A DNA stretch of 62,802 nucleotides from contig JAAILG010001708.1 of assembly GCA_012026655.1 (NCBI GenBank), forward strand, positions 1 through 62,802, read 5' to 3'. The stretch comes from Hydrolagus affinis. Its lineage: Eukaryota. The position numbers and the translations under genes are program-made. The notes below the pieces were generated by a model that was not told the DNA's origin, did no database searches, and saw only the letters and a list, made by a program, of their open reading frames with translations. Below are positions 1 through 62,802 of this stretch, in pieces. Within the stretch, counting starts at the first letter, position 1. Each line of letters begins with the position of its first letter.

Positions 1-150
1 GACGAGGAGAGAGTTTCCATAGTCGAGCCTCGAGGTGATGTACGCGTGCACGAGTGTTTCGGCAGCGCGGGGGGTGAGGTAGTTGCGGAGTCTGGCAATA
101 TTACGCAGGTGGAAATAAGCGTTGCCGGTTAAGGCGCGGATGTGGGGTAC
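1..150 (-). mobile_element. L2-clade LINE ORF2 fragment (runs off window start)
   Basis: Minus strand translates without stops to [50 protein letters not shown], the typical post-RT region of L2 ORF2; homologous to 42345-43125. Confidence 0.88.
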
Positions 151-2144
151 GTGTAGAGTATACAATAAACAAGGCTTGTGTGTGTGTACATGTGTGCGCG
201 GATGTAGTACGCATATTAAATTACTTTCATCATCGTCAAGCCCAAGTACAGCAGGTCTGGCCCATTGACCCATTACAAATGCACACATGCCTCAGTGCAG
301 AGGAAATCTGTTATTGAAAAGAGTCATTCATCACATCTGGATAGCCTACGCAAACCTTATGTGCTTTTCTGCAGCTTGGTCATCTGGGCAGGTGATTTCA
401 AAGGCTTTTCCTTTAGAAAAGTTTCCTGTAACATCAGGTTTAAAAGCCACACATCTCTTTTTCAGAAATGACCCAGAGTCAGAAATGTTGGCATTGGAAG
501 TTTCATCTTGTTAGCATTAAGCTGCGCCATTATTTATGTGTGTTGGCTTTCACTTCTGGTTGTATATTGCTAAAATTACATCATTGGCATTCGGTTCAGC
601 CATTATTAGTGAATCAGGCATCCAGTGCCATGGTAAATAGGCCAAATTTACCCATAGTTTGCTGGGGCAAAAGTGCTGTGGTCCAGAACATGTAAACAGT
701 TGTCCAATGTGGAATTAACCACCGTGGTGAGAGGCAAGTGAAATCACGATGAGATGCCTTTATACTGTACATTCTCGGGAATATGTCAGTGTTCCATAAT
801 CTCACAATTCCCCTATATTCTTCCTATAAACCATTCGATACTAGGAAGCTGTAATCTCACCTACTGCATTAACCGTTCTGCATTAAGAGCACTCTCTTTG
901 ATCTTTGCTTTGACCGTGGGTTGGATTAACTCAAGAGTTACTTTTTGTTGAGGTAAATCCGTATGTCAGTCCATTGCCGCAATTTGTAAAATTGGCAAGT
1001 CCAATATTTTGTAGCCTAGAATTGGACCCAACAATCATTATGGAGTCAACAGGGGAAGGGAAGGGGGCGGGTCCAAATGTGGGGATAATGCTTAGTAAAT
1101 AATACCAATATTTAACACATCACAAGTGGCAATTTGGAAATGTTACTATCAGGGCGATAGATATGGGTTCTGCATCTACTGGGAGCTTTTTTTGTCTGGT
1201 GTAACAATGTGCGGAATTCTCCCCTAGGTAACGTAACAACAACAATTTGCATTCATATAGGCCCATCAGCGACTAGGAATGCATTTATCACTAGAATATA
1301 CAGTTAACTCATTTGAGGTTAGAAATTAAATTGTCTTCTCTCCCTCACTTCCCTCCCATATGTCTCCTGGCCGCCCAATCTTTTTCTCCCCCCCACAATG
1401 AGAACAAGTTAAGCCCTGCAATTCTCGCCTCTCGCCTTTAGGCCTTTTCGTTCCCACAGTCATTTCCGAAACTCCATACATTGTTAATTTCTTCATTCTC
1501 CTTCTGAAATTCCCAACTGATTGTATCAGTCTGCCAGGCTTGTGTGAAGCTGAGATGCTAACAAGATAATTGCAAGTTGTGTGGTCCTCGGTTGGAAGCA
1601 GAAGTCTTGATGAACGTAGTGACAGGATCCATGGAGTGAGGCACATATCATGTCTTAATCATAAACTTTCCGATGAAGGAAGCCTGCGTTCTGTGGCTTG
1701 TGGTTGTATTGCCCTTACTTTATTGAACAAGAAGATCTTGTTTTTGATTGGGGCTCGGTACACTGCAAGAGAATCTCAGGCAATTAAACATATTTTTCAC
1801 GTTATATTCCAAGCTCACCCCCACCTCCCATTCCCACTTCTGTACACATCCTACAGAACTTAACTTACAATATATGCCATTCACTGTGCCAGCATGAAAA
1901 TCCCTAAATCCTTCATCATTTGCCCATTCGGAGTATCAGCTCTATATATTTGTTCCATATTTGAGGCACTTTTACGCCCTTACGGACCGTTAATTGGACT
2001 CAAACTGTCCAAACTCATTTCACTTGAAACCTCAGGCAAGTAAAGACATTCACATTCCCTCTGTCTGGAACTGATTCAAGCCCATGCTTCCTCTATTTCA
2101 CATAAAGTCTATATTTTTCTAATTCTATATTTTTTATAGTGTCG

Positions 2145-3090
2145 GTTAGATGTCCCAAGGCACTGGACAGTCAGGCATTTGGGCCGGAGCTGGGGTTGTG
2201 ATCAGGGAGGGTGGAGGGTGGCCGAAAGCTCGGTCGAAAAGGAGGGTTTTGAGACATGCCTTGAAGGAGGCAAGAGACGGAGTGAGGCAAAGGGACTGAA
2301 TGTGAGAAGGAGTTTCATAGTTTCGTCCACAAATATACAGTCAATTCGTTTTACAGTATATTTTGTGAAGCACTTTGAGATGTTGATAAGATGTGAAAAG
2401 TGCTCTATCAAATGCAAGCATTATTATTATATAGGATGTGGGCAGAAAGACTGAAGGCCTGGGCACTGATGGAGGACGGGCCGAGTAGGGAATGTGGAGC
2501 AGGGCAGAGCTTGATGAGCGGAGGCAGTGGACAGGTTGATATGGGGTGAGCAGGTTGCAGAAGTAGGGAGGTGCAAGCCCATGGAGGGCCTTGAAAGCGA
2601 GGACAAGGAATTTGAACTCTATCCTCTGGGGGATGGGGAGCCGGTGGAGCCGGGAGAGGATGGTGGGGGTGATGGGGTCACGGAGTCTGGTGAAGGAGAG
2701 GACATGAGCTGCAGAGTTCCGGATGATCTGGAGCTTGTGAAGGCCGATGAGGAGGGAGTTTCCATAGTGGAGCCTTGGTGTGACGAATGCAGAGCAGGTC
2801 ATGGCACAGATGTGGGGTAGAGAAGACAGTTGAGGGTCAAACAAGAGGCCAAGGTTCCAGACTGGCTCTGTGAGGTGGAGTGTGCATCCATGGATGGCGA
2901 TGCTGTCAGTGCCAATCAGGAGTTGCCTCGGTCTTGTTGACGTTCAACTTTAGAAAGTTAGCTCTCATCCAGGACTTGATGGCTGACAGACATTCTGTCA
3001 GGACAGCGGTGGTCCTGGAGTCGAGGGTAGTCTCAAAGAGATATATGTGATTTGCATACATAGGCTGGATGTGATCTGCATACACAGGCA
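2145..3090 (-). mobile_element. Decayed L2-clade LINE 3' fragment, interrupted by a SINE tail
   Basis: ORFs 2341-2844 (RLHYGNSLL...LHRLPIPQRIEFKFLVLAFKALHGLAPPY) and 2906-3091 (YAD..., CLSAIKSWMRANFLKLNVNKTE) match L2 RT C-terminal motifs; frameshifted. Confidence 0.88.
2321..2430 (+). mobile_element. Young SINE 3' fragment nested in L2
   Basis: cacaaatatacagtcaattc...aaatgcaagcattattattat matches the SINE tail; flanked by a short atag duplication. Confidence 0.85.
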
Positions 3091-3094
3091 CAGC

Positions 3095-3385
3095 TCTTCA
3101 TCACGACGTTGAGTCATCTCAAGGCACTTCACAAATAATATTATAAAGTGTGCTTTTTGTGGGTGAAACGCACATTGCGCCGAGTGGTGTCCCACCAGCA
3201 GTCGTGGATATTTTTTTGGAGGGACCATAACATTTGGAAATGCATCCACCAATCGACAGGCAGATGGGTTCCTCTTTGCCGCCAGGGGTGGAGTTTGGGA
3301 AACCTGCTTAAGGTTTTGCCCTGGCCAGAAATTGAACCGGGATCCTCTCTCTTGTGAGGTGAGCGCACTAACCATTCAGCTACTC
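3095..3385 (-). mobile_element. Diverged tRNA-head SINE
   Basis: Reverse-strand head gtagctgaatggttagtgcgctc...ggttcaattt plus a partial tail. Confidence 0.7.
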
Positions 3386-4714
3386 GACAGAAAACTCTGA
3401 ATGACAAAGTTTTCAATGAGCGATTATTGTTGCTATCTCGCCAGTTTGGTGTATTGATGTACAATGTACTACTGTATTGAATTTGCAGTCTAATAGAATT
3501 CAAGGGGGCAAGTCAGATCAAAATGCTTTTCCCTCCATCCTTATTCACAGCTGTCGCTAGACCGCCTGCTCAACGGAGGGATCAGTCATACCAGAGAATT
3601 CTACCATCAGAAATAGATCGCAGAGTTAGATGCCCTTTCTCTCTTGTGGGTGTCACGGAATAACATCTTACTTTAATATTTTTGCCTTCTATCTTCCCAG
3701 TATCGTTCGCTGGTTGAGGTGTCTTACGAGAAAGGGCTTGGGGAATGATTACAAGCTTGCCGAGCCTGTCACCCGTAGGCCGTTTCAATCCCCAGCTGCT
3801 AGAGTTGACAAATGCTTTCCACGTGTTTTGCGAAGAGGAATGTTGAGTTAGACTGAAAAATCAAAGCTCTAAACAGAAGCTGCTTATATCATTTATGAGC
3901 TCTGAACAACTGAAATGTTTAACGTATCTGTTGCTTATTAACAAGTTCGCACACAAAATATACAGTCAATTCACTTTACAGTATATTCCATTGGGAGGCC
4001 ACAATATCTGAAATCCTAGGATTATTATTGTTATGATGATTTTAGGTCTATTGAGGGGTGGGGAGGAAGTCGATACAATATACGATGTGATAATTATCAT
4101 ATATAAGGGCGGATAAAGAACTCAATTTCATTCAGGATCTCAATCAGTTGTATTGTCACGAAGACCAGTAAAAAATACTATCTGTAGTGAAGCTGAAAAT
4201 TAACATTTTCTATTTCGTTGTGATAGAGCTCTTTCTCTCAGAATAATAATAATAATCCTTGCATCTGATATAGCGCTTTTCACATTTTATTGACATCTCA
4301 ATAGAATAGAACCGTACCCTTCAAATCATTCCCATTGCTGAGTTTCGTTACTTTGAATTTCAGTTGTGGAAAGAAGGACTCAGTTATATCGGTCAGTCAG
4401 TTTAGAAGAGATTAAATTTGAATATATTTATCTTAAAACAATTTTTTTTAAAAGCTTTTTTATATGGTGCTGAATAAAGATTATTTTATCATATTATGCT
4501 CCGTTAACACCGTCCACAATAAAAGAACAACTGTACCCCCAACGGTTAAGTCTATAATATAAAGGATATGAAATTTCAGAGGCTTTACCATGTTGGCGTG
4601 AAAACTGAACAAGTACCATATCGATTCATAGTTGGTAGAAGTTTATTTTTTAAAAAGAAGTGAAAAATGCCATGCTTCATAACAGATTAGTACTGTAGTA
4701 AGAAAATTCAACAA

Positions 4715-4841
4715 GGTCTTGCATTTCAGAATTTGGCAAATTCTTAAATACCAACTTTCATTCTGAAGCTGTTTTTTTCTGAGAAACAGCTTTCGAGTTA
4801 AGACTGAATTCAACAATTTGCCAAATTCTGAACACAACACC
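4715..4841. repeat. Decayed palindromic element (MITE-like relic)
   Basis: Perfect 18-bp inverted repeat ttcagaatttggcaaatt (4725-4742) / aatttgccaaattctgaa (4815-4832), with a concentric inner pair aagctgttt / aaacagctt. Confidence 0.65.
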
Positions 4842-5919
4842 AACTTATTTAGATAGCGTCCCTCACACATGTGTAACAGCCTCTCAGAGCACATGACAAT
4901 GGCGGAGCACAAATAATAATTATAATAATAATCCTGCATTTGATATAAATGGACTAGGTCTAGACTTAGACCCAGAAGTTGGAAGAGGTGCAAGTTCTCT
5001 CCATGTATTGATGGGATAATTGCCACATTTGATCAATTATAAATCATTGCATTTTTTACCCCATAATTTCTTAACATTTGCACCAGTTCAAGCTGCACAA
5101 ACAGTGCTTTTTTGAACGAGAATAACAAAGGTTAAAATCAGGCAACTATTCTTCAAGGCTAATACTATACGATACTTAGATGTCCCAGCCGCCAGATAGA
5201 CAGGCTTGTCTGGGTAAGGAGAGTGATGAACTATGTGTTAAATTCTGGCTTTGACACAAAGGCAGTTTGTTCTGGTACAATTACAGTTTCCAGTCCGTTG
5301 TATTGGTGCAACTTCTGCTTATTCTGGGATCTGTATTTGTTGTGCTGGATTTTCTCCATGTACTGTATATATATTTTATTTGCCTCCGAATATTTTGAAA
5401 GGACAGAGGAAAAAGAGCATCATTTTTTTCGAGAAATTAGTAAAATAAAGCTGATTCCACATGTTATTTTGCGCTAAACTGATCAGCAGCAATTCCCAGG
5501 AACTGTGCAACACGGCTCACCCAAATCAAAGCGTGCAAATAAAAATGAGGCTGTTTTGGTACATTTGTAGTTTGATGCTGTGTTGGTGCCTGGTCCCCTG
5601 ACCTGATGGTGGGGATCCAGAAGGCTGATGCATGAGGAGCGTTATGTAAACGCAAGTCGTTGTTGCTTTTATTGCTGTTATTGGAAAAACTGGAAGCTCT
5701 GCAGAGAGATACCTACCTGACAGTTCTTTTCATCTTTAATATCCGACGAAAGGAAAAATAAATCAAGAGTGTGTGCGTTAGCAGGGTGGCTCATTTAGTT
5801 ATTCTTCCACATGTATTTCCCACCTTAGTGCTGTATCTGTTTTGCTGCACATCTCTTCCCTACACTGTTACTCTGGGTAAATCTCTTCCTGCACTAAAGA
5901 CATTCTATCTGCTTTGTTT

Positions 5920-6180
5920 AACAATAACAACAACAACAAAATTACATTTCTAGAGCGCCTTTCACATCGGGAGGACGACCCAAGGCACTAAACAGTCAGG
6001 TCAGAACCCGAGCAAGGGATAGGAGCAGGGTAGGGGGAAGGGGAGGGAGAGAGTTAGGAGAGGGAGAGAGTTGGGAGGGCAGCAAAAGGCACGGTCAAAG
6101 AGGAGGGTCTCGAGACCGGCCTTGAAGGAGGCGAGGGAGGGAGCGAGGCAAAGGGACTGTGGGATGGAGTTCCAGAGGCA
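5920..6180 (-). mobile_element. L2-clade LINE 3' end
   Basis: (AAC)n tail on the + strand, stem-loop tail motif, and reverse-frame LWNSIPQSL...SLASFKAGLETLLF. Confidence 0.88.
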
Positions 6181-6396
6181 GAGAGGCCCCTGGAATGCTT
6201 TACCAGGGAAGATTTTGTTGGCTAGGACAACAACAACTTGGTTTTGTATAGCCCCCGCCACACAGAGCGTCCCAGGACTCATTCAAGAAAGAACCTGATA
6301 TTGTGAAGGGTAGGCAGTAGGATGATTATCTAAATGTCAGTTTCCCTACCTGTCGATTGCTCCATTTGCAATGCTGTCCCACTGGCCTATTAATTT

Positions 6397-6780
6397 GGGC
6401 CTTTAGCTCAGTGGTTAGACCACTTACCTTGAGAGGACCTGGGTTTGATTCCCATGCAGGGCCAAAATGTTCTTACTCCACATGCCGTAACAAACGGTTA
6501 CGTACTAGCAGTAAGTAGGAACTCAGTTGTTAGTCAATTGATGGATCGCTTTTCCGGGGTTTATTTCCTTCAAAATAATGTTTTAAATGATAATAATTTG
6601 GTCACTCAATCCACGACGGTTTGTGGGACACTGTTGTGTACATTCGGCTGCCACAATTTTCCCACAGGATATACAGTCACTACACTTTACGGTATATTCT
6701 GTGAAGGGCTTTGAGACATCTCGAAGACGTGATAAGGCACTATATCAAACGCAAGGATTATTATTACATTACTATTATCA
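6397..6780 (+). mobile_element. Full-length SINE, long subfamily with an extra central segment
   Basis: A-box tagctcagtggt, B-box-like gggtttgattccc, central cagtaagtaggaactcagttgttagtc, (ATT) tail. Confidence 0.85.
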
Positions 6781-6950
6781 ATAATTTATATGTAACGCAG
6801 AACCTGCAAATTAATTTTTATGCAACTTCCTCTACATGTCTTTTATTCTACAGCATATGCAAATGTCCTTCACAATGCACAATGCACCAACACTCCTCTA
6901 CTCTGTAGCTTGTGGTTTCTTCCCTATTACTTTGCATGCTACATCCTCTT

Positions 6951-7405
6951 AACAACAACAACAAAAATTTCACTTATATAGCTCCTTTCACATCGGGAGG
7001 ACGTCCCAAAGCGCTGAACAGTCTGGTCAGGACCCGAGTGGGGGGGATGGGGGATGGGGGAGGGTCAAAGTAGGGGGAAGGGGAAGGAGAGTGGGAGCGG
7101 GGGAAGAGTTAGTGGGGCAGCCGAAGGCGCAGTCGAAGAGGAAGGTCTTCAGACCGGCCTTGAAGGAGGAAAGGGAGGAAGCGAGGCAGAGGGGCTGCGG
7201 GATGGAGTTCCACAGTGTGGGAGCAAAGAGGCTGAAAGCCCGGCCACTGATGGTTGGGGGGTTAGGGCAGTGGACACGGAGCAGGCCTGAGTCTGCTGAA
7301 CGGAGGGAGCGCGCAGGCTGGTAGGGAGACTGTAGGTCAGAGAGATAGGTGGGGGCAAGGCCGTGAATGGCTTTGAAAATGAGGACGAGGATCTTGAATT
7401 CAGTC
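6951..7405 (-). mobile_element. L2-clade LINE 3' end
   Basis: (AAC)n tail and high similarity to 36015-36430 and 42700-43125. Confidence 0.9.
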
Positions 7406-8580
7406 CACTATGTGATCGTTGTCACTGCCTGTACTTCCAACCTCCCCGTTTATTCCCTGTATAATATCGCAGCCAGATTTCACAGTAACAGCCTTTTGCC
7501 TCCACCTTCCAATTCCTCGTACACTTTTTCGGGGTGGAGGGGGGGTGGGGGGGAGTGGTGGGGACATTAAGCTTTTTCGAAAATGTAAATTACAAAGTGG
7601 GGAAGAAAAAAGAGAGTGAAAGAACGATAGCAAACGCACTTATACAGTATTATCATACAGCATATGACACCTACACCATGAAACAAATATAGATACCACA
7701 TGCATACATTTTTGTTGTGGGAAACTATAAAACATGCAAGATGTGCAAAGCTGTTTTTTTTCCAAGGGGACTTAATGTTGTGAAACGGGATTTAACCTTT
7801 TCAGCCTCCTTCTAAGTCTGGGGACTTAACTTTTTAAAATCCCAGCAAGAAATTGCAAGTCCAATAAATGTTGTGCAGCTGGTGTGTTGTTCCCTCGCTG
7901 TGCTCAGCTGTTGATGTAACGTGGACGTATGTGAATGACACAGGGCAAAGGGAGTTAACATCGCAGGCATCTGCTGACAGTGTGTAGCATCTCTCCAACA
8001 AAACCAAGGTCACCGTCCTGCCAGCAACAAAAATACACCACCTCCGCACAGCAAGGCAAGCTGTCCTTGAAAATGTTAACGTAGGAGCTCCCTTGCATAT
8101 ACACTATTTATTTCTTTTTCAATGGATTGCTGGCGTATTTATGGTTCAGCTGAGGATTAATGACTGTTGCTCAATGGTTTAGGTAGAGATGCGCTGACAT
8201 TACCCCCAAGTCAAGGAACCAGATATTTGGCAGCTAGTATTAAACAAGGTACATTTTGTTTTCAATACCACCGTCGTAACTTCGATATGTTTCGGTTGGT
8301 CTTTTACTTTATGAGAAAAATCGATTAAGCTTTGAATTCCCTTCAGCTTAGAGTGTTTGTATAGACTTGAGTTATATCACACGAGGGATTTGGATTTTCT
8401 CATGTGGCCAGTTTTGAATCTTGGCTATTGTATTAGGAGAATGTGCCAATAGGACTGAATATCTGTGTTATGATAATACTTGCATTAGACATAGAGCGAT
8501 TCACATCAGGAGGATGCCTTCAAATGCTTCAGAGCTTCACTGGAAAGTGTAATAACTGTATGCAGTATTTTGTAATAACG

Positions 8581-8950
8581 CTAATAATCCTTGCATTTGA
8601 TAAAGTGCTTTGTGACGTCTTCTAGAAGTCTCAAAGCGCTTCACAGAATATACTGTAAAGTGAATTGACTGTATATTTTGTGGGCGAAACGCGGCAGCCA
8701 ATTGAGCACAGCAGCGTCCCCCACAAACAGCCGTGGATTGAAGTGACCAATTTATTAGTGTTATTTTTTTTGAAGGCATTATTAGCCCCATAAAAGTGAT
8801 CTGCCAAATCAACTAACAATCAGGTGCCTACTTACTGCTGGGTAAATAGAGACGTGTGGAGTAAGGAATCCTGCCCAACATTTCACCTGCCAGGAATCGA
8901 ACCCAGGTCTCTTGCTTGCGAGGCGAGCGCTCTAATCACTGAGCTACAGG
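8581..8950 (-). mobile_element. Full-length SINE, long subfamily
   Basis: Reverse strand: gtcctgtagctcagtgattagagcgc...gggttcgattcc head, central cccagcagtaagtaggcacctg, standard tail. Confidence 0.9.
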
Positions 8951-8959
8951 ACACATTGT

Positions 8960-9375
8960 ACAACAACAACAATATTATATTTGTAGAGCGCCTTTCACGT
9001 CGGGAGCTGTTACTGTGGGTGAAATCACATCACATCTCGTTTCGTTACGTCACCTATTATTGCGGGTGAAATGCAGCAGCTAATTTGCACATAGCAATCA
9101 ATGTACCAGAACTAGCGATAGCTAGAAGTGAATAACTGATATTATCAGGAATACTGTTGGTCAGGACATCAGATGTGCTCCCCTTCTCTTTTCAAACACT
9201 GTCCCGGGAGCTGAACAGGAGGCAGAAGAGACATGAGTTTAATTTCTTAATCTGGAGGGCAATAACTCCAACAATGCAGCATACTCCTAACACTGCCCTG
9301 AAGTTTCAGTCCCCACAAGATATGAATTCAACAACCTTCCGACTGAAAACTCACCTATTTCTGATACCTGAACTG
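8960..9375 (-). mobile_element. Old Deu-domain-type SINE
   Basis: Reverse of the ...gcattgttggagttattgccctccagattaag... central domain; similar to 32770-33180 and 40735-41225. Confidence 0.65.
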
Positions 9376-9389
9376 TGTTGGGAAGCGAT

Positions 9390-9505
9390 TAAAAAAAATT
9401 AGGCAGTCGAGTTGGATGAATAATTTGTGACTTTTGCTTGATTGCCTTGATAGATAGCGTGTTGGATGGATCGAATAGTCACTTCTCATTTCTTATGTTC
9501 TTAAA
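9390..9505 (+). mobile_element. CR1 3' tail relic
   Basis: Ends gatggatcgaatagtc...ttcttatgttctt, the same tail as 55690-56010. Confidence 0.55.
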
Positions 9506-9654
9506 TCCTACATTTTCCATGTTGAGATGAAATCGCTTCCATCAACAAGTTATATTACCTTTGACCCAACTACTCCTGTAAAATCATGATTGCCACGCCG
9601 GATGGTTGGCAAAGAGACTGCACGATGAATCAATCAGCGCACTCTTAAGGGCGC

Positions 9655-9682
9655 AAACAAGCAAACAAACAAACAAACAAAC
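9655..9682. repeat. (AAAC)n microsatellite
   Basis: Direct reading. Confidence 0.9.
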
Positions 9683-10432
9683 GCAAAGAGATCACAGCTC
9701 TGCAGAGAAGAATTATACATCCATAAAGAACAGCTGAAACTGAGGTAGAATAGTCTCAGTTTAAACCCATAGGACCACAAACGTGTTAAATGAAAATGTG
9801 TTTGATTGCCGTTCGGCTTTCCAAGTGATTATTTACCCCACAGTCGCCTGTAACCTACAATGCTATACTGTACAGCCATTGTGTCACTCGCAAATGTCAC
9901 TCACCGGCTGACCAGTGAGACAGCTTTCAATCCATTTTCAAGACTTCCTTTTTTTACAAGGAGTCAAGTACAGTATTTCTGTCATAAGTTCTGAAGGAAA
10001 TTGAAAATTCATTCAGTGCAGTAGCGTAACAGCATCCGATTATGATATGAAAAGCCAACACACCTTCATGGATTAGACTTGTTTAATTTGTTTATTGTCT
10101 AATTGTCTGATTGTTTATTTAAAAACTCACGATGCAATTCAGTGCCAACTTTTAAGCAACCGCTTTTCATCCTCTGCTCTTTTATATATTGCAATTGGAC
10201 GTCCAGGGGCATTTGCTGCGCCCGAATAAGGTTTACGATTTCCTTCGTAATACACAGCAGATGAAGAAACGCAGTGCACTGTATTTCACTTCTCGTGAAA
10301 GACACGACGATGAATTGAAAGCTGTTGGTGCAGATGCAATCACAGCAGTAAAGGCCAGTGACCGTTTGGAAAAAAAAATCTGCCAAGGAAGTGGGATCCA
10401 CAAAGCCTTGAAATCCAAATTGAATTTCTAGA

Positions 10433-10779
10433 AATAATAATAATAATAATCCTTGCATTTGATACAGCGCTTTTCACATCTTATCGACGTCCGAAAGCGC
10501 TTCACAGAATATACTGTAAAGTGAATTGACTGTATATTTGTGGGCGAATCGCGGAAGCCAATTGCGCACAGCAGTGTCTCCCACAAACAGTCGTGGGATT
10601 GAAATGATCAATTTATTATTGTGGTTTTTTTTGGAGGGATTATTATTAGGTGTGTGGAGTAAGGAAATTTGCCCAAGGTTTGGCCCTGACCTGCCTGGAT
10701 TCGAACACAGGTCTCCCCAGCTTGGTCACCTCCCCAGCTTGCAAGACAAGTGCTCTAACCACTGAGCCTCAGGAGCTCC
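10433..10779 (-). mobile_element. Full-length young SINE
   Basis: Near-consensus body; internal duplication of ctccccagcttg in the head region. Confidence 0.92.
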
Positions 10780-11245
10780 AAATGTGGCAACACTCAGGGA
10801 GGAATCCCAGCGAAGCGCTGAACTCCCAAACCTGGTAGGGTCACACAAGCCTATCCTCCAGCTGGGATTGACTGCTGTCACCGGGTGCCATGGGTTATCT
10901 CGCTGAAGATGGGAGCGCTCGACAGGGTCAGAAGGCGCTCCATCTCAGGGGCAGGGATACAGGAAAGGAACGACTTCTCATCCCCTTTTAAACTGAAGGA
11001 AATCGGGATACGGTTTGTTTCAACGAGGACCTGGCACTCTGACCTTTGACTCGGACCGTGAGCTTCAACTCACTGAGGGCTTTGCTGTAAATGGCTCAGT
11101 CTGTAAATCTTTGTGACTGTCTGTAAAGTCACTTTGTGGAACCTTCAAGCCGCTCTGTGGTCTGGCGAAAGGGAAAATAGGGTAAAATAGCTCAACGATA
11201 CAACGCACCTGTTGAGCAATATTTCTGTGTGCAAACCGGTTTATT

Positions 11246-11425
11246 AGTCAGTCAGTCAGTCAGTCAGTCAGTCAGTCAGACAGACAGACAGACAGAAACA
11301 ACAACAACAACAAAATTAGACTTGTAATAGCGCCTTTCACGTCAGGAGGAAGTCCCAAGGTGCAAATATCAAATGTAAGAATTATTATTATTATTATTAT
11401 TAGTAGTAGTAGTAGTATTATTATT
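11246..11425. repeat. Compound microsatellite (AGTC)n-(AGAC)n-(AAC)n, L2 tail, SINE tail, (ATT)n(AGT)n
   Basis: Direct reading; a minus-strand L2 tail (11297-11362) abuts a plus-strand SINE tail. Confidence 0.85.
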
Positions 11426-13286
11426 ACACAAGAGTTTGATGTTTCTGGACAGAATTCCCAAACTATCACAATCTTTGCACGGGGTACTGATCAAATTCAT
11501 ATGTGTCACGAGTCACAGTTAGTCTGGAGAATCTGGCTCGACTCGGTTGTTTTTAGTTAAGTTATCAGCAGAGAGTGAGAAAAGAGAGATTGCACTGGCT
11601 TTGAATTGTGTTAAAACTCTTGGGAGATTTAAGACCTCAGTTGGCTCGGCCTTAGAAACTTCCATTGCTTGGCTGCAGCAAAGCTACACTAGGAAAGTGG
11701 CTGTGCTAATGCTGCATGTTTGGCTGCAATGTCAGCGACATTGAAACATCTCAGAACCTCAACGATAAAGGGCAGCAGCAACAGCAGCCCTAAATTTAAC
11801 GCTAGGTAGGGATCTGCAATAAAACTCTTCTCAACCAACAGTGTTGGAGATCTAGCCCTGACTTGCTTGTCAAACCGGGTTTCTTCCTGACACCACAATT
11901 CAATTCGCGGCTGAAAACTTTAAACGTTCGGGAAAACAATTAATTCTTGTCAATTAATGAAGCACAACATTTTTCTGCAGTTGTTTGCAGCCCTGTTGAA
12001 AATTCCACCTAAGTCCCAACAACTCCATTTTAATCCTTAATGCCCTTGAACAGATGTCTCGGGGAATGGTTGTGAGAAAATGTGCCGTGGAATTCACAAG
12101 CCTATGGATTTGGCTTGCCTGTGAGCAGAGCCCTCTGATCGCATGTCCAGGCAGAGTCCAGGCATTCTTCCCTGACAACTGTGATGTTTGCGTGGAGATT
12201 CGATGACAGTTGTGAGGGTATCACTCTGGTCTCTTCACACAAGAATCAGATTTGTCATCAGATTCAGAAATCCCAGTGATTTATAGGCTTTCCATTGCTC
12301 TTTCCCTTGATTTTTTTTTGCTCTTTGCATCTCGCCTTCTGTCCTGATGACATTTAGGATTCCACCGTGTTTATTTACTATTCCTGACTACTCCTTTCAC
12401 CCCCTTTCAGTCCACGTCCACCAACACATACAGTGTGCGTATCGCAGCTCCTCCGTACTTGCCTGACAGAATCCGATGTATCTTCCCATTCTCATTCCTA
12501 CTGAATTGGTATTACCATTGAAGGATAAACATTCCCACTCAACTTAGTTATACGAGCGATCAAGAGCTAAATACTAAAATAGTGGATCTATTTTAAATCA
12601 ACATGAATGATCTCTTCAAGGTGGAGGCACTTTATTCTGTCTTTGAACTGTCCGAAGTGACATAAAGGCAATATTTAGCACACTGGATCCTATTTGTGAT
12701 TAACTAATGATAGCAGCAAACCTCTCCATGTTATTGAGGTGGCTGATTTATAATCCCTCCTGAAGGGCGCTATATAAATACAAGTCGTTGTTATTTGTTA
12801 ATGTTTAATTGTTGTTTAATACACACCTATCTGCCTACATGGGACCCTTGTTATTTCCCTGGAATCCTACCTCAAAAACAACAACAACCACAAAATTACA
12901 TTTGTATAGACTCAGGGTGGGATTGGGCCCTGGACTGCTCCATGACCATGACTACTGCGTACTGAACTAAAGTGATTTTGGCACACACCGTGGCAATCGG
13001 ATTAATATACCTTTGCCCTCAGGTGGCAACCAGAATTTTGCTGTTCATTGAGAGGTGACTGCACAAAACTTTGCTGATGTTCCGAGAGCCATTGTGCGAA
13101 AGTAACTGTGAATTTCGTAATTTCATTCGTCGTTCTTAGACAAAATACTGTATATATTTATTTGTGGGTAGAATATGTATTTGCACTCATCTCAAAGAAA
13201 CAACGCCCAAGACAGAAAGGCACAAATGCGACTTGTTATTTTGCAGTTACAGAATGCAACAGACCCGGTCCCTTATGGTGGATTGG

Positions 13287-13306
13287 TTGGGCAAGTTTCC
13301 TTACTG

Positions 13307-13345
<39 letters not shown>

Positions 13346-13650
13346 AGGTCAGGGCGAAACCTTGGGCAAGTTTCCTTACTACACACACATACACACACAC
13401 GCGCCTATTAGTAATCCGTCGCCCAAAAAAACACAATAATGAAAATCGGTCATTTTCAATCCACGACGGTTTGTGTGGAACACTGCTGTATGCAATTGGC
13501 TGCCGCGTTTTGCCCACAAATATATATAGTCAATTCATTTTACAGTATATTCTGTGAAGCGCTTTGAGACGTCGATAAGATGTGAAAAGCGCTATGTCAA
13601 ATGCAAGGATTATTATTATTGTTATTGTTATTATTATTATTATTATTATA
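13287..13650 (+). mobile_element. 5'-truncated young SINE with an internal duplication and (CA)n expansions
   Basis: ttgggcaagtttccttact occurs at 13287-13305 and 13362-13380, each followed by a CA tract; long (ATT)n tail. Confidence 0.9.
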
Positions 13651-15739
13651 ATGCACAGGACGTGCATACATTTTCGGGTGTTCCTTTTTAAACACAGTCA
13701 GGAACGCTCCTGTACACACTACATACATGTGCGTAGCTCGTGTTCTCCTGACAATCATGGCTGGAACCCCCAGTGTGAATATTTTCACATTCAAAATACC
13801 CCCACCCAGCACCCACCCCGCCCCCCAACCCACCCCACAAAAAAAAATAATCTCAACACAAACCATGCTAACTATCTGGTCAATTTCACCTGATGTGGAC
13901 AGAAAATTGCTGGAGCTCCATGGCTGAAGCCCCTGTTCTATGCCACCTCTCTATGCCACTATACTACACGAGGAAAGCATTATCCTACTATCACTTCATT
14001 CCATTAGACTTGTGTCAAAATAAAATCCCACATCAAGGGAATGCTTTCATTTCTTTCCTAAGATGACATTTGCTCTTTGTTTCACTTAAATAAACTCCTC
14101 AATCTAATGTGAAAACCCCTTGTATTTTTTGGCTGTGATTGCTCGCATTCAGCGGCAGTCACGACAGTTGGCAGGTTTTTACTAGCGGAATACTTAAGAG
14201 GAGATATTTTCGCTGTGATGTTGTTCTTTTTTCCCTACATTTTTTTATTTAAAAAGACATCAGTGAAGGAGATGAAAAAGATATTAAATGGGATGGAAAA
14301 AATTCAACCTGGAATAAATTACATTACTTTCAGACAAGGCAACAACCAAATTAATTCAATGGAGCTGTGTTTTATTTGAAAGGAGATTTTCGATCGACCA
14401 TATGGAGTCAGGTCCCACTCCTGATAGCGGCTATAGCCTCGGGAGCAGGTGGCTGCTTAATCCATGCGCAGGTCCGAGGTAATTGTTCTCTGAGAATAAA
14501 ATGCTTCACTCAAACAGGTGGTTGTGGAATCAAGGTGAAGGGAAGGGCAGGATTCACTGGGATTTATTAAGTGGAGGCTGAACAAGCCACAAAGAGAAGC
14601 AACGCTGCAACTCTAACCTCTTTGTGAAAACAGATCTAGATTTTTTGCAGTTTCCAAACACCTACCACCACCCTCCGTACTTCCACCCCCACCGCACCAC
14701 CCCCCCACCACCTCTATTTCAAGGACTGAAATAGAGAGCTATTTTTCTTGCTGCCTCTGTGTTATGTATATGTTTCATCTGATACTTTCCACACACTGTA
14801 AATATGTTTGAATAATTGTAATTGTTCTGAAACATACGATATTCACAACTGGTGTGTCATGCATGGTTAGAAGCTAAAAACAGCTCCCAGTTCAAAACAA
14901 TAGAATTTGCATTTATACAGGGAATGCCTTTCACATTGGGAAGTCAACTGATACTGTGTCACATTGCTGGTTTGGATACCAATGCTAGGAGCTGAGGGGA
15001 AGGGTGGGAGGGATGGGGGGTGGGGGTGGGTGGGTGTGAGACAAAGGGTTCAGGAACAGTTGAATAGACAGACCTTCATAGGCCTGGTTGCGAAATGCCA
15101 ATCGCAGCCTGTACAATGAGGTGAAAGGAATTAAAATTAAGCCAGTATTTGGTGAAGCAATGTTGAAGTGCCATTGTCACGGATGTCCACGATTCACACG
15201 CACTAAAAATAAACCCGGCATTAATACCGAATCTTCAGGGCATAAAGGGAACAACCATTGCACTGAAGTCGAGGGGCAGCTCTCAAACTGTGGTTGAGAA
15301 CAGATTTTAAAGATGCCATTTAATTGTATTTTGGCTCAAATGATTTTGAGCTCCTAGCCTATCCTGACAGTACATTACACGTGTAACAGTTGGGTTGAGT
15401 TTGGGAGATTTGTAAATAGCAAATTTTGTAGAATACCCAGTCGCGTCTTGCTGAGTCCCCGATATCAGTTTTGACTCCGGCAAAGTCTGGGATTGGGACT
15501 GAAGGAGATTCCTGGAAGAGAATTGCATCCGAGTGAAGTTCCACAAGATTGGTCTGAGACACGTCCAACATACATGCAGGTTCTGCTGTTTAACAAATCC
15601 CTTTGCGGATACAGCATGACAAGTTTGATCCCAAAGTTGCTATGCTGCCTTCCACAAGCCGTAGGTAAAGTAAAGCTAAACTCTCATGCCCAGCACTCTC
15701 TCCATAGCAGGAATCTGGTTAATGTTCTTCATTCTCTCC

Positions 15740-16375
15740 TTCTCTTTGATATCTGCATGCTCCTGCTCCACAGTGTCCTCCACGGGTGTGGGGTTACCTT
15801 CCATATCTGTACTAATGACACCCAATTCTACATCTCCGCCTCGACCCTCAATTCCAGAACTATGACGCTGATCTAACCAATGACTTGTTGGACACCAATC
15901 CTGAATGAAAGCTAACTTGCTCCAGTTGAATGTCGACAAGATAGATGCTCTCCTGCTTTGCTCCATCAGTACTTTCTCACCTCAGGTGCTGACAGTATTA
16001 ATCTACATGGAAGTAAACTCTAGCTCACCAAGGCAGTAAGAAACCTCAATGTCTCCGTGTCCACGCTCTGATCCTTTCAGCTATCCCCTACCCCCTGTCA
16101 CATTGCCCGCCTCCGTGCTATCTCTCCCCTCGGGCTGCCAAGACCCTTATCCATGCATCTACGCCAGACTATGGCAAAGTTCTGCTCCCCTTGACTTCAT
16201 AATTCTTCAATTCTTCTCTCCACAAGCTGTAGGCCATCCAGGACTCTGCTGTTTGTGTTCTCTCCCCCACTTGGTTTCACACAGGTCAGTCACACCCATC
16301 CTCACCTGCCTCCAATGGCTCCTTATCCTCCAGAGGATTGGGTTCCAGACCCTTATCCCTCATGCCCTTACACCA
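15740..16375 (+). mobile_element. Decayed L2-clade LINE RT fragment
   Basis: ...GVTFHICTNDTQFY (degenerate YADDTQ motif), then LQLNVDK and PILTCLQWL...QRIGF. Confidence 0.75.
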
Positions 16376-17249
16376 CCTTGTGACCGTGGCTTAAATGTTG
16401 CGTATATGTGGAACTTGTGGAAGTCTGGTTTGGATACCCTTAACCATGGTTTCTGCATGTAACAGACACCCCACTGACCAAGGAAATAAATGTTTTTTGC
16501 TCTGTGAGATGTGTGAGCCACACACTTAATTTTCTAGCTATGGGGCCCAGTAAACATCCAATTTGGCTTCATTTCCTGACCGATTACACCACAGTGTATA
16601 TTTGAAAACTTATCCGCTGTGCAAATCACACAGCCCAACCGAAAGCAGCTCTCTTCCCCTTCAAGAGGAAATAACTTCACAGTGGGGGGGGGGCACATAG
16701 GACCAGCACTTGATAAAAGTTCCCAGTCGAACAAGTCCTACAGTGAGAGTGCAGTGAAAATGATCAAATTGACCGTGCGTACCTCATAAATCAGAACAGC
16801 CTCTCTTTTTAACACCCGAGGAGCCAGTCTTCCATCTCATGCTTATACTAAGGTAAACAAAGAAATCTGACACCTCTAGATCACCGCAATCCCTCGAGTG
16901 CTTCTCTCTGCCCGCTTGAAAAGACTGCCCACCTTATAAAGTCAATTTAGTTTGCATTTACCCCGCCAATCCTTTTATATCGGGGAAAGAATCATTGTTC
17001 AATTGAAGCTTTGCGGCAAGGGAAACATTATTGATCTCTACATCTCACATTGTTCCTTCTGTACGTTTTAAATGGTTGGGGGGAGTGGGGGAACGGTAGC
17101 AGATGTTCAATCACCCTGCCATACATTGCTTTATTTTGTGGGTTGTAATATCTTTGGTGCTGCAGGTGTCTGTATCTTTACTTTGCCATCTCTGTCCTAT
17201 AGTGCAGCCAGCTCACTTCTTACAGCACAGATCTTTATCTTTTAAATAT

Positions 17250-17505
17250 AAATAAAGAAATCACTGGGAACACTCAGCAGGTCAGGCTGCATCTATGGAG
17301 AGAGGAAAAATGAGTTAACAATGACCTTTCGCCAGAATCTTTTGAAGCCAAATTGTCTGAACAAACTGTGGAGTTCAGACGAAAGGTCACAGACATGAAA
17401 CTCCTCTTCCTCTCACCATAGATGCTGCCTGACCTCCTATGCGTTCCTGGTGACTTTTTGTGTTCATACCACATTTCCAGGATCTGGAGTATTTTGCCTT
17501 TTTTT
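17250..17505. mobile_element. Older inverted dimer of a Penelope-type terminal repeat
   Basis: Arms ~17250-17337 (cactcagcaggtcaggctgcatctatggagagagg) and ~17373-17470 (cctctcaccatagatgctgcctgacc) are reverse complements; same family as 45060 and 62408. Confidence 0.75.
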
Positions 17506-17661
17506 TTCTTATCTTTTAATATTTGCTTGGTGGTGGCAGACCAGTCATTGGGGCTTGTTTTGGGATTAATAATCTGAGATTTTGGGTGAATTGTGGTAAC
17601 TGTATTTCACTGTGTGTTAAATACAGCAGCCAATTTTTCGTGCAAAGCAACGTAATAATAC

Positions 17662-17890
17662 ATAATAATAATAAAATCCTTGCATTTGATGTAGCAGCTT
17701 TTTGCATCTTATCGACGTCTCAAAGCCCTTCACAGAATGTACTGTAAAGTGAATTGACTGTATATTTTGTGGGTGAAACTTGTCCCCACAAACAGCCATA
17801 AAATGAAAGGCCGAACTTTCATCTAGACTTGGGACTGTTGGCCGGGATCACTGTGAAAACACTCCTCTCACTTTTCGAATAGTGTTTGGT
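17662..17890 (-). mobile_element. SINE 3' fragment
   Basis: aatccttgcatttgat...cttcacagaatgtactgtaaagtgaattgactg. Confidence 0.8.
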
Positions 17891-18480
17891 GCAAAACTAC
17901 TGAACTATAAATCGAGCCGGCCAAATGGCTTTCAACTTGGGCCATTTCAGGCACAATCATCGACTAAAAGTAGCTCCCTAAATCTATTGTAGCTCCCTAA
18001 CCTTTCTTCTGATCCTCTAGTTGACGTCAGCTAATTATTTCTCACTTGGCACCTCATTCTCCTCTCTTCCTCCGCAGAGTCATTTTCACAGGATCTGGGG
18101 GATCAGAGTTATCTGAGGTGTCCGTCTCCACCGCTCGCCACTGACTTGCTCAAACCATCTGGACGTATTTACTCAAACTCGTGTTTCCAATGGCCCCCAA
18201 CAGCCATAAAGGTCTCCCCATATGAACCTGTCAATCAGCGAGGCAGGCTTAAAGGCCCCAGGTGACAGGGCCGGGAGACACACTCGCACTTGTGCAGTGT
18301 CACCAAGGTCTTCAGGCTAATTATAGTCCAAATGCCTGACAGGGAAAAATTATAGGGGAAAGGACAGCTGCATAAGCCTGGGGAGCAGGTCTTATTTCTT
18401 GTAAATCCTCTGTCCATCATATTCTCTCCCACCCCCCCCGCCCACCACTCCCCCCACGCACAACCCGTCTACTTTAACCC

Positions 18481-18580
18481 NNNNNNNNNNNNNNNNNNNN
18501 NNNNNNNNNNNNNNNNNNNNNNNNNNNNNNNNNNNNNNNNNNNNNNNNNNNNNNNNNNNNNNNNNNNNNNNNNNNNNNNN
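18481..18580. other. Assembly gap (100 N)
   Basis: Run of exactly 100 n; the true gap length is unknown. Confidence 1.
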
Positions 18581-18960
18581 AGCATGTGTTTATTCCATTT
18601 TTGACATTGCCTTCAATAAAGCTGTAGCTGTGGTAGTTAATCTCCTCCTCCACTCCACACACAGACACCCCCACCGCTCTCTTACAGACATGCCCACAGT
18701 TATTAGCAAATTTTGGCAAAAGGGATATCTGTGAAAAAAAAAGAAGGGAGCAACTACACTACAGTGCTCTGTCATCATTACAACAACAACAACAACTTTG
18801 ATTTATATCGTGCCCTCCACGCCGGACGGCGTCTCAGAGCGCATAAACCTTGCTCAGTTAGTAGCTCTTTCAACACTGAATCAGAAAGCAGCGCGTTCAA
18901 GCAATGCATTTGGGTCTTTGAACTCACCTAGTCTACAGTGACATTTCCACACAGTGCTGG

Positions 18961-19016
18961 AGGGGGTGGCGGGGGGCGGGGGTGGGGGGGGTGGGGGGAG
19001 TTGGGGGTGGGGGGGT
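18961..19016 (+). repeat. G-tract cluster (potential G-quadruplex)
   Basis: Seven G-runs of 5 or more bases with short loops. Confidence 0.6.
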
Positions 19017-19019
19017 ACA

Positions 19020-19260
19020 TTGCATTGATAGAAGTGCTGTCAATTGATGTTAAACTGAGATCATGTCTACCTGTTTAGGTAGATGTTAAAGGTCGAAACA
19101 GCTCCATTGAAAAAGAGAAGGAAGTTTCTTCCAGTGTCTAGGCCAACAATTCTCTAAAATAAGATAAAATTCGACCATTGACCAGGGCTGTTTGTCGGAT
19201 ATTGCTGAGCGCAAATCAGCTGCTGCATTCGCCTACAAAATACATAGTCACTAAATTTTA
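19020..19260 (+). mobile_element. Old Deu-domain-type SINE fragment
   Basis: gatgttaaactgagatcatgtctacctgtttaggtagatgttaaagg...gctgtttgtcggatattgctgagcgcaaatcagctgc. Confidence 0.65.
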
Positions 19261-19796
19261 CATGACATCATGTCATATGGTTGGAGGCTTACTCCCTGAG
19301 GCACTTCCATTTCCCTACATGAAAGTTGCTGTAGTATTATTATTATTTTATGATTATTATTATTATTAGCATTGCCTTTTAGTATAATAATAACAGGGTC
19401 TAATCTGAAATGATTTGTGCCTTACAACACTATGTTGTGGGTCCTTTGCAGCACATCGCTCCAAGCCTTTAGCTTGTTTCCTCTCTCACCCCCCACCACC
19501 CCCACCCATATCCCTCGTCCAGTTTTCTCCGCTCTTTTGAAGTCACTGAAGCTGTATTCCATGTGTACCAGGCGCCCTCCGGTGAATCCAGACAGCGAGT
19601 GTCTTAGCCTAAAAACAAATTGTGTTAAAATTCATGATTGTGGATTACTCGGGGGGTGGGGTGGGGGGGTGAAATAATACGGAAACGGGTTTGGCACAGC
19701 TTCAAGAAGCTTCAAATGTTAATGGCCACTGTCCTGGAGAATAATAGTACTGTATGAGAAATTCTGGGCCTTACTGTCATTGGCCAACATCCAGAC

Positions 19797-19847
19797 GCAC
19801 ACGTACATACATATGCACACGTACATACATATGCACACACACGTACA
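19797..19847. repeat. 18-bp tandem repeat (gcacacgtacatacatat) x2 plus a partial copy
   Basis: Direct reading. Confidence 0.85.
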
Positions 19848-19849
19848 AA

Positions 19850-20080
19850 CACTCACTTACTTTCAGCAGAGGTCACTAGTTTGTAACCGGGAGAAAGACG
19901 CAAACTGGCTCATTTTTTTCCCAACCCTCTCTCCAAACGCTGGTGTCATACTGAGGTACAAATGTCACCGAGGCTGAGGTCAGGTAACTGGGTATATGCC
20001 ATGGATCAGACCTGTGACCTTCTTGGCCTGTTTAGCTCAGTTTTGCACAAAGGTCAGTTGGCTTTGCGGGAGGAGCCTTT
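19850..20080 (-). mobile_element. Ancient SINE-like repeat (third family)
   Basis: Reverse strand ctgagctaaacaggccaagaaggtcacaggtctgatcc...gttacctgacctcagc...agtgacctctgctg shares blocks with 47240-47520. Confidence 0.45.
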
Positions 20081-20627
20081 CACTGAAGTTGGCAAGTGTT
20101 TTAAAAGTATCATTCTACCCATAATTATGGTCAAGTCGACAGTCAGACAAATCGTGCTTTTAGAAAACGCTACAGATTAAGAGTTGCTTTTTTTTTTACC
20201 GTTTCACCGCAGTTCTGAGTGATGTTTCGTCATCTTCATTATATAGAAAATAATTTCCACCCAAACCCAAAACGCCCAGATTTTATGTCCGTTCCCTGAT
20301 GAGGCTGAGTACTCGAGAGGAAAGTCCCTGTTCACACTCAATTAAATGAGTCCACCGACTCAGTGCTCCTCACCACAGTTAAACACACCAATGATTCTCA
20401 CAGAGAAAATAAATGACTGAGTGAAATATTGCTTGGATTTTCAGGTACGTTGAAAGAAAAACATGTTGGAAATTTTTGTCCAGCAGCTTCAGCAGTAGAT
20501 TTTACAAGTGTTCAATGCTGTAAATACCTAACTACCCCGAATGCAAGCCGTTTAATCATTGTGAGAAGTGGGGCTATAACCCTTTGAGGTCCATGCTGAT
20601 TCCTGCCTGTCCACCAGGCTTCACATT

Positions 20628-20938
20628 AGTAATAATATTAATAATAATAATCCTTACGTTTGATATAGCGTCTTCTCATGTCTTCTAGACGTGCCTCACA
20701 GAATACACTCTTAAGTGAATTGACTGTTATATATGTAGGCGAAACACAGCAGCCAATTGTGCGCAGCAGTGTCTTACAAACAATAGTGGATTGAAATGAT
20801 TGAATTCTTCTTCTTTTTGAGGGATTATTATCAGGTGTGTGGATTAAGGAAACTTTCCCAATGTTTTGCCCTGCCTGGAATCAAACCCAGGTCTCTCGCT
20901 TGTAGGGCGAATGCTCTAACCCACTGTGCTACAAGACT
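20628..20938 (-). mobile_element. Full-length young SINE
   Basis: Head, body and (AAT)n tail all present. Confidence 0.88.
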
Positions 20939-21582
20939 GAAACAATTAGAGGAGGGCTGCGTGATCTGTAATTTGCACACAAGTGGATGAAACAGTTAGG
21001 ATCGTTAGAAATCGTGCAGTGGACACCTTGAAACACCTTCTGAAACAGTGGTGTTATGTATCTTCAATGCAGTTTTTAGTAGAAAAGGAGAATCCACTAT
21101 TCCAATACTATCTCAATGGGATGAAAAAAAAATGTAATTTGCCATTCTGGACCATGGTATTATCGAGGATTGGCACAGTGTTCAAGCATAGTTCTCTCAA
21201 GCATATGCAAGCTACCATCACGTTGTGGGAAGAAGTGAGGAATGGTATTTTGGAAGGAGCAGATCAAGTGGTTCGAAAAACCTTCTTCATCTGACAGTCT
21301 CTTGAGATCTTGTAAAACACGAGCCAGGATTCCTGATCCCAATCACTATGTCAAAACCATTGCTAGATAGAGTTAGGTGAGGATATAGGCTTAGGTTCAC
21401 AGTTATCAAGATGGTGGAGTGCAACATCCTTGTTTGAAAAGCTTGCTGACACTCTCTGTCTGACCTTCAACGTGAAGAGTAACTATTTGGGTGCCAAAGG
21501 TATTGGAAGTCTGCCAAAGTCTTTGGAATCATATCCACTGTGAGACAGAGTTTTCAGATGAACAGGAAAAGGGCCAAAATTG

Positions 21583-21800
21583 TAATAAGAATAATAATCC
21601 TTGCATTTGATATAACGGCTTTTCAACGTCTTTCAACGACATCTCAAAGCGCTTCACAGAATGTACTGTAAAGTGAATTGACTGTATATTTGTGGGCGAA
21701 ACGCGGCAGCCAATTGCGCACAGCAGCGTCCCCCACAAACAGTCGTGCATTGAAAATGACATTTTTATTATTGTGGTTGTTTTGGAGGGATTGTTATGGT
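21583..21800 (-). mobile_element. 5'-truncated young SINE
   Basis: Near-consensus 3' 220 bp. Confidence 0.9.
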
Positions 21801-22109
21801 GGGGGTGGCTCCTAATGCTGTTCTGTTGTTAATTTACACATAATGTTCAATTGGTTGTTGTTGTTGTTCTTGGGTAGGGTTTCCTTCCACCTACCAGCAC
21901 GTAGTCACTATTCACAAGTAATAAACACTGCTGCGTTCTCTCCTGCTCTCCTGACCTCCTGCTTTCTTCAAGGGAAAGATTCACCAGAACCATAAATCCA
22001 CCTGCCCTTTTAGTGACAGCGATCCATTGGATATTCGGCTCAGGTGAGGATCAGGAACATCTAAAACGTCCTTCAGTATCTCAACAGTATTCGCTCAGCA
22101 AACGAGTGG

Positions 22110-22395
22110 AATTTCAGTTGGTGGCCCTCTCATGTCTGGGTCAAAAGACTACGGTTTCAATCTCAAATTGGAATTTGACCTCATAATCTAGGATGACACT
22201 CCAGTGCTACACTGAGGAGAAACTGCTTCATCAGAGGTGCTGTCTTTTGGATGAATCTTTGCACCACACTTCCTTCTACCTGGTTAGGAGGATATTATCA
22301 TCAAATAAGAAATGGGAATTTCTCCCAGCCTCCTAGCTAATAACTTGCCAGATTTAATCATTCATCTCAAGGATGTTAATGGGTTTAAGGCTGTT
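22110..22395 (+). mobile_element. Old Deu-domain-type SINE
   Basis: cataatctaggatgacactccagtgctacactgagg...gaggtgctgtcttttggatga. Confidence 0.7.
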
Positions 22396-22399
22396 ATAA

Positions 22400-22720
22400 A
22401 AATAATAATAATCCTTGCATTTGATATAGCACTTTTCATGTCTTGTAGGCATCTCAAAGCGCTTCACAGAATATACCGTAAAGTAAATTGTCTGTATATT
22501 TGTGGGCCAAAATGAGGCAGCCAATTGCGCACAGCAGCGTCCCCCACAAACAGTCGTGGATTGAAATGACCAATTTTATTATTATTTTTTCTTTGGAGGT
22601 ATTATTATTAAACGTGTGGAGTAAGGAAACTTGCCCAAGGTTTCGCCCTGACCTTCCTGGATTCGAAACACAGGTCTCACACTTGTAAGGCGAGTGCTCT
22701 AACCCACTGAGCTGCAGGAC
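22400..22720 (-). mobile_element. Full-length young SINE
   Basis: Reverse head gtcctgcagctcagtgggttagagcactcgcc...gttcgaatcc-like B box; (AAT)n tail. Confidence 0.92.
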
Positions 22721-23394
22721 ATGTTACTGAAGCTGCAGAATAGACTAGAATTGAAGGCTCAGTTATCCCACCTGACCTCAGCTTTGCCATCTTCTCTCCA
22801 CAATGGTTGTGATTGGGAATTCAGGAAATAGGGTGAGAGGGTCATGAGAACTATATTCCTTGGCTATTCTGTGACAACACAGATGAGCTCCCCAAAGCAC
22901 ACTCCCCAAAGTGCCTGTTTTCTAGGCACTTGAATCCTGCTCCAGCCTGGGGGATATGTTGAACTTAGACTTGTACAAGTCTAGACTTGTACATAAAAAC
23001 TATCAATGAACTTCCACAATCTAATGTCGGGAAATTTGATTCAATTGGAGTTAGCCAATTTATGGATGGATTTCCATACTGCCTCCCGATAGAATCCCAA
23101 TTGCCTGTAACAATATCATCCAAGTGAGTGAAGCATGAATGCAAATAAATGGAGGCCCTGGGTCTTAGCTGGACAACCTTTGAGTTGGGAGTCAAACTCA
23201 CACACAAAACACTTTGCATAAATGACTGTCGGAGAGGCAAAGGTCACAATCCTAAACTCTCTCATCACATCTCGGAGAGAGATTTGAATCTAAAACAGAC
23301 AAACAGGATGTAAGAGGTTGGCTCTCTCTGACAGCTACGGGGAGTCAGAAGTAAGATTAGTTTAGGCAGCTTGAACCCAATTGCCTCCGTCAGA

Positions 23395-23700
23395 CAATAG
23401 ACCGCTTGCCCCTAAGTCGGAGAGTTATGAGTTCAATCCGCACATGTTTTTTTTTAATTCATATAGTCTAGGCTGACATTCTATTGTAGTGCTTGGGTGG
23501 TTGGGGGGGTTCTGTTTTACAGTATTTTGGATTAGAGCATGAGAGTTGGCTTCTCTCTATCTGCTCAGGTTAAAGATCATTTGGCTCTAGTGAAAAAGAG
23601 AAGACCGTTTCTCCCAGTGTTCTCACTAACACTACCTTAGATAAAATTGGTCATTCAATTCTTGTCTATTTACAAGACATGACTGCGCAAATCGGTTGCT
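23395..23700 (+). mobile_element. Old Deu-domain-type SINE
   Basis: taagtcggagagttatgagttcaatcc...tagtctaggctgacattc...ctgctcaggttaaagatc. Confidence 0.6.
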
Positions 23701-23713
23701 GAGTTCTTTATCA

Positions 23714-24045
23714 GAGTCCTGTAGCTCAGTGGTTAGAGCACTCTCCTTACAAATGTGAGACCTCTGTTCAAATCCAGGCAGGTCAGGGGCAAAACCTTGG
23801 GAATGTTTCCTTACTTCACACACCTAATAATAATCCCTCCCCCAAAAAACACGCACAATATTAAAATTGGTTATTTCAATCCACGACTGTTTGTGGGGGA
23901 CGCTATTGTGCGCAATTGGCTGCCGCGTTTCGCCCACAAATATACAGTCAATTCACTTTACACTATATGTTGTATATGTGTTTTGAGACATCTAGAAGAT
24001 GTGAAAAGGATTAATATATCAACTGCAAGGATTATTATTATTATT
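23714..24045 (+). mobile_element. Full-length young SINE
   Basis: gagtcctgtagctcagtggttagagc (A box), gttcaaatcc (B box), (ATT)n tail. Confidence 0.92.
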
Positions 24046-27000
24046 ACATCTCCAAATAACGCAGTTATTACACTCTACCGTAAATCCTGTGAAGCTCTTT
24101 AATATTTTCCACTGACATGAAGGCAAGGATTATTATTATTAAATTCAATAGCGCCTAAATTCATACAAGAAAACTGGGCATAAATTGGGTATTGCGGTTA
24201 TAATAATAAAATAATCCTTGTTTCGCAACATGCACATATACATGCAGATGTACGCATAAGTGTGTGTCGATATATTTGCTTGCAGATACATCTACAAAAC
24301 ACATACAAATGTGTTGGTTGTGTGCGTTTAAATGCTTTTCACTATTTGAAAGTGTTAAACGCATGCTAATGCGTGCTACGTTGGCGTATAGGTAAGTGAC
24401 CCACAGTTCTATATCTGCAAAGTGTGCGTCTCCGAATGCCTGAAGTCAAAAACAAAACAGTGGAATGTTTTCGTTTGCCTGCCGTTCGCAGTTTGCAAAA
24501 CCCATCAGAAATCCTGCACCGTAACGAGTCCACAAAACCCCCACAAAACACACAGAACCGTTTCTGTGAGCTGAACAGCTGCGAAATCAGACTCGCTTGT
24601 GAAGTGAGAATAAACTGCCTTTAAAACCGTAGAACAGTTAGAAGCTTGTTATAGAGATTAACAAAGACATTGACAAGTGGCACTCCAGTATTTTTGGAGT
24701 TCTATCTGGTATTAACACTCATAATGAGTGCAGGCATGGAGTGAGCATCAGGCCCCATTCATATTATCTCCCTCCAGAGAGATGAGTTCACTTGTTGGCT
24801 GCAGGAAAGGATCCTTCAGTCCCTTTGCTGTAAATGTTAATGCACTGTGAACAGAGAGCCAGTGAAGTCTGAATGTGGCACTCCAAGCCATGCAAATCTC
24901 TGACCTCCACTTCCTTTTCACATTCCCTTCAACCTGCATTTTGAATTTTCTGGAAATTCACACTTTCCATGTGTTGGGCCAGATTGAACAAACAAGAGTA
25001 TTTTCTTCCTCGTTTTTCTCACAGAGAGAGGCTAAAAAAAAACAGGATAGACTTACAAAAGATATATTTTTTTAAATAAAAAAATTCTTGAGTCAAGTAT
25101 TAACCCTTCTGAGCGCCCAAAGATATTCCGAATATTAAGTCAAAAATGATATAATGAGGAATAGAAATAGGCCACCAATAAGGAAGCTTTACAATCCTGC
25201 GTTCTTTCGCTCTTTACACTGTGATCGTGGGCACTGTCCTTACAAAGTACAAATAGTCGCCAAAAAAAAGCAAAAACAACTGGGTGTATTTGTCTCCACA
25301 ACTCACTGGAGGCTCAGTCAATACCTCACCTTCATCATCACCAGACAGCATGTTTGCTTTAGCCAGGAAGGACATGTCGCTCTGATCACTGAAGAGGGGC
25401 GGGCGGTGGAGGGGATGGTGTGGTGGGGGTTTAATTTGTGGGTCGGGTTTGTGGCAGCTGCAGATTTCTGGAAGAAACAATTTTTTTTAAATGCTCTCGG
25501 CTGACAAAATTGAGATAGGCGAGGCTTCGGCGAAAGCCACATGCCAGAGCCAATGGGGGTTTAAAGACGAACTCATCTCTCGTAACTTTAACTTAGAAGC
25601 TATCGAACTTCTAAGAGGGTGGAGGTGGGAAGGCACACTGACGTTTAGTCTAAGGTGTCAGATTGTCTTGAGACGTTGCACTGAACTAATGTAAGGATAA
25701 CCAAATAATCTATTTTTCATTGGTAATTAGAAATTGTTCTCTGGACAAATGTGTTCACATATGTTTAACCCAACCCGTATATTTTGCGCATGGGACTGTT
25801 AACCTAACCTGCAAGTCAATTGTGTCACAGCATATTCTGTGAGACGTCAATAAGATGTGAAAAGCCGCTATATCAAATGCAAGGATTATTATTATTATTT
25901 ATGAAGTAAGAAGGCCCCCATCTGGAAAATAGCTGCTGAATCTTGCTGAACGATGCCAAATAAGGAACATTTCAGCCAAGGGTGGAATTTCATCGCATGG
26001 AATTTTGGATTCCGCGCTATAGTGACAGGAGCAACAGTTATTGGGTCCCAATAGCACAGAACTGCGTCTACGCCAAAGCTCATGAGTTGGCACGAGTCTC
26101 GTAGACTGCAGTTAGACAGCTAGGAGATGGTGGTGGGGGAGGGGAAAGAAGAGAGTCGAGACTCAAAAATTTGGTAGAATACAGTCGTAAATAGTGATAG
26201 TACCAGGGGAAGAGTAACGGATGGTCTCGCAAAAGCTGAGACACTGAAGAAGGTGGAGCTGGTAAATGCAGGTGAATAATCTAGAGATTCTAAGTAAGAA
26301 CCCGAGAAACTGCAGATTTAATTAATATTGAAACGATAGAAGGAAGAGAAAAAAAAGTGAAGCTGACCATAGAGAAAAGGGAGGAAAGGAGAGTGAAATA
26401 ATTGTGGTATAAACATAAAACTTTTTCATTGTTGAACAGTTGCACTTTGTAGGGAGAAAAGTATATTTTTCCAAAAATTGTATTTAAAAGATTTTAGAAT
26501 TTTGGACATTGGCTGGTATTATTATCAGGTGCAACGGTGAAGACATTGGTTAGGTACGTTTGTGGGGAATATTTAATGCGGGTCGTAGAGAAATCTTCAC
26601 ATAGCTGCTAAAGCAAGAGTAAGACAGGTTTTAGTGCTTCAACCATTGACTTCTGCATACACACTGTTCCCACTATAAAATATATGGAGGGTCATAAAAG
26701 CTATCACATTTCCAAATAACTGTAACCCTGGTGGTAAATCAAGATTAATTAAGATTTATGCCACTTTTCTACATAATAAAACTTGCTTCATAGTGTATAC
26801 ATTGAAGTGGGCCCCAGTTAGTTCTGATACTGCCAATATTATTGTGTCACCGGCAGAACCCATCCATAAATTTAACAATTTTGCGGAGACAACCCTCAAA
26901 TTTTCTAAAAGCAATATTGTATGCTCGGTCCTTTGTATGCAAAGTCACACGAAAGCACTCATTATAGAGCGCAAAATAGAATACAAAACAGGAAGCCACC

Positions 27001-27729
27001 CTTTCAGATGTCAATCAATCCACTTTGGATTCCTAGCATTTATCTGTTGTGTTTTATTTCAGATTTTGAGCATCACTAAGTAATTCGACCCTAAAGCCTA
27101 AAATATTCTTAACGGGAATTGCTAAAAAAAAAAAAAAATCCTTTTAAAAAAACTGTTTTGAGTCTCGAATAGTGATTGGCAGCCATCATCAGTGTATCAA
27201 ACCAATATGAGGTGACTTACAGTTCCTGGAGTGGAAGTATGACATGTCAAAATGGAGACAGTATTACAAATGGCTGGTGGCTGAGATTTGGAGAGGAGCG
27301 CAAATCTTAAACCATACAATAGTCAGAGACCATCCGATGAAGAACCAAAACCCTTTGGACCATTTGACATCATCCTACCAGAATAACCTTACTGCACTCC
27401 CATGACAAATTGTTTGTTAAATGAGTCCAGTGTCCTAGCCTCAACCACCCTCCTTCTTGGTAATCTATTCTAGTCATCGGCTGGATATTGTCTTCAAATA
27501 AACATAATGTAACAGTCCATAACTGTTTGTGGGACGCTCTTGTGTGCAATCGGCTGCTGCCGTTCACCAAGGAAATACAGACAATTCGCTTTACGGTATA
27601 TTCTAGATTTACTGTATATCACAACATTCAGGAATTGGTCATTTACTTTTAACTCTGAAGCCTGTTTTCCGTTAGACTTTAAAAGGAACTTACAGAAAAT
27701 CAAGTTTCAAAATTAGGAACGAGGAGTCC

Positions 27730-28050
27730 AACAAAACAACAAGAAAATTTCACTTATAGAGGGCCTTTCACGTCAGGAGGACGTCCCAAGGCGCTGAACA
27801 GTCAGGTCGGGACCTGAGCAAGGGAGTGGGCCAGGGTAGGGGCAAGGGAGAGTGTAGCCTTGGATACTGATGGGATCAGCGCCTGAGGTGCGGAGGCACT
27901 GACGCGAGCCAATCAGGAGGGCCTCAGTCCTGCGGACAATCAGCTGGAGACAGTTGCCTACTCGTCCAGGACTCATTGACTCACAGGCAGACAGTCAGGA
28001 CGTTGGTAGTCCTGGAGTTGAGGGTGGAAGCGGAAAGGTAGAGTTGGATG
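27730..28050 (-). mobile_element. Internally deleted L2-clade LINE
   Basis: The 3' tail (27730-27855) is joined directly to an RT-end segment (TEALLIGSRQ) that normally lies several hundred bp upstream. Confidence 0.8.
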
Positions 28051-28126
28051 ACAACCAACCACTACTTGGATTTTTCCTCATTTTCATTCTCTCTTTGTTT
28101 TTAGTATCGATTCCACTTTCAATCCC

Positions 28127-28150
28127 TCGCTCTCTCTCTCTCTCTCTCTC
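28127..28150. repeat. (CT)n microsatellite
   Basis: Direct reading. Confidence 0.85.
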
Positions 28151-29479
28151 CCCCTATCCATCAATGTTTTTAGTGATCAGTTGCCTTGTCCAATAAAAAA
28201 TTAGTTCCAGTATCTGCTGTAAAGGTCAAACCTGTCAAGTTTAATGAATACCCAAGGAACAATTTTACATTGTTTACTCTGGACAGTCTCTACAACACCA
28301 AAATATAAAATGAGACCAATGACAGTTGTGTCATACACACCTACACTAGTAAAACCAGCAATATTCGCTTCATGTATTGAAAAGCAGTAATAGTTCCTTT
28401 GGGCTATTGTGAATGACTGCAAAGACCAACATTTAACTTGACTCTCACGATTCAATATGATGGAATCAACTGCGTCCGGGAAGAACACAGAACCGCGACA
28501 GTTAACAACGCCATCATGCAACAAACTGGCAGTGAGCTAAAGTAAATTTCAGACCCGTTTAGCCCTGAGCTTTGGAATGGTGATAGAAAGACCTTTAAGA
28601 GTGAGTACGCCTAATAACTGGAGGGCCTGAAACAAGTGTGATGAAAGGATGATAATGTCCTCGCCACATCCAGTGCTTTTAACTTGAAATGAGCTGTGTA
28701 CTGCAAACAAGCTCCCGGTGGGATCACACATTCAGACCAAACTCCGACAACTTGAGAACTCTGTACTGCTGCCAACTATTTTTTTTCCACGGTGCAGTTG
28801 GTATTTTGAGGAGACTGATGGAGGTTATATTTGGAACGGGTGTTACGTCCAAGTTTAAGCAACTATTTATCTGTCATCCGATGAGTTGCACTCTTATTTC
28901 TGTTGACGACAACTAAGATTTAATTAATGTTTTTCCATACCCTTTTTAGTTTCCGCCAGCCTAAGTAGCTTCTATGCTGATATACGACCTCTGCAAGATC
29001 AGAGGAACTGCAGGGCACTGTGAATTTGCCATTTATTCGGATGCACTCGCATCAAACGAGGGTAACAGAGCAAGATTAAAATATTAAAGATGTGAGCGCA
29101 CTGACATCATTAACGTTTGAGTTGAGCGACCATCCGCGGAAAATGACACACAATACAGGATGAGTGTCAGAAGAATTCAAACCTCACAGGGATGTCGAAA
29201 ATGTGAATAAAGCCTGGCCAAGTTCAACTGATTGATTGTACCATGGTATTCAACAGATATCTACTGGTATTCTTAGGCCTGAAAACCCGCCTGGTCTTAC
29301 CCAATAAGTTACAGAAGTATTCTGCCTTCAAAATTCCATCTTAATTAGGAAGCTGGATCTTTTTGAAGAACAGAAATCAGAGTTATCCAGTAGGATGCAC
29401 AATCTAAAGTTTTAAAACAAGATTGTCTTACAGGCTAAGACGAGGTGGAATATCATTAAAGTTCCTTGGAAATGCAAAA

Positions 29480-29919
29480 TAATACTAATAATAATCCCGG
29501 CATTTGATATATCGCTTTCCACATCTTCTAGGCGTCTTAAAGCGATTCACGGAATAGACTGTAAAGTGAATTGACTGTGTATCATATTTATCAGACCTGT
29601 ACTGTAGTCTTATTGCTAGTTCAATTCACACCCACACAAAAACCGAGCGAGCAAATCTTTGTTTAGCCTTCAGTTAAAATGCTGTAAAGTGAATTGACTG
29701 TTTATATGTGGGGAAACCGTGGCAGCCAATTACACACAGCAGCTAGCATCCCACAAACTGTCACGAATTAAAATTACCAGTTGATTACTGGGTTTTTTCA
29801 AAGGATTATTATCAGGTGTGTGGAGAAAGGAAACTTGCCCAAGATTTTGCCTGCCTAGAATTGAACCCAGGACCGTCGATTGCAAGGCGAGTGCTCTAAC
29901 CACCGAGCTATAGGACTCC
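29480..29919 (-). mobile_element. Young SINE split by a 103-bp insert
   Basis: Tail 29480-29578, remainder 29682-29919; a 20-bp duplication flanks the insert. Confidence 0.85.
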
Positions 29920-30643
29920 AAGTCACAGCCACTCTCCTCTTTGAGCCCTTCAGGCACCCATGGAACATATTAACGTAAATTCAATTCGATTCGGATTTCA
30001 AATTGAAACATGATCAATTTGTTCGTTCCTGTGGCAGGTTTTGTGTTTCAGATTGTCAAAATGTACTTCAGATCATCTTGTATTAACTTGTTAGACGGTC
30101 ACGAATTATTCAGGGAAAGTCTTCGACGGAATCCGGCATCAATTTGGGTGCTAGTTTTTCCAGCGATTTTTTTCGGAAAAAAATTTCAGGCCGAATTTAA
30201 GAAACGCCCACCATCCTGTGTGCTGTTGAATTTTTTTAAGTCATTTTTATAAATGTGAATCGGAAAGGCATCGGAAAGGATGCTACTTGACAGGGACTTG
30301 ATCAGAAGAGCATGTTAAATTCCAGAGCGATTATCGTCCTGAACAGCTGATCTAATTTATGAGATTAAGTGAGTATAATATTAAACAGGTACAAGAAAAA
30401 AACAAAAAGACTTGAAACAGAAATGAAAGGCACATCAAAGAAAATGCTGGCAGGCAGATGTAGCGTAAAAGGTAAAATATAGAAAGGGAATGGGAGTAAA
30501 CCAGCAATATTGCAAAACAGATGGGAAGGATTAGCTCGACTGTCAAAGTTATTCAGTTACTAATACCTGGGTAGACTGAATGGGAAACCTGTCAGAATTG
30601 TGGGCACTTCAATGTTAGATTTGAATACATTTAACAGTGTTTA

Positions 30644-30830
30644 ATAATAACAATCATAATAATAATAATAATCCTTGCAATTGATATGGCGTTATTCACG
30701 TCTTCTAGATGTCTCAAAGCGCTGCACAGTTTATACTGTAACGCGAGTTGACTGTATATTTGTGGGCGAAACGCGGCAGCCAATTGTGCACAGCAGCATC
30801 TCACACACAGTCGTGGAATGAAATAATTGT
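30644..30830 (-). mobile_element. 5'-truncated young SINE
   Basis: Consensus 3' part with (AAT)n tail. Confidence 0.88.
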
Positions 30831-32189
30831 AATATTGCACTATGTTTGGTTCCAGTGCAGGTTTTTGGCATTTGAGGTCTCATTTGAGCATTATATATAA
30901 ATATATATATATATATATATACTGTATATACACATAGTATATAATATTTGATGTTTACTTTGACAGGTGCTTCTTTCATGTTAACACTTTATGTGATGAG
31001 TTTTTTTTAAACCTTACTGAATCTTAAAATCCTTGCAGTAACATTGTCATTCTCTATCATATCAAACATATCTGCATGTATGATGTGCACAGAATCAGAG
31101 CAGGGCGATAGTACACATTAACGTATCTTAGTTGTTTAAAAGTATATGTACAAAAATGTCAAGTAATAAATCTGACCACACATACATATCCGTAACTTAA
31201 TAAATGTGCTTGTGCATTATGTCTCATTTGAAGTATTTCTGATTAGGATTACTTCATAAGGTTGCAAAGCTTTACAACACTTTACAGTAACCTACAATAC
31301 TGCACTCACACCCAACTCCAATACAATTTACGCCCAGAGCAGTAGTTCAGTTGTCATAGAGAATTCTGTTGCAATTCCCTATTAAGGAATAAATGGAAAT
31401 GATTTCCAGATAGAAAGCTTCTTTAATGGGGGGGGAAGGGAGGGGGGCTATTTCTAATAATGACCATTAATCTTTGTGTTTTGCATTGAAAGCATTTTAG
31501 GTCAAACAGGACGAAGGCCCTTTTCTCCCAAATAGATTAAAATTCCAATTTAGACAAGATTGACTCTATTTATGTGACATTTCAGAGTATCTGTATTTTG
31601 GTGTGAATTCTTAAATGCGCGCACATTTGGCTACTACATTTGACTACAAATACGCTTGATAGAATTTGGAGAGGCAGTTGGGTGTCTAACATATGTGGAA
31701 AACCATCAACAACAACAAAATTACATTTGTATAGCGCCTTTCACGTCAGGCGGACGTCCCAAGGCGCTGGACAGTTATTGATGCTCTCTATCTACCCAGA
31801 GAGACGCACCCCTAACCCAAACACAGAGGAAATTAACATCTAACCAGCCTCACATTTGGTAGGGAACCTAGGATTGTAGACTGAAGTCAACAGTTATAAA
31901 CCATTCATGAATTGGCGGCAATTTTTACTTGTTGATCAATTCCATTCCATTCACAATATTCCACATTGTAGATCAGGGGGAGGATGAGAAGCGAGAGAGA
32001 GAGAGACCCAACGTAGGTGTGTGGTCTCAGCCCAAAGCCAACTGCAGCATTAATGTCCTAAAGGAAAGGAGGTATCACTAACAGCTGTGACTAGACTTTG
32101 GGTTTGCACATCAATAAAATATTTTAAAAAATGGTTTACACACATCAAGTTTGCAGCTCATATTTACAATGTTTGCTTCAAAATCTGTA

Positions 32190-32400
32190 TTAATAATAAT
32201 ATAATAATCTTGCATTTGATATAGCGCTTTGATATAGCGTCTTGGAGACATCTCAAAGCGCTTCACAGAATATACTGTAAAGTGAATTGACTGTAAATTT
32301 TGTGGAGGGAAATGCCATCAGCCAATTTCGCACAGCAGCGTCCATCCCCCACAAACAGTCATGGATTGATTGAGTCACCAACTTATTATTATTAGGGAGG
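32190..32400 (-). mobile_element. 5'-truncated young SINE
   Basis: Consensus 3' part; local duplication of tttgatatagcg. Confidence 0.88.
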
Positions 32401-32769
32401 GGATGGCTTATTATGTAACTTAAAACAGTCATTCAAAGCTCAAATCTATAGACCCTGGACATCCCGTTGTCCATGAATTCGGCTATTTTCTGCAATTTAC
32501 CTTTTTACTACTGAAGACACTATTCTGATAGTACAGAATCAGTACAGTTTACGACAGTATTTTGATGTTGTCAGTTGTCTCTGGTCACATTGAAACCACC
32601 AGATGGCATCACTATGAAACCCGTGTGGGAAAATACAGTCATTATCACAGCGACAACATCAAACGCATTGCTTTTAAACACACTGTTTACAATGGGGTCA
32701 GTTTAGTGAGTCACAATGTAATACACTCCATTTATTATATTGAATGCGATTATAACAATCCTGATGATG

Positions 32770-33180
32770 GTGTCGGCCTGGCTCGCGAGGGAGGCATCTT
32801 GGCTTTGAGTCAAAAGGTCGTGAGTTTCAAGCCACGAATTGGGATTTTGAATCCATAGTCCAGACTTGCTTTCCTGTGCAGTGCTCGGGTTCAGCTGCCT
32901 TGTTGGAGGTGCCGACCTTTCGATAAGACATTAAGCTGAAGTACCATCTGACATTTCAGGTGGACGTTAAAGATCCCATGGTATTACTCGAAAACGGAGA
33001 GATTTTTTTCCAGGTTTCCTGGTGATTGACTTGATGGCTGTTTGTGAGACATCGCTGGGTGTGAATTCGCTGTTGCGTTTGCCTGCACGTACACAGTCGC
33101 TACATTTCACAATAAAATCCTCTGAGGCATCACATCGCATTTAACCTGAAGCGCTATATGAAATTCAAGGATTATCATCA
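32770..33180 (+). mobile_element. Old Deu-domain-type SINE, near full length
   Basis: tRNA-like head, central gttggaggtgccgacctttcgataagacattaa...caggtggacgttaaagatcccatgg, tail gcgctatatgaaattcaagg. Confidence 0.75.
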
Positions 33181-36014
33181 AGACTAGAGAAACAGTACGA
33201 CCGACTGTCCTATTTCCCAAAGCAAACTTACTACCAATTCTTAATTACGGACATCCTGCATTGCAAAATTATGGGCATAAAACGGAGTAAGTAAAAAGAA
33301 AGACAAAAGTGCTCAGAATCGTGCAGAGCTGTATAGCGGGTGCTGGGATTTTCCTGAGGGATAAATCTGACCTACTCTCTCTGTCAGTCCTCTGTCAATG
33401 CATCCACATTTCCAGTAATTTTCTTATCTCGGTGATATTAAAAATGTTTCCTGTTTTCAAGGCCCTTTCTCTAGTGGGGCTCCTCTCTGGGGATTTCCTT
33501 ATCTAACTGCTTTGGCGGCAGAACATACACAAGTACAGCACTTTTTTTTCTCTCTCTCTGAAGTTCCGACAGGGATGAATGGCTGTAACACAATACACAG
33601 TCTATTCCACTTAAATTGCCTGATAAGTGACTGACTGATTCTTTAACTCACTAAGTGAGTCAGTCACCGATTCCCATTGTAAGATTGTATATATTTTACG
33701 GCTGTTTCTACCCGGATGTTTTTTCTGAATGTATATTATTTCGAAGGCATTTTATTTTGACAAGATATTTTAGAGACCTACATATTACTGCCTCCACGAT
33801 GCTAACCTTGCCTAAAGGGTACTATATAAATGCAAGTCATTGTTATTGTACCTCTACCTAATACACTTATTTGTATCGTTCTGTGCTTCGCCTCCCACAG
33901 ACATCATCACATCTGCGATTTCACAAGGGAAATTTACAACGTAGGAAACCATTGGCAAATGTCACCAAGCTAATCGCGAGGTTGGAAGCGTTTTGGTTGA
34001 ACCCTGTCCTGCCCTTATCTGGCCTCCATACCTTCATTTAGGGATCATGTATGGGAACCCTCATCTGATTATTTCCCCCTCCGTCCCTTAACCCTGCAGA
34101 GTCCTGGAGCTCAGTGGTTAAAGCTTCGTAAGCAGGAATACCTGGGTTTGAAGCCAAGCAGAGCAAAACCTTGCTTATCTCAAGCCCCCTCATTCTTTTA
34201 TTAATAGTTACTAATTACTGTAACGTCCTGAAGTGCTTAGACACTTTTTACAACGTCTTAAATTGTGACATTATTTCCCACATATTAAATACAGGTACAA
34301 GGTAACATTTCCCAAACTCAAGCGATTTGGGGACTGAAGAGTAATGCCTGTGCAATCTTCTTAAGAGTATCTTAAATATAAAAGATCTAAGTATATAGAC
34401 TGAATGTTGATGATCATAATCTTACACAGATTGCATTGTTCACACATATCCCAGGCTATTTCTATTCCACTACATTTATTTTGATATTGTAAAGCTATCT
34501 AGATATTCAATGTTCCAGCCACACTCAAGCCAGTCATGCAAATGATCAGGTGAAGAGAATGATGAGTGTGAAAACTCATCACCTGGTCAAACGTGGTGAG
34601 AGTTCCCTGTAGGCAAAGTTTGTGATATAAAAGTGACATATGGGGTTCTGGGTTTGGTGGTTAGAGCCCTTGCCTCGCAAGCGAGAGATCTGGGTTTGAT
34701 TCCCGGTGAACCGTTGGGGTTAGGATTATTTCCCCTCCTTACTCCACACACCACTGTTTATTTTTGTACAGTATTTTGTGAAACAAAGGCACTATAACAA
34801 CTTGCACTTGTATAGTGCCCTCCACACAGGGCAGCATCTAACAGCTCTACTCTGCTTCCCAAATGCAAGGATTATTATTATTATTATCTGTCCTATGGAA
34901 AAGCCTTCTCTTCTTGTAACTGATGAATCACTACAAGCTAAAAAAAATACTCTTCCCCATTCATTTTAATAACATTTTTGATCAATGCAAATAATGAGAC
35001 AGAGGGTAGAAATGTTTGCTTGATTAAATAAATGTATTTTTATTAGATTATTTTTAACACTTGCAGCGTGTAATGACCCAGTGATCCAGAAGCTCTCGCT
35101 CAAACACATTGATCAGGGTTTTCTTTTTACAACCTCTCTCAATGGGTGGAAGGAGCCCGGACTGTTTTCAATTATCCACAATACGCTTACAAGCACTTAA
35201 CAGGAGCATTAGCAGAGAGCACAGGTCTGGAGGGCACTGGACTCGGGGAAAACACACACAAAACAACAGCCATTAAACAAGGGAACCGTCCACTCCAAAC
35301 CCAGAAGGCCCAGTAATTCAAAAGGGGTTAAAATAGTTAACACAAGTAATCCAAAAGGGAGAAGATATGCAACAAACAAAGTGATACATGAAAAGAGAAC
35401 TCCTGCTTGTTTGACCTTTAATGCAGATAGCAGATGTCATAGGCTTGATTGCTGCGGAGGGAATTGAAAATTCTCCATCCCACTGTCCCATAAATATTCC
35501 GCTGACGTTTATTATCTTCAGTTTTGCTCAGATGCCAAAATACTTGGACTGCATTAAATTACTGGTTTGCAACGTTTCCACTCTGTCCACAAAGGTCCCT
35601 TATGGAACAGACATATCACTGATCCATTAACATGACATGTTCAACAAACATGCAGCTTCAGCAACATTTGTAAAACTGTACAACTGCTTGGAAATAGATT
35701 CTGTATGTGAATGCCTTATGTACCGATAAACTGTATCGGTACTAAGATTGTGCTAAGTAAACATAGTTCCTTGGGAGGGAGAGGTGGGGGGTTTCATTGC
35801 TTTGGTGAGCAGCACAATGAATAAATCCAAAGTGGGTTGTGGTGAAGACAGATTAAACTAATTCAGATCTACGGAACTCAAATCGCCGGGACCAACATGG
35901 AAAGAACGAGGATCAATATTGAAACATTAACTCCCCTTCGGAGGACAAACTACAGAACTGGACTTGAGCTGACTGGTCTCGGCATCTGTAATCTCTCGCT
36001 TTGCAGTTTAACAT

Positions 36015-36430
36015 TCACGGCCTTGCCCCACCTATCTCTCTGACCTGCTGTCTCCCCATGAACCTCCCCGCCCCCTCTGTTCAGCGGACTCCAGTCTGCT
36101 CCATGTCCCTCGCCCGACGTGCCCTACCATCGGCGGACGGACTTTCAGCTTCTCTGCCCCCGCACTCTGGAACTCCATCCCACAGTCGCTTCGGCTCGCT
36201 CCCTCCCTCGCCTTCTTCAAGGCCGGTCTCAAGACCCTCCTCTTCGATCGTGCCTTCTGCTGCCCTCCCAACTCTCTCCCTCCCCTCCCAACTCTCTCCT
36301 GCCCCTCTCCCCTACCCTGCCCCTCTCCCCTGCTCAGGTCCCGACCTGACTGTTCATTCAGCGCCTTGGGACGCCCTCCCAGTGTGAAAGGCGCTCTATA
36401 AATGTAATTTTGTTGTTGATCTTGTTGTTA
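36015..36430 (+). mobile_element. Young L2-clade LINE 3' end
   Basis: HGLAP..., ctctggaactccatcccacagtcgc, tail cagcgccttgggacgccctcccagtgtgaaaggcgctctataaatgtaattttgttgtt. Confidence 0.92.
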
Positions 36431-37111
36431 ACAGTTGCATTGAGGTCAGTTGAACGACATAGCATCACCTCTGCAAATGGCCATTGTGGTTGCTCGAGTG
36501 ACGGAAAGCCTTGACTCCTGTTGAGATGGTTTGATTTCAGTTCCCGATAAAGGCTTCTATTTGCACCGCAAATTCATTCAACCAGGATCATAGCGTGAAC
36601 ACCAGCAGTGATAAGATATGTTGGTATTCATTTCAAAATCCACAGGCATGAAGATAATTTGTTAATACTCAGACGGAAAGGAAAGTTGATTGAATTTCCA
36701 CAATGGTACAGTGTGTGTTACAATGTGTGGAGGAAGATCAATGTTAGTTTCTGCGTTGGCAGCAGGAGATTTTTGTACCGCGTTTCCTAATAGCACATTT
36801 ACCATTCTTCACGCTGATACAATTGCCTTTCCCCTCCTGTGTGTCACAGGGATTGTGTGGCATAGGGGAGAGCGTGGAATTATTTCAATATCATAGTATT
36901 AGAAATAGAGGAGAAAGGTGAATGAATTGGAAACATCAGATTTGAAATGCGATGCTATCTCCTGATGCTCTGCACCAAGCCTAGGTGGTTTGGTTTGGAT
37001 ATCCCTCATCGCTCTACAATAAAGGGATGTGTTACCTCAACATCGTGGAAGTTTGATACGTGACCTTTTTTTGTCTTTGACCTTGAATTTCTTCAGAAGA
37101 TCACAAGGACC

Positions 37112-37435
37112 TCCTGTGGCTCAGTGGGTTAGAGCACTCGCCTTACAAGCGTGAGACTTGTGTTCGAATCCAGGCAGGTCTTATCGCCGAAACCTTGGTC
37201 GGCAAGTCTCCTTACTCCACACACACGCCTAATAATAATCCGTCCCCCCAAAAATAATAAAAATTGGTCGTTTTCAATCCATGACTGTTTGTGGGGGACG
37301 CTGCTGTGTGCAATTGTCTGCCCCGTTTTGCCCACAAATATACAGTCAATTTACTTTACAGTATATTCTGTGAAGCACTTTGGGACGTCGATAAAATGTA
37401 AAAAGCGCTATATCAAATGCAAGGATTATTGTTAT
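37112..37435 (+). mobile_element. Full-length young SINE
   Basis: A box tggctcagtgggtt, B box gttcgaatcc, consensus body and tail. Confidence 0.93.
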
Positions 37436-38370
37436 AGGATTAGTTTGAATGAAGAAGGTCCTACGGTTCATCCAATTCCCCTGATAATTAATAAATTAAT
37501 TATCCTTGCATTTATTTGGTGCCCTTCAAGTCTGGAGATGGTCTGCAGAGCTTCACAAAGATATATTGCAAACTGGAATAACTGTGTGTATTGCGAGCTG
37601 GACCACAGTTTGTAACGTCTCATCCAAAGGACGATGCCTCCAACATTGCAGGAATTTTTTTGGAAAATATATATTCCTTTATAAATATATTGATGACATG
37701 AATCCCAAACCAAATACAAAAAAATAATCAGTACATCCCCAGTACTGCTTACACAGCTAAGGTGATGTGCGTTTCAAATCCCACAGTTGATTTAAACAAC
37801 AACAACAAAATTACAGTTTAATAGCACTTTTCATATCAATGACTGTTTGTGGGACACTGCTGTGGGAGGCTGAACAAACATGAATTCGATCAAAGTTAGT
37901 AGTGATTGGCCAGAATAATTCTGATCATAAACTCCTTTCCCCCTCCCCACATACAGTAGGTGTTGAATTGCAAGCAGAAGCAAACCCCCCCACCTCACCC
38001 CCCCTCCCCCCAACCCCCGCCCAACGAATCAAGCACCTTTTCTCCTGTTCCGAACAAGGAAATGTGAGGCTAACTGTGCATATCCATTGCCTCTCTTCCA
38101 ATTTGCATCAGGGAGCAAACCTGGCACCTTCCCGGCTTGTGTGACTCATTCCATCACCGTGTGGTTCACTCACGCACGTACCAAGGCTTGCAAGTCTTCA
38201 AACCTAAAAGTGAAGCCTGGAACATTAAACATATCCGCTTGACTAGCCATATAAAAATGACTGCAATGTTCCTGTTCACTGTCGTATATCAGTTCACTGC
38301 AGTAGAGTATCAGGCAATCCAGAATGTATTTTGTGTCAATGACCATACCTTTGGTCAGCCTCCTACCTTA

Positions 38371-38632
38371 TCCAGGCAGGTCAGGGCAAAACCTTGGGCA
38401 AGTTTTCTTACTGCACACACCTAATAATAATCCCTCCAAAAAACCCACAATAATAAAATTGTCATTTCAACCCATGACTGTTTGTGGGGGACGCTGCTGT
38501 GCGCATTGGCTGCAGCGTTTCTCCCATAAATATACAGTCAATTCACTTTACAGTATATTCTGTGAAGCGCTTTGAGACGTCGATAAGATGTGAAAAGCCG
38601 CTATATCAAATGCAAGGATTATTATATTATTA
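38371..38632 (+). mobile_element. 5'-truncated young SINE
   Basis: Starts at tccaggcaggtcagggcaaaacc and runs to the (ATT) tail. Confidence 0.9.
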
Positions 38633-39667
38633 CAGTATTACCCCTACCATCCCTGTCCTCTACCCCTCTTTAAGCTTGATAGGGTATGTTTGAATGGAGT
38701 CCTTGAGTTTAAAAGCATGGTTATAACATTCAGATACCCAACGGCAGCAGTAGCGGTGCAAAGCATATAAAACTATAGATAAAACAAAGGAAAATAATGT
38801 GCGTCTACAAAGAAGATGACCTGACACCAATGACCTGGCAAATGGGCTCCACCTACCAGTGGAAACTTCGGCAGAAACCAGTACAGCAACAATTTGGGGG
38901 AAGAGAAATGGAAAAGAAACGTAACCGGCAGCAAAGAGGAGGCTTTCTCCTGCAACACGCCACAGGTCTCCTGTATGCCACAGGAGGACACCTTGGGACG
39001 TCCTCCCGACATGAAAGGCGCTCTATACATGCAATTTTGTTGTTGCTGTTGTGGTAGATCTCCACAAAACTACCCGTACTCGTAGTGTGTCAGAAACTGT
39101 GAGCTTCTGCCAACTCTCCAGTCGTTCACACCCATCAAGTAAATTCAGTACATTCTATTCCAGTTTGTATCATTCAGACTTTTTTTTTAATAAACGATCT
39201 CAGTGCCAGTGGAGACAATAAACTTAATGTGGAAACATCATAGTCGGTTAACGTCAGCCACCTGAGTTTGCTCAAACTAGAAACTGATTTTGTTTTAAAT
39301 CTTTCTTGCGCCAGCTGGAAAGTCTTTACTCTAAGTCTAACTGGTCAGCGCATCGTAGCACATCAATCAAACTCCCGTGGTGAGAACTTCAGAGAATTGC
39401 TGAATTGCCTGGCAGGTTTCATTTCAGAAAGCTTCGCCTATAAGTTAGTTACTGAAAATTCATCAATTGTCATTCGTTCGACTCCAAAGCCCTATTCCAA
39501 TAATAATGTTTAACAAACTTTCTTTTATAGTACATTCAATAATTGTGGACTTAAGTGAGTTCCATCATTTTAAGTAACCTCTGTGATACGATACCTCTTA
39601 CCCTCTTTTCCCCCTTTCTCCCCTAACCCCACTTCTACGACTGTTTGTGGGACACTACTGTGCGCAG

Positions 39668-39940
39668 CTTGTAGAGCATCTTTCACCGTCAGGAGGACAT
39701 CCCAAGACGCTGAACAGTCAGTGGTCAGGACCTGAGCATCGGAATGGGAGGTGGGGGTGGGGGAGGGGGTTATCCCAGGGTTGGGATGAGGGAGGGCAGA
39801 GAGGTAGGAAGGCAGGTGAAGGCACGGTCGAAAAGGAGGGTCTTGAGATCAGCCTTGAAGGAGACAAGAAAGGGAACAAGGCCAAAGGATTGTGGGATGG
39901 GGGTGCAGAGAGGCTGAAAGCCCAGTCACCGATGGTAGCT
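39668..39940 (-). mobile_element. L2-clade LINE 3' end
   Basis: caggaggacatcccaagacgctgaacagtcag...ggcacggtcgaaaaggagggtcttgag. Confidence 0.82.
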
Positions 39941-40592
39941 CTCCCAAATTGCTCATTGTATGAGAAGATCTCTAGAAAAAAACTGATAATCCATAAGTAT
40001 CACACTTTGTTTACTCATAGATAGATGGGTCCATTCCGTCCCTGTCATTTGAATCGCTTTGAGACGTCTAAAAGATACGAAAAAGTGCTGTATCAAATGC
40101 AAGGATTATTATTGTTTATTATTATTATTATTATTTACCTATCCTTTTCCCATAACTCTGCAATTGAGTTGTTTTCAGGTATCTAGGTTACTAGATCCCT
40201 GCTAAAGCTGATATGCCTCAATCATCAAACCCTTTCCCCGCTGGGGTGGGGGGGAGGGGTGGGGGGGCGGTGGGGGTGGGATTGCTGCTTGTGTCACATC
40301 CTGGTGTCACAGCTACCAGCATTCTGTAACCGCAAGAGAAAACAAACATTTCAGCGGAAGTTCATTGCTGGCAAATCTCAAGTGTGGTTGTATTTAACCA
40401 GCAACACCGAAAGTCTCAACCTAAGTAAATATGAGCCTCAACCCAAGCTGAGATGCCTGGAAGGTGTGAAAAGCACGATATCAAATGCAAGGATTATTAT
40501 TATTATTATTAGATGATTTCTCAACATTTTAATGTTGACTTTGTGTCTTCATTAACCTCTGCGGATGAGAACAAGATTTTAGCAAAAGAGGA

Positions 40593-40734
40593 AACAACAA
40601 CATCAACAACAACAACAAAATGACACTTATAGAGCGTCTTTCACGTCAGGAGGACATCCCAAGGCGCTGAACAGTCAGGACGGGACCCAAGAAAGGGAGA
40701 GGGGCAGGGTAGGTGGGGAGGGGCGGGAGAGAGT
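40593..40734 (-). mobile_element. L2-clade LINE 3' tail
   Basis: (AAC)n followed by tttcacgtcaggaggacatcccaaggcgctgaacagtcagg. Confidence 0.88.
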
Positions 40735-41225
40735 GTGTGCCAGCTTGGTTCAGTGGTAGCTCTCTCGCCTCAGAAGGTCAGAAGGTTGTGGGTTCAACGC
40801 TGGATTCCACGTCGGGACTTAGAATCACATAGTCTAAGCTGACACTCCACTACAGTGCTGGGTGGGTGGATGGGTGTTGGCATTGACGAAGATTCCGTCC
40901 TTTGGATGAGACGCTAAATCGCCAACCCACCTGCCTGTTCAGATGGATGTTAAAGATCCCTTGGCACTGCTCAAAACGAGGAGAGAATTTCTCTCTCCCA
41001 TTGTTTTGGCCAAGAACCCTCCAAATAAAAGCTAAATTGACTCAGTCCATGGCTGTTTACCGGACACCACAGTGTGGAACTGGCTGCCATGTTTTACCTA
41101 TAAGATACATAAGGTCCATGCACTTTACAGTATATCCTATGAAGTGCTTTGAGATGTATATATATATATATCAAAAGCATGATAAAATATTAAATTAAAT
41201 GCAAGGCTTATTATTTTATTATTAT
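40735..41225 (+). mobile_element. Older full-length Deu-domain-type SINE
   Basis: Head ttggttcagtggtagc...ggttgtgggttcaa, central ggatgagacgctaaa...gatggatgttaaagatcccttggcac, 3' tail like that of the young SINE. Confidence 0.8.
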
Positions 41226-41899
41226 TATCTCCAATAGATGACAATAGCCATCAATAAGTATGTCAACCTTCTCTCCTCCGTGTAGTTACTGACACCAGCC
41301 ACCATTGTATTGGTAGTTTAACGACCTCTCCCAATAATGGCTTTTTGATATTTTTGTACGTTGTGGGAGAGGGAAGCGCCCCTGAAACTTGACATAATCC
41401 AACGAATTATAATAAATGCCGTTTGAGGTAAATAAAAGCACTCATGGCATTTTATGTTCACTGGCGTACGCCCAAAGGCATTAATTTTTTTTACAAGTAG
41501 CTGAATGAAGGCACAAGCAACCATTATTCTACTCTGACTTATCAAGGCACTAAGGAGGGTTTTGAGTTACAATTATTCTTAAATGCATTTGGTTCTTTCA
41601 TGACAACGGCTGATCTTGTGATCTAAACGGGGGCCTCGGAGGATACGATATCTGCTGGTTCTTTGCTAGACACGTAGTACTGTCTTAAAAATTATCTTAT
41701 TTTAAACAATTACAATCCAAAAATCCTTTCTAGAAAACATTCTGTGCCTTTTAAACTAGGGTGGCTGTCTCCATTCAGAAGAAACAATTCTCCCAGAGTC
41801 GCAAGCCATCATGAAAAAGGCTCCTGAATTATCAAGGAATAAAGAAATGGATTCTATGTAGAATTAGAGCAATTTTGACCAACAGCTTTGTAGTTAAAA

Positions 41900-42075
41900 A
41901 AAATAATTCAGTTACTCAATCCATGAATGTTTGTGGGACATTACTGTTTCACCCACAAAATATCTAATCAATTCACTCTACAGTATGTTCTGTGAAGCGA
42001 TTTGAGACGTCCCGAAGATATGATGAAGCGCTTTATTAAATATTAAATGCCAGGATTATATAAATGCAAGGATTT
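41900..42075 (+). mobile_element. SINE 3' fragment
   Basis: Consensus tail with local stutter. Confidence 0.8.
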
Positions 42076-42344
42076 TTAACATCACTAACATCTAGCTTAT
42101 TAGCTTCTGTCAGATGAAAATTAATCTTTATACATTAAACATCTGCCTTTTTACAGGTAGATAATAAAGAACCCTAACAACATCCCCCCAAAAAAATCCT
42201 CATTGCCTTTAAGACTGTTTGTGGTACCTTCCTTACTCTCCATCACAGATAGCGACTGGGTTTGCCTATAACTCCTTGCATTTGATATAGCGGCTTATCA
42301 CATTGTTGAGACTTCTCAAAGCGCTTTGCAGAATATATTGTCTA

Positions 42345-43125
42345 TTTGCATCAGCATCCACAGCTGCACACTCAATCTCACAAAGCCAGTCAGGAACCTG
42401 GTGTGTCTTGTTTGACCCTGAACTGTCCTTTCTCCCCCACATCCTTTCACCACCTGCATAACATTGCCAGACTCCGCCACCGCCTCACCCCTCAGGCTGC
42501 CGAAACCCTCACCCACGCATTCGTCACATCAAGGGCTCGACTACGGAAACTCCCTCCTCGTCAGCCTTCCCGGCTCTTTCCTTCACAAGCTGCAGATCAT
42601 CTAAACTCTGCAGCTCGTGTCCTCTCCCGCACCAGGCTTCGCGATCCCATCACTCCCACCCTCGCCTGGCTCCATTGGCTCCCCGTCCCCCAGAGGATCC
42701 AATTCAAGATCCTTGTCCTCACTTGCAAGGCCATTCCACGTCCTTGCCCCTTCCTACCTCGCCGACCTGATGACTCCTTACCAACCTCCCCGCCCCCTCC
42801 GTTCAGCGGGCTCCGGCCTGCTCCACCCGCCTGACCTGCCCGACCATCGGCGGCCGGGCTTTCAACCTCTCTCTGCCCCCCACACTCTGGAACTCCATCC
42901 CACAGTCCCTTGCCCTCACTTCCGCTCTTGCCTCCTTCAAGGCCGGTCTCAACAAACCTCCTCCGCCTCCCTCCCAACTCTCTCCCTACCCTCCCCACTC
43001 CCCCTTACCCCCCCTAATCTGCCCCATCCTCCATTCTTGGGTCCCCACCACCTGACTGTTCAGCGCCTTGGGGCGTCCTCCCGACCTGAAAGGCGCACTT
43101 TATAAATGTAATTGTATTGTTTTGT
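42345..43125 (+). mobile_element. L2-clade LINE 3' ~780 bp (frameshifted)
   Basis: ORF 42346-42834: FHHLHNIARLRHRLTPQAAETLTHAFVTSR...NSAARVLSRTRLRDPITPTLAWLHWLPVPQRIQFKILVL; intact 3' tail. Confidence 0.93.
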
Positions 43126-44599
43126 TTCAGATTTAACCCTCAGGCCCTAACGCGTCGACTCGTTCATTTTTAAAAAAAAATTGAACACAGGAAAAAAAAA
43201 CTGCAAAAAATACAAAATACGGATACATATCCTTAGATCTTTTTTTGTGGGGGGGGATGTTTTGTTATATCCTTCAGCATAATGTCATTTCAATCCTCTC
43301 TTGTAAAAGTCAGGCCTTGCCCTCAGAGAATGTTATCGCAGTCGATTTGCGTACCAGAGTTTCACTGTTACACTTCTCTCTATGGGGGTTTGTTGTTGTG
43401 CGCTGGTTTCGTGCTCGACAAACTGACATTTAATTGGCTGAATGAATCAAATCCAAAAAAAACACGCGTGATTTACAATTAGGAATTAATACACTTTCAG
43501 GTCATGTTAAACACCCGAGTTTGTTTCATTATCCACGTTGAAATAGTTTGTCATCAGAAACATATCCTCCGGGTCGTGTCAGCAGACTGACTCTATACAA
43601 TGCACGTGTTAAAGGCCAGCTCCTCAACCTCAAAGCTTTGAATATTTCATCACTTACATATCGCCTATCACAGATTTAATTTCCTTTTGCATCAGGGTAA
43701 CGCTGAACAGCTGCAAACGAAAGCTACTCCAGTCTGATTATCACAGCAAAGCCTCTACTCTCCCTCCCTCCCTCTCCCCACCCACCAACCCCCTCCCACC
43801 CCCGCCGCCACCCCCTCCCTCCCTCACACACCCCAGCCTGTTCCCCTCAATCACCACTGCCTCCAGAACGCCTGGCTTTTGTCAGACTGTTCTTGGAGAA
43901 AGAACTACAGACAAAATAACGTCTGTGCTGCAGACTTCATCCTTCAATATGGGGAGTGGGTAGGGGGGAGGCGGGGAGCGTGCAACTGGGTGGGGGGGCG
44001 GGGGTGGGGGTGTGGGGAGGGGGAAGGCACCTAAGCGGTTCTTCAGGCCGAGCAAGGGCAGAATTCAAGGTTACAAAAGCATTATTACAGCTTTACATCC
44101 GTCTGCTTCAGTTTAACCAGGTGCAAAGGCTACAGGCGAAGAGGAAGTAACCCTTTGAAGGCTCGCTGGAACAACTGTGCGCTGGACTTGCTTTACGTAT
44201 TTTAAAGCGGGCTCGGTTTTTGGTGGGGGAGCAGCTGCGGGAGAGGAGTAAAAAGTGGGGGGGGGTGGGGTGGGGAGCAGGTGTAATTCATAAGGGTGAA
44301 TATGGCAGACACATGCTGGCCGGGCTCTCGCTCCCCACAGGTGATTTCTTACAGAAAAGGGTATTTATTTATGGAGCTTTATCACATAGTTCAGCCCCCG
44401 CTCAGCGTCACGTTCATGCCTCTGCGGTTAATGAGCGATCGCCCTGGACAGTAACTGGATGTGCATCACACTCCCCACGGAACCAGGTGTATTGGGTGTT
44501 GGAGCAGAGATCCGGCTGGTCAGGTAGATGCCTCCTCTACCCCCCACCCCTCCACCACTCCCTCAACCACAATTATTGGCAGGAGTCTCTGGTTGCAAC

Positions 44600-44810
44600 T
44601 TCCTTTAATGAATATAAATAGTTCTGTACCCATTGCCTCTGCGGTCAGGCCTTCACACTCTCTGCACACGTTCTTTCGACCTCCATCAACACAGTCCCTT
44701 CAAGTCCCTTCGGTCCCTCCTTTGCCTCCTTCAAGGCCTATCTCAACGCCCTCCTCGCTAAGGGTCACCCTCCTACCCACATCCTCCCGTCCCATCCACC
44801 CCTCCTGATG
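44600..44810 (+). mobile_element. Decayed L2 3' fragment
   Basis: acagtccctt...cctccttcaaggcctatctcaacgccctcctc. Confidence 0.6.
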
Positions 44811-44837
44811 CTAACCCCCAGCTCAGCAACACACCAT

Positions 44838-45040
44838 GGAGCCCTGTAGCTCAGTGATTAGAGCACTCGCCTCACAAGGGTTTCAAAGCCTCGCCCTCTC
44901 CCGAGCGTCCTTCAAGTCCCTTCCTCTCTTCGATGATTCCATCGGTCACCCCACCCCCTCTAAAACACTGACTATCCAGCGGCTTGGGGCATCCTCCCAA
45001 TGTGAAAGGTGCCGTACAAATGTAATTTTGTTGTTGTTGC
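44838..45040 (+). mobile_element. Chimera: SINE tRNA head joined to an L2 3' tail
   Basis: ggagccctgtagctcagtgattagagcactcgcc runs into tccttcaagtcccttcctctcttcga...tgtgaaaggtgccgtacaaatgtaattttgttgttgtt. Confidence 0.7.
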
Positions 45041-45059
45041 CAGTGGACATAATCCTTAA

Positions 45060-45203
45060 CAAAACACAAAATACGACAGATGCTGGGAATCTGAAACAAA
45101 AACAGAAGTTGCTGGGGAAACTCAGCAGGTCAGGCAGCATCCATGGAGAGAGGAAAAAGAGTCAACGTTTCGGGTCTACAACCCTTCGTCAGAACTGAGA
45201 TAC
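45060..45203 (-). mobile_element. Penelope-type terminal-repeat fragment (monomer) with TSD
   Basis: Near-identical to the reverse complement of 62516-62652; flanked by aatccttaa (45051-45059 and 45204-45212). Confidence 0.85.
45160..45196 (-). ncRNA. Minimal type I hammerhead ribozyme motif
   Basis: Minus strand AGUU-CUGACGA-A-GGGU uguag ACCC-GAAA-CGUU-GACU: both catalytic boxes, 4-bp helix II, 4-bp helix I (AGUU/GACU), and palindromic AACGUU in place of helix III. Confidence 0.65.
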
Positions 45204-45975
45204 AATCCTTAAAATACTTGTGTGGTAATCAAACAAGATCACACCACACACAATCTCAAGACTCGCCCATTTTTGTTGTGGAATGCTCTATAGAACCTAA
45301 AATTTCACCTATTCCTTCCATTCTTAAAAATTTCAGGTGAGGCTGAAAGATGGCAAATTCTTCAATCCAATTCTAATTTTGAATCCAGTTCATTTTAAGA
45401 ACTGTAAAAAGGTGGGAATTATAAGTTTACACTCTCAACAATGTAAGCACAACAGAAGAGACTGAGTGATGCAGGTTTGGCTGATACTTGAGTTATCTTA
45501 TACAATAAATGATACACGAGTACATATGTTCCTATTGCAGTAGAGTAACAGCAGGAGAAGTATATATTGGCTACATCCTGTGAAACCCTTTGAGATGCCC
45601 TCCCAATATGAAATACATTACAGTATACTAAATATAATTATTATTTCTTTCCCCTAGTTCTAAACTCTACTGCTCTCTCATCAATCACACGCATTGGAAG
45701 AAAAAGGCGAGATTGGAGAAGCATTTAGAAATAATAATAATCCTCACAACTGATGTAATCACTTTAGACCATCAAGAGATGAGCTGATTAGATTTTGATT
45801 GTGTTGTGCTTAGATTAATGCAAAACGGAGCCAAATCTTCAAGGGAGAGAGAGAGAGAGAGAGTCACCATCCAAACTCCTCCGATAACATCAAAATCAAC
45901 AACAGAAGTAAAAGCTGGCTTAATTCCAAGCTTCTTCAGTTTAGGTTTGGATTGCTCATGATAAAGGAGCATTAA

Positions 45976-46091
45976 ACGTTTCGCCCACAAATATACACAG
46001 TCAATCACTTTACAGTATATTCTGTGAAGCGCTTTCGAGATGTCTAGAAGACATGAAAAGCGCTATAGCAAACGCAAGGATTATCATTATT
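45976..46091 (+). mobile_element. Young SINE 3' fragment
   Basis: cgtttcgcccacaaatat...gcaaggattatcattat. Confidence 0.88.
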
Positions 46092-46183
46092 AAAACCGTT
46101 TACAAAGAGAATCTGTGTCTGAACTGTTTGAGCTAATCAAATTCTTGTGATAAGGACATGGAAATCCATCACTTGACCTGGAG

Positions 46184-46340
46184 TAATAATAATTCTTGTA
46201 TTTGAAATAACACTTCTCACATCTTCTAGACATCTTAAAGCGCTTCACAGAATAGATGTAAAGAGAATTGACTGTATATTTGTGGGCGAAACGCGGCAGC
46301 CAATTGCGCACAGCAGCGTCCCCCCACAAACTGTCGTTTG
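46184..46340 (-). mobile_element. Young SINE 3' fragment
   Basis: Reverse consensus tail; sits tail-to-tail with the previous copy. Confidence 0.88.
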
Positions 46341-46478
46341 TGAACGTATAAGGTAAATGTTACAGTTTTCATAGGAACACTTCCCAAAGTAAATGTGGCT
46401 TGTTTATAAATGTGGGTGATTAGTGTCATAAAGAGTGTTAGCATATGTTCAGAAGAATTTGAATTATCCATTTATTGC

Positions 46479-46503
46479 AACACACACACACACACACACA
46501 CAC
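46479..46503. repeat. (AC)n microsatellite
   Basis: Direct reading. Confidence 0.9.
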
Positions 46504-46842
46504 GTATATGTAACCTCGGTGTGGTGAGTAGCGTTGCCTGTAGTTTAGTATACTGGAGGTGTAGTTGAGATGTCATCCATACTACCTCATATAAAGGGAT
46601 TTAGATAAAAAATCCAAGAAGAATAAATATACTGTAGAAGTGCATGGGAGAAAGCAGTATATTGAGACTAAGATGTGGAGGGGTGGACACCCAAACCACT
46701 TGATAATTGAAGATATCGAACCGACACAATACGCTTTTCATATAACTCTCACTGGTGATCACTATCACATCAACAGTTTCATTTTTTTTTGCCACCCAGC
46801 AAAGGTGAAGCAGACTATGATGGAGCTGAAGTATATCATGCG

Positions 46843-47156
46843 GAGTCCCATAGCTCAGTGGTTTGAGCACCTGCCTCGCAAGTGAGAGACATGGGTTCGA
46901 TTCCCTGCAGCGCAAAACCTTGGGCAAGTTTCCTTACTCCACACGCCTGATAATAATCCCTCAACAAAAAAACAATAATAAATTGATCACTCATTCCACG
47001 GCTGTTTGTGGGGGACGCTGCTGTGCGCAATTGGCTGCCCCGTTTCGCCCACAAATATACAGTCAATTCACTTTACAGTATATTCTGTGAGGAGCTTTGA
47101 GATGCCTAGGAGACGTGAAAGGCGCTATATCAAATGTAAGGATTATTATTATTATT
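46843..47156 (+). mobile_element. Full-length young SINE
   Basis: A box tagctcagtggt, B box gggttcgattccc, consensus body, (ATT)n. Confidence 0.93.
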
Positions 47157-47239
47157 TTTGGGGTGGTGGGTGGGGGGGGTGGAGGAAGAACCAGTACATT
47201 TCGTATTGCTTCTGACCTGCTCCTCCCATGACTTTGCGC

Positions 47240-47520
47240 TACTGACACACGGTAGAATGGTGCAGGTTTTTTTATGAGCTGGCTGACCTCAGTGCATCAG
47301 TGGTAGTGCTGGAATTAACTAGCAGCTCTGTGCTAGGGAGGGAGAGGGGGGTTGGGGGGAGTGGAATCAACCAGTGACCTTGCCAGGACATGTGTGGAGA
47401 TTGAGAGCGAGCCAGTTTGGCCTTCGCTATGATTTGCTTCTCCCACTCCAGCACTCAAACAGCAGTGACAACACCCACTTTCCAGTCTCGCACATGAATA
47501 ATCGACATTTAGGAAGCGAG
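47240..47520 (+). mobile_element. Ancient SINE-like repeat (third family)
   Basis: gagctggctgacctcag...gctagggaggg...ccagtgaccttgccagg...cacatgaataat; shares blocks with the reverse of 19850-20080. Confidence 0.45.
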
Positions 47521-47550
47521 GGAGGAATCAGGAGTCACTGTCTTCAGGGG

Positions 47551-47576
47551 GGAGAGAGAGAGAGAGAGAGAGAGAG
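47551..47576. repeat. (GA)n microsatellite
   Basis: Direct reading. Confidence 0.9.
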
Positions 47577-47892
47577 TACGAAATAATAAACAAAAAGGGA
47601 GATGGTTATTTTAATCCTTACGTTGCAGCCCGGTAAACGGCAATACCACGTAGGCAAAAACAAATCTGGTGACAGGTACTTGAGTATTAAAGGGTACACG
47701 GGGTCAGTCTGCGAGGTGTTAAAGGAGGAAGAACATTTGAAGTGATTCACATCCCAGGAGGTGAAAATGCTTGTAAAGACGTCCACAGGCTGTTGTCACC
47801 TAAACCTGACACTTGGGCACCGATTGAGTCATCTGAGTGGGAGAAGAGGCTATAAAGGCAATAGGAGAGAGATACAGTGAAGCTGCTGCCTG

Positions 47893-47992
47893 ATGTGTGC
47901 GTGTGCGCTTATGTGTGTGCATGTGTGTACTTGCGGTGTGTGTGTGCGTGTGTGTGATGTGTACATGTGTGTTTGTGGTGTGCATTTGTGGA
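47893..47992. repeat. Degenerate (GT)n tract
   Basis: Direct reading. Confidence 0.85.
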
Positions 47993-48074
47993 TGTATCCA
48001 AACACTCTCAACATGTGAGAGGGTTGCACTCCAGTAGATCTAACCATTCCCTGTGGTATTCAGTCATCTGTTGC

Positions 48075-48400
48075 TTAACCCTCGTGCGTGCGTTTGTCAC
48101 CCCCAGCCTGGATTACTCAGACTTACTCCTCGCCCTGATCCCCAGCTTCCACTATTCAAAAACAAATCCAGCTTATTCACAACTCTGCTGCCCCACGTAC
48201 CTTGACTCCCAGACCAAACTTCGTACCCCCTATTCTCACCGGTTCCGGCCAGGCTCCCCATCACCGAACAGACTTCAAGATCCTCACACTCGTGTTCGAA
48301 TCCCTTTCACTTCCTGGAAGCTCCCCCTACCTCTCCTCACTTGCCCCAGCTCAGCTCAGAATCAGGCTCCGCCATTGTTAAGCTCTCTGAGGCGCAGTCC
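48075..48400 (+). mobile_element. Decayed L2 ORF2 fragment
   Basis: TLVRAFVTPSLDYSDLLL motif in ORF 47967-48491. Confidence 0.72.
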
Positions 48401-48820
48401 TGCATTCCCCGGCGCAGGACCTTGCAATGTTACCATTCTCTCTTGCTCCGTTTGCACCCAGATCCCATTTCAGTTTGCATTTGAAATCTAAATCGTCAGT
48501 ATTCTCTTGGACAGATCCTTTGTTCTCATCCCACCCACCCCCTACACTTCTAACATACCTTTTAATTAAATTTACAACCCAAGTATCTGTGCATCTCCCT
48601 TTAAAACATGTACCGGCAGATCCAACCACTTTCAAAGTTGAAACACCCCATAAATTTAAGGTGCCAAATCATGAAGTGTGGAGTGTAGAGCTATCAAAGC
48701 TTAACAGTTTATTCTAAGGAAACAAAAAGATCAGAGAAGAGGCAACGAGCATTCCACATCCAATTCAGTGAGACTCTGCCGCGATCTCTGAAATGGTTCA
48801 GTGAGCTACAGACACAATAT

Positions 48821-48995
48821 AATAATAATAATAATAATCCCTGCATTTGATATTGTGCTTTTCACGTCTTCTAGACGTCTCAAAGCGCTTCACAGAATAC
48901 ACTGTAAAGTGAACTGACCGTATATTTGTGGGCAAAACGCGGCAGCCAATTGCGCACAGCAGTGTTCCCCCCCACAAACAGTCGCGGATTGAGAT
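48821..48995 (-). mobile_element. 5'-truncated young SINE
   Basis: (AAT)n followed by the reverse consensus tail. Confidence 0.9.
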
Positions 48996-50047
48996 GGGCT
49001 GAATGGCCTTCTGATATGCTGTAAATTCCCCCCACCCCCCCCTCCCTAATTCATATGATAGCAGCCACTTCCATCTAGCAATAGAGGTGGTGGAGGAGGA
49101 GGGTGGGGGGGGGGCGTTGGAAAAGGCTCATGTAAATGAGCGTTCCCCCCTGTCTCATTGAGAGGCCACGCTCTATTCTAACATACCAAAGTCAATATGC
49201 CATTTGCTTCTAGTTATGTGTTTTCTTGCCTTCTTATCTGTGATTGCGAATGATAGGATGTAAGGAACCTTTGCGTTCTCTCTAAAGTAGAATTGAGGTG
49301 GGCAACCCACAGGGCGTTCTTATTGAAACCTGTTGTTATACATTTCCTCTTCATTTCGATTATTATTTTGTCATTACACCAAAAGAATTTATACTCGCTT
49401 TTGCTCAATGCCTTACATTTACTTCCCTTGGTCCAAAACTCTGCCTGTAATACTCCCAAGGGTTAGAGCTCTGTCAGATTGAATTTGTTTTACATGTAAT
49501 TCGTCTACGAATGCACGCACTCACACACACACAAGGTCATATTGACTGCACAGAAAGGAAATAAAACACAGGATTACTGGGTCAAATTTTCGGTATTGTT
49601 TGACAGCATTCCCACTGGAATTCATGTTGATATTACAATTCTTCCTGGTTCGTCTCTGCAAATAGTTCGTACGGAGTTCAAATTGGTCACCAACACACTT
49701 CAGGTTACAATAGGCAAGATCAGGATTCCTAATCTGCAAATCTTGCAAAAGTGGTTTGTAAGCAGCGAATCCCGGCTGGGCACCAGATACCTGTTTTGCA
49801 CTCTTCTTTAGACCTCACCCAGTCTCAAGGTTTGACTTCTAGGATTGTCGCCAAAGGGGGAACCCCTGAGATCCAGGAGCGGATCAGCATCTGAGCAAAC
49901 AGGACCCCAGGTTTCACGAGTAGAATTTCAATGCGCTAAGCCTCACCTCCTTCACTCCGATGTGGGATTTGTGATCAAAGCACTGTATTTGGATAAAAAC
50001 CTGCTGGCGTAAGTAGCAAACAGAACGCAGGTGGCTCCCAGATACGT

Positions 50048-50420
50048 GGAGTGCTGCAGGTTAGCGGTTTAGAGCAATTGCCTCGCAAGGTTTCGATTCC
50101 TGGTCGGGTGAAACTTTGGGGGCTTCACTTTCCTTCCTCCACACACCACCCGATTACCAACCAAGTAAGTAGGAACCTGATTGTTAGTCGATTGGCGAAG
50201 CGATTTTCCAGCATTAAAATAATCCATTCAAAAACAATAGTAATAATTTGGTCACTTAATCCATGGCTGTGTGTGGGACACTACTGGGCGCAATTGGCTG
50301 CCGCATTTCACCCACAAAACATACAATCAATTCACTTTACAGTATATTCCTATGAAGAGCTTTGAGACGTCTAGAAGATATGATAAAGCGCTATCTAATA
50401 TTGTTACTATTTATTATTAC
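50048..50420 (+). mobile_element. Full-length SINE, long subfamily
   Basis: Head, central caagtaagtaggaacctgattgttagtcgattgg, consensus tail. Confidence 0.85.
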
Positions 50421-53399
50421 ATAGCAGAGACGGGGAAATTTGTGGGCGAGTGCAACCAGTCTAATGGAAGACATCTCGACATTGCCGGAGACCCTGGAAG
50501 TGTGTTTGATCACCTCCCATTCAACCAGGAAATGCTATTTCCCTTGTGGAGGCATAAAAGAGATGAGAGAGAGAAAATTATACAGGAAATAAAAAAGAAA
50601 TCATTTGATGCAATTTCAAATTCTTTGAACACGGACTAACCTCTTCAAATTCTATCCTCTGGAAAGTGACGCAACTGTTTTTTTTACACACACTCCAGAT
50701 TTCCGTTCCAATCAACGCTTCTCAGCTTGAAAGGGTGAAAAGGAATGAGATGCAAATACAAGGCAGCTGAGGCCCTAAACCGAATGGAACCTCACGCTAA
50801 GCCAAAATCCCCTCCTGGAGAGAGGTCTGCGTTTATTGGGATTGGCTAGTGCGATATCTTTGGCCATGAAAAGGGCTTTGCGTCTCGGTAATGTGTTAAA
50901 CTTGGAAATCTTTCACGCCTCTGCCCCACTCTGCTGCCGCCTTCTCTCTCTCTCTCTCTCTCCCCCTCTCCCCCATTCTAACTTTCAGCAGCAGAAGAAG
51001 TAATGAACTTGACCAGTGACGTAATAAGACATCTGGTGACCATAGCAGCAGATCAAGGAATGTACAGTTTTTTGACCGACAACTTTACAAAAACATACTT
51101 GGCTTCGTCTCAAACCAAAAGCAGTCCCTGATGTGCTAAAAACCCCTGATAGTCTCACACACACACACACACTTTTTTTTCTCATATTGTCCGATGTAAA
51201 CAGTGGAATCATATTAAAAGCAAAGCACGGAGTATGGATGATGAGCACATGTCTGAAATGTACAGCCAGGACTTGATGTGTACTAATAACAATGTTTACG
51301 CAGCCCTGCACATTCCTATATCGTTCCACACGAGGGTAAATGTTATCGCATTCACCCTAAAACATTCATTCGGGCTTTGTTTAGAAACAGATGCAATGCA
51401 CTCGCAGTATAACGCTATAATTAACTCAGACTAAATCTAACCCTCAAAATGTTTTAGCATTTAAATCCCTGAAAGAGTTTGCAATGAAAAAAAAGGGTGC
51501 CGAAATATTATTACAGTACAACACAACATTAACAATGTACAAGTGACTTGCTTCTTCATTCAATCCAAGGCAAAATACAGACTTGTTAGTGAGACGAAGA
51601 GGAGAAGAGCATTGCTGTGAATCAATATTGTCTCTTTTTTTTTGGTGCAGCGTAGGTGTTTCATATTTCAATTACCACAACTATTGCTGAACTTGTTAGT
51701 TGATTGAGATATGTTAACTATTTCCCACCTCGCTTGAATGAATTTCCACTCCCTCACCACGAATCACTTTGAGAGTTTTTTTTCCAAGACCGCCACAAGT
51801 CCAGGTCAGCATCATCGAACGTCGTCAAGTGAATCTACTGCTGTTGAACGCAGAAGTCAGACCATTAAATAGAGGCCCTTGTGTGACAGAAGATAGCAAA
51901 AGCCGTGGCATTTATGCTGTAGGCATTGATTTGATGTGCTGCCTGTGGCAAAATAACTAAAAGAAGGGCAGTTCTGTTGCTCCCATCAAAGACTAAATTA
52001 AATTCATTTCATTTACTGAACTGCACCCCCGAAGTACGAATATCACTGCAAACCACATTTTATAAACCTTTACAAATGTTAGGTTTCCCATTTTCTAGAT
52101 GATGGTCACAACTCCGAAAAACAAAAAGCGACGTCCTCTGACGTGAAAGGCGTCACACAAATATAACATTGTATTGTTATAACCCGCGTGGGATTACTGT
52201 TTTTTTTTTGATATTATCTAGTTCCCTTTTGAAAGCTAATAAGGATACTACGGACAAGTTATCACCAGAAATTAATATAAAGGTAAAAACATAATCAGAT
52301 TAGGTCAGATTAGTCAGAGACAAATAGAATGGTAATTTATTGCGTGGCTGGTAATGGATCAAAAACGAACAGCAAACCGAAACAGCCAAAGTACAAATGT
52401 GGTGCAGATGTCACAAGATGAAGAAAGATGAGAATTTATCGGAAAACCCTCGATTGTGAAATCGTCCTGATTTGTGTGGTAAAAAGCCCTTCATTTTCCT
52501 GATTGAGATCTACGCCTTACAAGCAAATGAGATTCTCATGTCACCGGAGGGCATTCAACCATAACAAGAGCATAGCCATGGATAAATATCAGCTAATTAC
52601 CAGGAGAGTTGGCAACTTACTCCGTGAGGCTCAGCCATTTTTAGGATGTCAGACATCTAAATCTAAGTCCTAGGGACTTCTATCCGTCAAATAAGTTTTG
52701 GGGGGTGTATTTCATTAGTACTTGGCAATGGATATGAACCATTTGATCTCCACCAGAGTGTCAAACTGATACTAATCTCTGCTGATTGAAGAAGTGAAAA
52801 GGCCAGGTTTTACTCTTACCGCATCTCTCCACAGACCCGAAAGTTCGTAGCGATTTTTTTTTCCCTGCTTTACTTTCGAAAGCTTTAGGAGTATTAGTAC
52901 GGCCTCTCCAAGATGCAAACTGTTGCACATTTGTAGGGCATTACTCATTCGAGGCTTCCACTGGGATTGACTGATTCATTTAACATTAGCAGAGAGTCTA
53001 TGTTACTGGAAGCATTAGAACCTTAAACAACATTCTGCATAACAGAAGGGGTAAAAGAGTTTGAACAGCCAAAATGAGGCGTCCCTAGGTTTGGCACAAG
53101 CCTTTTGTTCTTAAGATTGGAAGAATGAGGTAATTTCCTTTTACAGTACTGTACTCAGATTCAATAAGGATGATTTTCATGGGAGCCATGTGATTGGGTA
53201 TAGAGTTAGTCTAGTTAGGTTTTCAAGATTTTTTCTTCTCTTTAACTGTAGAAAATATGCAGGTACGGTATTTGGATACTTGGATACTACAACAACAAGA
53301 CAATTACACTTGTATAATGCCTTTCACATCAAGCGCTATACATACACTATGCCTCTCACCTCATAAATTGCTTCCCTCCACTCTTCCATTCCCTCTCTA

Positions 53400-53662
53400 T
53401 TTGCTTTGAGACGTGAAAAGCTCTATATCCAATGCAAGGATGATTATTATTATAATTATTATATCTTGTCTTCGAGTCCTTGCCTTAAAACCTACCTCTT
53501 CGACTGCCCCTGTGGTCAAAAAAACACTCTCTTCCCTCCCCTCCCCACCCACCTCTGTCTGCCCTCTCCCTCCTTCAGTATCCAGCCTGCGTCTTTGTAA
53601 AGCTGCACAAGATTTGATCTTGCATGAAGGGCGCGATATAAATTCACAATGTTGCTGTTGTG
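53400..53662 (+). mobile_element. SINE tail followed by a decayed L2 3' end
   Basis: gacgtgaaaagctctatatccaatgcaagg; then cttaaaacctacctcttcgac...tgaagggcgcgatataaattcacaatgttgctgttg. Confidence 0.65.
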
Positions 53663-55597
53663 CACCATTTTAGTTGATGAAATCTGCCACTCTCACAATG
53701 TTCGGAAGGTTGAGGTCCAGGCTGCTGGACTCGTTCAAGAAACTAGCTTATGGCAGTGGCTTCCAAACTTTAAATAGTGACGCCCCACCTAACTCAGCAA
53801 AGTTTTCGTTGCCCCCCCACCACCACCCCACCCCTCCTTCACACTTGGGTCCTTGGCTCCACACGCACTCAGGGGCTTGAGACACTAAAGCTCCACACAA
53901 CACCCCCCCCACCCCAGCCAACAGTACACACACCCCTCCCCCCAAGGGAGGCGCACCCCACAGTTTGGAAGCCACTGAGCCAGGGAGAGGGCAGACTGGC
54001 GAACGCTGAAATGGATGAACTGTATTCCAAAAGGATGGAATCAAATGGACCAAAGGTCTTCAAAAATGAATTTCAAGTGATCTTGTGAAAGCTTCTCCTG
54101 TTAACTTATAAGTTACTGTATCTTTTTAGCAGCTGAGATGCATAAATGAGTGACAGCAAAGTGTGTAATAACCTTTTGTGAAGATTTATTGCTAAATACC
54201 CTGCAGTTTTTCATTTAAAAGTTTGCACTGGACTTTTTAAGAATGAAAGTTTACTAATTATTTTTGACAGCAAAGCCACTCTGACAGTTTTGCTTTCCTC
54301 TGTACGTTCCTACGCTGAGCTGGAAAACTGGATATCCTGCAAATTCACAACAGAACAAAGGACTGTTCGAAAATAATAATGATTTTCTCGTGGTCAGCCG
54401 GGTGTCGGACACATGTAGAAATCCATCCCCACACTTAAGATGATCAACCAGACGAAGAGTAATTATACATATGTATGCTATTTACACTTGGAAATATCCT
54501 TGTGTCGGAAATTGGGATGTGCACTCGCTCCATGGAGGGGACCCACACTGTTTGCCTAATTTCATAGAGTATTAGACATCAAATTGGCAAGAGTCAAGGC
54601 TTGGGGGACCCCAGAGTGTGTGTGCTGGGGGTGCTGAAGTTTAACCAGCTAAGATTGCAAAGCTCGCCAATGACCACACTCACCGTCCGGCAAGGACCAC
54701 CCTATCCATCAGGGTTTGGGTCTACAGGGTTAGCAGGGAGTTGGGTGGATCTGTTCCTTGTGACTGATCTGCCTCGCTTCCGAGTCCTGCCGATGAGTTC
54801 TGCAGTTTGGTATATCAAGATTGCCTCAAGTACTGAGGACTACCTGGCTCAGAAACTGGACTACGACAAAAGAGTGACTCGATTCCGACATTCAATCACC
54901 TCGAAGCCAGTCAGGTCCCACCACTTACCTCTTCCCCCTCCCTTCCCCTCCGAGGAACAGTAACAATGATAGGGAGAGCAATGGGATGAAGTAGAATTCA
55001 GCTGAGTAACCCTCAGCTGCTGACCCTCAGTTGGCTGTAGGCAGAAGCCACTGCCTCTCTTCTAGAGAGAGTTTTATCCCTCAAATCAACCAACCGTGCC
55101 AGCCATCAGAGTTGACTCAGAGCCCAAGATCTTTCCCGAGCCAAAATCAGCATCTCAGTGTGTGTGTGGGGGGGGGTGCGGGGTGGATTTCACTGGAGGA
55201 AAGACCGTTTATGTCAGTAATTTACTGAGGCCCAATCGGCGGTTACATCACTCGAGCGCATTATCCACGTGAAAATGGCAGTATATTTTTTAATGACTAA
55301 ATAAAATTTTATTTTATTAGTACAGTATCTCTTCCAAAGTGATTTTCCCTTCTGAACACACATCCCAAAGCAGTCCCTAAAGCATTGTCTTTTCTGACGG
55401 CAAGAGTCCCTACCTGGCACCTGTCCTGAATGACCGTTCTATACACATGTGAGGCTGATTGTTAAGTGATGGGGGCAGGGAAGGCAAGAGGAGGAATCAA
55501 ACATGAAACTCCGTTCTGTTCCCAGTCAATAATCCACAAATTTACAGATTCTAGCGAGAAGCCCCAATTCAGTTTAATTACATTTAATCTAATACCA

Positions 55598-56208
55598 TAG
55601 TAATAATCTTTGCACTTGATCGCACTTTTCACGTCTTCTAGACATCTCAAAGGGGCTGTCACAGAATATACTGTAAAGTGAGTTGACTATAAGAACATAA
55701 GAATTAGGAGCAGGAGTAGACCATTCAGCCCCTCGAGCCTGCTCCGCCATTCAATAAGATCATGGCTGATCTTCTGACCTAAACTTCTGACTCTAATTAC
55801 CTGCCCTATCCCCATATCCCCTAATCCCTCTATTTTTCAAAAATCTGTCAGTCTCAGCCTTGAAAATGTTCAAGGACTGAGCATCTACAGCCTTCTGGGG
55901 CAGTGAATTCCATAAATTCACTGCCCTCTGAGTGAAGAAATGTTTCCTCAACTCTGTTCTAAAAGGCTGACCCTTAATTTTAAGACTGTGACCCCTGGTT
56001 ATAGACCCAGTACGTAGGGAAAACGCAGCAGCCAATTGCGCACAGAAGTGTCCCACAAACAGTCGTGGAATGAGATAACAATTTTATTATTTTTTCGAGG
56101 GACTATTGTGCAGTAAGGAAACTTGCCCAAGGTTTCGCCCTGTCTGCCCGGAATCAAACTTGGGTCTCTCATTTGCAAAGGCTCTAACCCACTGAGCTAC
56201 AGGACTCC
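55598..56208 (-). mobile_element. Young SINE interrupted by a CR1 insertion
   Basis: Tail 55598-55690 and body/head 56010-56208 are colinear halves of one SINE. Confidence 0.85.
55690..56010 (-). mobile_element. CR1-clade LINE 3' end
   Basis: ORF 55793-56056: TRGHSLKIKGQPFRTELRKHFFTQRAVNLWNSLPQKAVDAQSLNIFK, the CR1 ORF2 C-terminus; tail ttcttatgttctt. Confidence 0.93.
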
Positions 56209-57254
56209 ACAATCTCAGAACATATTGGAGCTATAAGTGGACATTGACAAAAAAAAAGCTCAGTCCAGGGGAAACTGTTTCAGCAACATCTGTCCAGGAT
56301 CTCATGTTAAACGCGTTTTGCAGCGGGAGCTTTTGAAAGCGGGTTAAACTCACTGAGCTACTGAGCTAACCAGCGTTGCAGCTGGTGAATCGGCAGTAAC
56401 TCTGCACGACTGCGGTCTCAGAAGAAGGATAGAGCGGCGGGCGCAGATGGAAGAGGGTCACGAAAGAGATGAAAGCCTCCACCCCAAAAAAGTTAAACGT
56501 TAACAATTTCGACTCAGGATTTTCGAACACATGGTAGAAGCATAGAGAAAATAAAACCAGGGAGAAAAATAGCATTAGTGTGCACTTCCTTGACCTTTGG
56601 GTCCTAGCAGTCGGTACTTTATGCCTTTTGACTCGCTCTGAATCCTGCCACAGGAGGCTTGTCAGTCTGCCACTGGCCTTGGGAAACCCCATTGCTTCCA
56701 AATGGTTTCTCTACATGTCCAAACTCTGGCTAACGTGAGTAACTCCTGATCATCTGTGTTGGTGTGCAGACAGGACGCCAGGCTTGCGTTGATGCTTCAG
56801 CGCTCGCTTCTCCTGAGAGCGAGGGGTTTCTCTGTCTCTAACAACAGTAACTTGCCGCTTCTATTGATTGGCATCTTTCACGGAGGGTGATGCATCTAAA
56901 TCCTTTCAAGAGATACAATGAAAAGCTTAGCAAAGTGGTGGGTGGGGAGTGGGATGGAGGGTAGGGGAGTGAGCTGACCAAAGGTGTGGTCAAAGAGATT
57001 GGTGTTTAGAAGTGATTTTCAAAGCAGAAAGGAAGGGTGTAAAGGCGAATGAGACTGAGACTGGGGGAACTATACCCAGAATTTTAGAAACAACTATTTT
57101 TAAAAAAAATTCTAACTTGAGTTTTTCCAATTCAACATCACGAACCAAGTAATGCTTCGGCTGGTTCATTGACCAGGATACAACAACAACAACAAAAAAT
57201 GACACTTGTATAGTGTCTTTACATCAGGAGGACATCGCAAGATGCTGGACAGTC

Positions 57255-57560
57255 AATTGTTTGTCAATTGCCAGATCGTTTTCTGGGGATAATAATTCAC
57301 AAAATGCAACCCATTTTACAGTATATTCTGTGAAGCATTTTGAGACGTCTCGAATACGTGATAAGGCGCTATATTAATAATAATAAATAATAATAATCCT
57401 TGCATTTGATATAGCACTTTCCACATCTTATCAACGTCCCAAAGCGCGTCACAGAATATACTGTAAGTGAATTGACTGTATATATTTGTGGGCGAATCGC
57501 GGCAGCCAATTGCTCATGGCAGCGTCCCCCACAAATATCAAATGCGAGGATTATTCTTAT
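57255..57560. mobile_element. Nested SINEs: a minus-strand copy inside the tail of a plus-strand copy
   Basis: The plus tail breaks at ...ggcgctatat (57374) and resumes atatcaaatgcgagg (57535); the insert between is a reverse SINE 3' end. Confidence 0.85.
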
Positions 57561-59329
57561 AAACTGGTAGAACAGGCAGAACAGTTCATTGGCTCTTTTT
57601 CCAGTTCTTATGTTGAGATAGGATTTGTTAGATATTTGTTAGATACTATTTTGCGTAACAATTAAGCAGTTTACAGCAATCAGTGTTATGTTGCAGCATT
57701 TTCCTTCCTTTCTTCATTTTACTATTTTTACTTTTGATCAATGTTGTTTTAATATTCTGTTAAAAAATGTAACTAATTATTATAAACCTCCACGGATGTA
57801 AGCAGTTCATCGTTCTTTATAACGTGAGGGCTGAGTTATGCTATATCCTCTGCTGGAAGGATAATTAATGATACCACACAGCTTGATGCTTGGTCCTGCT
57901 TGAATCACTCCGTCCATTAGGTTGAGGACACGTCTGCACCTTCAAGTCTCATTGATAAGCTGAACAGGCTGGTCAGTCATCAACAGCCTCTTGTCAATTG
58001 CTGGTTGGATACAAATGTGTTAGTCAAGGTTGAATCCGGGGCCTGAATCAACTGCCTGCCCCACCCCCCCCAACGGACCTACATCAATACCAGTGGGATG
58101 TGGTCTGGAGTAGCTGGGAGACCTTTGAGGGAACTGAGGTTGACCTTCACACTTTTTCAGTGTCATGTAAATTATTTTGCACTTCCTGAAGTGTTCTGAG
58201 CAAAGCCTGCGCCAACTCACTCAACTCCCTCTTCCCAGGCATGGTGCCTTCCTGGTGCCTTCCTGTAATTGGTTTTGCATTGGTTATCCCTCGAGTCATC
58301 CAAACGTTTAGCTGGTTCAGTGAATCAGACCTAAGCTACGCTCATTGGAAGTCTGACAACCTCTTTCTCCCTGATGATCTATACTTATAATAATAATAAT
58401 AACCATTACAATGTAATATAGAGCCTTATCAGGTCATTGAGATGTCTCAAAACTCTTCACCAAATTTCTTCACTAGAAACTCTTCACAAAGCTAAATTCT
58501 AAAGAACCAAACACAGCCAGAGAAGAGGCGAGAGTGATGATGCAGATATGTTCATCTGCTTTCTTCCCTTTCCCAGCTGGATCTGCTTTGCCAGCTTCAG
58601 TAATGGAGGAAAACAGTCCTTATGATTATTGTTGGTTGGCACTAGGTCATGTCCAAACTTTTCTCCGCCAGGAGGGAAGTATTAACATGCAGAGGATGGA
58701 GAAATGAAGAGAATCGAAGGGCTAAGCAATGGGTAATAATATTAAATGGGCACTCGGGGAGATTTTAATGGCTTTAGCAGAGGATCTCTTCCCTGCAATC
58801 GTGACAGGCAGAATCGGTCCTTGAAGCATCTCGCCCTCACATGTCCATGATGTCAGACGGTATTTCATGGGCAAATGCTGGTGATGACACGGGCAATTTT
58901 CAGCATGACTTCCCCTCTAACTTGATTAGTCACAGTCCACACAGGCCGAGCATTCCTGAAGGAGAATCGTTTACGACAATTTTTATAGGAAAAAGCCTTG
59001 TCCAACAAGCCAGTAAAACAGAACTTCAGAGATTTTCAAATGCGAGAATGGGACGAGGGAGGCAATCACCTCTGTGGAAAATAGAACCAATTCCAGGTTA
59101 GACTTGTTAATGCCTTTAATATATAGAACAGGGCCTAGAGAAGGAGTTGGATGACCCTTTTTTAATATGCACTTTCAAGCTAGAAAATAAGTGGCCAGTT
59201 GAGATGCATTAAAAAAAGGTCTACAAATGAGCTACAATTTCCAAGTGTGAATGCACTAGAGCAGATGCCATGAAAGAAACTTCCTAGACTTTCTGAGTGA
59301 AACGTCGTCCATAATTTTACCTTGGATTG

Positions 59330-59580
59330 TAGCCATATTTATCTCTGAATTTACAATACTGTAGTAATCCCAGCGTTTGCGAAAGCACCTTAGCATCGCC
59401 ATGTCTCAAAGCACTTCACGGAAATGACTGAAAAGTATAATAACTGTCCTTTTGTAAATAAACACGGCACATAATTTTTTGCACAACAATGTCCCACAAA
59501 CACAAAGCCAATGACCTCAACCAGAAAAAACTTCCTTCTCTTTTAATAGTGCCCTGAATAGGCCGACAGGGTCTCAGTTT
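59330..59580 (-). mobile_element. Old SINE fragment
   Basis: atgtctcaaagcacttcac...gcacaacaatgtcccacaaac...aatagtgccc. Confidence 0.6.
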
Positions 59581-59582
59581 AT

Positions 59583-59820
59583 CTAGAATCTTACAGCTCC
59601 GAAGGAGGCTATTCTGTCCATCATGCTTGTGCTGGCTCTTTGAAAGAGCTGTCCAACTAGTCCCACTCCCCCACGCTTACCCCATAGCCCTGCTAATGTT
59701 TGCCTTTCAAGGGCCTATTCAAGGGCCAGGTATCAGCTGTTTTGAAAGCTGTCGTCTGTGGTTTACAAACTAGGTGTGTTCCATGCTCTGCTATGGGAGA
59801 TTCTCTTCCCACCCCACGCC
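59583..59820 (-). mobile_element. CR1 3' end relic (different subfamily)
   Basis: tagaatcttacagctccgaaggaggctattctgtccatc...ctctttgaaagagctgtcc. Confidence 0.6.
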
Positions 59821-59864
59821 CCTGAGATGAGATGAACTACTTTTCCCGCGTCAAAAAAAAAATA

Positions 59865-60041
59865 GTAATTTGGGTCACTCAATCTACGACTGTTTGTGGG
59901 GGACGCTGCTGTACGCAATTGGCTGCCACGTTTCGCCCACAACTATACAGTCAATTCACTTTACAGTATATTCTGTGAAGCCCTTAGAGACCTCTAGAAG
60001 ACGTTAAAAGCGCTATATCAAATGCAAGGATTATTATTATT
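59865..60041 (+). mobile_element. 5'-truncated young SINE
   Basis: Near-consensus 3' part. Confidence 0.9.
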
Positions 60042-60469
60042 GCTTGAAGAGGCACTCAGTCACTGACTAGCGTACTGAGTAATGTAACGTTAATTCTAAC
60101 CCTAGAGTTTACTAGTTGTATGTCTAATACAATGACATGCTCGTTATATGAAGAGCTAAAATGCCCCACAGTACTAGTGACTAATTTTGTAGAAGATTTG
60201 GTTCATATTTTAAATATAGTTCTTTTCCTACTTTTGGTTCTTACAGGAATTAATGTATTAAATCAAATGAAAAGGTTTGCAAACTCTTGTAATTAGCATT
60301 TTAGAAAATGTGTGTTTTGGTGGCGGGGTGGTGGGGAGGGTTGGTTAACTCATGTAATTTGCATCTTTAAACTACATCTTTAAATCTTTACATACTTAAT
60401 ACAAAACTTACATCTTTAAATTAATTTTAAATTACTTCCAGCCATGGGCCAAACCCTCATTGTCCCTTC

Positions 60470-60659
60470 AAACATAATATTGATAATTTGGTCAATCAAT
60501 CCACGATGGTTTGTGGGGGACACTGCTGTGCGCCATTGGTTGCCACGTTTCGCCCTCAAACATACAGTTAATTCACTTTACGATGTATTCTGTGAAGCGC
60601 TTTGAGATGTTTCAAAGATATGATAAGGTGCAATAGCAAATGCAAGGATTATTATTATT
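60470..60659 (+). mobile_element. 5'-truncated young SINE
   Basis: Near-consensus 3' part. Confidence 0.88.
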
Positions 60660-61734
60660 CATCATTCGTAAAGCAGACCTGTTCACATCACCAGGCTGCT
60701 TCTGTTGGTACATAAATCTTCAAAGTGTTGGACCAAATAAAGCCCTAATACCTCTTTTCGAGATCCCTGGAGCTTCACCCAGTCTAATCCCATGTGCAGC
60801 AAAGTTATGTCAACCTGAAATCACAGAACTGCCCAAATCGCCTGGATGGCTTTGTTGGGATTTGCCTTTGGGTTTGCCTGTCAATGTGCCTAATGTTCAT
60901 GGAAGGAACTAAATCCTAATTCACTGGGGAGTGAGCCAACATGAAATTACGCCAATTTATGACTTGCAAAATAGAATTGCTAAAGTAAATGTCAATTGAC
61001 CGTATACAAGGAGGGACTGGTTCAAATTAAACTGGCCTTAATTGCGAACCAGACTCAGTTAAAAAGGTCTCTTAGATTTGTGACTATCATTTCCTATGAA
61101 AGGTAGGTGTCAAGTCATCATTTCATTATTGTAGCATTCGCTTTGTACCCAATTATTTCAATTTTTTGTGTCTACGCTGAAAAGTTACAGTTTGCTCTGC
61201 ACTTAGTATTGAAATATATCAACAACACACACAACAAAATCACATTTATAGAGTGTTTACATTTATGGAGAGATAGAAAAAAAACTCCTCATAGTTCCTA
61301 GAGAGTAAACTATAGCCACTATTGGAAGAACGCAAGCCATGACTTCCAATAAAAGTTTAAGTATTTATGGAAAAACTTACAGGAAAAGGCAAATTTATGA
61401 TCAAAGTGTCTCATTGTCCAGGACTTAGCAATAATCCGTTTTGAACAGCAGCTGAAAAGATCTCAAAGATTTAAAGAATTCAGTGCTCAAATCTGATGCT
61501 TTCTTAAGGTGGTTGTAAAATGTGCCATTGAAATATGATTTGCAATGCTAGAGATAAATGTAGACACACCAGTATTCACTAAAGCCTTCAGGATCAGCTT
61601 GTGATTCCACAATTATCATTATTAGCTAGTCGTAGCTCAGTAGTAACCTCACCCCTGGGTCAACAAATTCTGTTTCATCAGGAATTAAACTTGCAACAGA
61701 AACAACAAATTATATTTGTAGACCATTTTGTCCA

Positions 61735-62015
61735 CAGGAAGAGGAGTAGGCGAATCAGCCCCTCAAGCCTGTTCTGCCATTCGATTGAAACATTCATGTC
61801 TGATCTGTACCTTAACTCTAATTATCTGCTTTTGTCCCATATTCATTAATATCCTTACCTAGCAAAACGTTTTCCACATCAGTCTTGAAAATGTGAATGG
61901 ATCCAGCATCCAACAGCCTTTTGAGGGAGAGCTCTAAATTTCCACTATTCTTTGTATGGGACCAAAAATTCTTCCATGTTTCACCTCCTAAATGGCCTAA
62001 AGCTCTAATTAAGAT
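61735..62015 (-). mobile_element. CR1 3' end, diverged
   Basis: ggagtaggcgaatcagcccctcaagcctgttctgccattc... is homologous to 55700-56000. Confidence 0.8.
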
Positions 62016-62275
62016 CAGGTGGATGCTGAAGATCCCATTATACTATTCAAATAGAGAAGCGAGCTTCACCCAGTGTCCTGGCCAATGAATCCCCCCACAG
62101 AATACATTGGTTAATCATGTCAATGCTGTCAGTGGGACAGATTGCTGGGTGTAAAATGACTGCCTTGTTTGCCTATAATACCCGTGTCCATACAAAACCA
62201 GTCACCACGCACAGAGTGATTATTTTAAAGCACTTTGGAATGTTTCAAAGTGTTAAAAATGGAAGTTCTTTCAAT
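62015..62275 (+). mobile_element. Old Deu-domain-type SINE 3' half
   Basis: caggtggatgctgaagatcccatta...cccagtgtcctggccaa...aagcactttggaatgt. Confidence 0.7.
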
Positions 62276-62407
62276 TCTTACTGCGAATTTAATGCAGAAA
62301 GGAAACATGATGCCTAGAACAACACACATCCACTCCCCTTTACTATATATCCTATCAAGTGCTTTCAGATGTCCTCCAGATTTCAAGGCACTATATGAAA
62401 TGTAAGA

Positions 62408-62653
62408 AACAAAAACAGAAGTTGCTGGGGAAACTCTGCAGGTCAGGCAGCATCCATGGAGAAAGGAAAAAGAGTCAACATTTCGGGTCTACAACCCTTC
62501 ATCAGAACAGGGTTAGTTCTGACGAAGGGTTGTAGATCCAAAACGTTGACTCTTTTTCCTCTCTCCATGGATGCTGCCTGACCTGCAGAGTTTCCCCAGC
62601 AACTTCTGTTTTTGTTTCAGATTCCCAGCATCTGTAGTATTTTGTGTTTTGTG
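62408..62653. mobile_element. Penelope-type inverted terminal-repeat dimer with a 14-bp TSD
   Basis: Arms 62406-62508 and 62516-62618 are reverse complements (5 mismatches in 103 bp); spacer agggtta; tatgaaatgtaaga is duplicated at 62394-62407 and 62654-62667. Confidence 0.9.
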
Positions 62654-62802
62654 TATGAAATGTAAGATTCATGAAGGCCTTTTTTGGCTATGTGTCAGCC
62701 CAGCTCAGTGATAACACTCTCGCTTGCCACATTGAGACTTGGAATCACATAGTTTAATTTGACACCCATTGCTGTGAGCAATTGGCTGCAGCGTTTCCCC
62801 CA

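Follow-up and report, generated by a model that had tools for sequence, protein, structure and literature searches.

A minimal hammerhead motif in a short, duplication-flanked, high-copy repeat of Hydrolagus affinis, a likely truncated end of a Penelope-like element

Introduction

What is a complete hammerhead motif doing in a short insertion bounded by a target-site duplication, and did the ribozyme have any part in setting the ends of that insertion? The question is raised by a locus at 45060-45203 (locus A) of contig JAAILG010001708.1 of Hydrolagus affinis; the whole stretch of DNA analysed, 62,802 nucleotides in length, is referred to below as the window. A first-pass annotation, made from the letters alone, had read the locus as an intact minimal hammerhead in a mobile unit of ~145 bp, with a 5' end consistent with ribozyme-linked RNA processing.

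Minimal hammerhead ribozymes (min-HHRs) were described in the pLTRs of metazoan Penelope-like elements (PLEs) by Cervera and De la Peña (2014, PMC4209133), so the ribozyme class has been known since 2014 and the locus adds one more copy to it. The traits given for min-HHRs in that paper are an extra base before helix II, a G10.1-C11.1 pair, palindromic positions 15.2-16.2 and a short helix I. The coelacanth and Xenopus genomes are reported there to hold thousands of min-HHRs each, most of them single motifs belonging to truncated elements. Their activity in vitro is weak: monomers show no cleavage and dimers a low level of it (PMC4209133). A review (PMC6765202) also attributes cleavage of dimers to Lünse et al., and cleavage is reported in one of nine Xenopus dimers by Li et al. 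(2026, bioRxiv 10.64898/2026.07.22.740005). In an anole PLE, the hammerhead is not needed for insertion.

Results

Read position by position, the minus strand at 45196-45160 forms a minimal hammerhead of type I, complete in all its parts and 37 nt long. The 5' strand of helix I (AGUU, 45196-45193; pair probability 0.51-0.74) is followed by the core box C3-A9 (CUGACGA, 45192-45186), by an extra, unpaired A at 45185, which lies between positions 9 and 10.1, and by a helix II of 4 bp. In this helix GGGU (45184-45181) pairs with ACCC (45175-45172) with a probability of 0.93-0.94, and the G10.1-C11.1 pair is formed by G 45184 and C 45172; the loop is UGUAG, and a fifth pair, U.G, is possible. The second core box, G12-A15.1 (45171-45168), leads into C15.2, G16.2, U16.1 and U17 (45167-45164). 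Both CUGANGA and GAAA...UH are present in this way, the latter with U16.1 and U17 at 45165-45164. Helix III is absent, and its place is taken by the palindrome ACGU (45168-45165), within which 15.2-16.2 are palindromic. Hammerhead numbering places the predicted cut between 45164 and 45163, before the 3' strand of helix I (GACU, 45163-45160). Helix I has 4 bp including one U.G, its first pair, against 2-6 bp in the published min-HHR rows. The two catalytic boxes, helix II, the 4-bp helix I and the extra A all stand as the first-pass annotation had described them at 45196-45160. It had also named a self-complementary AACGUU in place of helix III; the palindrome is there, but the part that can pair is only ACGU (15.1-16.1), since A14 and U17 must stay unpaired.

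The motif was compared with its published relatives and with shuffled sequence. It shares with the min-HHRs of PMC4209133 both boxes, the extra base 9/10.1, the G10.1-C11.1 pair, a CG palindrome without helix III and the short helix I. The Xenopus (2) row in Fig. S3 of that paper has the identical CUGACGAA box and a similar helix II, and GUU sites and CUGACGAA boxes both occur in the published alignment. The motif differs from these min-HHRs in family sequence only; its helix II, with 4-5 bp, lies near the lower limit of the published range, and its helix I opens with U.G. By sequence and structure, the motif of locus A is a minimal hammerhead, and the consensus traits support its earlier assignment to the type I hammerheads known from PLE terminal repeats, with an architecture that implies cleavage as a dimer. 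A descriptor of such motifs (the two boxes, a minimum of 4 bp in each of helices I and II, and no more than 2 nt replacing helix III), which was composed after the motif had been seen but modelled on the published one, has a single match on both strands of the window, at 45196-45160. The same descriptor finds a match in 5 of 1000 dinucleotide shuffles, and in 9 of 1000 when up to 6 nt are allowed in place of helix III. The Rfam hammerhead models, which had been proposed as a check, give no match in 43000-47000, in 45130-45230 or in the whole window, either at E values up to 10 or at the gathering threshold. Rfam hammerhead models probably need helix III. A literature search with thin coverage of subscription papers gave no earlier description of the family in sharks, which is a weak negative, and cartilaginous fish (shark, Callorhinchus, Leucoraja) are not named in the searched supplement text, file 2, of PMC4209133; the supplements of Li et al. 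may list the family.

The hammerhead is followed on the minus strand by ~70 nt of family sequence and by an optional 3' tail of ~33 nt (45060-45092), and these parts together fill the interval 45060-45203 between two copies of a target-site duplication. The 9-bp duplication first noted as bounding the insertion (aatccttaa) is exact at 45051-45059 and 45204-45212; a repeat of this kind flanks 49 of 20,000 random 144-bp intervals. The duplication is possibly longer, 14 bp at 45046-45059 and 45199-45212, with 12 of 14 positions identical and both differences being transitions. Since a 14-bp duplication is possible, sister locus B has an exact one of that length and the family likeness in sequencing reads stops at 45197-45198, the insertion unit may be 138-139 bp, starting 1-2 nt before helix I. 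The 5' end had been placed ~7 nt upstream of helix I; its closeness to helix I holds, but the distance may shrink to 1-2 nt if the duplication is 14 bp. By its anatomy, the tail is likely a PLE tail of the kind described in PMC8557442 and PMC11167929. The mobile unit of ~145 bp survives as a duplication-flanked insertion, but is more simply read as the truncated end of a longer element.

BLAST and nhmmer searches of the whole window recover five arms of the family at three loci. Locus B (62406-62651) is composed of two head-to-head arms, a tail-less left arm on the minus strand (62406-62508) and a right arm with the tail on the plus strand (62515-62651), joined by a 6-nt fold-back linker (62509-62514) and flanked by an exact 14-bp duplication (62394-62407 and 62654-62667). 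At locus C (17250-17502) the head-to-head pair belongs to a related subfamily; it is older and decayed, and is flanked by an exact 11-bp duplication (17235-17245 and 17509-17519). Inverted arms in head-to-head orientation are seen at both sister loci, and locus A is a solo copy; with none of the three loci in the window carrying tandem units, a tandem retrozyme at locus A was rejected. One arm is longer at its 3' end than its partner, by 33 nt at B and 37 nt at C, and this extension, confined to a single arm at both sister loci, is also borne by the copy at A. The exact duplications of A, B and C measure 9, 14 and 11 bp and have AT contents of 78, 79 and 91%.

Locus A differs from the right arm of B at 4 of 137 positions. 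Core damage is seen in four of the five arms of the window: the right arm of B has lost G12, the hammerhead general base (PMC6155905), to A and has a wobble in helix II, the left arm of B carries C15.2>U, and both arms of C carry deletions. The copy at A alone keeps all core positions and all three core CpGs, as is expected from its youth alone. Pair counts over the five arms give 91% paired cells with one compensatory pair, a result as high as which is reached in 121 of 500 shuffles.

Three DNA runs (X1, X6, X7) and one RNA run were compared with 44940-45340. The family is a very high-copy repeat, its depth over the hammerhead core relative to the unique flank being 19,160x in X1, 24,163x in X6 and 67,597x in X7, ratios that do not translate into copy numbers. 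The reads reveal two classes of 3' end. Among the 21 longest of ~69,000 element pieces, 11 start at 45057-45065, six at 45089-45095 and four between, and 9 of the best 15 of 172 joints fall at 45089-45098. The same best 15 of 172 joints include neither an empty-site joint nor a head-to-tail joint. Past 45197, 70 contigs of X1 continue with an agreement of 0.52; since this exceeds the 0.34-0.36 of unrelated flanks, shared upstream sequence, and hence longer forms, are likely in many copies.

Sequence variation within the motif is greatest in loop II (21-28% of read depth among the best 40 of 125 variant rows), and U>C at 45180, in 21% of read depth, turns the fifth pair of helix II into C-G. 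The core variants among the same best 40 rows are G8, C11.1, C15.2 and G16.2, all of them CpG transitions at 5-12%, in counts restricted to records at least 85% alike, a filter that favours apparent conservation. The pattern is weakly consistent with conserved masters and neutral decay of the copies.

The polyA single-cell RNA run, which is labelled as a different organism, yields 11,624 reads with the two strands about equal and no pile-up of ends; these reads derive from many other copies, and 5'-OH ends are unlikely to show in a library of this kind, so that the run carries no information on cleavage. In RNA run X21, 537 reads exit the family at the tail-less 3' end, 45095, into shared sequence (agreement 0.67), which could reflect a single well-expressed copy or else a subfamily present in that organism. 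A contig of X7 labelled as a different organism (record 24) matches 45180-45340 with three differences; its element side is just 24 letters long, short of the 31 that the read-placement tool requires, and it gives a hint that the insertion may be common to another organism. A contig of X1 (record 8) that matches the unique flank 45205-45340 stops at 45205 with 16 letters unplaced, and could represent another allele or an error. Outside animal DNA, the 21-nt family motif has no match in viral contigs and the longer family pattern none in prokaryote genomes. Six metagenome-contig matches to the 21-nt motif were dismissed as chance, with only 21-23 nt alike in DNA of 60-66% GC. A 23-nt exact match to the middle of the family at 3999-4023 of four near-identical GC-rich loci of bacterial type (L001-L004) extends to no further likeness and is likewise taken as chance.

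The window is repeat-rich DNA of animal type. Its open reading frames were searched with Pfam in a set of 503, comprising all 213 frames of at least 70 aa and 290 frames of 45-69 aa outside repeats, and leaving out frames under 45 aa, frames of 45-69 aa inside repeats and frames with N. None of the 503 matches a reverse transcriptase (RT) or GIY-YIG domain or a host gene, and the three weak matches obtained are all below their cut-offs. The parent element with RT plus GIY-YIG domains, which the first-pass annotation had recommended looking for, is not found among these frames. An autonomous PLE was rejected on the same result, together with the absence of an ORF from the insertion. A weak match to BpuSI_N (21532-21828, minus strand, E 9.7e-5, under the cut-off) lies in a frame that overlaps a SINE-like copy and is likely spurious.

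Predicted folding speaks against activity of this particular copy. In the predicted ensemble G5-G8 pair with C15.2-U17 with probabilities of 0.79-0.90, the hammerhead fold of the monomer has a probability of 0.0009, and a nested double hammerhead is placed at -9.5 kcal/mol against -24.7 kcal/mol for the best dimer, all in terms of folding energies that omit the non-canonical contacts of the core and any help from protein. The folding z-score is -0.21, which is not significant. The nearest arms lie 17.2 and 27.6 kb from locus A, and a tandem partner is absent. These folding predictions suggest that the solo copy is probably inert. The word intact, as first applied to the motif, is apt for its sequence, which is complete, but says little on activity: a tandem partner is lacking, and in the predicted fold the core is paired to the site of cleavage.

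The position of the predicted cut bears directly on the origin of the 5' end. It lies 40 nt inside the insert and 34-35 nt from the edge of the family. The three young arms (A and both arms of B) have their 5' ends no more than 2 nt from helix I; the 5' ends of the old arms of locus C cannot be called. Cleavage would leave a 3' product that begins with G1.1 and has lost CUGACGA and helix II, and when the 5' ends of the window copies are mapped against the predicted cut, none of the five arms begins there. The earlier suggestion that the 5' end reflects ribozyme-linked RNA processing is not supported by these positions, and cleavage as the maker of the end was rejected, since copies keep sequence on both sides of the cut and none starts at G1.1. 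Because no arm begins at G1.1 and the core is retained, the template must have been uncut or religated RNA. The 6-nt linker of locus B is the reverse complement of a copy of helix II 10 nt back in the left-arm cDNA, with a fold-back of -4.5 kcal/mol, and resembles a product of short snap-back synthesis.

Discussion

We consider it probable that the repeat holding the hammerhead of locus A, which is short, flanked by a duplication and present in very high copy, represents a 5'-truncated PLE end made of terminal repeat plus tail, and that the solo copy is probably inert. Judged by its anatomy, the insertion is likely a PLE-derived fragment. The anatomy of the sister loci, the AT-rich duplications, the two classes of 3' end and the match to the min-HHR consensus all speak for a truncated PLE. 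Against it, the young arms all stop no more than 2 nt from helix I, which random truncation does not predict, the 503 frames of the window contain no coding parent, the covariation over the five arms is not significant, and the motif has no Rfam match.

Under the truncated-PLE reading, the GIY-YIG nuclease of the parent PLE would have cut an AT-rich site, and the parent reverse transcriptase would have used the more distal of a pair of start sites lying ~100 nt downstream of the hammerhead, which would account for the 33-nt tail. The enzyme would then have copied the RNA across the unbroken cut site and through the hammerhead, stopping at its 5' edge after ~140 nt, and repair would have left a duplication of 9-14 bp. 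In the tandem transcripts of the parent the motif may cleave weakly, as an ACGU dimer or with the help of protein, as in other PLEs. The solo copy at A, having no partner and with its core folded against the cleavage site, would be decaying neutrally like its sisters.

This sequence of events has counterparts in known elements. An inverted truncated copy and a one-sided tail of 30-40 bp are hallmarks of PLEs (Craig et al. 2021, PMC8557442). With inverted 5'-truncated PLE insertions the loci of the window share head-to-head arms, a palindromic junction, a 30-40-bp tail on one end and solo terminal repeats (Arkhipova et al. 2013, PMC3846280; PMC8557442). They differ in having duplications of 9-14 bp rather than 8-10 bp and arms of only ~100-140 nt (PMC3846280; PMC8557442). 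For PAc, the green anole's Poseidon PLE, Frangieh et al. (2024, PMC11167929) found two internal start sites of reverse transcription that delimit the tail, AT-rich targets, and a hammerhead that needs protein in order to cleave. Hammerhead mutants of PAc insert normally, uncut RNA is the main template, and none of the RNA-seq reads ends at the cut (PMC11167929). The family described here resembles PAc in its AT-rich targets and in a hammerhead placed upstream of what would be two reverse-transcription start sites defining an optional tail; unlike PAc, a complete element that has both RT and GIY-YIG and whose ORF starts in helix II, it has no ORF (PMC11167929).

The sharp 5' edge of the young arms can also be read as the true beginning of the unit. 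On this account, which we regard as unlikely, the unit is a short non-autonomous element, SINE-like or a passenger of PLEs in the form of a retrozyme monomer, whose master copies would begin at helix I and be mobilised by PLE proteins. The coincidence of all three young arms (A, B right and B left) with helix I and the very high copy depth agree with it, as do the sufficiency of terminal repeats in cis for mobilisation in trans (PMC3846280) and the occurrence of PLE-derived retrozyme monomers in vertebrates. Hammerhead retrozymes and PLEs are both reported from one chondrichthyan (bioRxiv 10.64898/2026.07.22.740005). In non-LTR retrozymes, hammerhead-bearing units are repeated in tandem (Cervera and De la Peña 2020, PMC7229834). 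The family resembles them in being non-coding and PLE-related, in its type I hammerhead and in the existence of dispersed monomers (PMC7229834; bioRxiv 10.64898/2026.07.22.740005), but retrozymes are defined by tandem units, whereas locus A is solo and its sisters are inverted pairs (PMC7229834). The passenger account is further opposed by the lack of tandem arrangement at all three loci, by the shared sequence that continues upstream in the X1 contigs, by the lack of a head-to-tail joint among the best 15 of 172, and by the lack of an internal promoter in the Rfam search.

The remaining explanations fare far worse. The 5' boundary does lie near the motif in all three young arms, as it might if the ribozyme's own cleavage had produced the end, but the cut falls 34-40 nt inside that boundary, both of its sides are retained, none of the five arms starts at G1.1, and insertion of the anole PLE needs no cleavage (PMC11167929); a religated circle is possible as a template but would not set the 5' end, and we hold this origin to be very improbable. 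Retention of copy A by the host as a working cis-acting ribozyme is an even more remote prospect. Such a role would suit the only arm of five with all core positions and the three core CpGs intact, and the hint of a shared insertion in the X7 contig with its 24 element-side letters. Set against this, the copy is so young (4 differences in 137 positions from the right arm of B) that intactness is expected by chance, Pfam finds no host gene in the 503 frames of the window, a partner is lacking and the predicted fold is a misfold, and the match of the X7 contig ends at 45180, inside the loop of helix II. As for a chance arrangement of letters in an unrelated repeat, its probability appears close to negligible. 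The lack of an Rfam match, the folding z-score of -0.21 and the covariation result (one compensatory pair over five arms, with 121 of 500 shuffles as high) would all be compatible with it, but only 5 of 1000 shuffles yield a descriptor match, the G10.1-C11.1 pair and the palindrome, which lie outside the core boxes of the descriptor, agree with the published consensus (PMC4209133), and the sister loci have the anatomy of PLE insertions. A chance origin was rejected on these grounds.

Returning to the truncated-PLE reading, the stop at helix I, which it does not predict, might have a structural cause. It is conceivable, if rather doubtful, that nascent cDNA of helix II and helix I snaps back, so that reverse transcription stops or inverts at the 5' edge of the ribozyme without any cutting, and that a fixed 'hammerhead plus tail' of ~140 nt travels as a passenger of Penelope proteins. 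The idea draws on the ending of all three young arms within 2 nt of helix I and on the fold-back of the locus B linker, and would account for both the head-to-head inversions of PLEs and the retention of a barely active ribozyme. Palindromes at inverted PLE junctions have already been interpreted as evidence of self-priming (PMC3846280); we found no paper linking this self-priming to the hammerhead in a search that covered the subscription literature thinly. The pattern at the edge of helix I, with its three arms at two loci, is a lead only. A young and very abundant family such as this one is a usable data set for asking whether the hammerhead works as a cutter or, through its structure, as a point at which reverse transcription stops or folds back.

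Several other repeats share the window with the hammerhead family. The end of a second high-copy repeat (44968-45039), which we take to be LINE-2-like, lies 11 nt from the left duplication of locus A and has eight overlapping matches in the window; in other contigs, tail-less copies from the hammerhead family frequently come after this tail. Six Rfam tRNA matches (8882-8953, 20866-20938, 22648-22721, 23715-23786, 34643-34714 and 37110-37178) stand at the head of a repeat family, probably a tRNA-derived SINE, for which up to ~35 overlapping matches occur in the window. An assembly gap of 100 N occupies 18481-18580. Self-inverted matches are present at 45977-46293, 57316-57466 and 4725-4832, the first two of which are SINE-like pieces facing each other.

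What the first reader, a model, noticed from the sequence alone, without database searches (positions are those of the whole stretch)
62394..62667. 103-bp-arm hairpin of two back-to-back hammerhead motifs, inserted as one unit with a 14-bp TSD
The arms (62406-62508 and 62516-62618) differ at only 5 positions and enclose a 7-nt spacer. The right arm continues ~35 bp further to the element's 3' end. A single TSD (tatgaaatgtaaga) flanks the whole structure, which sits in an old SINE tail, so the palindrome was made in one insertion event, as known for inverted Penelope terminal repeats. Each strand carries a hammerhead motif: minus CUGAUGA-A-GGGU..ACCC-GAAA-UGUU, and plus CUGACGA-A-GGGU..AUCC-AAAA, where the core G is mutated. 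Any transcript across it would form long dsRNA, a potential source of siRNAs or miRNA-like RNAs. It may represent a non-autonomous, MITE-looking retroelement family. The spacer agggtta(g) is a permutation of the telomeric TTAGGG repeat, which is intriguing for a telomerase-related RT but short enough to be chance.
Basis: partly seen in the sequence, partly recalled or inferred. Interest (0 to 1): 0.75.

Follow-up and report, generated by a model that had tools for sequence, protein, structure and literature searches.

The report
Mirror-image stump of Penelope retroelement
The hairpin is real, but it is most likely an ordinary dead-on-arrival stump of a very abundant Penelope-type jumping gene, laid down in the mirror-image-plus-tail pattern already described for this class, and its telomere-like centre is probably a coincidence.

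Summary
Observation confirmed: 103-bp arms with 5 differences, a 7-nt spacer, a 35-bp extension on one side, one 14-bp target duplication inside an old SINE tail, and a minimal hammerhead motif per strand. The window holds two more family copies: a single-arm monomer with an intact motif (45059-45196, 9-bp duplication) and an older palindrome with a non-telomeric centre (17250-17503). Public DNA runs indicate roughly 10^4-10^5 related copies, whose 3' ends pile up at the tail end (62650-52); a second, rarer end (62616) is exactly where the tail-less arm stops. This matches the published 'pLTR + inverted 5'-truncated copy + 30-40-bp tail' layout of endonuclease-bearing Penelope-like elements. 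Both arms share a rare variant, so they were likely copied from one source in one event. Both ribozyme motifs have decayed and are predicted to be locked in the hairpin. The spacer is not family sequence, and the same six letters occur 11 nt away, so the telomere idea is weak. No linked RT gene was found, so membership rests on architecture. No RNA read covered this locus's unique flank in one run. Ordinary; one testable lead is that such stumps are run-off cDNAs.

The parts
62338..62393 (+). Decayed 3' tail of the window's abundant tRNA-headed SINE (host of the insertion)
   Evidence: blastn to other SINE tails, e.g. 32206-32282 at 74% across the reconstructed empty site; tRNA-like heads elsewhere in the window
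62394..62407 (+). Left target-site duplication (14 bp exact; 16 bp from 62392 with one mismatch)
62406..62508 (-). Left arm: inverted, tail-less copy of the element end; its outer end (62408) corresponds to the family's secondary 3' end 62616
   Evidence: loose ends at 62616 in X7 (18 contigs, mixed flanks) and X14 (324 reads, mostly one locus)
62473..62508 (-). Minimal type I hammerhead motif with complete core, but C7>U and C15.2>U (CpG decay); the latter weakens the predicted dimer helix III
   Evidence: 8-mer duplex energy -4.1 to +0.2 kcal/mol
62509..62514 (+). Six free junction letters (AGGGTT); not family upstream sequence; the same 6-mer occurs at 62526-62531; also reads as one G-rich telomeric unit
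62515..62618 (+). Right arm: sense copy of the element end (pLTR-like)
   Evidence: 97% identical to the monomer at 45059-45196 over 138 nt including the tail
62515..62551 (+). Minimal hammerhead motif with G12>A at 62540 and C>T at 62537; predicted cut site would be 62547/62548
   Evidence: family depth has G at 62540 in 82%, 77% and 92% in X1, X6 and X7
62617..62652 (+). 'Tail' of 34-36 nt between the family's two 3' ends (62616 and 62650-52), present on the right side only
   Evidence: loose-end piles at 62650/51/52: 128/118/241 contigs in X1 and 78/75/172 in X6, followed by mixed AT-rich flanks
62654..62667 (+). Right target-site duplication
   Evidence: junction present in contigs of runs X1 (62628-62802, 0 differences) and X6 (62627-62802, one 13-bp gap)
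45059..45196 (-). Single-arm (monomer) copy of the same family with tail and intact hammerhead motif; 9-bp TSD at 45204-45212 and 45051-45059, 7 extra nt at the 5' junction
17250..17503 (+). Older palindromic copy of a sister subfamily: tail on the right only, about 32-nt non-telomeric centre, TSD 11 bp exact (14-15 with one indel)

Best explanation
This is most likely a dead, strongly 5'-truncated insertion of the hammerhead-bearing terminal module (pLTR) of an abundant endonuclease-bearing Penelope-like retrotransposon, probably built in a single event as a tailed sense copy joined head-to-head to an inverted tail-less copy between one target-site duplication. Inferred mechanism: the element's GIY-YIG nuclease makes a staggered cut 14-16 nt apart in an AT-rich SINE tail. 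The RT starts cDNA at the two fixed internal start sites, 34-36 nt apart, one used at each target end (or one cDNA self-primes and is resolved at the inner site). Both products stop at the 5' edge of the hammerhead and are joined with six extra, probably locally templated, letters. The arms then decayed independently, mainly at CpG. It cannot encode RT, and the ribozyme motifs are predicted to be inactive. Shown: geometry, TSD, two 3' ends, shared rare variant, decay pattern. Inferred: the enzyme, the priming order and the origin of the junction letters.
For: Layout equals the published PLE layout of inverted 5'-truncated copy, 30-40-bp tail at one end and variable TSD (PMC8557442 passages; PMC3846280 parts 1-4; PMC2377424 passages). 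The monomer's motif fits the published min-HHR consensus, including the extra nucleotide after A9, G10.1-C11.1 and palindromic 15.2-16.2. 3' ends pile at 62650-52 in all four runs; a second end at 62616 (listed for X7 and X14) is exactly where the left arm stops. This parallels the two RT start sites that define the tail in Poseidon_Ac (PMC11167929 parts 1-2). Both arms carry A at 62587 (T at 62437), a letter held by 0.16-0.34% of family depth in three DNA runs, so both come from one source. All 5 arm differences are private C>T/G>A changes relative to the monomer, one at each of the 3 CpGs plus two others. Read consensuses show stem II variants that keep pairing, including a G-C to A-U double change (table 7). 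Three insertions in the window have TSDs of 14-16, 9 and 11+ bp in AT-rich targets.
Against: No RT or GIY-YIG sequence was linked to the family. Pfam on 150 of 176 ORFs of 75 aa or more in the window gave no RT/EN hit. The element-coded peptide found no longer protein, one 71-aa unnamed protein and no Atlas lead. No empty allele was seen among the listed rows (24 of 763 loose ends shown), so the TSD rests on SINE continuity. Covariation on the five window arms is not significant (132 of 500 shuffles as high). All five arms start within about 1-2 nt of the same point, which random 5' truncation does not predict.
Confidence: 0.8

Rival explanations
1. A dedicated short non-autonomous element (SINE- or retrozyme-like, about 138 nt, starting at the hammerhead) is transcribed from its own source loci and mobilised in trans by a PLE enzyme; palindromes are by-products of its insertion.
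For: Five arms from three insertions and two subfamilies begin at the hammerhead's helix I with unrelated upstream letters. Copy abundance is very high (depth ratio 5.6e4-2e5; the tool warns this is no copy number). No autonomous partner was found.
Against: 82, 56 and 27 contigs and 259 reads continue upstream of 62515 with a shared consensus, so a longer parent exists. No tandem head-to-tail arrays appear in the window, as retrozymes would have (PMC7229834 passages; bioRxiv 10.64898/2026.07.22.740005 part 1 and passages). No pile-up of RNA starts or ends was listed (table 6).
Confidence: 0.12
2. The six junction letters were added by telomerase (or copied from telomeric sequence) onto the free 3' end of the left-arm cDNA before joining.
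For: With the two following element letters the junction reads as one G-rich telomeric unit. It lies on the strand and at the end where EN-deficient PLEs receive telomeric repeats on their truncated 5' ends (PMC3846280 part 1). The exact 6-mer has a background frequency of 3e-4.
Against: Only one unit is present, and two of its eight letters are element-templated. The same 6-mer lies 11 nt into the element (a chance match in the first 25 nt is 0.9%), giving a simpler local template. The other palindrome's centre and the monomer's 5' junction are not telomeric. Depth on 62509-62514 looks near zero in all four runs (my estimate from bin means).
Confidence: 0.06
3. A MITE or foldback DNA transposon whose terminal inverted repeats happen to derive from a hammerhead-bearing sequence, moving as a palindrome.
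For: Long inverted repeats with a short centre; 2 of 3 family insertions in the window are palindromic.
Against: The right end extends 35 nt beyond the repeat, so the ends are not symmetric. TSDs are long and variable. A one-armed copy has its own TSD. The two centres are unrelated.
Confidence: 0.02
4. The locus works as a host source of double-stranded RNA (endo-siRNA or miRNA-like).
For: Any read-through transcript is predicted to fold into a 103-bp hairpin (-186.8 and -199.1 kcal/mol for the two strands). Family-derived polyA reads occur on both strands.
Against: No read on the unique flank 62669-62758 in X14 (about 27% of one run read). The Rfam miRNA hits are far below cut-off. The arms are drifting apart at CpGs with no sign of maintained pairing.
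Confidence: 0.05

Closest known systems
Insertion units of endonuclease-positive Penelope-like elements: pLTR, adjacent inverted 5'-truncated pLTR, 30-40-bp tail (Arkhipova 2013 PMC3846280; Craig 2021 PMC8557442; Schostak 2008 PMC2377424)
   Same: Head-to-head inverted copy, tail at one end only, one variable-length TSD, AT-rich target.
   Different: Truncated to the terminal module alone, with no ORF between the repeats; clade (Neptune or Poseidon) and autonomous partner not identified.
[quoted passage not shown]
   Same: Core CUGANGA + 1 nt, G10.1-C11.1 stem II, GAAA-CG-UH, short helix I; that paper also notes dual motifs 100-700 bp apart on opposite strands and mostly solitary motifs from truncated PLEs.
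   Different: Both copies here are damaged, inverted rather than tandem, and predicted to be sequestered in the long hairpin. No cartilaginous fish appears in the parts of its alignment that I read (supplement parts 1-2 of 3).
Poseidon_Ac in vitro system (Frangieh 2024, PMC11167929)
   Same: Two fixed 3' ends one tail apart, about 100-140 nt downstream of the hammerhead; AT-rich targets; 5' ends not at the ribozyme cut site.
   Different: No ORF continuation could be shown here; mechanism inferred by analogy only.
Animal non-LTR retrozymes (Cervera 2020 PMC7229834; Li 2026 bioRxiv 10.64898/2026.07.22.740005)
   Same: Non-coding, hammerhead-bearing, PLE-related, long TSDs.
   Different: Retrozymes are head-to-tail tandem arrays; these copies are monomers or inverted pairs with a minimal motif.

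Membership tests
EN+ Penelope-like element insertion | RT + GIY-YIG ORF linked to the terminal repeat | tested here: inconclusive
   No RT/EN Pfam hit in 150 of 176 window ORFs of 75 aa or more; peptide searches gave nothing useful; no host genome held
EN+ Penelope-like element insertion | Minimal hammerhead motif in the pLTR | tested here: met
   Intact in the monomer and family majority, decayed in both arms
EN+ Penelope-like element insertion | Inverted 5'-truncated copy joined head-to-head at the 5' end | tested here: met
   This locus and 17250-17503
EN+ Penelope-like element insertion | 30-40-bp tail at one end only, between two fixed 3' ends | tested here: met
   Ends at 62616 and 62650-52; the 62616 end is listed for 2 of 4 runs only
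EN+ Penelope-like element insertion | Variable-length TSD in AT-rich target | tested here: met
   14-16, 9 and 11+ bp in 3 of 3 window insertions; AT-rich flank consensuses
EN+ Penelope-like element insertion | Hammerhead self-cleavage (dimeric or protein-assisted) | not testable with these tools
   No start/end pile-up in one polyA run (table 6), which is uninformative
MITE / DNA transposon | Inverted repeats at both termini and fixed short TSD | tested here: not met
   Asymmetric tail, variable long TSDs, one-armed copy
Non-LTR retrozyme | Head-to-tail tandem units each with a type I hammerhead | tested here: not met
   3 insertions in the window, none tandem; genome-wide arrays not testable
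Telomere-associated EN-deficient PLE (Athena, Terminon) | Reverse-complement telomeric repeats just 3' of the hammerhead; attachment at chromosome ends | tested here: not met
   Interstitial, TSD-flanked, no telomeric repeat at the 3' end (definition from PMC6431247 passages)
miRNA precursor (Rfam mir-2131) | Score at or above the family gathering threshold | tested here: not met
   42 and 39.8 bits against 92

The most novel reading that the evidence does not exclude
The stumps are not random truncations but run-off ('strong-stop'-like) cDNAs. The RT starts at the internal sites just downstream of the 5' pLTR's hammerhead and falls off an RNA 5' end at the edge of helix I. When a dimeric enzyme primes from both target strands, one at each start site, it writes a palindrome with a tail on one side. 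This would account for the fixed ends, the abundance of about 140-bp copies and the inverted-pLTR-plus-tail pattern with one mechanism, testable in the existing Poseidon_Ac in vitro system.
Probability: 0.3. Interest if true: 0.45.

Novelty: new member of a known kind. Interest (0 to 1): 0.2.

Why it matters
As a single locus it matters little: it is one of probably tens of thousands of decaying retroelement stumps. Its use is as a clean footprint of how Penelope-like elements insert, which is still unresolved. It shows two arms from one source, one ending at each of the two family 3' ends. Such families would let one test self-priming against two-end priming from genome data alone. Annotators should not call these palindromes MITEs or miRNA genes.

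Tried and rejected
Search for the autonomous partner failed: word-indexed protein search with the 41-aa frame (2 candidates, none at E 0.01 or better); phmmer with the 33-aa frame (1 hit, a 71-aa unnamed singleton); ESM Atlas (best 0.75, low recognition); Pfam on 150 of 176 window ORFs (two weak unrelated hits below cut-off). DNA pattern scans: metagenomes 0 and 0, viral contigs 0, GTDB genomes 1 match (L001, a bacterial MAG with no similarity beyond the 22-nt match, treated as chance). No RNA holder was listed by the run search. Covariation on five arms is not significant; one search used a helix I misplaced by one column and is disregarded. Gene conversion between arms as the source of the shared variant is considered unlikely: the clustering of differences near the centre is explained by all three CpGs lying there. 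Literature searches with no relevant hit: 0 papers; 1-2 papers each, none describing this family in what I saw. The library lacks most subscription papers and Repbase/Dfam, where this family may well be catalogued. Look-ups of earlier scan findings by sequence, by place and by the first word set were empty.

Full report
Observation. The arms are 62406-62508 and 62516-62618, 103 nt with 5 differences and 7 nt between them, and an exact 14-bp direct repeat flanks the whole. The repeat has a chance of about 1e-6 and extends to 16 bp with one mismatch. A 35-nt extension lies on the right only. The hairpin folds at -186.8 kcal/mol, z = -23.7. Removing the insert in silico restores a continuous, decayed SINE tail that matches other copies in the window, so the repeat behaves as one target-site duplication. 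No whole genome is held. I take the host to be a cartilaginous fish from recall of the SINE and of similar repeats; no call shows this beyond a fish-gut run that holds part of the stretch.

The family inside the window. A profile search finds five arms in three insertions; the other five matches had E 0.17 or worse. The copy at 45059-45196 is a single arm with tail, 97% identical to the right arm, with its own 9-bp duplication and an intact motif. The copy at 17250-17503 is an older palindrome of a sister subfamily, again with the tail on one side, a centre of about 32 nt that is not telomeric, and a duplication of 11 exact bases. So the palindrome recurs but is not the obligatory unit, and TSD length varies.

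The hammerhead. The monomer has a 4-bp helix I, the core CUGACGA, one extra A, a 5-bp stem II, then GAAA-CG-UU and the cut site. This fits the minimal type I consensus of metazoan PLEs (PMC4209133: main text parts 1-2 of 4; supplement parts 1-2 of 3). Relative to the monomer, all five arm differences are private C>T or G>A changes, one at each of the three CpGs and two elsewhere. The right arm lost G12. The left arm lost the palindromic CG needed for the dimer helix III (duplex -4.1 to +0.2 kcal/mol). In a transcript across the locus, the probability of stem II's outer pair forming is about 1e-17 on either strand. Both motifs are therefore predicted to be inactive. Read consensuses show stem II variants that keep pairing, but covariation on the five window arms alone is not significant (132 of 500 shuffles).

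Family-level data. I laid three DNA contig sets (X1, X6, X7) and one polyA RNA run (X14), 4 of the 15 runs listed, on 62509-62802 at 88% likeness. Peak summed depth on the element over depth on the unique flank is 5.6e4 to 2e5. The tool warns that this is not a copy number, so I read it as order 10^4-10^5, in line with 3 insertions in 63 kb. Loose ends (24 of 763 rows shown) pile at 62650-52 in all runs, followed by mixed AT-rich sequence. A second end at 62616 is listed for X7 (18 contigs, against 111 at 62650 and 62652) and X14 (324 reads, agreement 0.85, so mostly one locus); it is not among the rows shown for X1 and X6. The left arm's unambiguous end, 62408, corresponds exactly to 62616. 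Upstream of 62515, 82, 56 and 27 contigs and 259 reads continue with a consensus ending in the same letters (one position differs in X7), unrelated to the spacer, so a longer parent exists. The position of that pile is set by my reference and says nothing about a fixed 5' end. Of 15 joints shown (25 in all), 4 change strand, at scattered places, in 1-3 contigs each, none symmetric at the centre and none with RNA support; short-read contigs assemble palindromes poorly, so this does not measure their frequency. Both arms carry a letter (A62587/T62437) found in 0.16-0.34% of family depth, which indicates one source template. The right junction is present in contigs of X1 and X6 (two organism labels); no empty allele appeared in the listed rows. 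X14 has no read on the unique flank 62669-62758 and no start or end pile-up; about 27% of that one run was read.

What it is. The layout is the published one for endonuclease-bearing Penelope-like elements: an inverted 5'-truncated copy adjacent to the 5' end, a 30-40-bp tail at one end only, and a variable TSD (PMC8557442, passages; PMC3846280, text parts 1-4 of 5; PMC2377424, passages; PMC8969392, passages). In Poseidon_Ac the tail is the stretch between two internal RT start sites downstream of the hammerhead; the enzyme cuts and extends both strands of AT-rich DNA, and ribozyme cleavage is not needed (PMC11167929, parts 1-2 of 4). By analogy I infer a staggered cut, cDNA started at the outer site on one side and the inner site on the other, and head-to-head joining. 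Self-priming, proposed in PMC3846280, also gives arms from one source and is not excluded; the left arm ending exactly at the second family end favours two-end priming slightly. The weak point is that no RT or nuclease gene could be linked, so membership rests on RNA motif and architecture, and the clade is undetermined.

The spacer. Only six letters are free, since the next two are element sequence. For a telomeric origin: the exact 6-mer is rare (3e-4), and it lies in the G-rich orientation at the 3' end of the left-arm cDNA, where EN-deficient PLEs are described as receiving telomeric repeats. Against: it is one unit; the same 6-mer sits 11 nt away in stem II (0.9% by chance within 25 nt); and the other two 5' junctions in the window are not telomeric. 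That locally templated letters are common at such junctions is recalled, not tested here. I put telomerase at about 6%.

The one unexplained point. All five arms begin within 1-2 nt of the 5' strand of helix I, with unrelated letters upstream. This suggests that the RT runs off an RNA end or splice junction there. In D. virilis Penelope an intron ends at helix I, but transcription starts about 120 nt upstream (46 nt plus a 75-nt intron), so the analogy is imperfect, and copies extending upstream do exist here. A search for this model in print found nothing (one search). Earlier AI notes from this scan on other genomes describe the same pattern and the same hint; they are unchecked and are not counted as support.

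Other papers seen: bioRxiv 10.64898/2026.07.22.740005 (part 1 of 5 and passages), PMC7229834 (passages), PMC6431247 (passages), PMC9004415 (passages), bioRxiv 10.1101/443036 (passages; Penelope-like elements are expanded in whale shark introns). Supplements of the bioRxiv preprints were not seen; the 2026 preprint includes one cartilaginous fish and its supplement may list this family.

Verdict. A real but ordinary Penelope-type insertion stump; new member of a known kind; interest 0.2.

Noticed in passing
window 17550-17560: An 11-nt match (minus strand) to the family's upstream consensus lies about 45 bp beyond the older palindrome, outside its apparent TSD; it is the only such match in the window. 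May be chance or a displaced piece of the parent.
   Followed up: partly
window 62571-62652 (+) and the matching monomer frame: An ATG-started hydrophobic frame of about 27 codons runs to the tail end, as expected if the module overlaps the start of the parent ORF; a strong pyrimidine tract plus AG sits at the arm/tail boundary (62605-62620). No longer protein was found.
   Followed up: partly
window 4725-4832: A separate 108-bp imperfect palindrome (73%) with no other copy in the window; possibly an old MITE-like element.
   Followed up: no
window 45977-46293 and 57316-57466: Apparent palindromes that are tail-to-tail pairs of the abundant SINE, not separate elements.
   Followed up: yes
window 8882-8953, 20866-20938, 22648-22721, 23715-23786, 34643-34714, 37110-37178: Six tRNA-like matches above the Rfam cut-off, probably heads of the abundant SINE.
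   Followed up: no
window 62704-62716: One contig of run X6 lacks 13 bp in the right flank, a polymorphism or between-organism difference.
   Followed up: no
joint 62614 to 62652: An opposite-strand joint at the 3' side in 3 contigs of X1, suggesting that tail-to-tail inversions also occur.
   Followed up: no
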